DNA from: Lama glama
Taxonomy: Eukaryota
Length of the DNA stretch: 64,000 nt
NCBI GenBank assembly: GCA_028534125.1
Contig: CM052816.1
Coordinates: forward strand, 41,294,001-41,358,000
Direction of reading: 5' to 3'
Every line of letters starts with the position of its first letter. The stretch's first letter is position 1. Shown here piece by piece: positions 1-64,000 of this stretch. A program made the position numbers and the translations under genes. The notes under the pieces were generated by a model. That model searched no databases. It was given only the letters and a program-made list of their open reading frames with translations, and was not told where the DNA came from.

Positions 1-509
1 AATGAGTTTTCATATGTAGAATATTAAGTTATCCTCCAGTTTGGTTCAGATGGGATTACAACTGGTATAAAATGAAAACTAGTATGCTGAATACATATTC
101 AGAGCCCAAAAGACTTCATCAGTATTATGGAATAACTGACTGTATAACCATCAACATACACCAAAAGGAATTCTTTCCACCAGCTATAAACAGCTCTGCA
201 AAGAAATTATGAAAATAATTATAATATTGGAAGAAAGCATTTGAATCCAACAGTTTTAAAAAAGACTGTACATTTTACCAAGTTTATAAAATACATACAA
301 ATTGTGGACTTTGACCTTGTCAAGCTTTAAATTCTTCAGTACCTCTAATGCTTAGACACCCATAGTCAGTGTCATTCCTAATGTGCAGCTCCTAACGGTG
401 AAATTTCTACTGTCCTTTTTACCTGCCTCCATGCCCTACTGCTCAGCTTCCCAGGCTTTCCATCTTGTCTCCCTTGCTCAAATCTTGTGACCCAGCTTAT
501 TGCAGGATT

Positions 510-705
510 AACGTAGTGCCAGGCCCTGTGCTAAGTCCTTTCCGTGCATTATCCCAAATCACCTTCATCACAAGCCTAGGGGGAAATGAAATGTCATGCC
601 ATGTGAAAACCGAGGCTTAAATAACTTTCCCAACATTCAGACATTTGCTAAGTAAGTGGTGGAGGCCCGGCATAGCCGAAGTCCACACTCTTAATCAGCA
701 CTCCG
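510..705 (-). mobile_element. MIR SINE fragment
   Basis: Antisense MIR core: tgccaggccctgtgctaag ... gaaaaccgaggcttaaataactttcccaa ... cacactcttaatcag. Confidence 0.65.
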
Positions 706-1246
706 TGATTTTCAAATTTTTTCTTAGCTTTAGATACAAAATCTCATTCAGAAGCTCAATGTGTACAATAGATAAACTTGAATCAAACCTGTTTGGTTGA
801 ATGAAGGTGAGAGCTTGAAGATCTAAACCCCCACCTTCAAAAGGAATGCCAACGAGACCAGATTAAAAAGCACTGCTCTCAATCTTTCCTTCACTCCAAG
901 TATATCTGACTGGGCCAGTTCCTTCCCCAGGCATCAATCTGAAACTGTTGATTCCTTCAATGGGATATGCAGGAAACGCCTCCTGGGCCTGTTTCACAGC
1001 TCCCTTCAACCTAGAGCTGTGGGGCAGAGTTCAGGCACCTGACTCTTTCATGTTTCTACCAAGCCCCAGAATCTTTTCCACCATTGTGGGAGTGCACGAA
1101 ATCTGCCTGCAAGCAAAACCCAGAAGGCACAGGAAGTTACTGCATCCAGGGCAAACATCAAGCAGTAAAGGACAGGATTGGATGGACGAAAGTGAAACAG
1201 CACGTAAAACAATGACCAGTTTAAACTGGTTTCGCCTCCTTAAATA

Positions 1247-1655
1247 AGTTGCTGATTAATCAAACCTTGAGTTATTTTACAGAGATAGGAATGCCCAAGA
1301 GCAGGACAGGAACCCATATCTCCAGGATGACCCCAGAACCAAGACCTTAAAGAATAGAAATGTTGCAACCACAGCCCTTTATGAAACAAGTCCTTCAATA
1401 AGGAAAACCTGGCTCCCAGCAGCCCAAGTAGCTTATATGGACCGATTCAAGATTAGTCAGTTAGCTTCCAAATCTGAAATTACCCTAACTCCTTAAAGTT
1501 TGCCCCAAACCCTGGATCAGGGAGACAAACTTGAGAGACTTGCATCCTGTCTCCTTGCCTGTCAACCTCACAATGAAGCTCTTTCTTTTCTCAAAGGCTG
1601 GTGCCACAAAATTAGTTTCTATGTACCGCAGGCCATGAGCCCTGGCTCAATAACA
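1247..1655 (+). mobile_element. ERV1-type solo LTR (MER41/MER4-group-like)
   Basis: About 410 bp ending ...ataaca. The 3' half (cagggagacaaacttgag...gtctccttgcctg...aatgaagctctttcttttctc) resembles ERV1 LTR R/U5. Family assigned from recall. Confidence 0.55.
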
Positions 1656-1659
1656 AAAT

Positions 1660-1860
1660 CTCCATCCTCCTGTTTCCCAGATTAGACTTCCCACATGTCA
1701 AGGCCCTGTGGCCCGAGGCAGCAATCTCAATAATACACCCTATGTTGACTTCTCCCCTTTTCTCTCTACTCTCCCTACTTGCTCACTCGAATCCTGGTAT
1801 CATCTCACAAGTTAACTGCCTCACCCCAGTCTTCACCTGGAATCCTCACTCAAGTCAGGA
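1660..1860 (+). mobile_element. Old ERVL LTR 3' part (LTR16/LTR33-like)
   Basis: Pyrimidine-rich run followed by a degraded LTR16/33-type end (aagttaactgcctcaccccagtc...ggaatcctcactcaagtca). Confidence 0.35.
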
Positions 1861-3058
1861 TATGCTGAAGTCTCTGGGCACCCTTAAAACCAAAGGAATC
1901 AGCACCAGGTGCCACCGTAACTGGACCATGAGAGAGCTGTTCTGGTGCTTCCCCGTCATTCTTAACATCCTTCTCCCCTCTTCTCAACTGCCTCGCTAAT
2001 GATACAACAGCCCTCAGGTGACAGACTGCAGGTGGGTCATAAGCACAGACATTTCTGTTGATGGGTAAGTACTGTACTATTTTATCTCCAAAATAAAATG
2101 AGCATTTCTATATCATGATAGTAGTGCTCTGTTATAACTTAAGAAATATGTGGAAATTTTAAAAAGGATGTCCTTTTAGCAATTCTAACCATTCAGTAGA
2201 TACAGTGGAATCTGCAACCCACAGCTTAGTCTAGACTCTAGAAATCTCCAAAGAAGGCAGAGGATGTCCTGGAAACTGAGTCAGCTAACCAACCCCTTGT
2301 CAGGACCGGGCTGGTTCTTCAAACCACAATTACCACAGGCTCTCACTTCCCTCAACAATTTATTAGAACTCTTGTTGGTAAATATTTGATTTCAAAAGAC
2401 AGGACATATAAATCAATAGGTACAACAACTTAACTTAGGCCAAATTCTAAGCCAGTGGTAATAGTTAAAAGTTCTACAGACCTTTTTTATTTTACTTATC
2501 AAAGAAACTAAAATTATTTGAGTTGACAGGACCAAGCAAAGCTCCTAAAAGGAAATGTGACTTGATCTAGGCTGGGACCTGAAACAAAGAGCAAAAGGAG
2601 GAGGGCATCCCGGGCTGGGAGGAGGAAGGGGGAATCTGGGGACGAATGATGTGAGGAGAAGCACTGGAAGGCGTGCAGTGGTGCCTGGCACCAGAACAGC
2701 ACAATCACTGGCACTGCTGCCCTTAGGACAATCTGAATTGGGATCTGCTGTTGAAATGAAAGCTACAAATATGATTGCAGAGGCCCTAATGCAGCAGTTC
2801 AAGATTAGTAAGTGCAGCTTTCAGAGAACTGTGGATGGATAATTCAAAGTCTTTCTATATTTGTCCTCAGACCTAAGTAACCAGTTACAGAATTGGAATT
2901 TTATTTTTATAGATTTATGTTTACAAAATATAGATTTGTTTTATTTTTAGAGCAAGCTTCAATACAAAATTAGAGCTTTAAAATTTAAATATTTGAACTC
3001 AAACATAAAAGCAAATTTTAAGACTCACATATATAATAAAATTAAATATTTCTAATTT

Positions 3059-3290
3059 GAGTTTAGGATTAACAGATGCACATTACTATATATAAAACAG
3101 ATAAACAACAAGGACTTACTGTACAGCACAGGGAGCTATATTCAATTTCTTGTAATAACATAATGGAAAAGAATCTGAAAAGAATATATATATGTATTTA
3201 TATATATGTATAACTGAATCGCTTTACTTTATAACTGAAACTAACATTATAAATCAATAAAGAACAAATCTTTTAATTAATTAATTAAAA
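3059..3290 (+). mobile_element. L1 3' end, older artiodactyl-type
   Basis: ggattaacagatgcacattactatatataaaacagataaacaacaaggac...gcacagggagctatattcaa; degenerate TSD aaatattttctaattt / aaacattcctaattt. Confidence 0.8.
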
Positions 3291-5102
3291 ACATTCCTAA
3301 TTTATCTATGCTGTTTTATTTTTAATGCCCATTTATGAACAAAAGATCAAATATTTAAATTACTAAATATGTATCATTCTCAATGTTGAGATTCTACAAA
3401 AATAAACAGTTCTAAAAAGGAGTCTGTAGAATCATTATTTTTAAATGTCTCAGATTTTAATATTTGGAGTTGACATTGAGGTCTCCAAATTCTATTAGAT
3501 TCTAATTTAATTGCTTTTCTTTGAAGTTTTTGTTGTTATTTACCTTTCTGGTTTAATTCAATATGCTTTCTTCAATACGTAACTAATATTTACCTTTTTC
3601 ACCTACTTAAAACATGAAAATTATTTGAAATATTTACCTGAGTTAAAAAAGAATATATTTCCAAAAAATCTGTCATTATAAACAAAGTTGTCTTAAAGAA
3701 CCCCTTTTTAAAAAAAAAAGTGTGCTTTGATTTATCAATGGAGAAATAACATATCTTTTTAAACCAAATTAGGTGATTAAAGTGTGACTTGTTTGTATTT
3801 ATTCTAATTTGTATAAGAAATTTGAGTGTCAATATCTCTCCCTTATCTTATCTTTGCTCAGAAACAGTATCATGAGAATCATTTTCACTTTTTGACATAC
3901 TTCATTTGAAATCTTGTCTCATGACCACTTCTAAAAATAGCATTTGTTTCAGGCAGGAAGAAACAAGATAGAGATGGCACTGAAGTGACAAGCTGGCCAT
4001 GCAGACAGTATCTGTATTCTATACAGCCATTTGGGGGATGTTACTGTCAAGAATTCTATTTTCAGCTGCATCTCAAAAACTTATTTTTTGACAACGCTCA
4101 CTGAATAACCCAACTCAGGGAGATGAATATGTGCTAAGCAAATTACATGAGTCCAAATAAAGACTAAATTAATTTAAATGAGTCCAAATAAATACAGTAC
4201 TGCATCAAATTTTTTAATAATGATAATCACGAATGAGAAAGAATATTTTCTAAGCTCCATGAAAGAGAGATTATGCTTATTTCATTGAATAATAATATAG
4301 ATCTAGACCCAGACATTAAAACAGATGCTTCATATATATTTGTTGAATTACTTAATTAATTTATTTGATGTTGCGGTAGGAAGTATCTGTTACTTGTCTC
4401 CCTGATAAAAATTCTATAATTAAATCTACAAAGTTTTACTTGACAACTGTAAAATCAGAATAAGATTCACTGCCTGATAAGCCACTGAACTGTGATGGAC
4501 AAAGCATTTGTTCCTGATGTAGAGGTGAATGTGCCGAGATCAAAAGGCTTGGGTGGTTATAAGGATCCTCCCCTCCCAGGACAGAGGTAAGCAGAGAGTT
4601 GGAGCTCCTTTTTCTAGGCTATCTATCTGTGAATATCATTTTCCTTTAACTGCAGTAGAGAACAGCTGACTGATACAAATGTACAGATGCAAATCTGTAG
4701 CTAGAACACAGGAGAAATAATTTTAACCTAGAAAAAGTATAGCAGCTGTTACAGACATCCGTCTCCAAAGGGAATAGTCCCAAGATTCCTTCTCCCTGCT
4801 GTGGAATAGCACCACCTCAAGTCAGTTTTACTGCCATTAACTGCAAAATGCCCCCAAGCCAGCTGGCCACGGATGGGGCTATTTTGTATCACAACTTTAT
4901 CACTGGAAAACGTTTGCCAACCCACAATATTACTTCTAGCGTAGTTAAGCTACGGTGTCAGCATGTTCCTGAGATGATTCCACAGTAATATGAGCCATAT
5001 TATTGGCATGGACTTGTCTTCCAGGTTGCTTTTGCTTCTGAGAATGGAGCAAATCACCCTAAAAGCTATGGAAAACAATAGTTTATATGTAACTTACAAG
5101 TA

Positions 5103-5584
5103 CAGATCTTCAACTTATGATGAGGTTACATCTCCATAAACTCCACTGTAAATTGAAAATATCGTTAAGCCAAAAATGCATTTAACACACCCAACCTACC
5201 AAAAATCACAGCTTAGCCTAGCCTACCTCAAACATGCTGAGAACACTTACATTAGCTTACAGTTGGGCAAAGCCATCCGTCTAACACAAAGCCTATTTTA
5301 TAACAAAGTGTTGAATTTCTCATGTAGTTTATAGAACAGTATACTGAAAGTGAAAAACAGAATGCTTGTATTGGTACAGAATGGCTGTAAGTATATGGGT
5401 CGTTTTCCCTCGTGATTGTGTGGCTGACTGGAAGATGTGGCTGCTGCCACTGGCCAGCATCAGGAGGGAGTAAGGATAGCCTGGGAAGAGATCAAAATTC
5501 AAAACCTGAAGTATGGTTTCTCCTGAATGCATATTGATTTCACACTACTGTAAAGTTGAGTAATTGTAAGTCAGGGACCATCTG
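5103..5584 (-). mobile_element. Tigger5/MER47-type Tc1-mariner non-autonomous DNA transposon
   Basis: TA|cagat... and ...gtaagtcagggaccatctg|TA termini (TA TSD at 5101-5102 and 5585-5586); internal gcttagcctagcctacctcaaacatgct is typical of MER47. Confidence 0.8.
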
Positions 5585-5624
5585 TACACATATGTACATG
5601 CATCTCTCATGTGTTTAAAAAATA

Positions 5625-5870
5625 AAATCCTTGACACTCTCACCCCCGCCGAGCTTACTGGTACACTTCTCTACATCTTATTCACAGAAGCCCTCCCTCT
5701 AAAAAACGACATTTCTCTCACTCTCTCCTCCCACTTTCTCCTCTACTGTCTCCATTCAGTATGTTAGCCCCACTCCACTCCATTGAATGGCGGCTAAAGG
5801 GTCACCAACAACTCCACCTTTGTTATTCCGTGAACAATTCTCCACCCTCATTTTATTTGATCTCAGTCAC
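5625..5870 (+). mobile_element. L2 fragment
   Basis: C/T-rich L2 body motifs: ccactccactccattgaa..aagggtcaccaacaactcc..ctcattttatttgatctcag. Confidence 0.55.
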
Positions 5871-6457
5871 CTTTGCTGTCTGTCTTCTCCGTATTTGTCC
5901 TCAGTAAAGATGATCCACACGAGTACAGGAGGAAAATATCCAAACTTCTCATTTAGATTTATTTTTACTTTAAAAATGAGAAACAACATAAATGTCACTT
6001 TGTAGTTATTAAATCATTAGGCATGGGCACTCTCCCTTGGTCCACAGACATATGACCACAGTCAGAGTGCACCCCAAATATATGGAGGGAAGAGTGGGGG
6101 CTCCACAGCTCAGAAGGGTTGTAGTGAACCCCACTTACAGCTCAGCTAAATGCACTGCAGTTTATCTCTGTGTGAATAATGGATTAATGGAATAGATTTT
6201 CTACCTTATACCAAATAACTCATAAAAGGGGAGTACATGGCTTTAAATGGATTCCTACAATACTAATGCAATGGAGTTTGAATAAAATTTTTCTTTCATT
6301 CAAGAATAAATGTCTTAGCCCCAGGTTGAAGACAGACTGGTATTAGGTATCTCACGTTCTAAGAAGTCAGATAATTAGGGCTAGGTACCAACTCGACAGA
6401 TCACTAAGAAGCAGCAAAACCAGACCTACATCTATTAGAGGCTTTTGCCTACACACA

Positions 6458-6920
6458 TTTTTAGTAGATTTTTTTGAGCACTTTAAGGTTCACAGCAAAA
6501 CTGAGCAGAAGAAACAGAGATTTCTCATATCTCCCTTGTTCCCACAAGCACCTACTCCCTCCTCATTATCAACATTCCCCACCAGAGTTGTATCTTTGAT
6601 ACAATTGATGAATTTACATTGACATATTATCACTCAAAGTCCATAGTTGACATTAGGGTTAACTCTTGGTATGTACATTCTATAGGTTGGGACAAATTGA
6701 TAATGAAAATGTATCCACTATTATATTACCATACAGAATAGTTTGATACATATACATCTGTTACCTGGATGTACCACAGTTTATTCATACATTCACTTAC
6801 TTTAACTCCACCTTGGTGGTTTCCAACTTTGGGCAATTATAAACTAATAAGGCTGCTATAAACATCTGTGTGCAGAATTTTGCATGTCATAAATTTTCAG
6901 CTCTTCTGAGTAAATACCAA
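6458..6920 (-). mobile_element. Old L1 3' region (L1MC-like)
   Basis: aggttcacagcaaaactgagcaga..., caaagtccatagttgacattagggtt..., gctgctataaacatctgtgtgcag. Confidence 0.75.
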
Positions 6921-7143
6921 ATGCCAGCTCCTTCTCAACTCCTAAACATCCTGACTGAAATAGTTCTCTCCTCCCCCTTTATTCTTTATCCTGTTATCCT
7001 GTTTTATATTTGCTAATATAAAATAGACTCTATAACATAAATTAGCTCATGGTAGGCAAGGAAGAAATATCTGATGCATTAATTAATAGGTTAAAAGTAA
7101 ATAAGTTAAGTTTTTTTGTATTAAACGGAGTTCTTCTAAGTAT

Positions 7144-7500
7144 TTTTATTGAAGTAAAGTCAGTTTACAATGTTGTGTCAATTTCTTGTAAACAGCACAA
7201 TGCTTCAGTTATATAGGAACATATATATATTCACTTTTCATATTCTCTTCCACCATAAGTTACTATAAGATATTGAATATAATTCCCTGTGCTATATAGG
7301 ATAAACTTGTTGTTTATCTATTTTTTATATATTAGTTAGTATCTGCAAATCTCAAACTCCCAACTTATGCCTTCCCATCCCCTTCTCTCCTGCTAACCAT
7401 AGGTTTATTTTTTGTCTGTGAGTCTGTTTCTGTTTTATAAGTAAGTTCATTTGTCTTTTTTTTTTAGACTCCACATATAAATGATATCATATGGTATTTT
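7144..7500 (-). mobile_element. Camelid-type L1 3' end
   Basis: ttattgaagtaaagtcagtttacaatgttgtgtcaa...ccctgtgctatatag...ccacatataaatgatatcatatggtattt; antisense homologue of the copies at 36733 and 53497. Confidence 0.85.
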
Positions 7501-8989
7501 ACCTGCAAATTTGATAGGCAAAATTAAAATATATCAAATATTATCTATGATCATTCTCCACCTGCACAATGAGAACAAGAACCATATCTATTGCTTATGT
7601 ATTTCCAATGGCTAGCTCAACGGTTGGCACATAATAAGTGTTCAATAAATATTTGTTATTATTTTTGAATGAACATTTTAACTTGCTGTTTTGTTTATTA
7701 GTCAGATTTAACATTGTTTGCATATACACTTTTGCATTTATTCTTTTCTCTTCTATAAATCAACTTTTCATGTTCTTTATCAATTACGTATTAGGATATT
7801 AATGGTTCTTATAACTGAGATATGGCAGTTTTGAATATTCATGTACAAAGCCACACAAAATCAAGTTATAAAACAAAGACCATCAGTTTTAAAGATAGCT
7901 TAAAAAACACAATTTTAATGAAAGTCTTCAACATAAACTGCTTATGTTAATCTAAGTAAATAAAAATAAGTGCCATGAAGGAAATCAATAACAATTAATA
8001 AGGATAAAATATTATTTCTAGCTTTATATCTTACAGAGAATATGATATGCCCATAGAACACTTGAAAATGTGTTGCATACTAGGCCACAGCATGCATGGC
8101 AGATGTTCCGAGCTGATTCTTTCTCCTGTGGATGCTCTCTTGAGCCCATTAGAGACCCCTCTACGAGGCCCTTCTGACTTCAAAACCCATGACGTGGACA
8201 ACATATTCTGTTCCTTCACTTGTCTGCACCTACTTATCTGGTTGTCACTCTACATAAACTTTCACCATTGGCATCCCTTCACTCTCCCTTTTGGGCAACA
8301 CCAAAAGCAGATCTATTCTTCCATGCTCTCTCTTGTGAGCTCTACCTCTGGTCCATGGGAAACACTCACAATTTCCTTATTCCATTAGACTGTGAGGTAA
8401 AGCTGACTTCCATCCTGCAATCACACTCTCCATTAACTCATCAGGTACGAGTCAGGTAGCCCCTGAGACGTAGGGAGAGATTGTTGTCTTGTCTGAGATG
8501 TAAGCAGAGACTCACAGATGACAACAGCACTCCACCAGGAAACTTTTCTCACAAAGCCCTTCTCACTCTTCTCTGACCACTTTCTATATCCCTCATCCAA
8601 GAGTTATGTGTACGCTTCTTGATGTTTTCCTTTGTAACACCAGAATGTTAAGGATTTAACTCACACTCACTTTGGCACTGAAAATCAACTGTATTGATGA
8701 CCTAGTAAAAACTGAGGTAAGAAAGATCTTCTTCACACATTCAGCTGAAATCAGTGTAACTTTCTCTGATGAACTGAAACCAGGCAAGCCCAAACACAGC
8801 ATAGATAATTCTATGTACACAGTATGGCACAACCTCAAAAATAAAAAGGAGAAAGCTGAGGAGGAAATGAAAGGGAAAGAAAAGAAGCAATAGCAAGATA
8901 AACATAGTTTGCCAGGAAATGCCACAGCATTCCCGACAATACTTCTTTACAAGAAACAGCTTTGGACCAACCATTCAGCAGATCATATG

Positions 8990-9230
8990 CAGCAACAGAT
9001 TTCACAAGAAAAGATCAGTAGCCTCAACTCCGACTTCTCTCTCTATGAGGTGAAAAAGAGTTAGATCCCCATCTTTCATCAGGACTTCCAATTAGCCAAA
9101 CTCAACTGAAATCCAGAGATGTAGGGAACTGTTGATACGGTTTATATAACTCAGCTTCCTGGGGTACAAAGCAGAGTGAAGCAGAGTGGTAAATAGATGT
9201 AGAAGGACAAACGGAAGGTGACCAACCCAT
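8990..9230 (-). mobile_element. Old ERVL LTR fragment (LTR33-like)
   Basis: ccaattagccaaactcaactgaaatccagag...gcagagtgaagcagagtggtaaatagatgtaga. Confidence 0.4.
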
Positions 9231-10057
9231 CAGGGAAGTTCGTGGGAAGTTTCTAATGCAGTTAAGGGCTTAGAACTGGAGATCAGAATTTAGCCTTTGC
9301 AACAGAAATATGTCACCTAATGTCTAAACTCTGCCCCAGCCAGTATTACAGTCACTATATAACATGTTATAATGACAAGGGCCATCCAGAAGCTATTTCT
9401 TGAATGGAAGTTAAAAAGTTCAGTTGATCTGGAAAATAAAATATAGACTCATGCATTGTGAAATAGTCACATTAATTCTTCTTTAATGATAGTGCATCAA
9501 TTAAAGGATAACACTTTTCAACAATTTAAGCAAGTTTAAGATTCATGATCTTAAAATTGGCAAACGTCTGGCTCATTTTCACCTCATAGTAATGGGGCCA
9601 AGGTAGTACATGCAGAACCATGGGAACACGACTAGTAAAAGGACTCTTAGCTAAGGTTTTACATGGGTGGAAATCAGAAAAGTATACAAAGCAAAGTCAC
9701 ATAAATAAATGAATATCAAACCAATAATCTGATAGCCATGAAGGTGACAACAAGTAGAAAATAAAGAGCAAAAAGGAAGTCATCCATAGTAAATGCTTCT
9801 AACAGACCCGGTTTTCCAGGGCTTTGAAGAAAAGCGGAATTTTGGCCAAAGTTCAAACAGTGTAGAATTGAGCTTATCTGAACAATTGAGAAAGAGAGCA
9901 CAGAAGAGAAGATGCCTGATGACTTTCCATTTCTCATGAGACCTGACTGTGCTTCCTAAGATTAGCTTCCATTCGATTTTCCAGCACTCATTCAAGAAAT
10001 TTGCTTTTACTTGAAAGATTTAATTGAGCCTATGCTTCTTACAACCAAACAACCAGT

Positions 10058-10795
10058 ATAACTAGGATATTGGTGGAGATATGGAGAAAAAGGAATCCCT
10101 GTACACTGTTGGTTGGAATATAAACTGATACAGCCACTACGGAAAAAAAGTAGGGAGAATCTTCAAAAAAATAAAAATAAAATTACTGTATGATCCAGTA
10201 ATCCTGCTTCTGGGTATATGTCCAAAGGAAATGAAATCACTATCCCAAAGAAATATTTACACTTCTCCATTCATTGAAGTATTATTTACAATAACCAAGA
10301 CATGAAAACAATCCATGTGTTCATTGACGGTTAAATGGATAAAGAAGATGTGGTATATATACACGATAGAGTATGATTTAACCGTGAGAAAAAAAGGAAA
10401 TTCTGTTACTTGCAACAAGATGGGTATGAACTCATTTATATGTAGAAACTAAAGAGTTGAACCCAAAACTAAGGAGTAGAGTGGAAGTTACCAGAGGATG
10501 TAGTGACATTAGTCAAAGGGTATAGACATTTTTTGTTATAAGATGAATAAATTCTGAGGATCTTAGTGCACAATGTGGTACCTGTAGTTAATAATACTAC
10601 ACTGTATACATGAAATTGACTAAGAGAGTAAGTGCTCTCACCACACCAAACAAAGAAAAGGTAGCTATGTGAGATGATGGATGTGAGCTAACTGGACTGT
10701 GGCCACCATTTCACAACATGTATGCACATCAAACCACCACCTACATCACAGATATATAATCTTATGTCAATTAGACTTCAAAGAAGCTGAAAAAT
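10058..10795 (+). mobile_element. L1MA-type (L1MA9-like) ORF2 end plus 3' UTR
   Basis: gtacactgttggttggaat..tatgatccagtaatcctgcttctgggtatat..ggataaagaagatgtggtatat; 3' UTR gttataagatgaataaattctgagga. Confidence 0.8.
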
Positions 10796-11863
10796 TGGCA
10801 ATCAACAAAACAATCCACTCAATATTCTTAATCTTCTGTAAGCAACATTCCCTTTAACAATGTTTATTTGCTTAAATTTTGACTCCCTTAAATAAGACTA
10901 CAAATAAAAACCTGTCAAATTGGACAATAAATATGATCTTTTTCCCCCAAATAATAAAAGGCAACAGAGTTAATTCCAATTTCTTAAGAAAATTTTACTA
11001 TCTGCCTTACGTGTTTAAGCAGCCACATTGATTATACAATTAATCGAAGATTTAGGGGGAATTGATCAGCTGGAAAAAAACACATACACATAGATTTGTA
11101 GCCAAGCAGCTAACTCATGACTCAAAGTTGTGTTGAGTGTTAATAAAGTTCTCTCTTTCTTTTAATTGTTTCTTACTCTTACCTTGTACCCAATGGAGGG
11201 CAGACCCTGCCTATTATTAAAACTGACAGAGTTTAAGTAAACTTTTTTTATCAATATGACTTATCACTAACAAAAGTGATGACAATAATCTTTTGATTCT
11301 GATTCATGGGGTTAGAAGATATAATACTTAGACTGTAGCTGATGAATACATTTAACCTAAAAAAGACAAGATAAGCCACAAAAAAGATGGGACATATGCA
11401 GTAAAAGAATTTAGAAACATAGCAGAAATATGTCTTTGTCTTAAATTATATCCACGGAACCCTAGAGAATTTAATCTAATGCCTCTTTTCTTTAACTTTT
11501 ACGGCCCGGTACTCTTTAGCTCTTTCTCTCAAATTACCACTTTTGGCATCACTCCACAAACTGCATGTCCTCAGCTGGTAAGCCAACATTCCCTCCCACT
11601 TATACAATGAGGTACGGGGCTGATCCAGGACCCCAGTCATTGGCCAAACCTAGTTTCCATTCCCTCCCCAGGATAACACTACCAAAAGCTAAAACAGAAG
11701 TCAACCCAACCTGAATGAGAAAACAGTTATCAATACAAAATCCAAGTATTCCAATATATGTCAAGTCACTGCAATAATTTCCTAAATGTACAAAAGGGAA
11801 ACTAGTGTTAAGGACTTAAAAAAATTTTTTAAACCAAAATTGTATTCAAAATACTTGTATATG

Positions 11864-12701
11864 CACTAATTATCAGAGAAATGCAAATCAAAACTACAAT
11901 GAGGTATCACCTCACACCAGTCAGAATGGCCATCATTCAAAAGTCCACAAATGACAAATGCTGGAGAGGCTGTGGAGGAAGTGGAACACTCCTACACTGC
12001 TGGTGGGAATGCAGGTTGGTGCAGCCACTGTGGAAAACAGTATGGAGATTCCTCAAAAGACTAGGAATAGACTTACCATATGACCCAGGAATTCTGCTCC
12101 TGGGCATATATCCAGAAGGAACCCTACTTCAGGATGACACCTGCACCCCAATGTTCATAGCAGTATTATTTACAATAGCCAAGACATGGAAACAGCCTAA
12201 ATGTCCATTGACAGATGACTGGATAAAGAAGATGTGGTATAACAATGGAATACTACTCAGCCATAAAAACCGACAACATAACACCATTTGCAGCAACATG
12301 GATGTTCCTGGAGAATGTCATTCTAAGTGAAGTAAGACAGAAAGAGAAAGAAAAATACCATATGAGATCACTCATATGTGGATTCTAAAAAAAAAAATAA
12401 GAACATAAATACAAAACAGAAACAGATTCATAGACATAGAATACAAACTTATAGTTGCCAAGGGGGCGGAGGGTGGGAAGGGACAGACTGGGATTTCAAA
12501 ATGTAGAATAGATAAACAAAATTGTACTGTATAGCACAGTGAAATATATACGAGATCTTGTGGTAGCTCACAGCGAAAAAATAAATGTGGCAATAAATAT
12601 ATGTATGTTCATGTATAACTGAAAAATTGTGCTCTACACTGGGATTTGACACAACATTGTAAACTGACTATAACTCAATAAAAAAAATGTTGAAAAAAAA
12701 A
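11864..12701 (+). mobile_element. Young camelid L1, 5'-truncated (ORF2 C-terminus, 3' UTR, poly(A))
   Basis: ORF 11881-12330 is the L1 ORF2 C-terminus ([28 protein letters not shown]), frameshifted after IKKMWY; TSD acttgtatatg at 11853-11863 and 12702-12712. Confidence 0.95.
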
Positions 12702-12712
12702 ACTTGTATATG

Positions 12713-13160
12713 AATGTTCATAGTAGCACTACTCACAACAGCCAAATGTCCATCAGCAGATGAATGGATAAACAAATTATGGTATGTACGTGCAATGGAA
12801 TATTATTCAGCCATTAAAAGGAATGAAATACTATACATGTTACAACACGGATGATTCTTGAAAACATTGTGCTAAGTGAAACAAATCAGACACAAAATAT
12901 CATATATTATATGATTTCATTTTTATAAAATACCCAGAATAGGTAAATCCATGGAAACAGAAACCAAATTGGTGCCAAGGGCTGAGGGGAAAGGGAAAAA
13001 GAGAACAACTACTTAACAAGAAGGAGGTTTCATCTGGAGTGACAAAAATGTTTTGAACTAGACAGAGGTGGCAGTTGTACAGCTTTATAAATTGCCACTG
13101 AATTGTACACTTTAAAAGGGATAATTTTATGTTATGTGAATTTCATCTCAATTAAAAAAA
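12713..13160 (+). mobile_element. L1MB-type 3' end (host of the young L1)
   Basis: aatgttcatagtagcacta..gatgaatggataaacaaattatggta..tatgttatgtgaatttcatctcaatt; continues the sequence left of 11864. Confidence 0.8.
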
Positions 13161-14027
13161 TTGACTAACCATTTCTGTTGTCTGAAGCCAATGGCATTAT
13201 TCAGGATTCAAAACTGAGACTAGGTCCTCTTGCCTTCCATCTTTGGAGATGGCTGAGGGAGGAAGAAAGGAAAGAAAAGAATTTAAACTCTCCGCAGCTT
13301 CTTCAGTGTGGCTAATGGTTTGTTACAAGAAATCACCCTGAAGTAGAATTGGACATGGAAGAAGCTGAGTAGCAGGTAAAGCAATAAATTACCATGTGTA
13401 ACAATCAGAGAAGGATTTGGGAAGAGAGGGAACATAGGTAAGAGGCCAGTGAGAAAGTCCTGATGTGAGGATGGCCAAATAACATTTAGGAGCAGGGATG
13501 TGTAACAGCCAAACACATTGTATAAGTACAACGTAGTGTGCTTGGGGAAAAAGAAAAAGTTACTGATTCTCTGCATCAAGCATAAAGCAGAGTGAAGAGA
13601 TCAGACACTGAAAATAGGACCCAACAAGAATAAGAGTTTAAAGCCAGCAGTAATGGTGAAAACTCATACATCACTCAAGAATTCACAGAAACCTAACTGT
13701 GGCATTGGATCTCCTCTAGAATGTATGATAACAAACTCAAGGGAATTTTATCCATAGAGGTCAGAGAATGGGATCATAGCTGGCATCTGGGTTATAATTC
13801 ATCAACTACCATGCACAAATAAGACAGGTATATGTTGGTAATCTTGTCTACCTATTCATTATCACTCTTTAATTAAACATTATTAAAGAGCCACTGCCTA
13901 TTCACTGAATTTCATTCTCTGGGTACTTACGCAAAGCCTCAAACTGAACTTTGATATGCTAATAATATTAAACCAAGAGTAACACTATAAGAGAAATACA
14001 GAAAATTCTTTCAGTCCCTTTAGTCTG

Positions 14028-14213
14028 AGTTTCTCAAAGTACAGTCTACTAAGGAACTGCATTTGAAATATCAAGATGTTCGATAAAACTATCAATTTCC
14101 AAGTCATGTTTCAGACCTATTAAATCAGAATCTCTCTGAGAGGGACCTTGAAGCTTGTGTTTTAATACTCTTTCCAGAGGATTCTTACGCACACTAAAGT
14201 TTAAGAACCACCA
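14028..14213. mobile_element. MER5-type hAT-Charlie MITE
   Basis: gtttctcaaagt...cagacctattaaatcagaatctct...gattcttacgcacactaaagtttaagaaccac. Confidence 0.75.
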
Positions 14214-14223
14214 TTTCAAGCTC

Positions 14224-15550
14224 TGTGATCTCCAAAGTAGCAGGTAATTTCCAGGTGTTTAGAATAATCTACTGAGATTTGAATATCTTAATTATTTTAA
14301 ATCTAAAAATAAAATAAGAAACTTTTGTTCAATTTAATAGGTGGGTTGGTCCAGGCACTCTGCTATGAAGTAACCTGCAGAAAGAATAATTCTACATTAG
14401 AGGATTTGATGACCCCACCCTCCCACGTTCATTGACTGGCAGCCTTTGTGGGCAACTGCAGCTAGATATTTTTGAATGTCATTGTGTTGCTACATTTACA
14501 AAAACAAAAATATTAGATGGTAGAATATTTATAATATTCTGTAATGATATTAGAAGTCACCAGAAAATTCTTTTCTACCACACCAGGTTCAATGGTTAGT
14601 GCAAGACAAGTCCTTAAGAAAATCTTTCAACTTAAATATGAGTTAATCATTGTTCTCATATAAGAAAATAAGAATTCCAAAACTGTTCACCTTTGCTGGA
14701 TAAGTGGCCTTCAGGAAGCTGCATCTAGCAAATGTTTTTGACAAAGTAAACATACTTAATAAATCCTTTCATCATAAAACTGGTATTTTAACAACAGTTG
14801 AGAGACCAACTTATTTTCAAAATAAAATTGAACATTTTGAAAATGAATGCTTGGAAATGTTTCCATGTTTAAGTGACTTTCTGGCTAAAACAGATGAATA
14901 TGATATCACAAAAACCCTCATATCTTTACACAAAAAAATTAGAAACAATTTTCTAATGTTTTGAAATTTTGCAAATAAAAAAGCTGAAAATATTCCATAA
15001 CTATTTTCTTTTGATGTAGAAGAACATCTTTTAACTGGTATATCAGAAAAAATGTATTAATATCAAGGAATGTGGAAATTAGCTACTTTTTAATTTAAAA
15101 CTTGTAAAATTAGATGATTTTTTAGTGAATTCCATGACTAATAAATGCAGCCAATGATACATTTCTTTCCTCTATTTCAATTTATCTTTGTGAGGTATCT
15201 TTAACTGAAGCATCTTTACCATGTTTTAAAAGCAAGATCTGACCTTAGATTTAAACCTTCAAATAACTGGATCACAAAGCGCTAAACCAAGTTTTTCAAA
15301 AAGAATGAAATATATTCATTTATATTTCTAGTAATAATTACACTAGTATTTTAAGTAAAAGCAAAACATTTTTTAAATTTCTAAATATTATTTATTTTAA
15401 TATTATTTGTGCTTTAATTCTCTATTTCTGTGTACTTTTTATAATGTATACAAAAACACCATGAAATTGTAAAACAAATAAAAGCAACAATTTGGAAAAC
15501 CATGCTCTAAAATACTTTACTGATAATAGAAAAATGCGGAAAAAGCTACT
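14224..15550 (+). mobile_element. hAT-Charlie DNA transposon fossil with degraded transposase
   Basis: Decayed Charlie/Buster motifs: ~14575 'YHTxVxWL' (cf. HTEVRWLSRG); ORF 14704-14964 'LANVFDKVNILNKSF..MFPCLSDFL' (cf. LADIFxxLNxLNxSLQ..MFPxL); ~15175 'SIYLCE' (cf. STYLCE). Confidence 0.7.
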
Positions 15551-18294
15551 TTAGATGGTGACACTTTAGTTGTCATAGCTATATTTCCTTGTTCAATTAA
15601 AATTGGTAAAGAAAGAACAAAAATTCCTTTTTCCAAGCCATTCATAATAAAATCATCTTATTTATATCTAAGTGACCTGGTGAAGTCCTTGTTGGTGACA
15701 TTTCATCGTGAGCCCTTTAACTTGCATAGTATCCCATGTTTGCAGTTTCTCTTTCCCACATCAGCTCTGAACTCTCCGTGGCTGAGGAACCTGGTCCCAC
15801 AAAACACTGACCTGCCTACTTCTGTTCTGTAGAGATAATACTGTACTGGTGCTGTGATAATCATACCTGTGTGAGATTCCTTTTCAAATCTATGGCTTCC
15901 AACAGTTTCAGGGAAGAAAAAAAATCCATAAGCTTTCCAAAAACCTTTTGATTTATATCAAAATCTCAAGAACAGTTGAGCCCGATTTAAGTTTTTGTAG
16001 CACCGTATTTTCAAGCATCCAAGGTACCTTTTGCTAAAAATGTTTTTACTTTGTTTCTCCCAAAACGCCAATGTACATTTGTAGCTATCTCCTTCACAAA
16101 TCCTAAACTTTATTGCATAGGTTTGTTTTTTTCCCCCCAGAGGCATGTAGCACTCAGAAATAGTCTGCCTACCTATGTGTCTATCTACAAGATTTTAATC
16201 AGAAAAATAGATGTGAACAGGCATAACTTAAACAGGAAAAAATTCACCAAGGGCACAACAACCTATTTACTCCTTTGCGTTGGTGCTGGTGGAGTAGAAT
16301 ACGGACTGCCTGCTGTTTCTGCAGACATGAGCCTCAGGTCTTTTCTAGAAACTACAGAAGGATTTGATAGAATAAACCCAGGTTTGGGATTCACAAAATG
16401 GACATTCAGAGGTTACATTCTGTCTTTGCCACATTTAACGGTAACTTTAATTCTCTGGTTCTTCATATATAAAGAAGGGCTACAAAATGTTTAACTTATA
16501 AGGTTAATAAAAGCATTATATGAAATAACCTATGATAAGTGCCTACGATAAGTGCATAGAGGGGCAGTAGGACCCTGGTACCTCATTTAGTTGCTCTTTT
16601 ATTGCACCATCCTCCAGCTCTCCTTGTAGGCAATTTTTTCAATAAACAGTAACTCATCCCTGCAATTTCATCCAGTTCCAACACCCCCTGGAAATATTGT
16701 TAGTAAAATCTGAATCCTCTTTGATCTTCTGTGTACTTCATTTGTTGTTGTAGGGGACAATAGTTTTGGAAATATTAAACCAATTTATGGTCCATGACCC
16801 CATAAATCACGTCCCCTTACCACTGCTCAGCCATAAGGTATTAGCCTTGAGGTTTATTGCATCAGAAAGAAGAGGGTGGGTTCAAAGAGGTCATGGAATT
16901 AAAAAAAATACAAGTTTATGTCATTAGGAAACTGGCTTTCAATAGCAAAGAGGGAGAATGGCAGAGATAAGCTGGAAGGGGTAAGCGGTGCCAAGAGTAG
17001 AGTAAAAAATGCGGGATGCCAAACTTTTATTACTCTCCCAGTTTGTTAGCAAGAGGCAATGATATCCAAGCATGAAAGAAGGTAAAGCTGAAATTAGATA
17101 GGCTTCTCCCCACTTACTACTAGAGATTCTGAAAGAAAATCATCTACCACAAGATGGAACAGTTGCATCAATATACAAATTGTGTGGAGAACATTTGGGC
17201 AGAAGACGATCAGAGGAAGCACCCCTTCCCAGAGACTCCTTTGGCTCCATGAGTTATGAAAAAGATTCAAGCAACGTACATGCTCTGAAGCCAGCAGCCC
17301 TGATGTAGGGTGAAGGTGAAGTGATTCAAGGGCTTGGGACTTGAGGGATGACATGACTGAGCCTCAGAGAACCACCAGGAACAGCAGATTTGAAGATGAG
17401 GCTCACTCAGCAGACAGACAGGCATTCTGCCATTCATTGGCCTTGCAGAGAGACCAGAATATGAGTGTCACTAGCTCAAAACACAATAGCATATGGAGAC
17501 CAGGGTGCACCAACCAAACAAGATAAGAGAACTCAGAGAACAGCAGGGGACCCTCACTTAGACAAATCATCCCTCACTCATCTCAGTGAGGAAGGTAAAC
17601 TTCCTCTTACTTCCAGACCTCATGTTAGAATACAGAAGGGGGGAAACAGTGAGATGAGAAATTTGAATAGACAGTTTAAAATTTACTCTTCATCTGTTTT
17701 AAATACGAAGAGAATAATGAATCTTCTTCTGGCAAGTCTGTATTCCCCTACCATCCCCCAAGCCTTCTACCTCAGCTACTACTGAGCAAAATGGGACCTT
17801 GAAATCAAAATGTTTTAGAAAATTTTAAATTTTCTTTTTTGCAGACATGTGTCAGTGCTTAAGCATGAAAGCCAACACAAAGGATCTGATGATCAAAGGA
17901 TAAGGGTCCCACAAATCAGAGGTCTTACTCACTATCAAACTATGTTAATAATCTCAAAAATAGACACACTCAGGAAGCACAGCTGAAGCAGGCAGATACT
18001 GCAGACATCTCATGTGGCTCCCCAGGTACGTTCTGTATGCGTGACGTGTGTGCTGTCTGGCTCAGAATAACAGAGGAGGCCCCCAAGTAAGGTCTGTAGG
18101 CCCTTCGTGCAGTGAGGAGTGTGTGAGCTGTGAAACATTTTGTACCAAGTCTTTGCAGGGCCTATGTGACAAGACATGTCCAGGAATCCATACCTCATAA
18201 ATCCTAACAGAGAAATGAGAAACAGCAAAGATGACTAATAAGAAGATATACAGATACATAGATATAGATAGACACAGATATAGATACAGATAAA

Positions 18295-19070
18295 CACAAA
18301 TCAAAGGAAAGCTTGAGTGTCTGTATTAATATCTCACAAAGCAAATCTCAGAATAAAAAATGTATGTATTTACCAAGGATAAAGAGGGTTATTTCATAAT
18401 GACAAAGGCATTAGTTCATCAAAAAAATGTAATAATTCTAAGAGTTCCGTACCTAACAACAGACCTTAAAAATACATAAAGCAAAATCTGACAGAACTGT
18501 AAGGAAATATAAAAATGGACAAATCCATAATTAGAGTTAGCAATTTCAATACCGGTCTCTCAATTATATATATAAAAGTAGACAGAAAATCAGTAAGGGC
18601 ATTGTTATGAGTTATATTGTATCCTACATAAATTCTTTGTCCTAACTCCCAGCATAGAAATAATGTTATATGAAGTTTGCTGTTATGCGGCCACTAGCCA
18701 AAGATCTACCAGACGCTAGGAGAGAGGCCTAGAATAAATTCTTTCTTAGAGCCTTCAGAGGAAGCATGGCTCTGCCAATACTTTGATCTCAGACTTTAAG
18801 ATACTCAGTTTGTGGTATTTCGTATGAAAGCCCTAGCAAGCTAATACAGATAGAGAGAACTTGCACAACATTATCAACCACCTTGATCTACTTGACATTT
18901 ATAGAATAGTCTACCTAACAATAGCAGAATAAAAATATTTTTTTAAGTGCAAATGGAACGTTTTCTAAAATAGGCCATATTCTGGTTCAGAAAACCAAGG
19001 ACACAAGTCACATCACAAGTATACTCTTTAACCACAATAGAATTAAATTAAAAACTAATAACAAAAAGTT
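18295..19070 (+). mobile_element. Old L1 ORF2 endonuclease-region remnant, split by an MLT1 LTR
   Basis: aaggataaagagggttatttcataatgacaaagg..gcaatttcaatacc..agacagaaaatcagtaagg|LTR|..cttgacatttatagaa..ccacaatagaattaaattaaaa. Confidence 0.75.
18603..18848 (+). mobile_element. MaLR solo LTR (MLT1B-like, internally deleted)
   Basis: tgttatgagtt start; gctaggagagaggcctagaa..gagccttcagaggaagcatggc; ends gccctagcaagctaataca. Confidence 0.8.
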
Positions 19071-20719
19071 GTAATTTTTTCTTTTGCTCTTTTGGCACAT
19101 AAATTATGTTTCAATATTTACATACATTGTAGAACGTGATGTCCAGATGATCTTATTGTAGATTTGAGATATAGATTTACAACAAAGAACTTGAGAGAGA
19201 CCAACAAAAGGGTCTTCCATTTTAACCCGGATAGGATTGAGGCAAAAGGCTTTGTAAAGTGCATACCATGTTAACCAGAGTACCTGTGATTAAATTATAC
19301 AAAAAGCATGTGCACTCAAATGTGCCCTATTGCTTTGCTCATAACCATATATAATGAAACAATGTAAATGTCAATATTAATTATTTTCATACCAAAAAAA
19401 AAGAAAGTGAAAAAGAAAATACAATCTGAATAAGCATTAGGATGTTGATCAGTTAGTTACAAGTGCTCCAGTTTAAATCCATCAATAGCTTACCTTATAC
19501 TCCAAGAAATCCTGCATTAACTAAAAAATAATCTAAAAATTCAAATGTTATAATCCCAAACCATCAATTTTTGGAGAAAATATAAAGTCAATAAAACATT
19601 TAATCCCTTTAAGCTACACAATAGTAATAAACCATTATCATTTTACATTTTACATATTTCTATCATTTTATAGAAAGACTCCAATTTACAAAGTGACTTC
19701 TCATAAATTACCTGATTAAAGTTTCAGTATGTCCATAAAATAACCAGGATGAGGATTATGTTCAGTTTCCAGAGGAAGAAATCAAGTCAAAGAGCTAAGG
19801 AAATACAAAAGCTGGAGCTTGGAATCAGTTCTTCTAATGCTTCATTGGATTACTCAAATAGATGTGATTTACAATGAACATTTTCTCTGATCTACGAAAT
19901 GAAGTTTTATGTATGAAAGTAGATTAATTTATCAACATATTTTTATCACATAACTAAAAATAGTCAATAGAAAAAAATTGTTCCAAACTACACTTGGAAA
20001 GTTTCACTCAATTTAATTCCCCTCAGTTTTTGAGTGAAATCTGTGTTACATATCACAATCCCAAAGTGAATGAGTTACAAAGATCAAAACAAAAATCACA
20101 GTGCCTGGTCCAATACAGGGCAAATGCCCCACTAATTTTCTCTTACGTGTACCCATCCAATTTTCTTTTCCATTTTTAAGGTCCACGAATCCCATTACAG
20201 TGTAGTCATTGTAATGAATTCAGAAATAAATAAATAAAATGAAGCAGGCTTTGCCTCACAGCAGATATTTGCATTACATCCATGAGAATTTGCTGTTATT
20301 AAATTAGCTGCAGGAGGGCTTTTTTATTGCCTCCTAAATGCAAGAGAAATAGTCAAACCAAATAAAATCCCATTTTTAACAACCAAATATTACAGTAAAA
20401 AAGGTCAAGTACACCTGTTTCACGTATTACATGCATGGAAATTTTGATACAGAGCAACCTTTAATTTTCAATTAAAAATGCCAATAACGCTTGCCCTATA
20501 TTTTAAATTCAGATCTCCCAAATAAAGAAGATATTAAAATTGCATAATACTGAAGTTTGTGTAATAAAGAAAATGACGACCTCAATAAGCTTAATGGCAT
20601 ATCATTTAGTTTTCCTGCCTTCTTTATTGCCCACAGTAATACCCCCGTTAACCAAATAACCAGCCAAGAGCCAAAAAGTAAGCCACGCATCACAGTACGA
20701 AAAACTGAACTTCAGAGTC

Positions 20720-20912
20720 AGATAGAACTGATTGTGAATCCCGGCGCAGTCATTTGCTAGCAACGTGATTGTGAACAAGTTGCTTAGCCTCATCTGTAAA
20801 ACAGAGATAATGAGAGCTATTTCTTATGGCTACACAGCTTAAATAAGAAGTGAATAAAACATGTAGTATGGCTTCTGCACATAATAAGTACTCAGTCGTT
20901 ATTATTGTTATT
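20720..20912 (+). mobile_element. MIR SINE
   Basis: gaatcccggc..gaacaagttgcttagcctcatctgtaaaacagagataat..gcacataataagtactca. Confidence 0.7.
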
Positions 20913-21657
20913 AAGCTGCTACCTCATAAAACTAAAATTTTACTCACAGGAGAACCATGGATATAATTAACCAAGGGCCTATTTGCTCTTGTACACATGG
21001 CTCTAAATATTTTACTTTGCCTAATTCTCAGGACTAATTTTTTATTTACTCATCCAGCATCTATTATTATTAAGTTCCAACTATATGTCAGGCACTGATT
21101 TAAGCACTGCGGATATAAAAGTAAACAAACAAATAAAAATATTTACTCTCATGGGCAATATAAAAGGTACACAGGTGAAATATATAGTCTGTTAAATAGT
21201 AATGAGGGCTAGAAAATAAATGCAAAACAGGAAAGGGGGCAGACTGTTGCAGGTGGGTGTGAAGGTCCAATGTGACCAGTCTTTGATTTCCATTGAGAAA
21301 GCAGCATTTGAGTAAAGACATACAGGAGGTGGAGGAAGAAGCTCTGTAAAGTGGTAAGACTGTGGTTACATTGTGAAGGTCCAGTCAGTAAGATCGGACA
21401 GATTGGATGTAGGTTGTAAGAAAAAAAAAGAAAAATCAAAGATGATTCCAAGATTTTTTTGCCTCAGCAACTAGAAGAATGCAGCTGCAATTTACCAGGA
21501 TGGGCAAGATTAGGAGAGCAGAAGGTTGGGGGAAAAAACAGGGGAAACTCAGTCTGGAACATACTAATTTTGAAATAACCATCAGACATATAAGTAGACA
21601 TTTCAGGTAGTCAATTAAATACATAAATCATGAATTCAGAGAAAAGACCACCCTAGA

Positions 21658-21888
21658 CTACTCCTACATTATTTTTAGCATAATCACAATACTATAATTC
21701 ACTTTACAATATGATGTTTAAATTGCTTTGATTTTTAATTTGCTTAAATAGTAGATCATTGTCTTTTAAATAGCCCTACAACTACAAAATTGGATTCATT
21801 TATTAATTTATAATAATGATGCAATTGTAGAGAACCTGAAAATACTTTCAATTTCAATAAAACCATGATCTTAATGTGAAAAAAAAAA
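21658..21888 (+). pseudogene. Polyadenylated, TSD-flanked ~220-bp retroposed non-repeat fragment (5'-truncated retrocopy or orphan transduction)
   Basis: TSD aaaagaccaccctaga (21642-21657) / aaaagaccatcctaga (21885-21900), AATAAA at 21856-21861, A10 at 21879-21888; interrupts L2. Confidence 0.75.
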
Positions 21889-22930
21889 GACCATCCTAGA
21901 AATACATTTGGTAGCCACCAGACTATTGTCAACATAATCCATGAAACTTGTTAAGATCTTTAAGGCTCATTAAGAGTTGGATGTATATAGAAATTTAAAA
22001 AGGACCAAGGACTGGGACCTCGGCCCTCTATCATTCAGAAATCAGAGACATGAAGGAAAAAATAAAACCCAGCAGAGATGACTAATAAGAAAAGGTCAGT
22101 GAGAAAGGAGAAAAACTAGGAGCAGCAGTGTCCAGGAAGCCAAGCCACAAAAAGTGCATCAAAAGAAAGAAGAAATCAGTGGTGCCAAATGCTTTTGAAG
22201 GGTCAGTAGTGTGAGGACTGAGAAGTATCCACTGGATTTAACAATATAGAAGTCAATTGGTACCTTGATAAGACATGTTTCCTTGGAGTGGTGGGAGCAA
22301 AAGACAGATTTGAATTAAGAAAAACTAAGGCAGGAAGTATTGAGAAAGTTTTCAGGAGTTTTACCACAAAGGAGGAAAACAGATGGTAGTAGAAAGGAAA
22401 GTAAGTCAGGAAGAATTTTGTTGTTGTTTTTAAGATGAGGGACGTTTCAGCATGTTGTGTACTGATGAGAAAGGTCTAATAGATGAGGAAACCTGATGAT
22501 GTAGAAAAAAGGACTATCATTATAGCAATGACCTTAGGTAATAATAAAAAGGGATGTGAGCTGGTGCAAAGCAGATGGATAATAAGAGGTAGGAAGACAG
22601 TGTATATTGATGCTAATGTTCATTGGTAGATAGAGAGAGAGAGAAATGGCAGTGGAACCTTATAGAAACTCTCCTGGTTGCTTCTAATTTCTCAGTAATA
22701 GAGAAAACAAGATTATAGCTAAGAATGAAATGTGGGTTTGAAAAAATTAGACTAAGGTATGAAACAATAGTTGAGGAGAGAGAAAGTAAAATGCACTTCA
22801 GAATGGAGTAGGACAATCTAGCAGCATTAAGGGCCAATAGAGATAAATGATCATAAATTTAAAATAAAATCATGAATTAAAAAGCATAATATGATATATG
22901 ACATATAGTCTTAAAAAGAAATAAAGTTCT

Positions 22931-23429
22931 TCCACCAACAGATGACTGGATAAAGAAGATGTGGTATATTTATACAATGGAATACTATTCAGCCATAAAA
23001 ACTGACAACATAACGCCATTTGCAGCAACATGAATGTTCCTGGAGTATGTCATTCTAAGTGAAGTAAGCCAGAAAGAGAAAGAAAAGTATCATATGAGAT
23101 GGCTCATATGCGGAATCTAAAAAAACCCACAAAAACAAAAAAACACAATACAAAACAGAAACAGACTCATAGACACAGAATACAAACTTGTGGTTGCCAG
23201 GGGGACGGGGGTTGGGAAGGGACAGACTGGGATTTCAAAATGTAGACTAGAACAAGATTGTACTGTGTCACACAGGGAAATATATACAGGATCTTGTGGT
23301 GGCTCACAGCGAAAGAGAATGTGACAATGAATGTATGTATGTTCATGTATAACTAAAAAATTGTGCTCTACACTGGAATTTGACACACCATTGTAAAATG
23401 ACTATAGCTCAATAAAAAAAATGTTAAAT
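22931..23429 (+). mobile_element. Young camelid L1 3' end
   Basis: Same subfamily as the 11864 copy; TSD aaaaagaaataaagttct (22913-22930) / aaaaagaaataaaattct (23430-23447). Confidence 0.92.
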
Positions 23430-23447
23430 AAAAAGAAATAAAATTCT

Positions 23448-23777
23448 GACCCATGTTACCACATCGATGAACTTTGCAAACACTGTATTAAGTGAAATAA
23501 ACCAGTCATAAAAGAACAAATACTGGATGATTCCACTTATATGAGGTACCTAGAGTAGTCAGGAGGTAGAATGGGGGTTGCTGGGGCTTTGGGGGAGTGA
23601 GGAATAAAAAGTTATTCTTTAATGGATAGAGTTTCAGTTTGGGAAGATGAAAAAATTCCAGAGATGGATGATGGTAATGGTTGTACAACAATGAGAATGG
23701 ACTCAATGCCAGGGAATTGTACACTTCAAAATATAAAATGGTAAATTTTATGTTATATATGTTTTATCACAATAAAA
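23448..23777 (+). mobile_element. L1MB-type 3' end (host of the 22931 L1)
   Basis: gattccacttatatgaggtacctagagtagtca..agtttcagtttgggaagatgaaaaa..ggtaaattttatgttatatatgttttatcacaataaaa. Confidence 0.8.
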
Positions 23778-24157
23778 CTTCTCGTGTCAGGAGAAAAACA
23801 TCAAATACAGCAAAATCAGACAGTATGGTTGTGTGTTATTCTCCATCCATGTTCAGCTATGCAGACATAGAGCTGGGGAGAGTTGGATTTAAGCAACATT
23901 ACTGTTTCGCTTTCCAATATCAAGTAAGAAGTCATTAAAATATAAACCATGTAACTTAAAACAAACAAAAATGAGGGAACTGAGGACACAAAGAGGGTTG
24001 CAGTCACTAAAATTCTAGTGGAATCATACCTGATAGGACTGGAAGATTACTGGAGTTGAGATATTTGAGAACATAAGCTGAAAAAAACAGATGATATTCA
24101 GGGAGAGGGTTGAATATTAAGATTGAAATTAAGATTATGGCAATATTAATTCATGTG

Positions 24158-24550
24158 TCAGAGAAAGACAAATATTATATGGTATCAGTTATATGCAGAT
24201 TCTAAAAAAAAGATGATACAAATTCTATTTATAAGCCAAAAACAGACACACAGACATAGAAAGCAAACTATGGTTACTAAAGGGGAAAGGGCAGGAAAGG
24301 ATAAATTAGGGGTTGGGGATTAACAGACTCACATTGCTATACATAAAATAGATAAACAACAAGGACCCACTGTACAGCACAGAAAACTGTATTCAGTTTC
24401 TTTTAATAACATATAATGGAAAAAAATCTGAAAAGAAAAAAAATATACATATATATGTAATGTATAACTGAACCACATTGCTGAACACCTGAAACTAACA
24501 TTATAAATCAACTACACTTTAATTAAAAATTTTAAATAAATAAATAAATA
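24158..24550 (+). mobile_element. Artiodactyl-type L1 3' end
   Basis: cagagaaagacaaatattatatggtatc..ggataaattaggggttggggattaacagac..(taaa)n tail. Confidence 0.85.
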
Positions 24551-24564
24551 AATTATGTGTACTG

Positions 24565-24778
24565 TACTATATATAAAATAGATAAACAACAAGGACCTAC
24601 TGTATAGCACAGAGTTCTATATTCAGTATCTTGTAATGACCTATAATGGAAAAGAATCTGAAAGAGAATACACATATACACACACATATGTATATATTTA
24701 TATGACTGAAGCACGTTGCTGTACACTTGAAACTAACACAACATTGTAAGTCAACTATACTTCAATTAAAAAAAAATG
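24565..24778 (+). mobile_element. Second artiodactyl-type L1 3' end, inserted at the tail of the previous one
   Basis: TSD tatgtgtactg at 24554-24564 and 24779-24789. Confidence 0.85.
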
Positions 24779-27169
24779 TATGTGTACTGACAGAGCCTAA
24801 AACATGACCATGGGAGAGAAAAATTTAGGGATGGCTGAGGACAAAAATCAGTAGAGAAGAGTAGGTCAAGGAACTGTTGGGAGGGATGTTGGAAATATCA
24901 TCTATGCATATACTGAAATTATCAAGAATTGTAACAACAGTATTATTGTAAAGAGTGTCAGTAAACTAAGAGGTAAATTTTTCAGGGAATAAAAGGTAGC
25001 GGGGTGGGGTTGAAGAAGATGGTGACAATGGATAGTTGCAACAAGGAAGAGTCGTCGGCAATAATACAGTCTGGGGAAATAATACTTACAGCTGAGTGCC
25101 TCTGAGGAGAAGAAGGAAGAATAATTGGAATCAGCAAGGAGAACATATATTCCATGTGCAGGTTCAAAGGTCTATAATGCATGAGAGAAAACACAGCTCC
25201 GTTTGGGAGAGCTGCAGGGGAAGAAGTGTCCGGATCCAGTTAGAACACAGCACTAAGGTTATGTTCAGGGAAGAGGCCAGTGATAAAGGGGGGGTTGCCA
25301 GTGGCTGATGTTAAAGTCTAATCAGCCAAGGACCACAGGGAACAAAAGGGTAGTCTGACAAAATCGGATTCATCAGAGGAATCCTGCCATGCCCCTTTCA
25401 ACAAGAAGGCAGAGGCAAACATGCTTTGTAAGGGTTGGGCTCCTGCTGAAGGATTCTGAGGAGGGACCAAAGGAAGTGAGAATCAGTTCTAGATTGGTTG
25501 CAGTTTCTAAGGTGGAATTTGGAAAAGCAATAATTAACTGTTATGAAATAAGGGTGACTTAGCCATTGAGTGTCCCTAATAGATGCATGTAGCAAAGTGG
25601 GTCTAGGACGTCACTGGTAAGAAAGCAATAACCATTCAAAGAGGGGAGCCTTGTGGTATTTTTCAGTCACTGCATAACCTCTGCAGAAATACTACTTCCT
25701 ATTAACTGTGTAGCTGGCTTTGTCTGACTTCCTGGCCTGGTGAACAGCAAGGAATGCTTTTTTCTTTTTTCAGTCTGAGCAGATATTCACTCTTTCAGCC
25801 CCAGACAGACTTTGACTTCTTCACCGAAAATGAATTCATTCAGGTACATTGGAGAAAACGCAGAAGAGGGGGCAGGAGTGAGAGATGGGGCCAAAAAGGA
25901 CCTATCTTGGACAAAGGGGATTTAAGTTTAGGAAATGAGTGATAACCTGAAAGCACTGACTTGTTGATTACTTGAAATGACTCTCCTGAACTGCACTGTG
26001 GGGGAAAGATGCTGAGTGTCGGGTGGAGTCGGGGAGGCAGGAGGTCTCTCCGGCAGCACTTAGAGTCCGGCAGTGCCTGCCTCGCCACTGCTGAGGGAGG
26101 TCTGCAGAAAGGCAGGCTTATTTGGAGTGCTCTGGCCCTCTCTTGACATCCATGAGAAAGCAGCAAATAAAAGGAAGAAAACATCTGGTATGAGTGTGGC
26201 CTCATAGTGAAGAGAAATGACGGCAGATGAAGAAATAAAAATTGTAAAATCAATCAAATTTCAAAATACACAACAATTTGGAATTATTTGATAGAAAGGC
26301 AAATAAACCAGGACACAGCATATTCCCTGAAGTCATCATAGTCTTATAGCAGAGCACAATTAATATTCTTAATGGTGTCCCTGAATTACCAATAAAATGG
26401 AAAATTATGGTGAGTATGCTCTTTACAAAGCAATAAGGTAGAGCCAGAATATATTTTATATTTCCTTCTGTTTATAATAAACCATCCATCTCTTCTTCTT
26501 CTTCACTAGTTTCTTCCCCATTAAATGTATTTTTAAAACATTCATGTCATGAAATATGCTTAAAGGGTTAAAACTAAAAGACTAAGCCCTCAGCTATACA
26601 GAAAATGGCTCCTCAGACAGATTATTACTCCAAAGGTTGTCCAGTGAGTGCATTGGAACATGACATGTCCCCATGTTCACATTCTAACAGGTCCCTTCTA
26701 CCAGCACCACCCTTGAAAGAAAAGTATTGGGGAGATAGAGACGAAGAAGATGGTTCCTGCTTCCTGGCGCTCCACATGTAGCACAGATTTGTAACATTAA
26801 ACTCACCTTTGCATGTTTTACAGTTTACTCACTGCTTTCATGGGCATCCTACCATTTGGTTCTTACAAATAACCTGTAAAGAGATGTAATCTCATTTTGC
26901 AATGGCAGAGACTATGCTTCAGGGAGTTTAAGAAACTTGTCCAAAATCACAAGAGTAGAGAACTTCAATTTGGGTCTCAACCTTCACAACTGAACAACTC
27001 CTCTGGCAAGGGAGGAGCAGGGAGCAGCTACACGAGTATGAGGGGTTTAGGAAGGGCGACCATAACTCAGTCTCCCCCGTACCATCAGGGAAGAGAGGAC
27101 GGATAAGACAGATCAAGAATGAGAAGGCGTCTGCATCTCAAACACAGATGTGATACAGGAAGCAACCAA

Positions 27170-28400
27170 AACGAGCCAAGATCAAAGGAGACTGAAGAAG
27201 CATGACAACTAAGGAGAACCCAAGATTCTGAACTGGATTTTTTTTTTCTTACAAAGAACATAACTGAGATGTTTGGCAAAACTTGAATGGGCTCTGAGAT
27301 CAGATGATGGCAAGGAGTTGATATTAATTAACTGACTCTGATGGTTGACTTGTGATTATGTAGAATGCCTTTATTGTAGGAAATACACGCTGAAGTACTA
27401 GGAGATGGCTGGGCACCACACTACCAGGAAACTCTCACGTATACAGGAAAAAATAATTTTCTGTACTATACTTCCAACTTTTCTATAGGTTTAAGGTTGA
27501 TTTTTAAAAAGTTTTCAATAAACAAAAAATAAGTCACCATTTTGCAACCACAATTATATGATGACCTACACAACAATCAACAATGGATGCTAAAATTATA
27601 GGATATTTTGTAAATATGGTAAATAGTTTAAGCTTCCATAGGTTCTTCTTTATAATGGAGGGTTTGGGCTGACTCCACCTGAACCAATTCATGTACTTTA
27701 AGGTCATTAAATATTAGTCAACAAAAGAGAATATGCTTCATGCTGTGATATACTATTAAGTACACAGTAGACACTGTGAAGCATTCGTCCCTCAAAATTT
27801 GGAACTGATTCTCATAATGCCCGTATCTCTAATGAACAGTGGACAGGATATCCAGATAGAGCAGTCACTTAATAACACCATGAAGAAGTCATCAGCCAAA
27901 TCCAGAGTATACAACATGCTACTGGACAAATGAACTGGTTTCTCCAAGTTAATGACTATGAGAAACAAAAAGTGAAATATGAGGGAGGACTTTGGCAGAA
28001 TAAGAGATTTTAGGGACATGAAAACTAACTGTAACTATGGACCTTGTTTGATCCGGATCTGACTAAGCCAACAGCAAGATGGCATCATTGAGATAATCAG
28101 AAAATGGAATTAAGAACTGTATATAAATGATATGAAAAAATAATTGTTATATTTGTTAAAAATGACTACTGCATAACAGTTTCATTTTAAAATTTCTCTT
28201 TATAGATTAGAAATGTGTATCAGTGAGTTTTATGTAGAATGGTATGATATTGCAGATACACTTTAAAGTACATGAACAAGACAAAAAGTGACAAAACATT
28301 TGGCCAAAGTTGATCATTTTTTAAGTTAAGTATAAGTTTACTATGCTATGCTCTCTTCTTTTATATATATTTGAGAATGTCCATTCTGAAAAAATTATTT
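27170..28400 (+). mobile_element. Old L1MC-type 3' region fragments
   Basis: aaggagactgaagaagcatgacaactaa..aggaaatacacgctgaagtac..; second block ccacctgaaccaa..agagattttagggacatgaaaactaa. Confidence 0.6.
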
Positions 28401-30999
28401 AAAAAATTAGCCTGCCCTTTTTCTAAAATGGCTTTGCATATATTTATTACCCTTTAAGGATACATATCATAAATCAAATGTTAACAAAGAAATTTAGGGA
28501 GAGGAAGAAAGGACACAAGGGGGTTTTGGCTTGTTTTAAACGGTTCAAAATTCAGGAGAGAAGGTGTCAGTTCACATATATTCACACACATATGGTCACT
28601 GAAAAAGAGACCCCTTACTTAACACTGGAAAGAGTTACCATCGGTAGCACCTTGCTAAGGGAAAGAGACTAGTGAAGCACGATTACTATTGGATGAACTT
28701 TAGACTTAATAATTCCAACTGGTGCTTAGAAAGTAACAAGGTGAATCCTCTTAGTCATAAATCATAGCTGTAGCCAGCCTTTCAAGTGAACTCTTGATTC
28801 CGCACATAACGCTGCAGTCCGCAACTTCATCAGAAATACCAAGAAGACCCTTTGCTCCCAGCCTTGTTATACAGAGTCCCCAGCAGACGTTTCAGAAGGT
28901 TTAAAGAGGTCATTATTCTCCCCAGGTGTGGGTATTTCAATTACTGTATCATTAAATAGTCATGAGAATGTCCACAGCCCTTCTACAGATGCAGATTTTG
29001 GAACAGATGGCCCCATGGGTCTGGGATGGACCGTCTGCTAAGGAATCCGTTAACAAGACATCTGAAGTCATAGGATTAAATTCTTTATATTCTAAAGAAA
29101 TATAAACATTGCAGCATGGTGGGAGATAAATTTCTATGTAGAAAATTAATTAAAAATTCATAAATATGTTTCAGGGAAAAATAAAATAACTCAAAAAATA
29201 AAAAATCTTCCTAGGATTTCTTAAGGAAACTGATTTCACTCCAGCCACAAAACTCTTCTTCATAAAGGGACTTGCAGAACATCTTTAACACAGTCAGCAC
29301 CCAAAAACTATTCTACTATGAATGAAAGCAAGATTGCAAACAGAAGAGCACAGAAGCTAGTCCGAAGACTTTGCTTAAACCATGTGAATTTCTTATTTTA
29401 AAACAGCAACACAAAATTCCCTATTGAGTTCTTTCACCAACAATTGACAGGGATCATTATGCCCAATCTAGAGCTGCTAAATCTGAATACCAAAGAGCTT
29501 AATGTAGCTTGCCCCAAACTACTCAACTGTTTCTACTTAATAGGAAAACCAATAGTTGCAAATCAAAAACTCAAGTTTCCAGCAGCCTTTGTATTAGACC
29601 TTCTCTTTTCTGTCTTTTCCCTTAAATGGCTGAGAAGGGGAATAAAGGTAATTTTTGGAAGTGAGATAGATGGACAGAGCAATTCAAAACAAATATAGAG
29701 TGGATCAAGTTTCCTGCAGAGAAAAAACATTACAGAGGTATCACTGTGTGTGGAATGTATCTTCTGGGCTTAATATTTCATATTTAACTTTTTTTCTGCT
29801 GAAATTTATTTTGGAAAATTCAAGCTAAAACATCCCTTTTGGATCCAGGTGTGTCCTTTACCTTTGACCTCAATAGGGGTTCTACACCTATGAAAGCAGA
29901 AATTGGCTTTTTATAGTAGATCGATAAAAGCTCTCTCTGGGAGTGAGCAGAATGCCTCCCAGAAACATTTCTGTCTTTACATCTCATAAAATGACCTCAA
30001 TATCTGGAAGAAAAAATATTCTCTCTGTTTTCCCATCCAATTCTATTTCCCCATATCACAGAGACTGCACATTGCTTATACTATGCAGTGCACCAAGACA
30101 ACTGAGAGAGAGATTTATCATGTTCTAATACTCCTCAGTTTAGAGAGGTCTTGCTGCTGTTCCATTTCACTTGCGTGCATCCAGAGAACAGAGAAATTGG
30201 ACTCAAGTACTCAATATAAGTAAATATTCCATCAGAGAAGTCAGTAAATACATCCTCTGTCCTGTCTTCTTCTCATCTTTCCTTTCTTCATCTTCATCTT
30301 CCCCTCACATTCAATTTTCCTTTTCTTACATAAATGTACAAAACTGAATACTCTATAATATTTTTCAAAATTGTGTTCACTACCTTTTAACTACCAGCAC
30401 TTACTATGGATAAAAAGCATCTCTTCAGGCAAGTTGACACAAATCACATACAACTTTCAAGTAAATTACACTAGATTTAGGGAAAACATTTTAGATTCTA
30501 TTTTCACATATAATTTCCTGGAAAATATTTAGATTAAAGGAATGCTGCAAGCCAGCATGTCATGCTTTTCCACAAAATAAGTAATTTTAAGAAAACTCCT
30601 GTCATTGGAATTTAGCTATCTTGATGTACACAACCTCAGAATTATATTTTTTAAAGCTAGTAACCTGGATTTCAAAGGGAGAAAGCACAGACTTCAGTTT
30701 AAGATTTTTGATCATCTCTCCTTTAGTTTTCTCAATATCGTTCAATAAATAGCTCTCATTTCAAGGCCATAAGTGTGTATGTATACAAGTAAAGCACTAC
30801 TGTAGCAAGTCCATCGCCAACTTAGCAGTTTCCCAGTGGGACTTGAAGATGTGCACCTTTCTGCGGCACCTTCAGTGCTCCCACTTCAGGCACTTAAGTC
30901 AGTGAGTTCAGGTACTCACCAAGCCCAAAACTTACCTGGCTCATTCTTACATCTAAATCTTTGTTCATACACCCTTCCTCATACTTGAATTATCTACAC

Positions 31000-31200
31000 T
31001 TGTGCCCTCAATATGGTAGCTATGTGGCTATTTAAATGTTCATTTTAATTAGCTGAAGTTAAATAAAATTTAAGTTCCTCAGTCCCCCTTGCTTTATTTC
31101 AAGTACTCAGTAGCCATACGTGGCCAGTTGGTACCATACCAGACAGTGCAAATATAGAACTCTTCCATCATCACAGAAAGTTCCGTCGGACAGAGATTAC
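31000..31200. mobile_element. MER3-type hAT-Charlie MITE
   Basis: atgtggctatttaaat..tttcaagtactcagtagccatacgtggccag..tccatcatcacagaaagttc. Confidence 0.75.
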
Positions 31201-31919
31201 CTATATTACCTTTAACTTTGTGCATACTATCTGCCCATGTCCCCAGTTACCAACAAAAACTCCTTCCAGATAAATCTCATACATCCTTCAGAGCTTCCAC
31301 TCTCCTGTCGAACTCTCACTATTCTAAACTCCATGGCTCTTATTTCAAGGCCACTTGTCACTGCAATCCTGCTGTGTATTACTAAGCTTTTCTGTATATA
31401 TCCTTTCTCATCAACTACCATATTCACTCAGTCTCCAAATACTCCTCAGGCACCCCACACAGTAGGCACTATTCTGAGTTCTGGGAAGTGATGTTCATCA
31501 AAACAGACAAGAGTATGAGCTCCTTCAAGTCAGAGCCAACATTTCTTTGATTTCTCTAGCACTTAGAACAAACTAAGGACACAGTAAGGGAATGAACGAG
31601 ATACTTATCAGGCAGCTTTAGAATTCTAAGTTTTAAAGAAGGAAGTGAACAATAAAACTAAGAAATATTTTGACAGGAGGAAATTTGGTGCCTTTTTCTC
31701 ACTGCATCTACATCCTGAATTAGATATTCACTGGGTCACATAACATGCTGTTTTATGAATACATTTGTCAAAGTATTCAGCCAAGGGCATCATTTTCACA
31801 ACTTTTTTAAAACATCATTGAGTTACTGAGGCAATTAGCCATCACGTGCATGAGGCTATATGTTGAGCTCTTTCATAAAAGAGAATATTTATTTCAAGCA
31901 TAAAAGACGACGCATATTT

Positions 31920-32340
31920 GTTACAGTAAAGGGTAAGGTACTCTAACAAAGAGATAAAAGCAGTGGCTTTTATAAGATATAACTTTTCTTTCATATAACA
32001 ATCCCAAGGGGAGTATTCAAGGTTGCTGGGGGAGTTCTGCTACACAAGGTCCTTCAGGATTGCAGGTCCTTTTCCTCATATTGCTCCACCACTCCCCTAA
32101 GGTATTACTTTCATCGGCGTGGTTGAAGCCAGGTCACAAACACATTAGGCTTCTACTCACAAGAAGGGGAAAAAGAGAGGAAACCCAGAATTTTTTTTTT
32201 TAAGCAAATGAGTCTGAAGTTGTCCACACCACTTCTATTCCCATTCTACTGGTGATAACTTAGCCAAACAGGCACTCTTGACCAAAAGAATTCTGGGAAA
32301 TATAGTCTCTAACTAGATGGCTATTTGCTCCTAAAGAAAG
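31920..32340 (-). mobile_element. Old MaLR LTR (MLT1)
   Basis: cagtggcttttataagatataac..accacttctattcccattctactgg..ctgggaaatatagtct. Confidence 0.6.
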
Positions 32341-33476
32341 AGAAAAGGGAATGGTAGGAGGAAGGGGAGTCTACCAGTGAAATTACTTTAGCTGTTCTAC
32401 CTGGAGAAACCGTTCTCTTAGGTTATTATTCCATTCATATATAATGCATGAACGAACTACCAGAAGAATTATAATTCTAAGTACATGCCTGTTGAAGAAA
32501 GCACTATCATGTTCTATTTAGAATTCACATTGTCATTTTCCAAAATTTACATATGATCTGAAATAAGGCTGATAAAAGGAATTCTTATCAGTTAATGGTA
32601 GGTTTGAATAAATGCTATTGACTTAGTATATTACTATTTTATAATGTACGTACAATACATGAGCCTGCCTCAAAGAGCATAGGACTTCAAAGGAGACCAG
32701 CAGAAGGCAGCACATACAGAATTATAAATACACGGTGCGTTCAGCAAAAGCTCAAATAAAATTAAGAAGTGTGCCATCTATGTCATCTCTCCTTTTTCTC
32801 TACTTCAACACTCGGGATCTTCCCAAAAACAACACCAACTCTTTAAAGGCTCTTTAAACAACAAGAACACCAACACTTTGGAGATCCTGCTCCCTGTAGG
32901 AGAAAGATTATACCTGCAAATCCATGAGTATGAGTTTGTTCAAGTAATATTCTTCAGAGAATATTCATGTTTTAATGGAAGTCTGTAGGCAAAAAGACAT
33001 AAATGACTGAATCTGAAATGCTCATATTTCAGGATTTAGACTCCTAGATGAGGGAAGTACGTAAGTTAATTTGATTCCTGCCAGTTCTTACAAGTTTTGC
33101 AGTACTAGGAATCAGTTAATTGTAACCTATACACACTCTGGCCTTCCTGCATTCACATGATTTGACCAGCAAATGTTTGCACCCTCTTTTTCTTGCGCAG
33201 CTTCAAGTGTGCAGTTTTTCCCTGAGGACAAAGCTTTCCCATCAACTCTACTTTGACACTGCCACTGGGGACAAACTAGTGAGCTTGATGTTCCCTGAAA
33301 CTAAATTATTATGTTCTTAGAATTCTAACTTATGACAGTGACCCAGAAAACTGTAAGAATATTGCCTGCTGCCAGCTTTGAGAAATATCTTATTGAACCC
33401 AGTCCTTGGCAATGTCACTCAAATATTAATCTACCCACTTGTTCCAGCTGACAACTAGATTGCAACTAACATAAAC

Positions 33477-33494
33477 AGATAGATAGATGATGAT

Positions 33495-33540
<46 letters not shown>

Positions 33541-33558
33541 AAGAAAGAAAGAAAGAAA
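33477..33558. repeat. Compound microsatellite (GATA)n-(GAAA)n
   Basis: Directly visible tandem tetranucleotide runs. Confidence 0.97.
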
Positions 33559-33679
33559 AATGTGACTCCTGTTCATTTCTCCAAATCCAAAGGCTGTTCA
33601 ACCATACTCAGAGGCTACTGAAAACTTGTGAGGGTGTTAGAAGCTTTTTAGGAGTAAAATCCTACTAAAGAAAAATAGT

Positions 33680-34168
33680 GTTCCAGGTTTTTGGTATCAC
33701 ATCATACAACAATTTACAATGATCCCTCACATCCCTGACTTGGCTGAAACAGCCAGACAGGTTTTGCAGACAGTGATTGCAGTCAGCAAGTACCCAGAGC
33801 TAAATTCATCCAGAGGCTCTATTGGGCTGACATCTAAGATGGCTGATTCACAAGGCTGACAACCGATGCTGGCTGCAGGATCGGAGATCAGTGGAGCTGT
33901 TGTCCAGAGCTCCTGGACCAGATCTCTACGTGTGGCTTATGCTTTTCACTATGGTGGCTTCATTCCAAGAGGGTCTATTCCAAGAGACCAAACGTGGAAG
34001 CTGCCATTCCCTTCAGGTCTAGCCCTGACAACCGGCACAGCATCAGCCCTGTAGTACTTTGTTGTCTAAGCAGTAACAGAGCTCACCCCGATTCAAGGGG
34101 AGGGGCCACAGACTCACTTCTCAATGGAGAAGGGTCAGAGAATTTGTGGACACCTTTCATTGGTCACA
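33680..34168 (-). mobile_element. MaLR LTR (MLT1G/H-like)
   Basis: catctaagatggctgattcacaaggctgac..gattcaaggggagggg..cacttctcaatggagaag. Confidence 0.7.
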
Positions 34169-34649
34169 CGTGGCTAGATATCCTCACTGCAGATGTAAGG
34201 AACAGCAAAGAGATGATTAAGAACTTTTCTTTTTTTTGTATTACCAGATAATTAAGCTAAAAGTGATATTTCAGAACAAAATAATTTACTTCAAATTACT
34301 TCAAATGAAGTTCATCTGGCCACTAAGGAATTACAAAAGTCCTGTTATGATGATTACTTTGTAAGTTATGGAGCTCTCTTCAACAGAAGCAAAGCGCTTG
34401 ATAATTAAAGTCAGATCCTAAGGTAGCAATAAATATAAAAATAAGAACTTAATAGTTATACTCAGAATACCCTAAATTATAAAGAAAGAAAAAGTTAATA
34501 AGTCTTTCATGAAAAAGAAACAAGGATAAATTTTAATTAACGTATCAGCCACCACCTGTTCATCATTCAAAGTGAATTTTAAAGAGAGAGATCTAAATTT
34601 CTCCAAAGATATTCCAGTGAAACATAAAACATTTGCAAACAACAAAAAA

Positions 34650-35048
34650 AAAGCACCCAGGCTCCTTGTCAGTCCCATTTTCTTTTTCTGAGCCTCCATA
34701 AGGCTACATACCCCGCCTCCCTTGTGGTTAGTTAGGGCTACACAATGGGGTTCTGGCCAGCAGAACGTGTACAGAATTGATGTGCGCCACTTCTCAAACT
34801 GTAAATCAGCCTGCACAATCCTGCATGCTTCCTCTCTTTGCTTCTTAGCCAGACAGATGAAAGAGATAGAATGGAGGACTTCCAGTAGCCTCTAAGGGTC
34901 AACAAAGACAAGTCACCTTCTGGTAGAGATTTGCCCTGTCCACATCTGACATAAACAAGGAAAAAAAAAATCCTTTTTTTGTGCTAAACCACTGACACAT
35001 GGGACTTGCCTGTTACAGCCACTACTATTAAATACATTGATCAATACA
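34650..35048 (+). mobile_element. MaLR LTR (MLT1-type)
   Basis: cctcccttgtggttagttagggc..ttctggccagcagaacgtg..gctaaaccactgacacatggg..tgatcaataca. Confidence 0.65.
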
Positions 35049-36732
35049 GAAGGTAAAACTTAGTATCTCACCTCCCTTCTAAAATAGACATTGTCATCAC
35101 CTCCTTTGGAATGCTTCATGTGTCTCGGTAATTCAAAATTGACAGGCACCAGAGATGTCATTTGCCTGATCTATTTTCTTGATGCCAGTAACCACACTGC
35201 CACCAATGAATAAAACACTTATCAACACCCAGACTCTGAGAAATATACATTGTAGAAAGCAGCAACGTGGAATCCTATGTTGCCATGACAACAAGAACAT
35301 AATTCCATTTCAAAAGGTTCACCAGCTACTGTATGAAAAATAAACTTCTCTTCCAAAAAAGCTTTTTAAAATGTTGCATGCAGTAAGGAAAGTACTGAAC
35401 ATCTTACTCTAAAAAAATGGTTACACTCTTTGGTTCTATCAGTACCAACTGTAACCATTAGTAAAAAGCCACTTTGGTTTTTCAGGTATCCCTAAAATGT
35501 AAATGCCAACAACAGAAGGAAACTTCCAGATAGTGTATCATTTCTTCTGTTAGAGAATAAAGTAGCTTTTCCTGTAACAGTCATGAAAGCTCAGTAGTTT
35601 CCTCAAAATAAAATGTTTGTATCTAATAAACTAACCTTATGAATAAACCCATATGCTAAAAGTCTTGCTCTTTTAAATAAATACACTCTTCAAAATTACA
35701 CGATACTGATACACTTTGAGGCTACATGATTAGTAATATTTATAGATATAGATTATTTTAGAATTATACATAACCCTACAGATCAATCAGTCCAAATTAT
35801 TTATATTAAGGATTAAGAAATTGAGACTCAGATGCTTAGTGACTCAGCAATGTCACAAGATTAACTAATATGATTTTGTGCTATCATACTGTTTTTGTAG
35901 TACTGTTCTGTTAATATTATTTTTATACTGTACAGTGTTTTCTATTAAAAGTAATCAAAGTATCCACACTTTCAGCAATTACTTTAGAATGTTTACATGA
36001 TCACTATTGTAATCCCTAAGGATTTTTAAAATTATTTTGCCAAGCTTATACTTCAGCATGTAGAAGTAAATTCTAACATAATCTTTTTGACTATAAGGAG
36101 CCTAATGAAAAAATAAATGAGTGTCTTGACTGTTTCAAAATCTTCCTTGTTCTTCACTATCTTTTGAAAAATACCATAAAAATTTATCAAGTTTTTATTA
36201 ACTATAAAGGAAATAATCTTATCTAATGAAAACTGTCCATTATTATATATCTAATAATAAATATAGTATAATTTTAAGTGCAAGGCTGTGTTACTCCAGT
36301 TGTATACATTAACTGACTACCCAACATTAATGTTCTCCTTTTACAACTTAGATAAGAACATTTCAATTAAATTATTAAAGTAACTGAGATCAAATTTATT
36401 TCATTTATAGCAATTATACAATATTATGTTTAAAGTGCTTCAAAACTGAAAACAATTAGTTTACCAGTTTGGCAGATGTGACATTGAAATTACACTCACT
36501 GTTAATTTTCTTAGCAAACATTTTTTCATGAAAATATAAAGGTAAATTTTAGTTAAGCGCCTCTCCAAATAAATGTAAATTTATAATTAAATGAAATTCT
36601 AAATAAAATATTTTTGTATCTTAATAGTGATTTCAGATTTCAATAACAAGAAAAAATTAAGTGTGGCAGAAAATATTTATTGTAATATTTTCTAAAATAA
36701 AAAAATAAGGAAGTCAAGAAAAGAGCTTATAA

Positions 36733-37056
36733 CACAAATGAACTTATTTACAAAACAGAAACAGACTCACAGACACAAAAAACAAACTTATGATTACCGG
36801 GAGGGAAAGGTGGTAGGAAGGGATAAATTGGGAGTTCAAGATTTGCAGACACTTAACTAATATATATAAAGTAGATACACAACAAGTTTCGTCTGTATAT
36901 CACAGGGAACTATATTAAATATCTTAAAGTAGCCTATAATGAAAAAGAATATGAAAATGAGTATATGTCTGTATATGTATGACTGAAACATTGTGCTGTA
37001 CACCAGACATTGACACAACATTGTAAACTGACTATACTTCAATAAAAAAAAAAAAA
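36733..37056 (+). mobile_element. Camelid L1 3' end
   Basis: L1 3' UTR plus poly(A); TSD aaaagagcttataa (36719-36732) / aaaagagtttataa (37053-37066). Confidence 0.92.
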
Positions 37057-37757
37057 GAGTTTATAAAGGAAAATATTTTTCCACCAGCCCCTATTTTTTA
37101 AGCCTTAGCATTGCAAAACAATCAATTTAGAAATTAGATCTATCAATGTTCTGCCCAAGTAATTCCTCATATATTTCATATAATTCCTCATATATCTGAT
37201 ATACTTCAAAGGTAGAAGGACAAAATTATGGAGAGACTCAAGTATACGGACAGGTAATGTATGAGCTTCCCATCTTTTATGTCCACCAGTATCTTTCTTT
37301 TCTGAAGTTCTTGGTTTCCTCTGTAACTGTCTACCTACTTTATATCACAGCCCAAAACAGTTAGATGATAAGGTGTACCAACCCCTTCCCAGACCCCACC
37401 CTCCCCTGCCACTGCCAAAAATATGCTGAAAAGGAGACTCAGCCTTTCTGCCACTTACTGGCCTATATTAGGGAATAGGGCCTAAATAAAACAGAAGCAA
37501 TGCGTTTACATACCTACCTGTCAGCTCATCCCATAAACCACCGTATCTAATCTGATGCTTATTTTGAAAATGTTAAATTTAACCCTTCTTTGATTTAACC
37601 CTTTCCATCCTGGCAAAGTTAATATGGCATTGGTAAGAGATTATCATTCCCATCTTACTTTTAAAGCACAGAAAAAAATAATTACCCAAAGGAATAAAAT
37701 AATTTTAGGAGCAGAAGAAGATTTACAAACTGTCCCTTTATCAAAAGGACAATACTG

Positions 37758-39197
37758 ACAGAAAATAAACAAGGCAACAGAGAAATTAAATACTACAATA
37801 GAAAAACTAGATTTGGTGGATATTTTCAAAGCATTACACCCCCCAAAAATAGGATATACATTCTTTTCAAGTGCACATGGAACATTTTCCAGGATCGATC
37901 ATGTACTAGGGCACAAAAGAAACCTCAACAATTTTAAGAAGATAGAAATTATCTCAAGCATCTTTACTGACCACAATGCCATGAAACTGGAAATCAACAA
38001 CAGAGAAACAAAGGAGAAAAAAAAGAAAGAATGGAGATTAAACACTATGTTATTGAAAAAACAATGGATCAATGAGGAAATCAAAACTGAAATTAAAAAA
38101 TACCTTGAGACAAATGATAATGAAAGCACAACCTCTCAAAACCTATGGGACACACCAAAGGCAGTGCTAAGAGGGAAGTTTATAGTGATACAGGCCTTCC
38201 TCAAAAAAGAAGAACAATCTCAAATAAACAAATTAACCCACCACCTGAATCAATTAGAAAAAGAAGAACAAAAAGCCCCAAAAAGCAGCAGAAGGGAGGA
38301 AATAATAAAGATCAGAGAGGAATTAAATACAATAGNNNNNNNNNNNNNNNNNNNNNNNNNNNNNNNNNNNNNNNNNNNNNNNNNNNNNNNNNNNNNNNNN
38401 NNNNNNNNNNNNNNNNNNNNNNNNNNNNNNNNNNNNNNNNNNNNNNNNNNNNNNNNNNNNNNNNNNNNNNNNNNNNNNNNNNNNNNNNNNNNNNNNNNNN
38501 NNNNNNNNNNNNNNNNNNNNNNNNNNNNNNNNNNNNNNNNNNNNNNNNNNNNNNNNNNNNNNNNNNNNNNNNNNNNNNNNNNNNNNNNNNNNNNNNNNNN
38601 NNNNNNNNNNNNNNNNNNNNNNNNNNNNNNNNNNNNNNNNNNNNNNNNNNNNNNNNNNNNNNNNNNNNNNNNNNNNNNNNNNNNNNNNNNNNNNNNNNNN
38701 NNNNNNNNNNNNNNNNNNNNNNNNNNNNNNNNNNNNNNNNNNNNNNNNNNNNNNNNNNNNNNNNNNNNNNNNNNNNNNNNNNNNNNNNNNNNNNNNNNNN
38801 NNNNNNNNNNNNNNNNNNNNNNNNNNNNNNNNNNNTCATATGTGGAATCTAAAAAACAAAAACAAAAACAAAAACAAACAAACAAACAAAAACAAAGCAT
38901 AAATACAGGACAGAAATAGACTCACAGACAGAGAAGACAGACTTGTGGTTACCAGGGGGGTGGAGGGTGGGAAGGGATAGACTGGGATTTCAAAATTGTA
39001 GAATAGATAAACAAGATTACACTGTATAGCACAGGGAAATATACACAAAATGTTAATGATAACTCACAGAAAAAAAAAATGTGACAATGAGGGTGTATAT
39101 GTCCATGAATGACTGAAAAATTGTGCTGAACACTGGAATTTGACACAACATTGTAAAATGATTATAAATCAATAAAAAATGTTTAAAAAAAAAAAAA
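37758..39197 (+). mobile_element. Young camelid L1, 5'-truncated within the ORF2 endonuclease domain
   Basis: Open frame from 37759 (QKINKATEKLNTTIEKLDLVDIF..SRIDH..TDHNAMKLEI) up to the gap; ORF2 end ICGI* at 38852; 3' UTR, AATAAA 39171-39176, A13 at 39185-39197. Confidence 0.95.
38336..38835. other. Assembly gap (500 N)
   Basis: Run of Ns inside the L1. Confidence 1.
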
Positions 39198-40027
39198 GAA
39201 AAAAGAGCAACAGAATACAGAGGTTGCTGGGAAGACGAGCCCAAGCCTCAGCCCACCGGCTGGAAGTTTCCCGCAGAGGGAAACAAGCTGCAGGTTTATG
39301 GGAGGTCCGAGGCTAGAAGACCAGGGAAGACCAGGTCCTTTGCCAAAGAAGTGACTAGGAAGCATCCTCCAGCCTCCCGGACTGTGTCGCCCACTCTCCG
39401 CCCAGGGCTGGATGCGTATGTACACCCGGGACACGGGGGCCCTGCGGACTGAGATGCCAGGAGGAGTCCACATTAAGGAAGAAGCCACCAGACCTCCGGT
39501 TCTTATTGAGTGTCTGTGGAAGCTGATTTCTGACATGTAGGGTGCCCACAGCCGACTCAAGCTCCCTGAATTCACACTAGACCCCAAGCGTAGAGGCAGA
39601 GGGCTGGGCCTCTCTGCAGGGCCACAGTCTGCAGGGCCGCTGTGAAAGCCTGATGTTGGAGGGAGTACCCCTAGAAAGAGATAAAGAACCTCAAAGATTT
39701 TCTAACTTGGAAAATGTTCATGACGTAGTAAGTGGAGAATTCAGCTCATAAAACTGGATGTATAGAGCAGCCCCACTCCTATAAATAAACATACGCATCT
39801 CCACGTGCTGTGTGTTTGTGTGTGTGTGTGTGTGTGTACGCGTGTACAGTGTGTGTGCGTGCGTGTGCGTGTGCCAACATTTAAAAGATGCTGAAGTCAC
39901 ACACACTAAAACACTAATGTTGGTTATCTTGCAGGGAGAGGAAGGGGGCTTGTAGGTGATGAATTTATTTCCTTTTCTCAAGCATCGTTTTCTACAATAA
40001 ACATATATGACTTGGAAAAAAAAAAAA
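39198..40027 (+). other. L1 3'-transduced sequence with its own poly(A) signal and tail
   Basis: Lies between the L1 poly(A) and a second poly(A) (40016-40027), with AATAAA at 39996-40001; the whole unit is bounded by TSD AAAAGGACAATACTG (37743-37757 / 40024-40038). Confidence 0.88.
39808..39873. repeat. (TG)n microsatellite, imperfect
   Basis: Visible tandem repeat inside the transduced segment. Confidence 0.9.
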
Positions 40028-40227
40028 GGACAATACTGTCTCCCTATTCACACACAGACACACCTGTGCTGAGTTACTAACAGAATGACATAAAAATATG
40101 ACTTTAAATCACCACCACCACCATCATCACCATCTAGACTAGATACTGGTCCACCATGTTTGTCTCTATCTCAGAGTAAAAATTCTTAACACCATCATAA
40201 AACGTTGTAAGTTTTTCGTAATTTCTG

Positions 40228-40255
40228 TTTGGTTTGGTTTGGTTTGGTTTGGTTT
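40228..40255. repeat. (TTTGG)n microsatellite
   Basis: Visible pentanucleotide tandem repeat. Confidence 0.9.
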
Positions 40256-43200
40256 CAGAATAATGCTCGACCATCTAATATAATAAGAACCAGCAATATT
40301 AACATGAGAATTTAAAACTCAGACTTAATTTTAGAATTTATTTCTGTTTCTAACATAACCAGATGGTCACATTGGCTTAACATCAACACCATCACTTCCC
40401 AGAATGCCAAAGTCTAACCCCTATATGGGGATATAGGAATCAAGCCATTTCTTTGTCAGTTAAGTGGCCTTGAGGAAGAAAGTGCCTGTTAGTTTTTCCT
40501 CCATCTCCTTTCCCTTCAATTCTTCTCTATAAGTTAGCCTGAGCACATTAGCACCTCTCTATAGAAAGGAAGCAGCCACCACAGAAGATATTTGATGTGC
40601 AAAATTGAAAACTAATGATGTGAGAAAGATTAAGGGATTGTGAGCAACTCATCACCGAGGAACTGAACAGGAGTAACTGAGTGCAAAATGGCTTTGGATA
40701 CTTGAAAACAAGTGGCTGGACTTCTTGGGTGCTGTGAGTTACATTTTCAAGCCTCTAAATGTCTTAAAACTAATTTCAGAATTTGCATTACATTCTGTTC
40801 TGGATGTGTCTTATAACATTTGCACGTGTAAGGAAGGGACTCTAAGTAGCTCCTGTCATACCCAGGCCAATGTTTAGTCCCTTTCTGATGCCAGACCCTT
40901 AGGGACACTGGTCAGCTCCCCTGGCTTTTTTTCCCTCACAAACAGTAATCATCACACTGGATTAAAAGCCTCACTAATTAAGAAATATTAAAGAAAGAGC
41001 AACTATGACTCTTGAGCAGTGAGTGTCAGATTGATCTATCAATGGGTAGTCTGACTTACAGTATTTGATTTTAGCTGGTAAGTAGGGGATAACATTTCTA
41101 ATTCACATTTTAAGACATTTGTTGTTGCTCAGAAAGTGGAAAATGGGAACGATAAAATCCATCCCCTCAACTTTACCAAGTCACAGAAAAATACCAAACC
41201 AGACTAGGATAATAGCCACAGACTTGAGGCATAATCTACCAATGCAAGTCATAAAGTATATAGGTTCATTTCCTATATAAAGAGAATTTACAAATATATG
41301 AGTATATTTGCAAAATAATACATAAGAGCTTCTGAACCCAATGAAATCTTATTTTAATGGTTCTATAGTACAGTTGAATGTACTCTAAGATTCAATTTGC
41401 GTATAAACCAGGCATATTTATGAGTTTCTGCATAACTCTTTGCAATATGTTATATAATAATTTAACTTCATTATATTTTTCATGTGGTCAACAAATATTT
41501 TAGAGATAGTTATTGCTATTCAGAGGTCTAAATAGTGTTCATAGGAACACCGGGTATAATGAAATTCCTCAAATAAATAGTAGCACATAAAGAGTTTTAT
41601 GAGAAAAAAGGCTTAAAGATTAATAAAATATGTACACCTGAATAGCATTTTTAATGCACTGGAAAGATGCTGTGCTATGTACATGCAACATTTGAATTAA
41701 TAAAACACTACATATACTCCAGACATCTTTATGTAGGACCAAAGCATTTGAAAACCAGCCCTGAAGACCTCTATGGGTAAGTATATATATGTCCATTAAA
41801 TCATTGTGTACATGAATATTAGTTATTCAGATCATTCCATGTAACACTGAGAATATCTGAGCGCCTGATTTTTAGAAAGAAAATGGACTATCACACAAAC
41901 AAATGGACTGAATATGACAACAGCATTTCTTTTGGTTATTCTTTTCCATTCAGCTCACCCTTGCCGGTGAAGGTGCGTAAGGAAGCAAGAAAAACAAGTC
42001 CTTCTCCAAAGATGTTTACTTGCTCTAAAAGCTGCCATGAATTTAATTAAATTCTACTTACTCCTTCTTTGCAGAAGTTTATTCCTCTCCTCCCTGGAGG
42101 TGGGGGTGGGGGGGTTTTCATTTTTTTTTTTGGAGTCTGAAAAGACTGCTTAGTTTTCACAGATATTTTGAGTCTCCTAGATCAATCCTTGAAAAAGACC
42201 AAAAATGTCTTCCATATACCCAGTTTTAGCTTTTCTCTGTTTGACTTCTAAAGTGTCGTAATTCTCAAGGCAGCCAGGGGCCACAAAAAAGGATAGCGAG
42301 CACAGAACAGAGAAGAAAGGAAAACGTAAGCAAACAACCTCAAGAAGAATTAAAAAGAGGGAGTATTTGCTTAGAAGTATCTTTCTCTTTTCTTTTACTT
42401 TGAGATTATTTATCATAATTTTATTCCTTAAAATCTTATCTTCCTCTTTATCTAATTTCCATTGAATTGCTTCTTGGCCATGTGATAATATATACTCAGT
42501 CTGCCTGCCATTCACAGGTACCTGTCAGGTCATTTAGGTTGCCTGCCCTCCCTGACACACGCCCTCCACACACACAAGCACACCTTCAAGCATGACATAG
42601 ATTGGGAACCTGAGGCCTAAAGCGACTGAGCTTTGGCCATTGTCTTGAAGTTTGATTTTCTTCTTCTGATTAAATGCTGGTTTTTGATATTTTGCACATA
42701 TTGTCAACTAAGCCTAGCACACCACCAGAAAACTAGCAAGTGCTATCCAAAAAGATGGCCAAGTTCCTCTGGTGGCCACCAAATTGACAGTTTCTCTTTA
42801 AGAGAATTTACAGTGAGTGATAGCTCTATGCAAAGACACAAAAAGAAATAGGGTTGAGGAGGATGGCAACCCAAAGAACTTTATCTAATTATTTCAGATA
42901 GCAAGAAACTCCCGTTAGTTATTTCTAGTTCTGATTGTTTTATTTCCTCTTTAAAATTCTCTTTAATGAAAAAAAAAGTAGAATATTCCAAATTTTTACC
43001 CCAAAAAGATCATATATAAATTCTTTTGTTTTATTTTTCTCCCAGAAGTAGAACAGTTCAAACTGAGAAAAAAAACAAAGCTGAAAAGATCAAAAATGAG
43101 ACCCACACATAATTATAGTGTTTCCCTCACCATTCTTTACCTTTAACGATTTAAAAACACGATGACTTGCATTTTCATTCCTAGTTCTTTTGTATCTGTA

Positions 43201-43620
43201 AAATGTTTTCCAGCATACCATACACTGTTGCAGATGTTAACTGTATTTTAATTTAAATATACTCTTTTCCATTAATAATTTAAGCCTGTAGGCCATTCAT
43301 TGTGATTAGTTATCGGAAGCAAGCAAATGAGTCCCTGAAATCAGTTAGTTATAGTACCAGAGAGAGGTTCAATAGAATTGATAAACTATGGGACTGAGGA
43401 CCTCTGCTGGCAGTTTTGTGGCATTACTTTCTTGAACAAGAGGGGAGTAACCCTGACAAGAGGGAAGATGAAGTTACTTGAAATCCTTTAATTGCCTTCC
43501 TAAAACTTTATTCATTGGTCCTGCCACATTTTGAGCAATGTGAGTCTTTCATTTCCACAGAAGTTGCTTTACTTTGTGGAAAAAATACATGAAAAGTAAG
43601 ACTATTGTATGAAAATACTC

Positions 43621-43660
43621 ATTTTAATTTGCTTAAACATGAGTTTAAGCAAATTAAAAT
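43621..43660. repeat. Perfect 18-bp inverted repeat with 4-nt spacer
   Basis: attttaatttgcttaaac-atga-gtttaagcaaattaaaat. Confidence 0.95.
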
Positions 43661-44329
43661 TTGTTCATGAATAATGCTTTAATTTTTCTTTAATGTGGTA
43701 GCTGCATATAGATATATGCATATGAAGACCTAGACATATGGGTAAATACATCCTTATTATATAGAACATGGAATTTAGTATCAAAATCTAATAAAATGTT
43801 AATAACTTAAATTACAAAGGTAGTTCTCATTTTTCTAGAAACTAAACTTGTTTCATATGCAGTATATACCTATAGAGAGAACTGGAAACCAAGTTTTCAT
43901 CTTAATGTCCAGAGCAATATTTTAAAGACTAAAAATGCAATTGTACTAGTTACCTCACTCCACATCACTTTCCTGGGCAATCCTTCTATTATTCATAAAT
44001 TCATAGATCACTACGACTGAAGGAGACCTTAGAAGCCATGTAGACCAACCCTTTCTTTTTACAAAGAAAAAATCTGAGACCTATACAGGTCAACAACAGC
44101 CTCTGCCTATTCTTGACAAATCTGAGCAAAATGAACAAATAACTACCAAAGATATCTCACCTTCTAGGGAGATACCTCCTTCAGCAAGAGAAGGAAAAGG
44201 GGCGGCAGAGTTACAGCCCTGGGCCACGGTAACCCAGTCCCACTGTGGAAGCAGAAAGACTTAATCCAAGCCTGATTTCAGGCATTCAAGCTGTTGGGAG
44301 GATGATTGGATCCAGGGCCAGGAGTGAAA

Positions 44330-44565
44330 ATAATCATCCTGACAGACACTGCTGAGAACTGCCTGTGTGCCAGGCAGGCAGAACTCCAAGCACCCTACAT
44401 GGGAGAATTCGTGTATTCATCACAGTAATCCTGTATAATGAATAAAATTGCTAGCATCATCGAGGCAACTGAGACACAGAGATTAAGTCCCTTCCCCAAG
44501 GTCAGCCAGTCAAGGTCAGATCCACGAAGCGCAGATCCAGAGCTCACACTCTTAACCCTACATTA
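44330..44565 (-). mobile_element. MIR SINE
   Basis: gaactgcctgtgtgccaggca..gaggcaactgagacacagagattaagtcccttccccaaggtca..cacactcttaacc. Confidence 0.7.
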
Positions 44566-44729
44566 TGAGAAAACATAACAATCCCCTAAACGGGTCCCAA
44601 AGGGTCCACTCTAGAATTTTATAGGTGCTCTGTCTGACCTTGAATCAGAAAATGATCTCCTGCAGCCCAGTTTCATTAGATCTAGAGTTCTGGAAATTTA
44701 AGAGCTGAAAAGGGTCTTGTTGAGCATGT

Positions 44730-44925
44730 AGTCTGGTGATTCCTTAATCATTTTTGGTTTGTAGACTTATCTGAAAAACTGCTAAAAGGAATAAAACTTG
44801 TCCTCTGAAAAATACATATACACATATGACAGCACAGCTGCAGACACACAATAAACTGTCAGGTTGTTTATGGACTCTTTGAATCCCCATTTATAGATCT
44901 TAGGGGCCCAGAGGACTCTAATTCC
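44730..44925. mobile_element. hAT-Charlie MITE (MER103-like)
   Basis: tccttaatcatttttggtttgtagac..ctgaaaaactgctaaaagg..gaaaaatacatatacac..ggactctttgaatcccc. Confidence 0.5.
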
Positions 44926-46552
44926 GACTTAGTCCAACTTTCACAATTCACATTTTATATGAAGTTATGGGTCACATATCTCTGTACCCACGGAAAATAT
45001 ACTGGTCTTATAAATGTCAGTGCTGTCCAACTGTTTTTTCATGATGACACATCAAGAAAATAATAAACTGTATGACACAGAGGAATTAAAGAAAGAAGTA
45101 GAAACACAGGCTGAAGGTCTGGAGAAGAATGAAGCAAAGTGGAGGTGCCTCTGATTTGATCCCCACATGTTTCCTGAAGACCAGCTGAAGACTCTATTGA
45201 TTAAAATGAATACACAATAAACTACAGGATAAAAGTGGGTCTGAAGAATGTCAACTGGTCATGAAGGTTATCACGTCAAAAAAGCAAGCATCAAATATGA
45301 AAAACTGTCACACTTTCTGACCCTTTATCAACTAGACCAAATGGTTCTTACTGAACTGGATTGGCAGGTATTTACTAATCAAAGAAACCCATCCCAATAT
45401 CAGCTTACCAGGTAATAACAACCCTGGATATCAGTTGATCAATATGATATGAGAGAAGTAAATGCCTAATCGAGCTTCCTGGTCACATATAAGAGCCTTA
45501 AAAATAGTGCTTCTTGAGATGCTTCAATCTGAAGTTACCTCTCACTAGTCATTCTGAATAGGCAGTGGTAAAAATGTGTTGGAAGGACATTGCATGCATA
45601 TGTATGTGTGTTTATGCATGTGTGTATGTGCATGTTTGCATGTCATTCTATGATTAATAGTGAAAATCTCAGCCTATTTGTACATTGGTCTAAGCCTTTC
45701 TAAAGCCATACATTTGTAGCTATGCCTTTCCCATTTTGTTTGGAGAGGGGATGCAGTCATAATCTTTCCCTGCTTACAAACAAAACAAAACAAAAAACTG
45801 AGGCTTGGAGAGAAGTTGTGAAACATATAGAGGAATCAAGACTGAAACTAGGATCTCCCAGCTCTAAATCTAATTCTCTCTCTACTACACCGTACCAGAG
45901 AGTCACAGTCAGAGAAAAGCTATGAGGGGAAAAAGTGCTTACAATACCAAAGTAAGGAATAATATCTCTTAAATGGGTATTTAACATTAGAGACAGCCCT
46001 TTCACATACATCATATATCATCTCCTTTAATGAAAAGTGAGTGGAAATAGGGTAGAGGGGCACTGATGGGTAAAAAGGACATAGGAAGTCTTTCTTCTTC
46101 CTTCTCTCCTGCTTTGGTACCCTTTTGTGGTGTTTAGCTATGGTAACAAGTGCCTACCCAAACTCTTCAGGAGAGCTTCAGGCCCTGGTGAGGAGTTGAA
46201 CAAGTAGGAACAAAATCCAGTGTCCGCTACTCTACAGCTCTGCCAGTGGTACTCCAAGGCTCCAAGAAAGTGTTTCATGACCTAATATAGAACAAATTTA
46301 TTCTTTACTTCATCAATTCTTTCAATAGCACCCATGTATATGTTGGGCTTCTCTATCCTGAGAAATCTAATTGTATCTTACAAAAGACTAAAGAAACTTA
46401 ATAACAGAGCTCAGTTCCAGTAAGGATTATTTCTTCCTTCCTGTAGAGATATGATAGAGGACTCTGTTAGATGGTTCCCAAAACACTGAGACAAAATGAT
46501 CTACTCAGAATGAAATTTAGAAGAATGAACACCTTAAGGATGAAATTCACTA

Positions 46553-46705
46553 TCATATTTTTAGGATTCTAAGACATTCTTTAACATTAGTGAAACCAGG
46601 ATGCATCGTACTATTGGCATTATTGTCCTTTTTTTAATAGGTTGTTCCTAAGCAAATGGTGTAGCTTTATAACCCATGACAAAGAAAATGTCAAGAAAAA
46701 AATGG
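46553..46705. mobile_element. Tc2-type MITE (MER104/Kanga-like)
   Basis: ta|tcatatttttaggattctaagac..tgaaaccaggatgcatcgtac..aaaatgg|ta. Confidence 0.55.
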
Positions 46706-47039
46706 TATCTACAGATGAACTTACACAAATGAATGTTTAAGAAATGTGTGTCCAAAGAGACTTCGGAAAAAATAAAACTCTTCAAAAGTGTCAGGTGTTG
46801 TGACTAAGTAAAGCTATAATCTAATAACTTGCACTGTCCTCTTTTTGAAGAAAAATCTGTTAACAGAGAAAGGTGTCCATCAGAAACTTGAAAGTGGAGA
46901 GTCAAAGAGGACAACGGATGTGTAAATTCACCTCCAGCCTGCTCCAGAGGATAAGTCTCTTATCACCAGACAGGGGCACCCATGTGTGAGGAGAGCAGCA
47001 GACTAATGGACTCAGAAAGGCCTCCTGTTCTGATCCCAA

Positions 47040-47500
47040 ACTCTATTAGTCAGAAATATTTCAGCTGTAAGTGAAAGAAACCCACTCAAGCATATTCAAG
47101 TAGAAAAGGGAACTTGGTTGGGAGACTTATGAATGGAGCTGGTCTCAGGCAGTTCAGGAATTCAGCCGCTGTCATCTGTTCATCCTTGTTTATTCCGTTC
47201 TTGACCCCCCCCCCAACATCCAATCTCCCAGCTCTAATTTTCTCTGGACATCTACTTCATCACCCCTCTCTGAGGCAGAGGACAGAAGGACATATTTCAC
47301 ATAACCCAAGAGGGAAAGGAAAATTCTTTTCTCTCAGAGACTGTATTTCCCAAGCTTGAGTTATTCTGGGCTCACTCTTGAGTCAAACACTGTAGCAGAG
47401 GGGATGGGGAGTATAATGGGCCCACTCTAGGTCCCATGTCCACCTATATGGCCAGGCTAGAGAGACATTGCTTTTGGCAGTTCCTCGGAGCAACAGGGAA
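47040..47500 (-). mobile_element. Old MaLR LTR (MLT1)
   Basis: tattagtcagaaatatttcagctgtaagtgaaagaaacccactcaa..ggtctcaggcagttcaggaattcag. Confidence 0.55.
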
Positions 47501-48999
47501 TGAGGAAGGGCAATTCCCAAAGGAAAACATGACAAAGAAAACAACAAATACCCAACACACACATTCACTACACAAGCTGTTACATAAAGTCTGTTTTCCA
47601 CATAGACTTGTCCATCAGGGTACCAACGTGACCCCCACCAAGGGGAGTACTTCCATACACTTGCAATTATTATTCTCAATACCTGGCTGACATTTCAGAC
47701 GCTTCAGTGTTTGATCAACTTGAGGCAGTTCCCTGAGCACAATCAATCAACAACGGAACAGGCTACCAATCTTAAAGATGACTCTGAATCAGTTAGAAAA
47801 ATGCTCTCCTCCCTCAAGACAGTTTATCACCATCTACCAAAAAGTGGTCAAGAGGACATGCATCGTGTCCACTGATGTAAATGCTGCTCCATGGAGCTGT
47901 GTGATGCAAAATGCGCACAACCAAGAACTGCAGCCCAGACCAGAACTCTTACCCCAGCACCATTTCCCTGTAAGCAGCTGGGCACTCCCTGATCTAACAT
48001 CCGTGCTCGTCCAGTTCGGCAGGCTCATCAGCATCGTCTACATTTAATAAGTACCTGCTTTGTGAATGTGGCTGAACAAGGACAGAAAAATCTTTGCTCT
48101 AAGTCAGATTTTCTCCATCTAAGTTAAAAATAAAACAAGAAAAGGGGGTTCTGAAAAATTTTTTTGAGGGGAAAGGGCAACACTTTGAACATTGAAAAAG
48201 GCTAAATGATAAGACCCACCAACCTTAAAATATTTTTACCACCATCTCAAATTTTGTCTAGTCAGTTCCGTTGTATTCTCTCGAAGAAAACTTTATAAGG
48301 CAGATGTTATTTAATTAGGAACACTGTACACGGATTCTCCTGATGAAATAATCATGTTAGTGTGAGCTAGTACTGGAATTCTCATATCCCACTGAATTTT
48401 GCAGGTTCTGGAAAAGTGTCTTGGAGGCTTCCTAGAGGGTGTCTGGGCAAGTCTTCCCCCACACGCCTTCTTTCACAGAGTTACCTCGTGATTTTGTCAC
48501 TTTTAAGCATTGACATTTTTGTTTGAATAAAGGGTTCTATTGTTGTTAAAAGCTTGAAATCTAATGCATTTGTTGACATCGTAAGTTCTCTCTTGGCATG
48601 TACATGCTGGGTAAATGTTACACCCCTAGGACAAGTGGAAGGAAACACAGGGCTGGGCCACTGAAAAAAATGAAACCCAGGGAAAATGTGAAGTTTATCA
48701 GTTTCGTCAGTAGAGGGAGTGCGAGGCAAGCATGGAACTCAGATTCTGAGTGCTCGTCGGAAACAAAAAAATGAAGAGACAATTCCAGTGATAAGCTGGT
48801 GAAGGAGGTTCCTTTTCCATCTGCAAGGCTCAGTTTTCGTTATATGCTGGGCTGGCCCTGCAAAAACAAGTGTGGAGCACTCCTAGAAGCAGCTATGTTC
48901 CACATAAATCTTAGAGATGATCAAGAACAATGTTTGTCAGAGATCTTATGAAGCTAGGAAGTACACAACTGTGCCAGCAAAAAGTATACAAAAATATGT

Positions 49000-49116
49000 A
49001 AACCGGAGCACAGAGGATTTCTAGGACAGTGAGATTCTGTATGATACTACAACGGGGGAATACATTTCATCATATATTTGTCAAAACTCATAGGATGTAT
49101 AACACCAAACATGAAC
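49000..49116 (+). mobile_element. L1MC fragment
   Basis: ggagcacagaggatttctaggacagtgagattctgtatgatactac..tttgtcaaaactcatag. Confidence 0.7.
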
Positions 49117-49765
49117 ACACAACAGCACTTCTGCCAGTAAAAGCTACCTTCCATATCTGCCATGGCCAAAAAAACTAACACAAATCAGTGCCAGACAAGT
49201 AGCATTATTAAATATACCAGCCCTCTCTGCATATCTTTCAACTCTAGAGGAGGAGCAACAGGCAGCCGCTAGAGTGGGTGGGCAGGGAGGAGAAGCACTC
49301 TCTGGAGACATGAAGAAGTTAACCAGGCCCCTCTTCACACAGCTGGTGGCCCAATCTCAGGAAGGGGAGAATCTTTAACTTCAATAAGTTCAAAAGTTCT
49401 ATTTCATGAAAATAAATATTTGAGTGACCAGAGATTGTCTGAGGAACTAGAAGGACCTAAAAGTAATCTGAAAAGTCATAAACTAGCCTTCAGTTAATCC
49501 ACAGGGCAAGAGGAGAATTGGCCCCATAGAAAAGGCTTTAAAGAATAATGGGAGGTGAAAATTATGATGTTTCATGATTGTACACTCTCTCTGTGTCCCA
49601 CTGTTTCAATATAATGATTCTACACTGAACCAAAATAAAATTGCATCTATAAACTACAAAGCATCAAGTAAATAACAGTTATAGTCTGTCAAACAGCAAC
49701 TGAATGCCCACAATATGAAAAAGGGAAGTTCTTGTTATGGATTTTGAATTAAAGAGGCATTGTTA

Positions 49766-50659
49766 TCACTAATTATCAGAGAAATGCAAATCAAAACTAC
49801 AATGAGGTACAGCCTCACACCAGTAAGAATGGTCATCATTAAAAAGTCCACAAATGATAAATGCTAGAAAGGTGTGGAGAAAAGGGAACCCTCCTACACT
49901 GCTGATGGGAATGTAGTTTGGTGCAGCCATTATGGAAAACAGTATGGAAATTCCTCAAAAAACTAAAAATAGACCTACCACATGATCCAGCAATCCCACT
50001 CCTGAGCATATATCCAGAGAGAACTTTAATTTGAAAAGATATATGCACTCCAGTGTTCATAGTAGCTCTATTTACAGTAGTCAGTACATGGAAGCAACCT
50101 AACTGCCCATCAACAGACGGCTGAATAAATAAGTTGTGGTATATTTATATATAATGGAATACTACTCAGCCATAAAAATAAAATAAAATAATGCCATTTG
50201 CTGCAACATGGATGGACCTGGAGATCGTTATTCTAAGTGAAGTAAGCCAGAAAGAGAAAGAAAATTACCATACGATACCACTTTTATGTGGCATCTTAAA
50301 AAAAAAAAAGACACAAATGAACATATTAACAAAACAGAAACAGACTCACAGACATAGAAAACAAACTTATGGTTACCAGGGAGGGAAGGGGGTGAGAAGG
50401 GATAAATTGGGAGTTCGAGATTTACAGATAGTAACTACTATATATAAAATAGATACACAACAAGTTTCTTCTGTATAGCACAGGGAACTATATTCAATAT
50501 CTTGTAGTAACCTATAATGAAAAAGGGTATGAAAAGGAATGTATGTATGTATATGGATGACTGAAACATTACGCTCTATACCAGAAACTGATGCAACATT
50601 ATAAACTGACTATACTTTAATTAAAAAAAATTTTTAAAAAGGAGCGAGTCAAAAACAAA
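49766..50659 (+). mobile_element. Camelid L1, 5'-truncated (ORF2 C-terminus plus 3' UTR)
   Basis: ORF2 end (MPFAATWMDLEIVILSEVSQKEK); TSD aaagaggcattgtta (49751-49765) / aaagaggtattgtta (50660-50674). Confidence 0.93.
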
Positions 50660-51399
50660 AAAGAGGTATTGTTAAGTAACAGACTTCAGCTTTATAATAT
50701 GAATGTCAATCAGTCTAAAAGCATTGATTAAACTCCATCTATGTATCCATTTCTCTTTCTCTCTCCTTCAAAGGAGTATAAATTCTGATTAAAGAAGGAT
50801 TAAAATACTGATAAGGTCTGGTTCCAACTAAAAGTTCAGTATGAGTTTTGAAGTTAAAAAAAAGAATATTAGAAGAGGTTAATAAAACTTGCTTTATAAA
50901 AAGTTGAACTTTTAAAAATATATTTTATTATTCAAGTAAACTTAGTTTTGTTTGAATTTGACATGTGCTTATTCCTAAAAATAAATAGAATATTTGATAA
51001 GTAAAAAATTTTGAAAAAGATTAGCAGAGGAAATACCATATCCTATCTATTCAAATCAGCAGGTGGCCCAAATCTATTTACATTTCACAAATATTTCAAT
51101 TATAGAAACAAAAAACCAGTAACATAAAAACAAACAAAAAATCAACTGCTAACAGTATATGAAGCTTTTAACTTCCTTAATGTAAATATATTTTCATATA
51201 TTTTTATATGTCTAAGCATCTTTAACAACCATGCACTTTATATTCACCTCTGGGTTCCCTAACATGATAAGAAATGGACTTTTTAAATAATGTACTTAAA
51301 TGCATTATTATAAAAATCACTTTAATAAAACAAATGTATTCAATGCAATAATTAAATTACTAAATTAATGAATCATTATTAAATTATCAACTGCAATAA

Positions 51400-51890
51400 A
51401 CTTCAGTGTTTCTGTGGATATTCCCACCACATATACAAAATCTGAATCTAATCATCAGGAAACAAGACATACCCCAACTGAGAAGCATTCTACCAAATAA
51501 CTGGCCTGTAAATGTCATGAAAGTCAAGGATGACTGAGATTCAAGACTGAAAGAGAGTAAAGAGAAACGACAGCTAAATCCAACACGTGATCCTTCACTG
51601 GATCTTTTTGCTGTAAAGCATATTATTGGGACAATTGCCCAAACATGAATGGGATAAGCAACTAGTTGGGAAAAAATGTAGCAATGTCAATTTCCTGATT
51701 TTGGTGATTATGTGGTGTTTAGGTTGGGATATGTCCCTGCTTTTGGATTTACACATTAAGTATTGGCGTGTAACAGGCATCATGTCAGTAATTTATTTTC
51801 AAAAAGTTCAGAACAAAAAACTTCACTTACTACACTTGCAAATTTTACACAAATTTAAAATTACTTCAAAAGGAAAAAAATTTAATACTA
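51400..51890 (+). mobile_element. L1MC4-like 3' region
   Basis: ctgaatctaatcatcaggaaaca..accaaataactggcctgta..aatgtcaatttcctgattttggtgattat. Confidence 0.7.
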
Positions 51891-52164
51891 TGATTAAATT
51901 TTTTTTAAAAACTAAGCCTAGAAACTACAGTTGGATGTGTGTAGCCCTGGTGCCAGAGTCAGCACCATGGACAGACAAGAGAGATCATGTTGTCTTGACT
52001 ATGCCTGGGCTAATAACGAAACAAATCCTAAAAATGATGTACACAATTTAAAAGACCACTTTATGGAATTTCAAGGGGCACAAACCACAACTGTGTCTTC
52101 CTTCAGACATCTGTTACTGACTGACATTGCATTTCTGACCTCCTCCCATAGGGAACATAACCTA

Positions 52165-52733
52165 TGTGGTAGACATCAATAGCTGTCCACACAGTATCTA
52201 TTCCTCTCTCTTTTCTAACACAATCCCACTCTTGTTCAGGCAATGACTCCGTCCCCTGCTATCGATGGTTTTAAAAGGAAGTTGATGGTCCCTGGCACCA
52301 GAATTGGGCCTCATTTATCTAAGAGTAATCCCATTCCCCATATTAGAGATTGGTTCAGCTAATCCAATTAGTTTATGGTGGTCTTCTAGCCTCAAAAATT
52401 GGCTCAGGAATTCGCTTGTAACTCAATATGGGCCAGTAAGTCATGAAGCAGAAGCAAAGGACTCCCTCTCATCTTGCATATGCTCCATTATATGGAGTCT
52501 AGGACCTCTAGGCTTAAAAGACATTTTTGCCACCATCAGGCAAATCAGCCTAAACAAAAGCCCAACATACTAAAACAGACAAAGCCAAGGAAGCTACAAA
52601 GCACAGGAGCTGTATTCACAGAGTTAAGTCAGCCCTGAAACCCACCCAGCCTTTGTTACTTTGTGAGCCAATTTAAATGAGTGGGATTGAACTCAGTTTT
52701 CTGTTACTTGCTTCCAAAAGTATGATAATTTAC
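52165..52733 (+). mobile_element. MaLR LTR (MLT1J/K-like)
   Basis: tgtggtagac start; ends cagttttctgttacttgc...aca. Confidence 0.65.
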
Positions 52734-52929
52734 ATGATCTGCAATTTCAGGTTTGAAAAGTGACACACAAAGACCAGTCTTTCTAGGTAATTTCTCCCGA
52801 AATCTAATCTGAGCATAGGAAGGAGGAGAGAAACGAAGCCAAGGAAAGGAAGGCACTTAGTCTATTAGTTGAAAAGAAGTCTGAAGTTAGATAGGCATAT
52901 ACATTTAGAAGAGGAATACGTATTTCATT

Positions 52930-53150
52930 TATTTAACAAACATGCATATGGTACTGTGTGTTTGACACCATTTAGGTGTTTCATAATGTTAGCTCATTGG
53001 ATTCTTATAACAAATTTATGAGGAATTGTTATTACTCTCACTTCCATTTTCCCGCATGGGCTCAGTTGAAGAAACTGAGGCACATAAAATTTAAGCAACT
53101 GGCCTAAGGTCAGGCACCTAGCATGTAGCAGAGCCAAGATTCAAATCACT
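52930..53150 (-). mobile_element. MIR SINE
   Basis: gaagaaactgaggcacataaaatttaagcaactggcctaaggtca..gcagagccaagattcaaa. Confidence 0.7.
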
Positions 53151-53496
53151 GTGCACATTAATACCAAACACAGAAAAGACCATCTGATGAGGACACTTCA
53201 GTTTCACGTGTATATTATAGACTATGGCATGTGGTTAATCACTTGCAAACCTAAGATATGCATCAGAGAAACTAGATATTTCTCAGATACCAGAAAAAAA
53301 TAAGCAGAACCATTAGTCATTTATCTAAGAAAAAAAAGATAATTACCATATGTCTATGTTTATCTAAAACCAACACATGAGCAGATAGCAGCACGGACTC
53401 AGTAATTATGAAGCATACTGTAATGCAGTAGGAAAGCCTACTAAAAAGAGAAACAGAAAAAGGAAAATTCCTCTTGTTAAAAATAGAGAGTGTTTT

Positions 53497-53790
53497 AAAC
53501 AGACTCACAGACAGAGAAAACAAACTTATGGTCACCAGTGGGGGACAGGAGTAGAAAGGGATAAATTGGGAGATCGAGATTTGCAGATATTACTACTACT
53601 ATATATAAAATAGATAAACAGCAAGTTTATACTATATAGCACAGGGAACTATATTCAATATCTTGTAGTAATCTATAATGAAAAAGAATATGAAAATGAA
53701 TACATATATGCACACGTATGACAACTATTATGCTATACACCAGAAACTGACACACGTTGTAAACTGACTATACTTCAATTTTTAAAAAAG
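53497..53790 (+). mobile_element. Camelid L1 3' end
   Basis: aaacagactcacagac..gggataaattgggag..gcacagggaactatattcaa; degenerate TSD aaaatagagagtgttt / aaaataaagggtgctt. Confidence 0.88.
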
Positions 53791-56256
53791 TAAAATAAAG
53801 GGTGCTTGAGGTATACAGTGGGAAATCTCAGTAATTATAGTTGTCCACTAGGAAATTGTACCAGACACAGTTTTCTTTTTCGACCAGTACACTGAGTACC
53901 TTTGCTCATTCAGATCCACCTAACTGACACCTGAACTTCATTTCTCATCACCTTGACCTGCTTAGTCTATGCTTTCTGTAGAAGACTGGTCTAACTAATC
54001 TCCAGGCTTGGGAGGGAAGGAAAAGACAGATGTAGACCTCCCAGCTAATGCTAGGTGAAGCCCTGTGTTGCCCAACAGTTTGTATTTGACAACTTAGGAG
54101 AAGCTGCTGTCTCTCTTTGAATAAATCCTTCCAGAATTTCTCACTTTCAAAGCTGTCCATCATGATTGAGGTGGGTGTAGAGAAAAGAACACAGAGACGA
54201 GTAAGAAGGGATCTCCCTTCAACCCGTCATGACTGAGTGCTTAATAATGCCATTAATGGTTTAAATACTGCGATGTCTAAATTTTAAAAGGACAAACATA
54301 CAATATCCAGCATACAGGAAGATTAACATCATAATTTTAAATGTCTCTGCTTGCTACAAGGAAATTGATCAGAAACAAATCACCAGTAAAACTTTCCAGG
54401 GTAGTTTCTAAGCTGTCTGGCTCCTTCCAAACAGTCCCCAAAGCCCAGCTAAAATCTAGGAAGGCAATCAACATTACTGTTAAACTGTTTTGTTGCTGTT
54501 GTAGTCAGCACCTTCATTTTATCTATGTCAAAGGTATGGATTTTTTTCCTATTTCCAGATGTCAGAAAACATGTCTTTACATTTATATTCCCCATAGTAT
54601 GTAGAACAGAGCAGCTACGAAATTAATATGTTTAAACAAATGAATTTAAAAGGCCACAGGTCAGGCATCTAGAGCAGAGGTCGTAATTCATAGCCCTTAA
54701 CCTGCCTCACCGCTATGAGTGGTCAGTTCTCCTTGCTCAGAGGCCCAGGTTCACTTTCCTGCTCACACTTTGGAATTGCCTGGTTTTGCTGATCACGGGA
54801 TACTTGAGGCTCTGCCTGTGTGGTTCCGTCACACAGTCTCTTCTCACAGCCTTAACCCCATTTTCAAAGTTCATCTCCAAGCATCCCTTCTCTGATGCGG
54901 AAGGAATATTAGCTAAATTCAGAAGGACTGGGTTATAGTCCGACTCTTTATTCTGACTCCCTGTGTAATCTTGAACAAATTATTTAACTTCTCTAAGTAT
55001 CAGTTCATTTCTTCAAGCCAAAGGTTGAACTGTAAGAAACGAACTGACGCCCCAAAGGGCCCATATCCACGTTTTCTTTGATCACCAAGTGGTGTGTGTG
55101 TATATATGCATGTAACATTTTAAATTACTTGCCAATTTTAAAGTTGAGTAGAATTTTTTGAGTAAAATCTTCTAAAAAATCTATAGGAAACATTTTTCTA
55201 ATTCTATAGCACTTACAAAATACTTTTATTAAGTTTATTGGAGGTTCATCATTTTATCCTTGCTTTTGTAATGTGTTGCTAGTCACAACCATGACTTATC
55301 TAATGGTGAGTAACTGAGCAGGAATGCAATTGCAGTTTTAGGTTCCTGTGGGAAAAGGCAATGTGTTTATAATGCATTTTCCAGAAATGAATTGGGGGAA
55401 AAAATGAGGATTATCCTGTGATTTTGTTATATTACAAACTCACATACCCACAAAACTAGATTTTTACTCTGTATAATTGGTTTTGATTTCAGAGTTGATA
55501 CAGTTTGCTGATATGATAAAATTCAGGTTTTGGCTAAGAGTATTAATATTTTCTTAAAAGTAAGTTTGGTTGGTAGCCGTGAAATATAAATAGTTGAAAT
55601 TTGTATTAGGGCCAACCAAATTTGGTTCTGTTTTCTCTCAGCTGCTTGTCTTTTACATTAGAAAATAAAGGGGAAAAAAGCCAAAAATCTTTGGAATGTT
55701 TTCCAAGTATCTGAAGTTAGTTTTCAAATGCCATTCGAACAAATTGGGGAAAGGAGAAACTAGGCATAAAGGAATAATTCAGATACACGGAAAATTCTAC
55801 AGAGGAATTTTACTTTTAAATTTATTGCATGGTTTAAATGTGTGTAACAGTGCCTTTGCATGGATTTCTGATACACAATAAATAACATAATTTAGATATA
55901 CTTGAGATCTTGAAGTAAGTTGCAAATATATGATCAATGCAATGGTGTTTTTAGGCTTAGAATAGGCTATCCTCTTGGAATTGGTTAAGATAATGTCATT
56001 CTCTAAACTAGAGCTGAATATGCTTTTATTAAACAAGTATTAGTTATCTGAATACGTAACACCCTGAAATAACATTTTGTAATGGCAATACTAGTCAATC
56101 TGGATCATCTACTAAAATCCTTTTGGGGAAACAAAAATAAATAAATAAAACTAATACAAAATAAACTGCAGTCTACATGATGTTTTTAAAAACTGATCTC
56201 AAAGGGTAAAAATTTGTGTCACCAGTTCAGCCCTTTCAGTAAAAAATGTTCCCAGG

Positions 56257-56770
56257 TGTGATGGCTAACTTTATGTGTCAAATTGACTGGGCCACAGGAT
56301 TCCCAGATATTTGGTCAAACATTTTTCTGGGTGTATCCGTGAAAGTGTTTTAGGGCGAGGTTAACACTTAAAGCAATAGTCTGAATAAAGCAGATCATCC
56401 TCCCTCATATGGGTGAGTGGAGAGGGCAGGGGAGGGGCTCATCCAACCCACTGAAGGCCTAACAACAAAAGGGATGATCCTCCCCCAGGAAGAGATCATT
56501 CCTCCTGCCTGACTGCCTTTGAGCTGGGACATCGGCTTTTTCCTGCTTTCAAACTCAGACTGAAACATCAGCTCTTCCTGGGTCTAAAGACTGCCAGCCT
56601 CAGATGAGAACACCATCAGCTCTCCTGGGTCTCCAGCTTGCTGACTCACTCTGCAGATCTTGGGACTTGTCTGCCTCCACAATCTTGTGAGTCAATTCTT
56701 TGTAGTAAATCTATTTTGTTATTAAAATATAGACCCTACTGGTTCTGTTTCTCTGGAGAACCTAAATACA
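56257..56770 (+). mobile_element. ERVL solo LTR (MLT2)
   Basis: tgtgatggctaactttatgtgtcaa start, ggttctgtttctctggagaacctaaataca end; 5-bp TSD ccagg / ccggg. Confidence 0.9.
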
Positions 56771-57551
56771 CCGGGCCATCCACAACATTAGTTTCCTGGT
56801 CTGTTCATCACAAACATTCCATTTTAGAGATGGGTCCATGACACTACCTTATCTTAGAGCCATTATGCTTTAGGAACATCCTACTCTTTATTTTCTTTAA
56901 ATTGTTTTACTAACTTTCTGAGATTAATTTGGTTTCATAGGAAGTCTTTGTCCCTGGTAAAAGAATAGGTAGACCAATCAGGTGGACCACTAAACATGTT
57001 TGTCCAGACTTCTCATCCAGAAATTTCATTTTTAACCAAGTAGTTTTCAAGATTAATAAATCAGTTGCTTTAGAATATGTCTATCTCCACAGCCTGTTTG
57101 TTCCTGGACTCACAATATACAGGTGCTCAGAACCGAGGCTGGAGAGCAAATCCTAGGTTCCAGGTGGGCTCAAGTGGAGGATGTGCTCCATAGGACCTCT
57201 CTGAACCACAGCTTCAGTCATCTCTTCTCTCCTTCTCCTCCACCCTTCACCTTTCCACTCCACCCCACCCCACTGGCAACATCACTAAACTTCAGAATTT
57301 TCCACATTATACATCTTTAGGGAACAGATAGTAAGTGTATTCAAATCTCAATTTCTGATTCAAATTCATTAGTACTGGCTGTCTTATCCATTATGTTGAG
57401 AATTAACAAGCAAGTATTGACCATAGATAGAAATGATGAATTAGCTATATCTGCCATGGGTGAGGGAGAAAGCAGTCACTGCAAAAGTCATGCATTCACC
57501 ATCCCTGCTTCAGAATTTTTTAATTGACACCCTTTTAAAATATATATGAAG

Positions 57552-57785
57552 TGGGGTGGAGGGATAAATTGGGAGTTCAGGATTTGCAGATACTAACTAC
57601 TACATGTAAAACAGATAAATAATAAGATCCTATTGTATAGCACAGGGAACTATATTCAATACCTTGTAATAACCTATAATGAAAAAGAATATGAAAAGGA
57701 ATATATATGTGTATAACTGAATCACTGTGCTGTACACCAGAAATTAACATAACATTGCAAATCGACTACACCTCAATAAATATAT
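57552..57785 (+). mobile_element. Camelid L1 3' end
   Basis: gggataaattgggagttcaggatttgcagatac..; TSD atatatatgaag / atatacatgaag. Confidence 0.85.
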
Positions 57786-58570
57786 ATATACATGAAGAAA
57801 AATGTTGCAAGATAATTTACTGAGATAATAATTTCTGTCTTATTCCCACTTCCATATGATTCTCTCAGAAGAAGTGCAACTTTGATTTCATTACGGTTTC
57901 CCAGATGCCTAGAAATAGGAACTCCAAGCATTGTATTCTGATTTCCTTTACTTCTAGGGCTTTTTAACAGCTTTGAGTTCCAGAGGCAGAAACAGGGGTT
58001 GTCTGGCACCAAGGACACAACTCCTTTTTAGGCTTTTGTTTGGGACTCAAAGCACCTGCAGTTACTAGGCTAGGTAATCCCAGTGGAGAGAGGGGATGGA
58101 GGCAGTGCTTGGAGTAATTTTAGAAAATGTCTCATCCTGGAAAAGAAAGACTCTGGGAGACTAGTGAAGGCACAGGGAGACGATGATTTTCGTATCTAGT
58201 GAGCACTCACAAACCCTTGCTCCCAGTGCCAGAGACGAGGGAGGATGAAGGCTTTGGGACATCTGTGGAATCCTGACTCAAAGTCTTAAGACTCTTCTTC
58301 ACAGAGAAGAGAGTCTCTGTGGCTAAGCCTGAGGTCAGCACAGAAAACGGGTGTGAAGGCATCTGAATGCTTCAAGAGCAGCACTGCCTGAATAATGGTA
58401 GAGAAGCAGCACTTCCCAGGAGCATCCCTTGATAGGAGGAATATTTATGACAACCAACATGATGGACTAAGAACCAGGATCTTCTCCTCCCATTTTTCAA
58501 ACATGTGAAGGTTTGCACAACACTAGAAAGAGGTGGGAGTCTACCAGGCCTCCTATAAAAAAAAAAGATT

Positions 58571-58710
58571 GGAGGGGGAGTGTACAGCTCACTGGTAGAG
58601 CACATGCCTAGCATGCACAAGGTCCTGGGTTCAATCCTTAGTACCTCTGTTATAAATAAATAATAATAAGTAATAAATAAATAAACCTATTACCTCCCCC
58701 TCCAAAAAAA
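58571..58710 (+). mobile_element. tRNA-derived SINE of camelid type (vic-1-like)
   Basis: A-box-like cagctcactggtagag, B-box ggttcaatcc (58628-58637), (taaa)n, poly(A); TSD aaaaaagatt (58561-58570 / 58711-58720). Confidence 0.9.
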
Positions 58711-59318
58711 AAAAAAGATTAGACTAAAAGTAGGGGGCTCAAATCCACTTAAGTTTTAAAAAAAATGTTGTATATTGTTCCCCAAGAATTGGAGCGCTAA
58801 ATCATAACTAACACATATGAATCATAAAACAAAAGAAAAATGCAAGATAATTTAAAATAGGTTCAAATTCATTGGCATCACTAGAAATTCCACAAAGCTG
58901 AGAGAAGGGATCCGAAGATCTCATGGGTCAATGAGAGGACTAAATAATGAGGATCCAGGCACTAATATTTTAAGCCATTTGTCCAAGATCACATAACTAG
59001 TATGAGAAAGCATAAATGCTAGTCTAGGTCTTCTGATTCCTGCGAGACTGAAAAAGCCAAGGTGATTCAATATTACGAAGTATAATTCATACCATAGTAT
59101 TTGGACCTCTGTAGGGGACAAGAGGTCAGGTGGCTGAAAGTGCTCTGTGGGGGCCCTATGCATGTTAGGGAGGAATGAACAGAGAATCACCACGAACAGC
59201 GTGGCATGACCTTAACACCCTGATGTGTGCATTGCAGCAGACTGAGAAACTGTAGATGGAATTTGACGTCAGGTAGATCTGAATTTTTCTCATTTCTTTT
59301 CCTTTGCCTTTAAAAAAA

Positions 59319-59705
59319 TTTTTATATTGAGGTATTATTGGCATACATTATATAAATTTCAGGTGTGCAACATAATGATTTGATACTTGTATACATTATA
59401 AATGATCACCACAATAAGTCAAGCTATCCATCACCACACATAGTTACAGAATTCTTTTTCTTGTGATGAGAACTTAAAAAAATCTACTCTCTTAGCAACT
59501 CACAAATACGAAATACAGTATTATTAACTATAGTTTCCATGCTGTACATTACATCTCCATGACATATTTATTTTATAATTTGAACTTTGTAGTTTGTGAC
59601 TCCCTACACCCATTTCACCAGCGCCTCCTCTGGCAACCACCTACCTGTTCTCTGTAACTATGAGCTTGGGTTTTTGTCTGTTTTTTAGATTCCACATATA
59701 AGTGT
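59319..59705 (-). mobile_element. Laurasiatherian L1 3' end (L1MA9-like lineage)
   Basis: tttcaggtgtgcaacataatgatttgata..tactctcttagcaac..ctctggcaaccac..tagattccacatataagtg. Confidence 0.8.
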
Positions 59706-60054
59706 CTTCTCACTTCTTTGGGAAAGGTTCCAAAACTCCACGAGTTTAAGAAAGGCTTATAATGTGCCCAGGACATTGGAGGTACTAGATCAATATATTT
59801 TCAATAGAGGTGCAGTGAACTTGATTACAAAACTTAGGAAAGATTCTACTATAGCAGATGAAAGCATCACAGCAAATTTCTTGAAGAAAGTGACTCAGAA
59901 AAAGAATTATCTATTAGTGCAAGTTTTTCATAGCTTTGGCTTGTGTTTTTTTTTTAAGCAGGTGCTTTTATAACTTTTATTTATAATTTTTACATGTCTA
60001 CATTTTGTTATATATTGCAATATTTAACAAATCTCTGTTGATTTCCAAATTTCC

Positions 60055-60945
60055 TTTTTTTAATTAACATTTTTTTAATTGAGTTATAGTCAGTTTACAA
60101 TGTTGTGTTAATTTCCAGTGTAGAGCACGATTTTCCAGTTATACATGAACATACATATATTCATTGTCACACATTCTTTTTCGCTGTGAGCTACCACAAG
60201 GTCTTGTATATATTTCCCTGTGCTATACAGTATAATCTTGTTTACCTATTCTATATATGACTGTCAGCATCTACAAATTTCAAACTCCCAGTCTGTCCCT
60301 TCCCACCCCCCTCACCCTTGGCAACCAAAGTTTGTATTCTATGTCTATGAGTCTGTTTCTGTTTTGTATTTATGGTTTTTTTTTTTTCAGAATCCACATA
60401 TGAGCGATTTCATATGGTATTTTTCTTTCTCTTTCTGGCTTACTTCACTTAGAATGACATTCTCCAGGAACATCCATGTTGCTGCAAATGGCATTATGTT
60501 GTCTTTTTGTGGCTGAATAGTATTCCACTGTATAAATATACCACATCTTCTTAATCCAGTCATCTGTTGATGGACATTTAGGCTGTTTCCATGCCTTGGC
60601 TATTGTAAATAGTGCTTCTATGAACATTGGGGTGCAGGTGTCTTTTTAAAGTAGGATTTCTTCTGGATATATGCCCAGGAGCAGAATTCCTGGGTCATAT
60701 GGTAAGTCTATCCCTAGTTTTTCGAGTTATCTCCATACTGTTTTCCACAGTGGCTGCACCAAACTGCATTCCCACCAGCAGTGTAGGAGGGCTCCCTTTT
60801 CTCCACAGCCTCTCCAGCATTTGTCATCTGTAGACTTTCGAATGATGGCCATTCTGGCTGGTATGAGGTTTGCATAGTTTTGATTTGCATTTCTCTGATA
60901 ATTAGTGATACTGAGCATTTTTTCATGTGCCTCTTGATCATCTGT
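60055..60945 (-). mobile_element. Young camelid L1, 5'-truncated
   Basis: Minus-strand ORF2 C-terminus ([38 protein letters not shown]), 3' UTR and poly(T). Confidence 0.93.
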
Positions 60946-61999
60946 AATTTCTATGAGACTTTGATCCTACCAATTCCAGTTCTGTCATGCCCATTAAAAT
61001 TCAGGAGCATAATCCTGAAACTTGGCAGGAAATTAATATGTACCAATTTTCACTGTTCCCTCAGTCTTTTACTAAACTCTTGCTTTCTATATTTATAGTC
61101 AACATCTTTGCTTTTAAAACAGTAATGGAAGAGGGATAAAAGGTTATTTGAATACTTTTTCTGCTTCATGGTACTTAATCTCAATCATTGATTAAATAAA
61201 CTGTTCTCTAAACTTCTTGAATGAATCACTTTTTATAAAATTTTTGAATCTTTAGCAAATACTCTGTGCTATTACATATACAAAAGATTTATAATTGTGC
61301 TTATATTCAGTTTTATTTTTATTAACTATGGAAATATATATATCACAAAACTAAGTCAGTAATGGTTGGATATACACACATACTCATGTACTCCTATGTA
61401 TGTGTTTTATAATCTTTATAAAATCAATAATTGTCTGAAGTTATCTAGCAACTTATCACATATAAATAATGTAACTGAGAAACAAGGAGTTTTCCATTTA
61501 AATCACCATTTTCTATTTGAGTAGCTTTATTCACATTTATAAAATAGATTGGGATGTGGCTGAACAGTCAGCTTGTTAATTGCTCTCTGAACAAGTTCTA
61601 AATGTGTCATTATTATCTAAATAATGAATAATTGTGGTGTGATTTCAATATGGAACAACCAGCTCTTGGCTTTTATTTCTTGAGAGAAGGAATATCACCT
61701 TCAATTGCCTTCAATCAGATGTGACATCTTCTGTACATTGATAGATGTATTATTGATATATATGGTCTTGATGTGATGTTACAAATTATCTCTTTTATCT
61801 TTGATTAAAATGAATTATCACATTGCAACAGCTGCTCTCCCAATTGTCAGCTGCATAGCCAGCTTACCACTCATTCACCACAACATTTCACTTTTAAAAA
61901 GCAAGTTCAGTGAACACATTTATGTTTTTACATGTACAACCCAGCTGCCTTTCTTGAAATACACAAGACATAGAAACTTCCTCTTCCCTACAATGGAAC

Positions 62000-62472
62000 T
62001 CTTGTTTTTGCCTGACTGACTTCCTTTCCACTCTGGTCACAGCAGCCCAATTTTCCTTTGGAGAATTTCCTCTAGCCTATCTTCAGTCCTTGTGATATGA
62101 GTAGGGCTGATCTTACCAATCCCATAATCATCCAATTTCTCAGAATAGGAATATGAACAAACCTGACCAGTAAGTTTATTGCATGACCCATTTGCAGTGA
62201 ATAGTTAAGAGTAAGGGACATAACATAGTTAAGTGAATCAGTATCATCTTCTAGACTGTGCTGGTACAAAAAAAGTAAAAGTGTAAGTCAGGCTAATAAT
62301 GAGACCCAAATTCTGCTGGCAGTTTTTGATTCTTTGGATTTAGCTATGACTAACTCTGTAGATCTACTCTTGGACCATTCAATTAAATAAACCATTCAAT
62401 TCCCTTTCTTTTTAAAACGTGAATTGAGGCGGCTTTTCATTCACTTACAACCACAAGACCTTTAATTAATAT
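62000..62472 (+). mobile_element. Old MaLR LTR (MLT1)
   Basis: End motif ccattcaattccctttc..ttttcattcacttacaaccacaagac. Confidence 0.45.
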
Positions 62473-62519
62473 GCCCATGACTTGATTTTTTTCTTTCTGT
62501 TTAGACAGTGCATTACTCA

Positions 62520-63230
62520 TGGTAGGATAAACTGATGAAATTTTTAAAAATTGAAATCCCAGTTACCTAACACAACAAAGTTTTAATGTAGTTCATGTCA
62601 CAGTCCAGTATACTAGTTGGGCTGCCTTTTTTCATGGCTTGGGTATATTATTTGGGCACGTAGTTTCCAAGCTAATCCCAGTCTGGGAAGGGAGAGAAGG
62701 AGAAGGTATCCTGGCTCTTTAGTGGCTTGAACTAAATATGACACAGTCACTACTGCTCATTGCCCATTGTCCAATTTGATCACTTGGCATCAAACTACAA
62801 AAGGCTGGGGAAATGCAGGGGGGGCACATTCACACTCAGAGAGCAGTACTAGCTCTATCAGTCAAGGTTCTGCAGAGAAGAAAAACCAATAGGGTGTGGA
62901 GGGGGGAGGTCGGGGAGAGACTGATTTTAAGGAATTGGCACATGAGTGTGGGAGCTGGTAAATCCGAAATCTGAAATCTGCTAGAAACTCAAGCAGAAGT
63001 TGATCCTTACAGCCGTGAGCAGAAATTCTTCAGAAAACCTCACATTTTGGTCCTGGGGCCTTGAACTGAGTGAGGCCCAACCACATGACTTAAAGCCAAC
63101 TGACTGTAGATGTCAACCACATCTATGAAATATCTTTCCAGCAACACCTAGATTACATTTGATTAAATTATGATATACTATAGCCTGGCCGAGTTGACAC
63201 ATAAAATCAACTATCATACTATCTCTGCCA
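62520..63230 (-). mobile_element. Old MLT1 LTR interrupted by MLT2
   Basis: cactactgctcattgcccattgtcca..aaaggctggggaaatgcagg..|MLT2|..ctatctctgcca. Confidence 0.5.
62855..63218 (-). mobile_element. ERVL solo LTR (MLT2C/D-like)
   Basis: tcagtcaaggttctgcagagaag..ttttaaggaattggcacatg..gccgagttgacacataaaatcaactatca. Confidence 0.85.
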
Positions 63231-63589
63231 AAGATCAGAAGCCCTTATTTCTTATTTTTTCTCATAATATTGCTGTGGGAATAAATATCCCTGCTCTATG
63301 GTAGAGGATTATAGCCCTGTCCTATTGTTAACATAGTCCATGCATCTCTTTCCATGCCATGAGGCTAAAAAGTTTTAACAATATAAAAATATTTCTTTGG
63401 TCATCAGAATGCTAATTCATTTCTGAAACCTTAGCTATAGTCAAGGGCTATATTTTTAACTGTTTTCATTTCTGTATTTATTAATTCATTTAGTTAATAT
63501 TTTGAGTACCTACTATAGCCTAGGTACACCAAAGATCACCTTTTCCTGACAAATATCTGCGTCTTCATATTGAGGGAAAATAAGTAACT

Positions 63590-64000
63590 GTGCTAAACAT
63601 GTAATGCTTTGTGACAAATCATTCCAAAACTTGGAGGATCAAAGCAAGAAAATCTGTTTTTCACGGTCTCTGTGGATGAGGAATTTCTGAGCAGTTTGGT
63701 TAGGTAGTTCTGTCCGGGTGTCTCCAGAGAGTGCAGGAAGATGTCGACTGTGCTGCAGTTATGAGAAGGCTGGGCCAGGGCCACAGGCCCTGAGTCCACG
63801 GTGGCTCACTCATTTATCTGGCAGGCTGGCGCTGGCTGTTGTGGGAGACTGCAGTCATTCTCTACATGGGCCTCCTGAGAGGGCTACCACAGCTCCCTAC
63901 AGCTGGCTCTCTCCAGAATAAGAAGTCCAGAAGACCAAGGCAGGAGCTTCAGTGCCTTTTATCACCCAGGCTTGTAAGTCACACGCTTTCACTTACAATG
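63590..64000 (-). mobile_element. MaLR LTR (MLT1F-like), runs off the window
   Basis: gtgacaaatcattccaaaacttggagg..ggtggctcactcatttatctggcaggctggcgctggctgttg. Confidence 0.75.

What the first reader, a model, noticed from the sequence alone, without database searches (positions are those of the whole stretch)
37743..40038. L1-mediated 3' transduction of ~810 bp of foreign DNA
Seen: the perfect 15-mer AAAAGGACAATACTG sits immediately 5' of the truncated L1 (37743-37757). It recurs not after the L1's own poly(A) (39185-39197) but about 830 bp further on (40024-40038), directly after a second AATAAA (39996) and A12 tail. The site reads TC|AAAA, an L1 endonuclease-type target. The enclosed segment is compositionally alien: I count 15 CpGs in 39230-39640, against an AT-rich, CpG-poor background. 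Known: read-through of the weak L1 poly(A) signal copies downstream flank to new loci. Inference: this tag identifies a specific, recently active camelid source L1 and has duplicated a potentially regulatory sequence here.
Basis: partly seen in the sequence, partly recalled or inferred. Interest (0 to 1): 0.8.

Follow-up and report, generated by a model that had tools for sequence, protein, structure and literature searches.

The report
Camelid LINE-1 carrying downstream flanking DNA
A shortened camelid LINE-1 copy and about 810 bases of unrelated DNA sit together inside one perfect 15-base target-site duplication; the extra DNA was likely copied from beside the parent element by read-through transcription, an ordinary and well-known event, here likely a few million years old.

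Summary
The anatomy is confirmed. A 15/15 target-site duplication (37743-37757, 40024-40038; the only two copies in the window) encloses a 5'-truncated camelid L1 starting at ORF2 codon 158, its own poly(A) signal and tail, an 810-base non-L1 tag, a second AATAAA 14 bases before a second tail. No duplication follows the L1's own tail, whereas two other L1s in the window have theirs there. Best reading: a partnered L1 3' transduction (0.9). Three corrections. (1) The 500-N gap is likely a scaffolding placeholder; a collinear L1 needs about 2.75 kb, so the insert is likely about 4.5 kb. (2) 'Recently active' is doubtful: 5 of 144 ORF2 residues carry rare changes at conserved positions (about 1.5% DNA drift, roughly 3-7 Myr), the tail is short, and four organism labels hold the tag within 1%. 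(3) The tag is GC- and CpG-richer than anything else in the window but is not a CpG island (o/e at most 0.55); nothing shows a regulatory role. Source locus and empty allele were not observed. Transductions accompany about 25% of human L1 insertions and 322 are catalogued in dogs, so this is a new member of a known kind.

The parts
37743..37757 (+). 5' copy of the 15-bp target-site duplication; bottom-strand nick reads TTTT/GA, an L1-endonuclease-type site (consensus TTTT/AA recalled). Its last G may be a 1-nt microhomology with the L1 (inferred from the Arg codon expected before residue 158).
37758..38335 (+). 5'-truncated L1 ORF2, residues 158-349 (end of endonuclease domain and linker), frame open for 192 codons; homology starts exactly at the duplication boundary
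38336..38835 (.). 500-N assembly gap, the only gap in the window; likely a fixed scaffolding placeholder hiding about 2.75 kb of ORF2
38836..39184 (+). last 4 codons and stop of ORF2 (38838-38852), then the L1 3' UTR with the element's own AATAAA (39171-39176); shares a deletion of about 23 bases with two other L1s of the window (youngest lineage seen here), 83-84% identical to the three closest
39185..39204 (+). internal tail A13-G-A6: the parent element's own poly(A), probably running into the parent's A-rich target-site copy (inferred)
39206..40015 (+). 810-base non-L1 tag, GC 0.51, 24 CpG, o/e 0.46; GC-rich 5' half, TG microsatellite at 39809-39873, bypassed AATAAA at 39784; no other copy in the window, no Pfam or Rfam match
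39996..40001 (+). AATAAA 14 bases before the terminal tail; likely the signal that ended the read-through transcript
   Evidence: 10-30 base spacing from PMC13009371 passages
40016..40027 (+). terminal A12 (8 A net of the duplication)
40024..40038 (+). 3' copy of the target-site duplication, 15 of 15 identical

Best explanation
A 5'-truncated camelid L1, its tail, an 810-base non-L1 tag and a second tail lie inside one 15-base duplication, likely because a parent L1 elsewhere was transcribed past its own poly(A) signal and the longer RNA was inserted here in one step (partnered 3' transduction). Inferred steps: polymerase read through AATAAA 39171 and 39784 and was polyadenylated after AATAAA 39996; ORF2p nicked the bottom strand at TTTT/GA, primed on the new tail, copied tag, old tail, 3' UTR and most of ORF2 (about 4.5 kb if the gap hides collinear L1), stopped at codon 158, and the staggered second cut left the 15-base duplication. 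The event is likely a few million years old and shared by several camelid species rather than segregating (about 0.65-0.7), and the tag is likely an inert passenger from a GC-richer region.
For: Duplication 15/15, unique in window, p 2e-7 to 4e-4. L1 homology begins exactly at its edge: the residues before it read KGQY* against DRSSR in relatives. No duplication after the L1's own tail (best 10 of 15, A-rich), while two other L1s of the window carry theirs directly behind the tail (11853/12702, 11 nt; 22912/23429, 14 nt; 2 clear cases of 7 elements examined). Second AATAAA 14 bases before the second tail, within the 10-30 range given in PMC13009371. Tag is compositionally foreign and has no second copy in the window. 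Both gap edges lie in the same-strand L1, in the right order. Age: 10 of 144 residues differ from the closest camelid ORF2; at 5 of the 10 the relative has the residue found in 79-87% of 259 other homologues and the window a residue found in 1-7%; simulation puts 5 changes at about 1.5% DNA divergence, 3.0 Myr at the camel rate in PMC8605555 or 6.8 Myr at a general mammalian rate (recalled). 17 of 24 listed runs, 4 organism labels, 8 studies hold 0.75-0.94 of the tag's 84 words, i.e. at most 0.9% divergence; a lone source copy 2 x 1.5% away would give 0.39.
Against: The defining test, a second locus with the tag behind an L1, was not made: no genome is held for the window and no reads or contigs were laid on the locus; searches of metagenome, viral, plasmid and prokaryote collections found no copy of the tag. 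The two halves are joined only across a gap. The run search cannot tell source from insertion and lists best holders first. The age rests on 3 camelid proteins of uncertain species; differences could be subfamily changes, changes already in the parent, or errors near a contig end, and an open 192-codon frame plus a perfect duplication also fit a young copy (P = 0.64 for a perfect pair at 1.5%).
Confidence: 0.9

Rival explanations
1. Two nested events: the L1 inserted first with the 15-base duplication, and later a truncated polyadenylated RNA (orphan transduction or retrocopy fragment) inserted into the L1's then longer poly(A) tail, leaving an all-A duplication that cannot be recognised.
For: Gives the same order of parts; A tails are endonuclease targets (recalled); the internal tail is interrupted, A13-G-A6.
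Against: Needs a second rare hit in one short tail with a duplication made only of A; no part of the non-A duplication appears behind the L1 tail; transductions are common (about 25% of L1 insertions, PMC13009371); the tag shows no coding match.
Confidence: 0.05
2. The tag is native to this locus (its end resembling an old L1M-type 3' end with its own tail), the gap joins unrelated contigs or two L1 copies, and the 15-mer match is chance.
For: The gap is a likely Hi-C placeholder with no sequence evidence of joining; the tag's last 315 bases resemble an ancient L1M-type 3' end (recalled, not confirmed: searches found only microsatellite matches).
Against: Chance of the match at these junctions 2e-7 to 4e-4, 1 of 29 A-runs; tag GC and CpG exceed every background window; gap edges are collinear parts of one L1.
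Confidence: 0.02
3. Same transduction, but the element really is short: it lost about 2.2 kb of ORF2 internally (splicing, deletion, or a hidden inversion) and the gap is near its stated size.
For: Stated gap 500 against about 2750 bases needed.
Against: Exactly 500 N is the fixed spacer of the 3D-DNA pipeline (PMC8926247 passages); contigs commonly break inside L1 ORF2 (recalled). This variant leaves the transduction reading unchanged.
Confidence: 0.03

Closest known systems
Partnered L1 3' transduction (human L1; Moran 1999, Goodier 2000, Pickeral 2000 as cited in PMC13103737; PMC13009371; PMC9311842)
   Same: Truncated L1, internal tail, unique tag, downstream AATAAA 10-30 bases before a second tail, one flanking duplication; tag length (810) is within the range of modal human tags (37-818 bases in Table 1 passage of PMC13009371).
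   Different: Camelid host; source locus not identified; likely older and likely fixed rather than somatic or polymorphic.
Canine LINE-1 3' transductions (322 loci, PMC13103737)
   Same: Germline transductions in a non-primate, non-rodent mammal, found from assemblies and used to trace source elements.
   Different: Those are dimorphic loci with mapped tags; here there is one locus, an unmapped tag, and no evidence of dimorphism.
Camelid L1 ORF2 cluster P0001/P0121/P0122 (one member annotated as Camelus bactrianus lipase member J isoform X1, XP_074230101.1)
   Same: 93%, 91% and 93% identical over 144 residues.
   Different: The three relatives are 98-100% identical to each other; the window copy differs at 10 of 144 residues from P0001, 5 of them at conserved positions.

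Membership tests
L1 partnered 3' transduction | L1 body in sense orientation, 5' end truncated at the insertion boundary | tested here: met
   ORF2 residue 158 begins at 37759, directly after the duplication
L1 partnered 3' transduction | L1's own 3' end, poly(A) signal and tail lie inside the insertion | tested here: met
   ORF2 stop 38852, 3' UTR aligns with 8 other L1 ends, AATAAA 39171, A13 39185-39197
L1 partnered 3' transduction | Non-L1 sequence follows the L1 tail | tested here: met
   39206-40015 has no match to the window's L1s or to ORF2 proteins
L1 partnered 3' transduction | Downstream poly(A) signal 10-30 bases before a second tail | tested here: met
   AATAAA 39996-40001, 14 bases, A12 at 40016 (spacing rule)
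L1 partnered 3' transduction | One target-site duplication encloses L1 plus tag, none behind the L1 tail | tested here: met
   15/15 at 37743 and 40024; best match behind L1 tail 10/15, across an unsequenced gap
L1 partnered 3' transduction | Endonuclease-type target site | tested here: met
   Sequence reads TTTT/GA on the bottom strand; consensus TTTT/AA is recalled
L1 partnered 3' transduction | Tag maps to a second locus directly behind a source L1 or its empty site | not testable with these tools
   No genome held for the window; no copy found in the collections searched
L1 partnered 3' transduction | Empty allele with one copy of the duplication in other individuals or outgroups | not tested
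   No reads or contigs were laid on the locus; the one junction pattern search (viral contigs) found nothing and is uninformative
CpG island | At least 200 bases with GC above 0.5 and CpG observed/expected at least 0.6 (criterion recalled) | tested here: not met
   Best sub-windows of 200-500 bases with GC at least 0.5 reach o/e 0.49-0.55
Young, polymorphic L1 insertion | Near identity to the active subfamily and a long pure tail | tested here: inconclusive
   Open frame and perfect duplication, but 10 of 144 residues differ from the closest relative and the net tail is 8 A; no subfamily consensus of the window's own species was available
Ancient L1M-type 3' end within the tag | Alignment of 39700-40015 to an L1M consensus | tested here: inconclusive
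   Resemblance recalled; no repeat library on hand; nhmmer and BLAST against window and fetched loci gave only microsatellite or non-significant matches

The most novel reading that the evidence does not exclude
The tag marks a highly active camelid source L1 with a family of sibling transductions (some predicted to end near 39800-39815, behind the bypassed AATAAA), the insertion still segregates in domestic camelids, and its GC/CpG-rich half carries a working enhancer or promoter copied into an AT-rich region; it would be the first traced L1 source lineage in camelids.
Probability: 0.08. Interest if true: 0.5.

Novelty: new member of a known kind. Interest (0 to 1): 0.2.

Why it matters
Modestly. 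It is a clean textbook example of L1 3' transduction in a family where my searches found no described case (54 papers with LINE-1, transduction and camel, 20 listed, the one camelid TE survey mentions transduction once and generically; 0 papers with camelid and L1 transduction). The tag is a barcode for finding the parent element and siblings, and presence or absence across camelids would be a near homoplasy-free phylogenetic marker. The duplication matching across the gap also independently supports the scaffold join and suggests the real gap is about 2.75 kb. It reveals no new mechanism.

Tried and rejected
Own-genome search: no genome is held for this window. Spurious frame of the tag against 5.8 billion proteins: 0 of 767 candidates. 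Same frame against metagenome contigs: 1 locus of 597 stretches, 39% identity, chance-level, rejected; the scan covered only 22 of 64 parts. Right-junction pattern in viral contigs: 0. Tag against plasmids: no match. L1 ORF2 scans for mammalian contaminant contigs: none in viral contigs, 14 loci in prokaryote genomes; the tag's 3' half matched only through its TG repeat in 3 of 10 of those genomes and not at all in the 21 stored loci by blastn. Rfam: 0 matches in the window. Pfam: 0 of 293 stop-to-stop frames of 55 residues or more outside the L1 5' piece, so no host gene context was found; short exons would be missed. The promoter scan is for bacterial signals and says nothing here. Earlier findings of this scan: none returned. 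Second ORF2 search at fragment lengths gave no further camelid-like hit, best 78% among 120 listed of 994. A paper on tail shortening with age was not found, so that rule is recalled. Rejected: an alternative duplication directly behind the L1 tail (10 of 15, mostly A); CpG island status; template-switch chimera (non-L1 part lies 3' of the L1 tail, not 5'; recalled rule).

Full report
Observation. Between the copies lie, in order: L1 ORF2 in an open frame of 192 codons (37759-38334), a run of exactly 500 N (38336-38835, the only gap), the last four ORF2 codons and stop (38838-38852), an L1 3' UTR with AATAAA at 39171, a tail A13-G-A6 (39185-39204), 810 bases without L1 similarity, AATAAA at 39996 and, 14 bases later, A12 whose last four A belong to the duplication. 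The 11 non-A bases would match at a fixed register with p = 2.3e-7, or 4e-4 with generous junction slack; of 29 A-runs in the window only this one has such an upstream copy. The CpG count of 15 is right and exceeds every background window of that size (mean 2.4, maximum 9).

What the L1 is. The ORF2 piece is 93% identical over 144 residues to an unnamed NCBI protein whose cluster includes a Camelus bactrianus gene model (91%); all other listed hits reach at most 78%. So the host is a camelid; the species was not determined. Homology starts at ORF2 residue 158, exactly at the duplication's edge, with at most one base of microhomology (inferred). The left piece ends at residue 349 and the right piece starts four codons before the stop, so a collinear element needs about 2750-2770 bases in the gap. 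A 500-N spacer is what the 3D-DNA Hi-C pipeline inserts between contigs (PMC8926247, two passages seen); that this assembly was so made is my inference. The insertion is therefore likely about 4.5 kb, and the duplication matching across the gap is independent support for the join.

Why transduction. No duplication follows the L1's own tail (best 10 of 15, mostly A). As an internal control I examined seven other L1 ends in the window: two have a clear duplication directly before the 5' end and directly behind the tail (11853/12702 and 22912/23429), the other five gave only short or misplaced matches. The tag has no second copy in the window, is foreign in composition (GC 0.51 against a background maximum of 0.47 for 810-base windows) and ends in a poly(A) signal at the canonical distance. 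This is the described anatomy of a partnered 3' transduction (PMC13009371 and PMC9311842, passages seen). Shown by the sequence: the order of parts, both tails, the duplication, the truncation point. Inferred: read-through at a parent locus, use of AATAAA 39996, single-step insertion. A third AATAAA at 39784, followed 20 bases later by a TG-rich tract, was also passed, which predicts shorter sibling tags. Not shown: the parent locus and the empty allele. No genome is held for this window, no reads or contigs were laid on the locus, and the collections searched hold no copy of the tag. The main surviving rival is a later insertion of a polyadenylated fragment into the L1 tail (0.05).

Age. For youth: open frame, perfect duplication, and a 3' UTR that shares a deletion with the most derived L1s of the window. 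Against: the three camelid relatives are 98-100% identical to each other but the window copy differs at 10 of 144 residues from the closest; at 5 of these the relative has the residue seen in 79-87% of 259 non-camelid-cluster homologues (of 267 fetched) and the window a residue seen in 1-7%; the other 5 are not polarisable. Neutral simulation gives about 4.7 changes at 1.5% and 9.4 at 3% DNA divergence, that is 3.0-6.0 Myr at the dromedary rate quoted in PMC8605555 (passages seen) or 6.8-13.6 Myr at a general mammalian rate (recalled). A perfect duplication (P = 0.64) and no stop (P about 0.76 for 144 codons) are still likely at 1.5%. The net terminal tail is 8 A; that tails shorten with age is recalled (search found no fitting paper). 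Of 24 runs listed, 17 DNA-type or unlabelled runs from four organism labels and eight studies hold 0.75-0.94 of the tag's 84 sampled words, equal to 0.2-0.9% divergence; if only a source copy 3% away existed the share would be near 0.39. Together these favour an insertion shared by several camelid species, at about 0.65-0.7. Caveats: the list shows best holders first, one may be the assembled sample, the search cannot separate source from copy, and the amino-acid differences could be subfamily changes or predate insertion.

Regulatory content. CpG observed/expected is 0.37 in the GC-rich half and 0.46 overall, and no sub-window of 200-500 bases with GC at least 0.5 passes 0.55: not a CpG island, simply DNA from a GC-richer region. 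No Rfam family, no Pfam family in 293 frames and no protein relative of the tag's longest frame were found, so neither a host gene nor a captured exon is evident; short exons would be missed. The tag's last 315 bases resemble an ancient L1M-type 3' end from memory, in which case an old repeat supplied the poly(A) signal; I could not confirm this.

Comparison and verdict. About 25% of human L1 insertions carry transductions (PMC13009371) and 322 loci are catalogued in dogs (PMC13103737, passages seen). Searches for a camelid case found none (two searches listed nothing relevant by title or abstract), within a library that lacks most subscription journals; no supplements were read, and repeat tables there could bear on camelid L1 subfamilies and ages. 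It works like, and meets every locally testable feature of, a partnered 3' transduction; two defining features remain unobserved. New member of a known kind, confidence 0.9, interest 0.2.

Noticed in passing
window 38336-38835: Exactly 500 N where about 2.75 kb of L1 ORF2 is expected; the duplication matching across it supports the scaffold join and shows the stated gap size is likely a placeholder.
   Followed up: partly
window 11853-12712 and 12675-12925: A truncated L1 with an 11-base duplication (11853/12702); further ORF2 C-terminal matches follow right behind its tail, suggesting it landed in or beside an older L1.
   Followed up: partly
window 22912-23442: Truncated L1 with a 14-base A-rich duplication (22912/23429); same 3' UTR lineage as the focal element.
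   Followed up: partly
window 7143-60907 (nine L1 3' ends aligned): The L1 3' UTRs fall into at least three successive groups; a deletion of about 23 bases marks the focal element and those at 12360 and 23090.
   Followed up: partly
P0121 (XP_074230101.1): A Camelus bactrianus 'lipase member J isoform X1' model begins with L1 ORF2 sequence in normal ORF2 numbering; likely an annotation artefact or an L1-gene chimeric transcript.
   Followed up: no
L002-L012, L015; P0248: Short contigs with mammalian L1 ORF2 in bacterial genome assemblies and a Campylobacter 'hypothetical protein' matching ORF2: likely host or laboratory contamination.
   Followed up: no
window 39700-40015: The tag's 3' part looks, from memory, like a decayed ancient L1M-type 3' end that may have supplied the final poly(A) signal; not confirmed.
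   Followed up: partly
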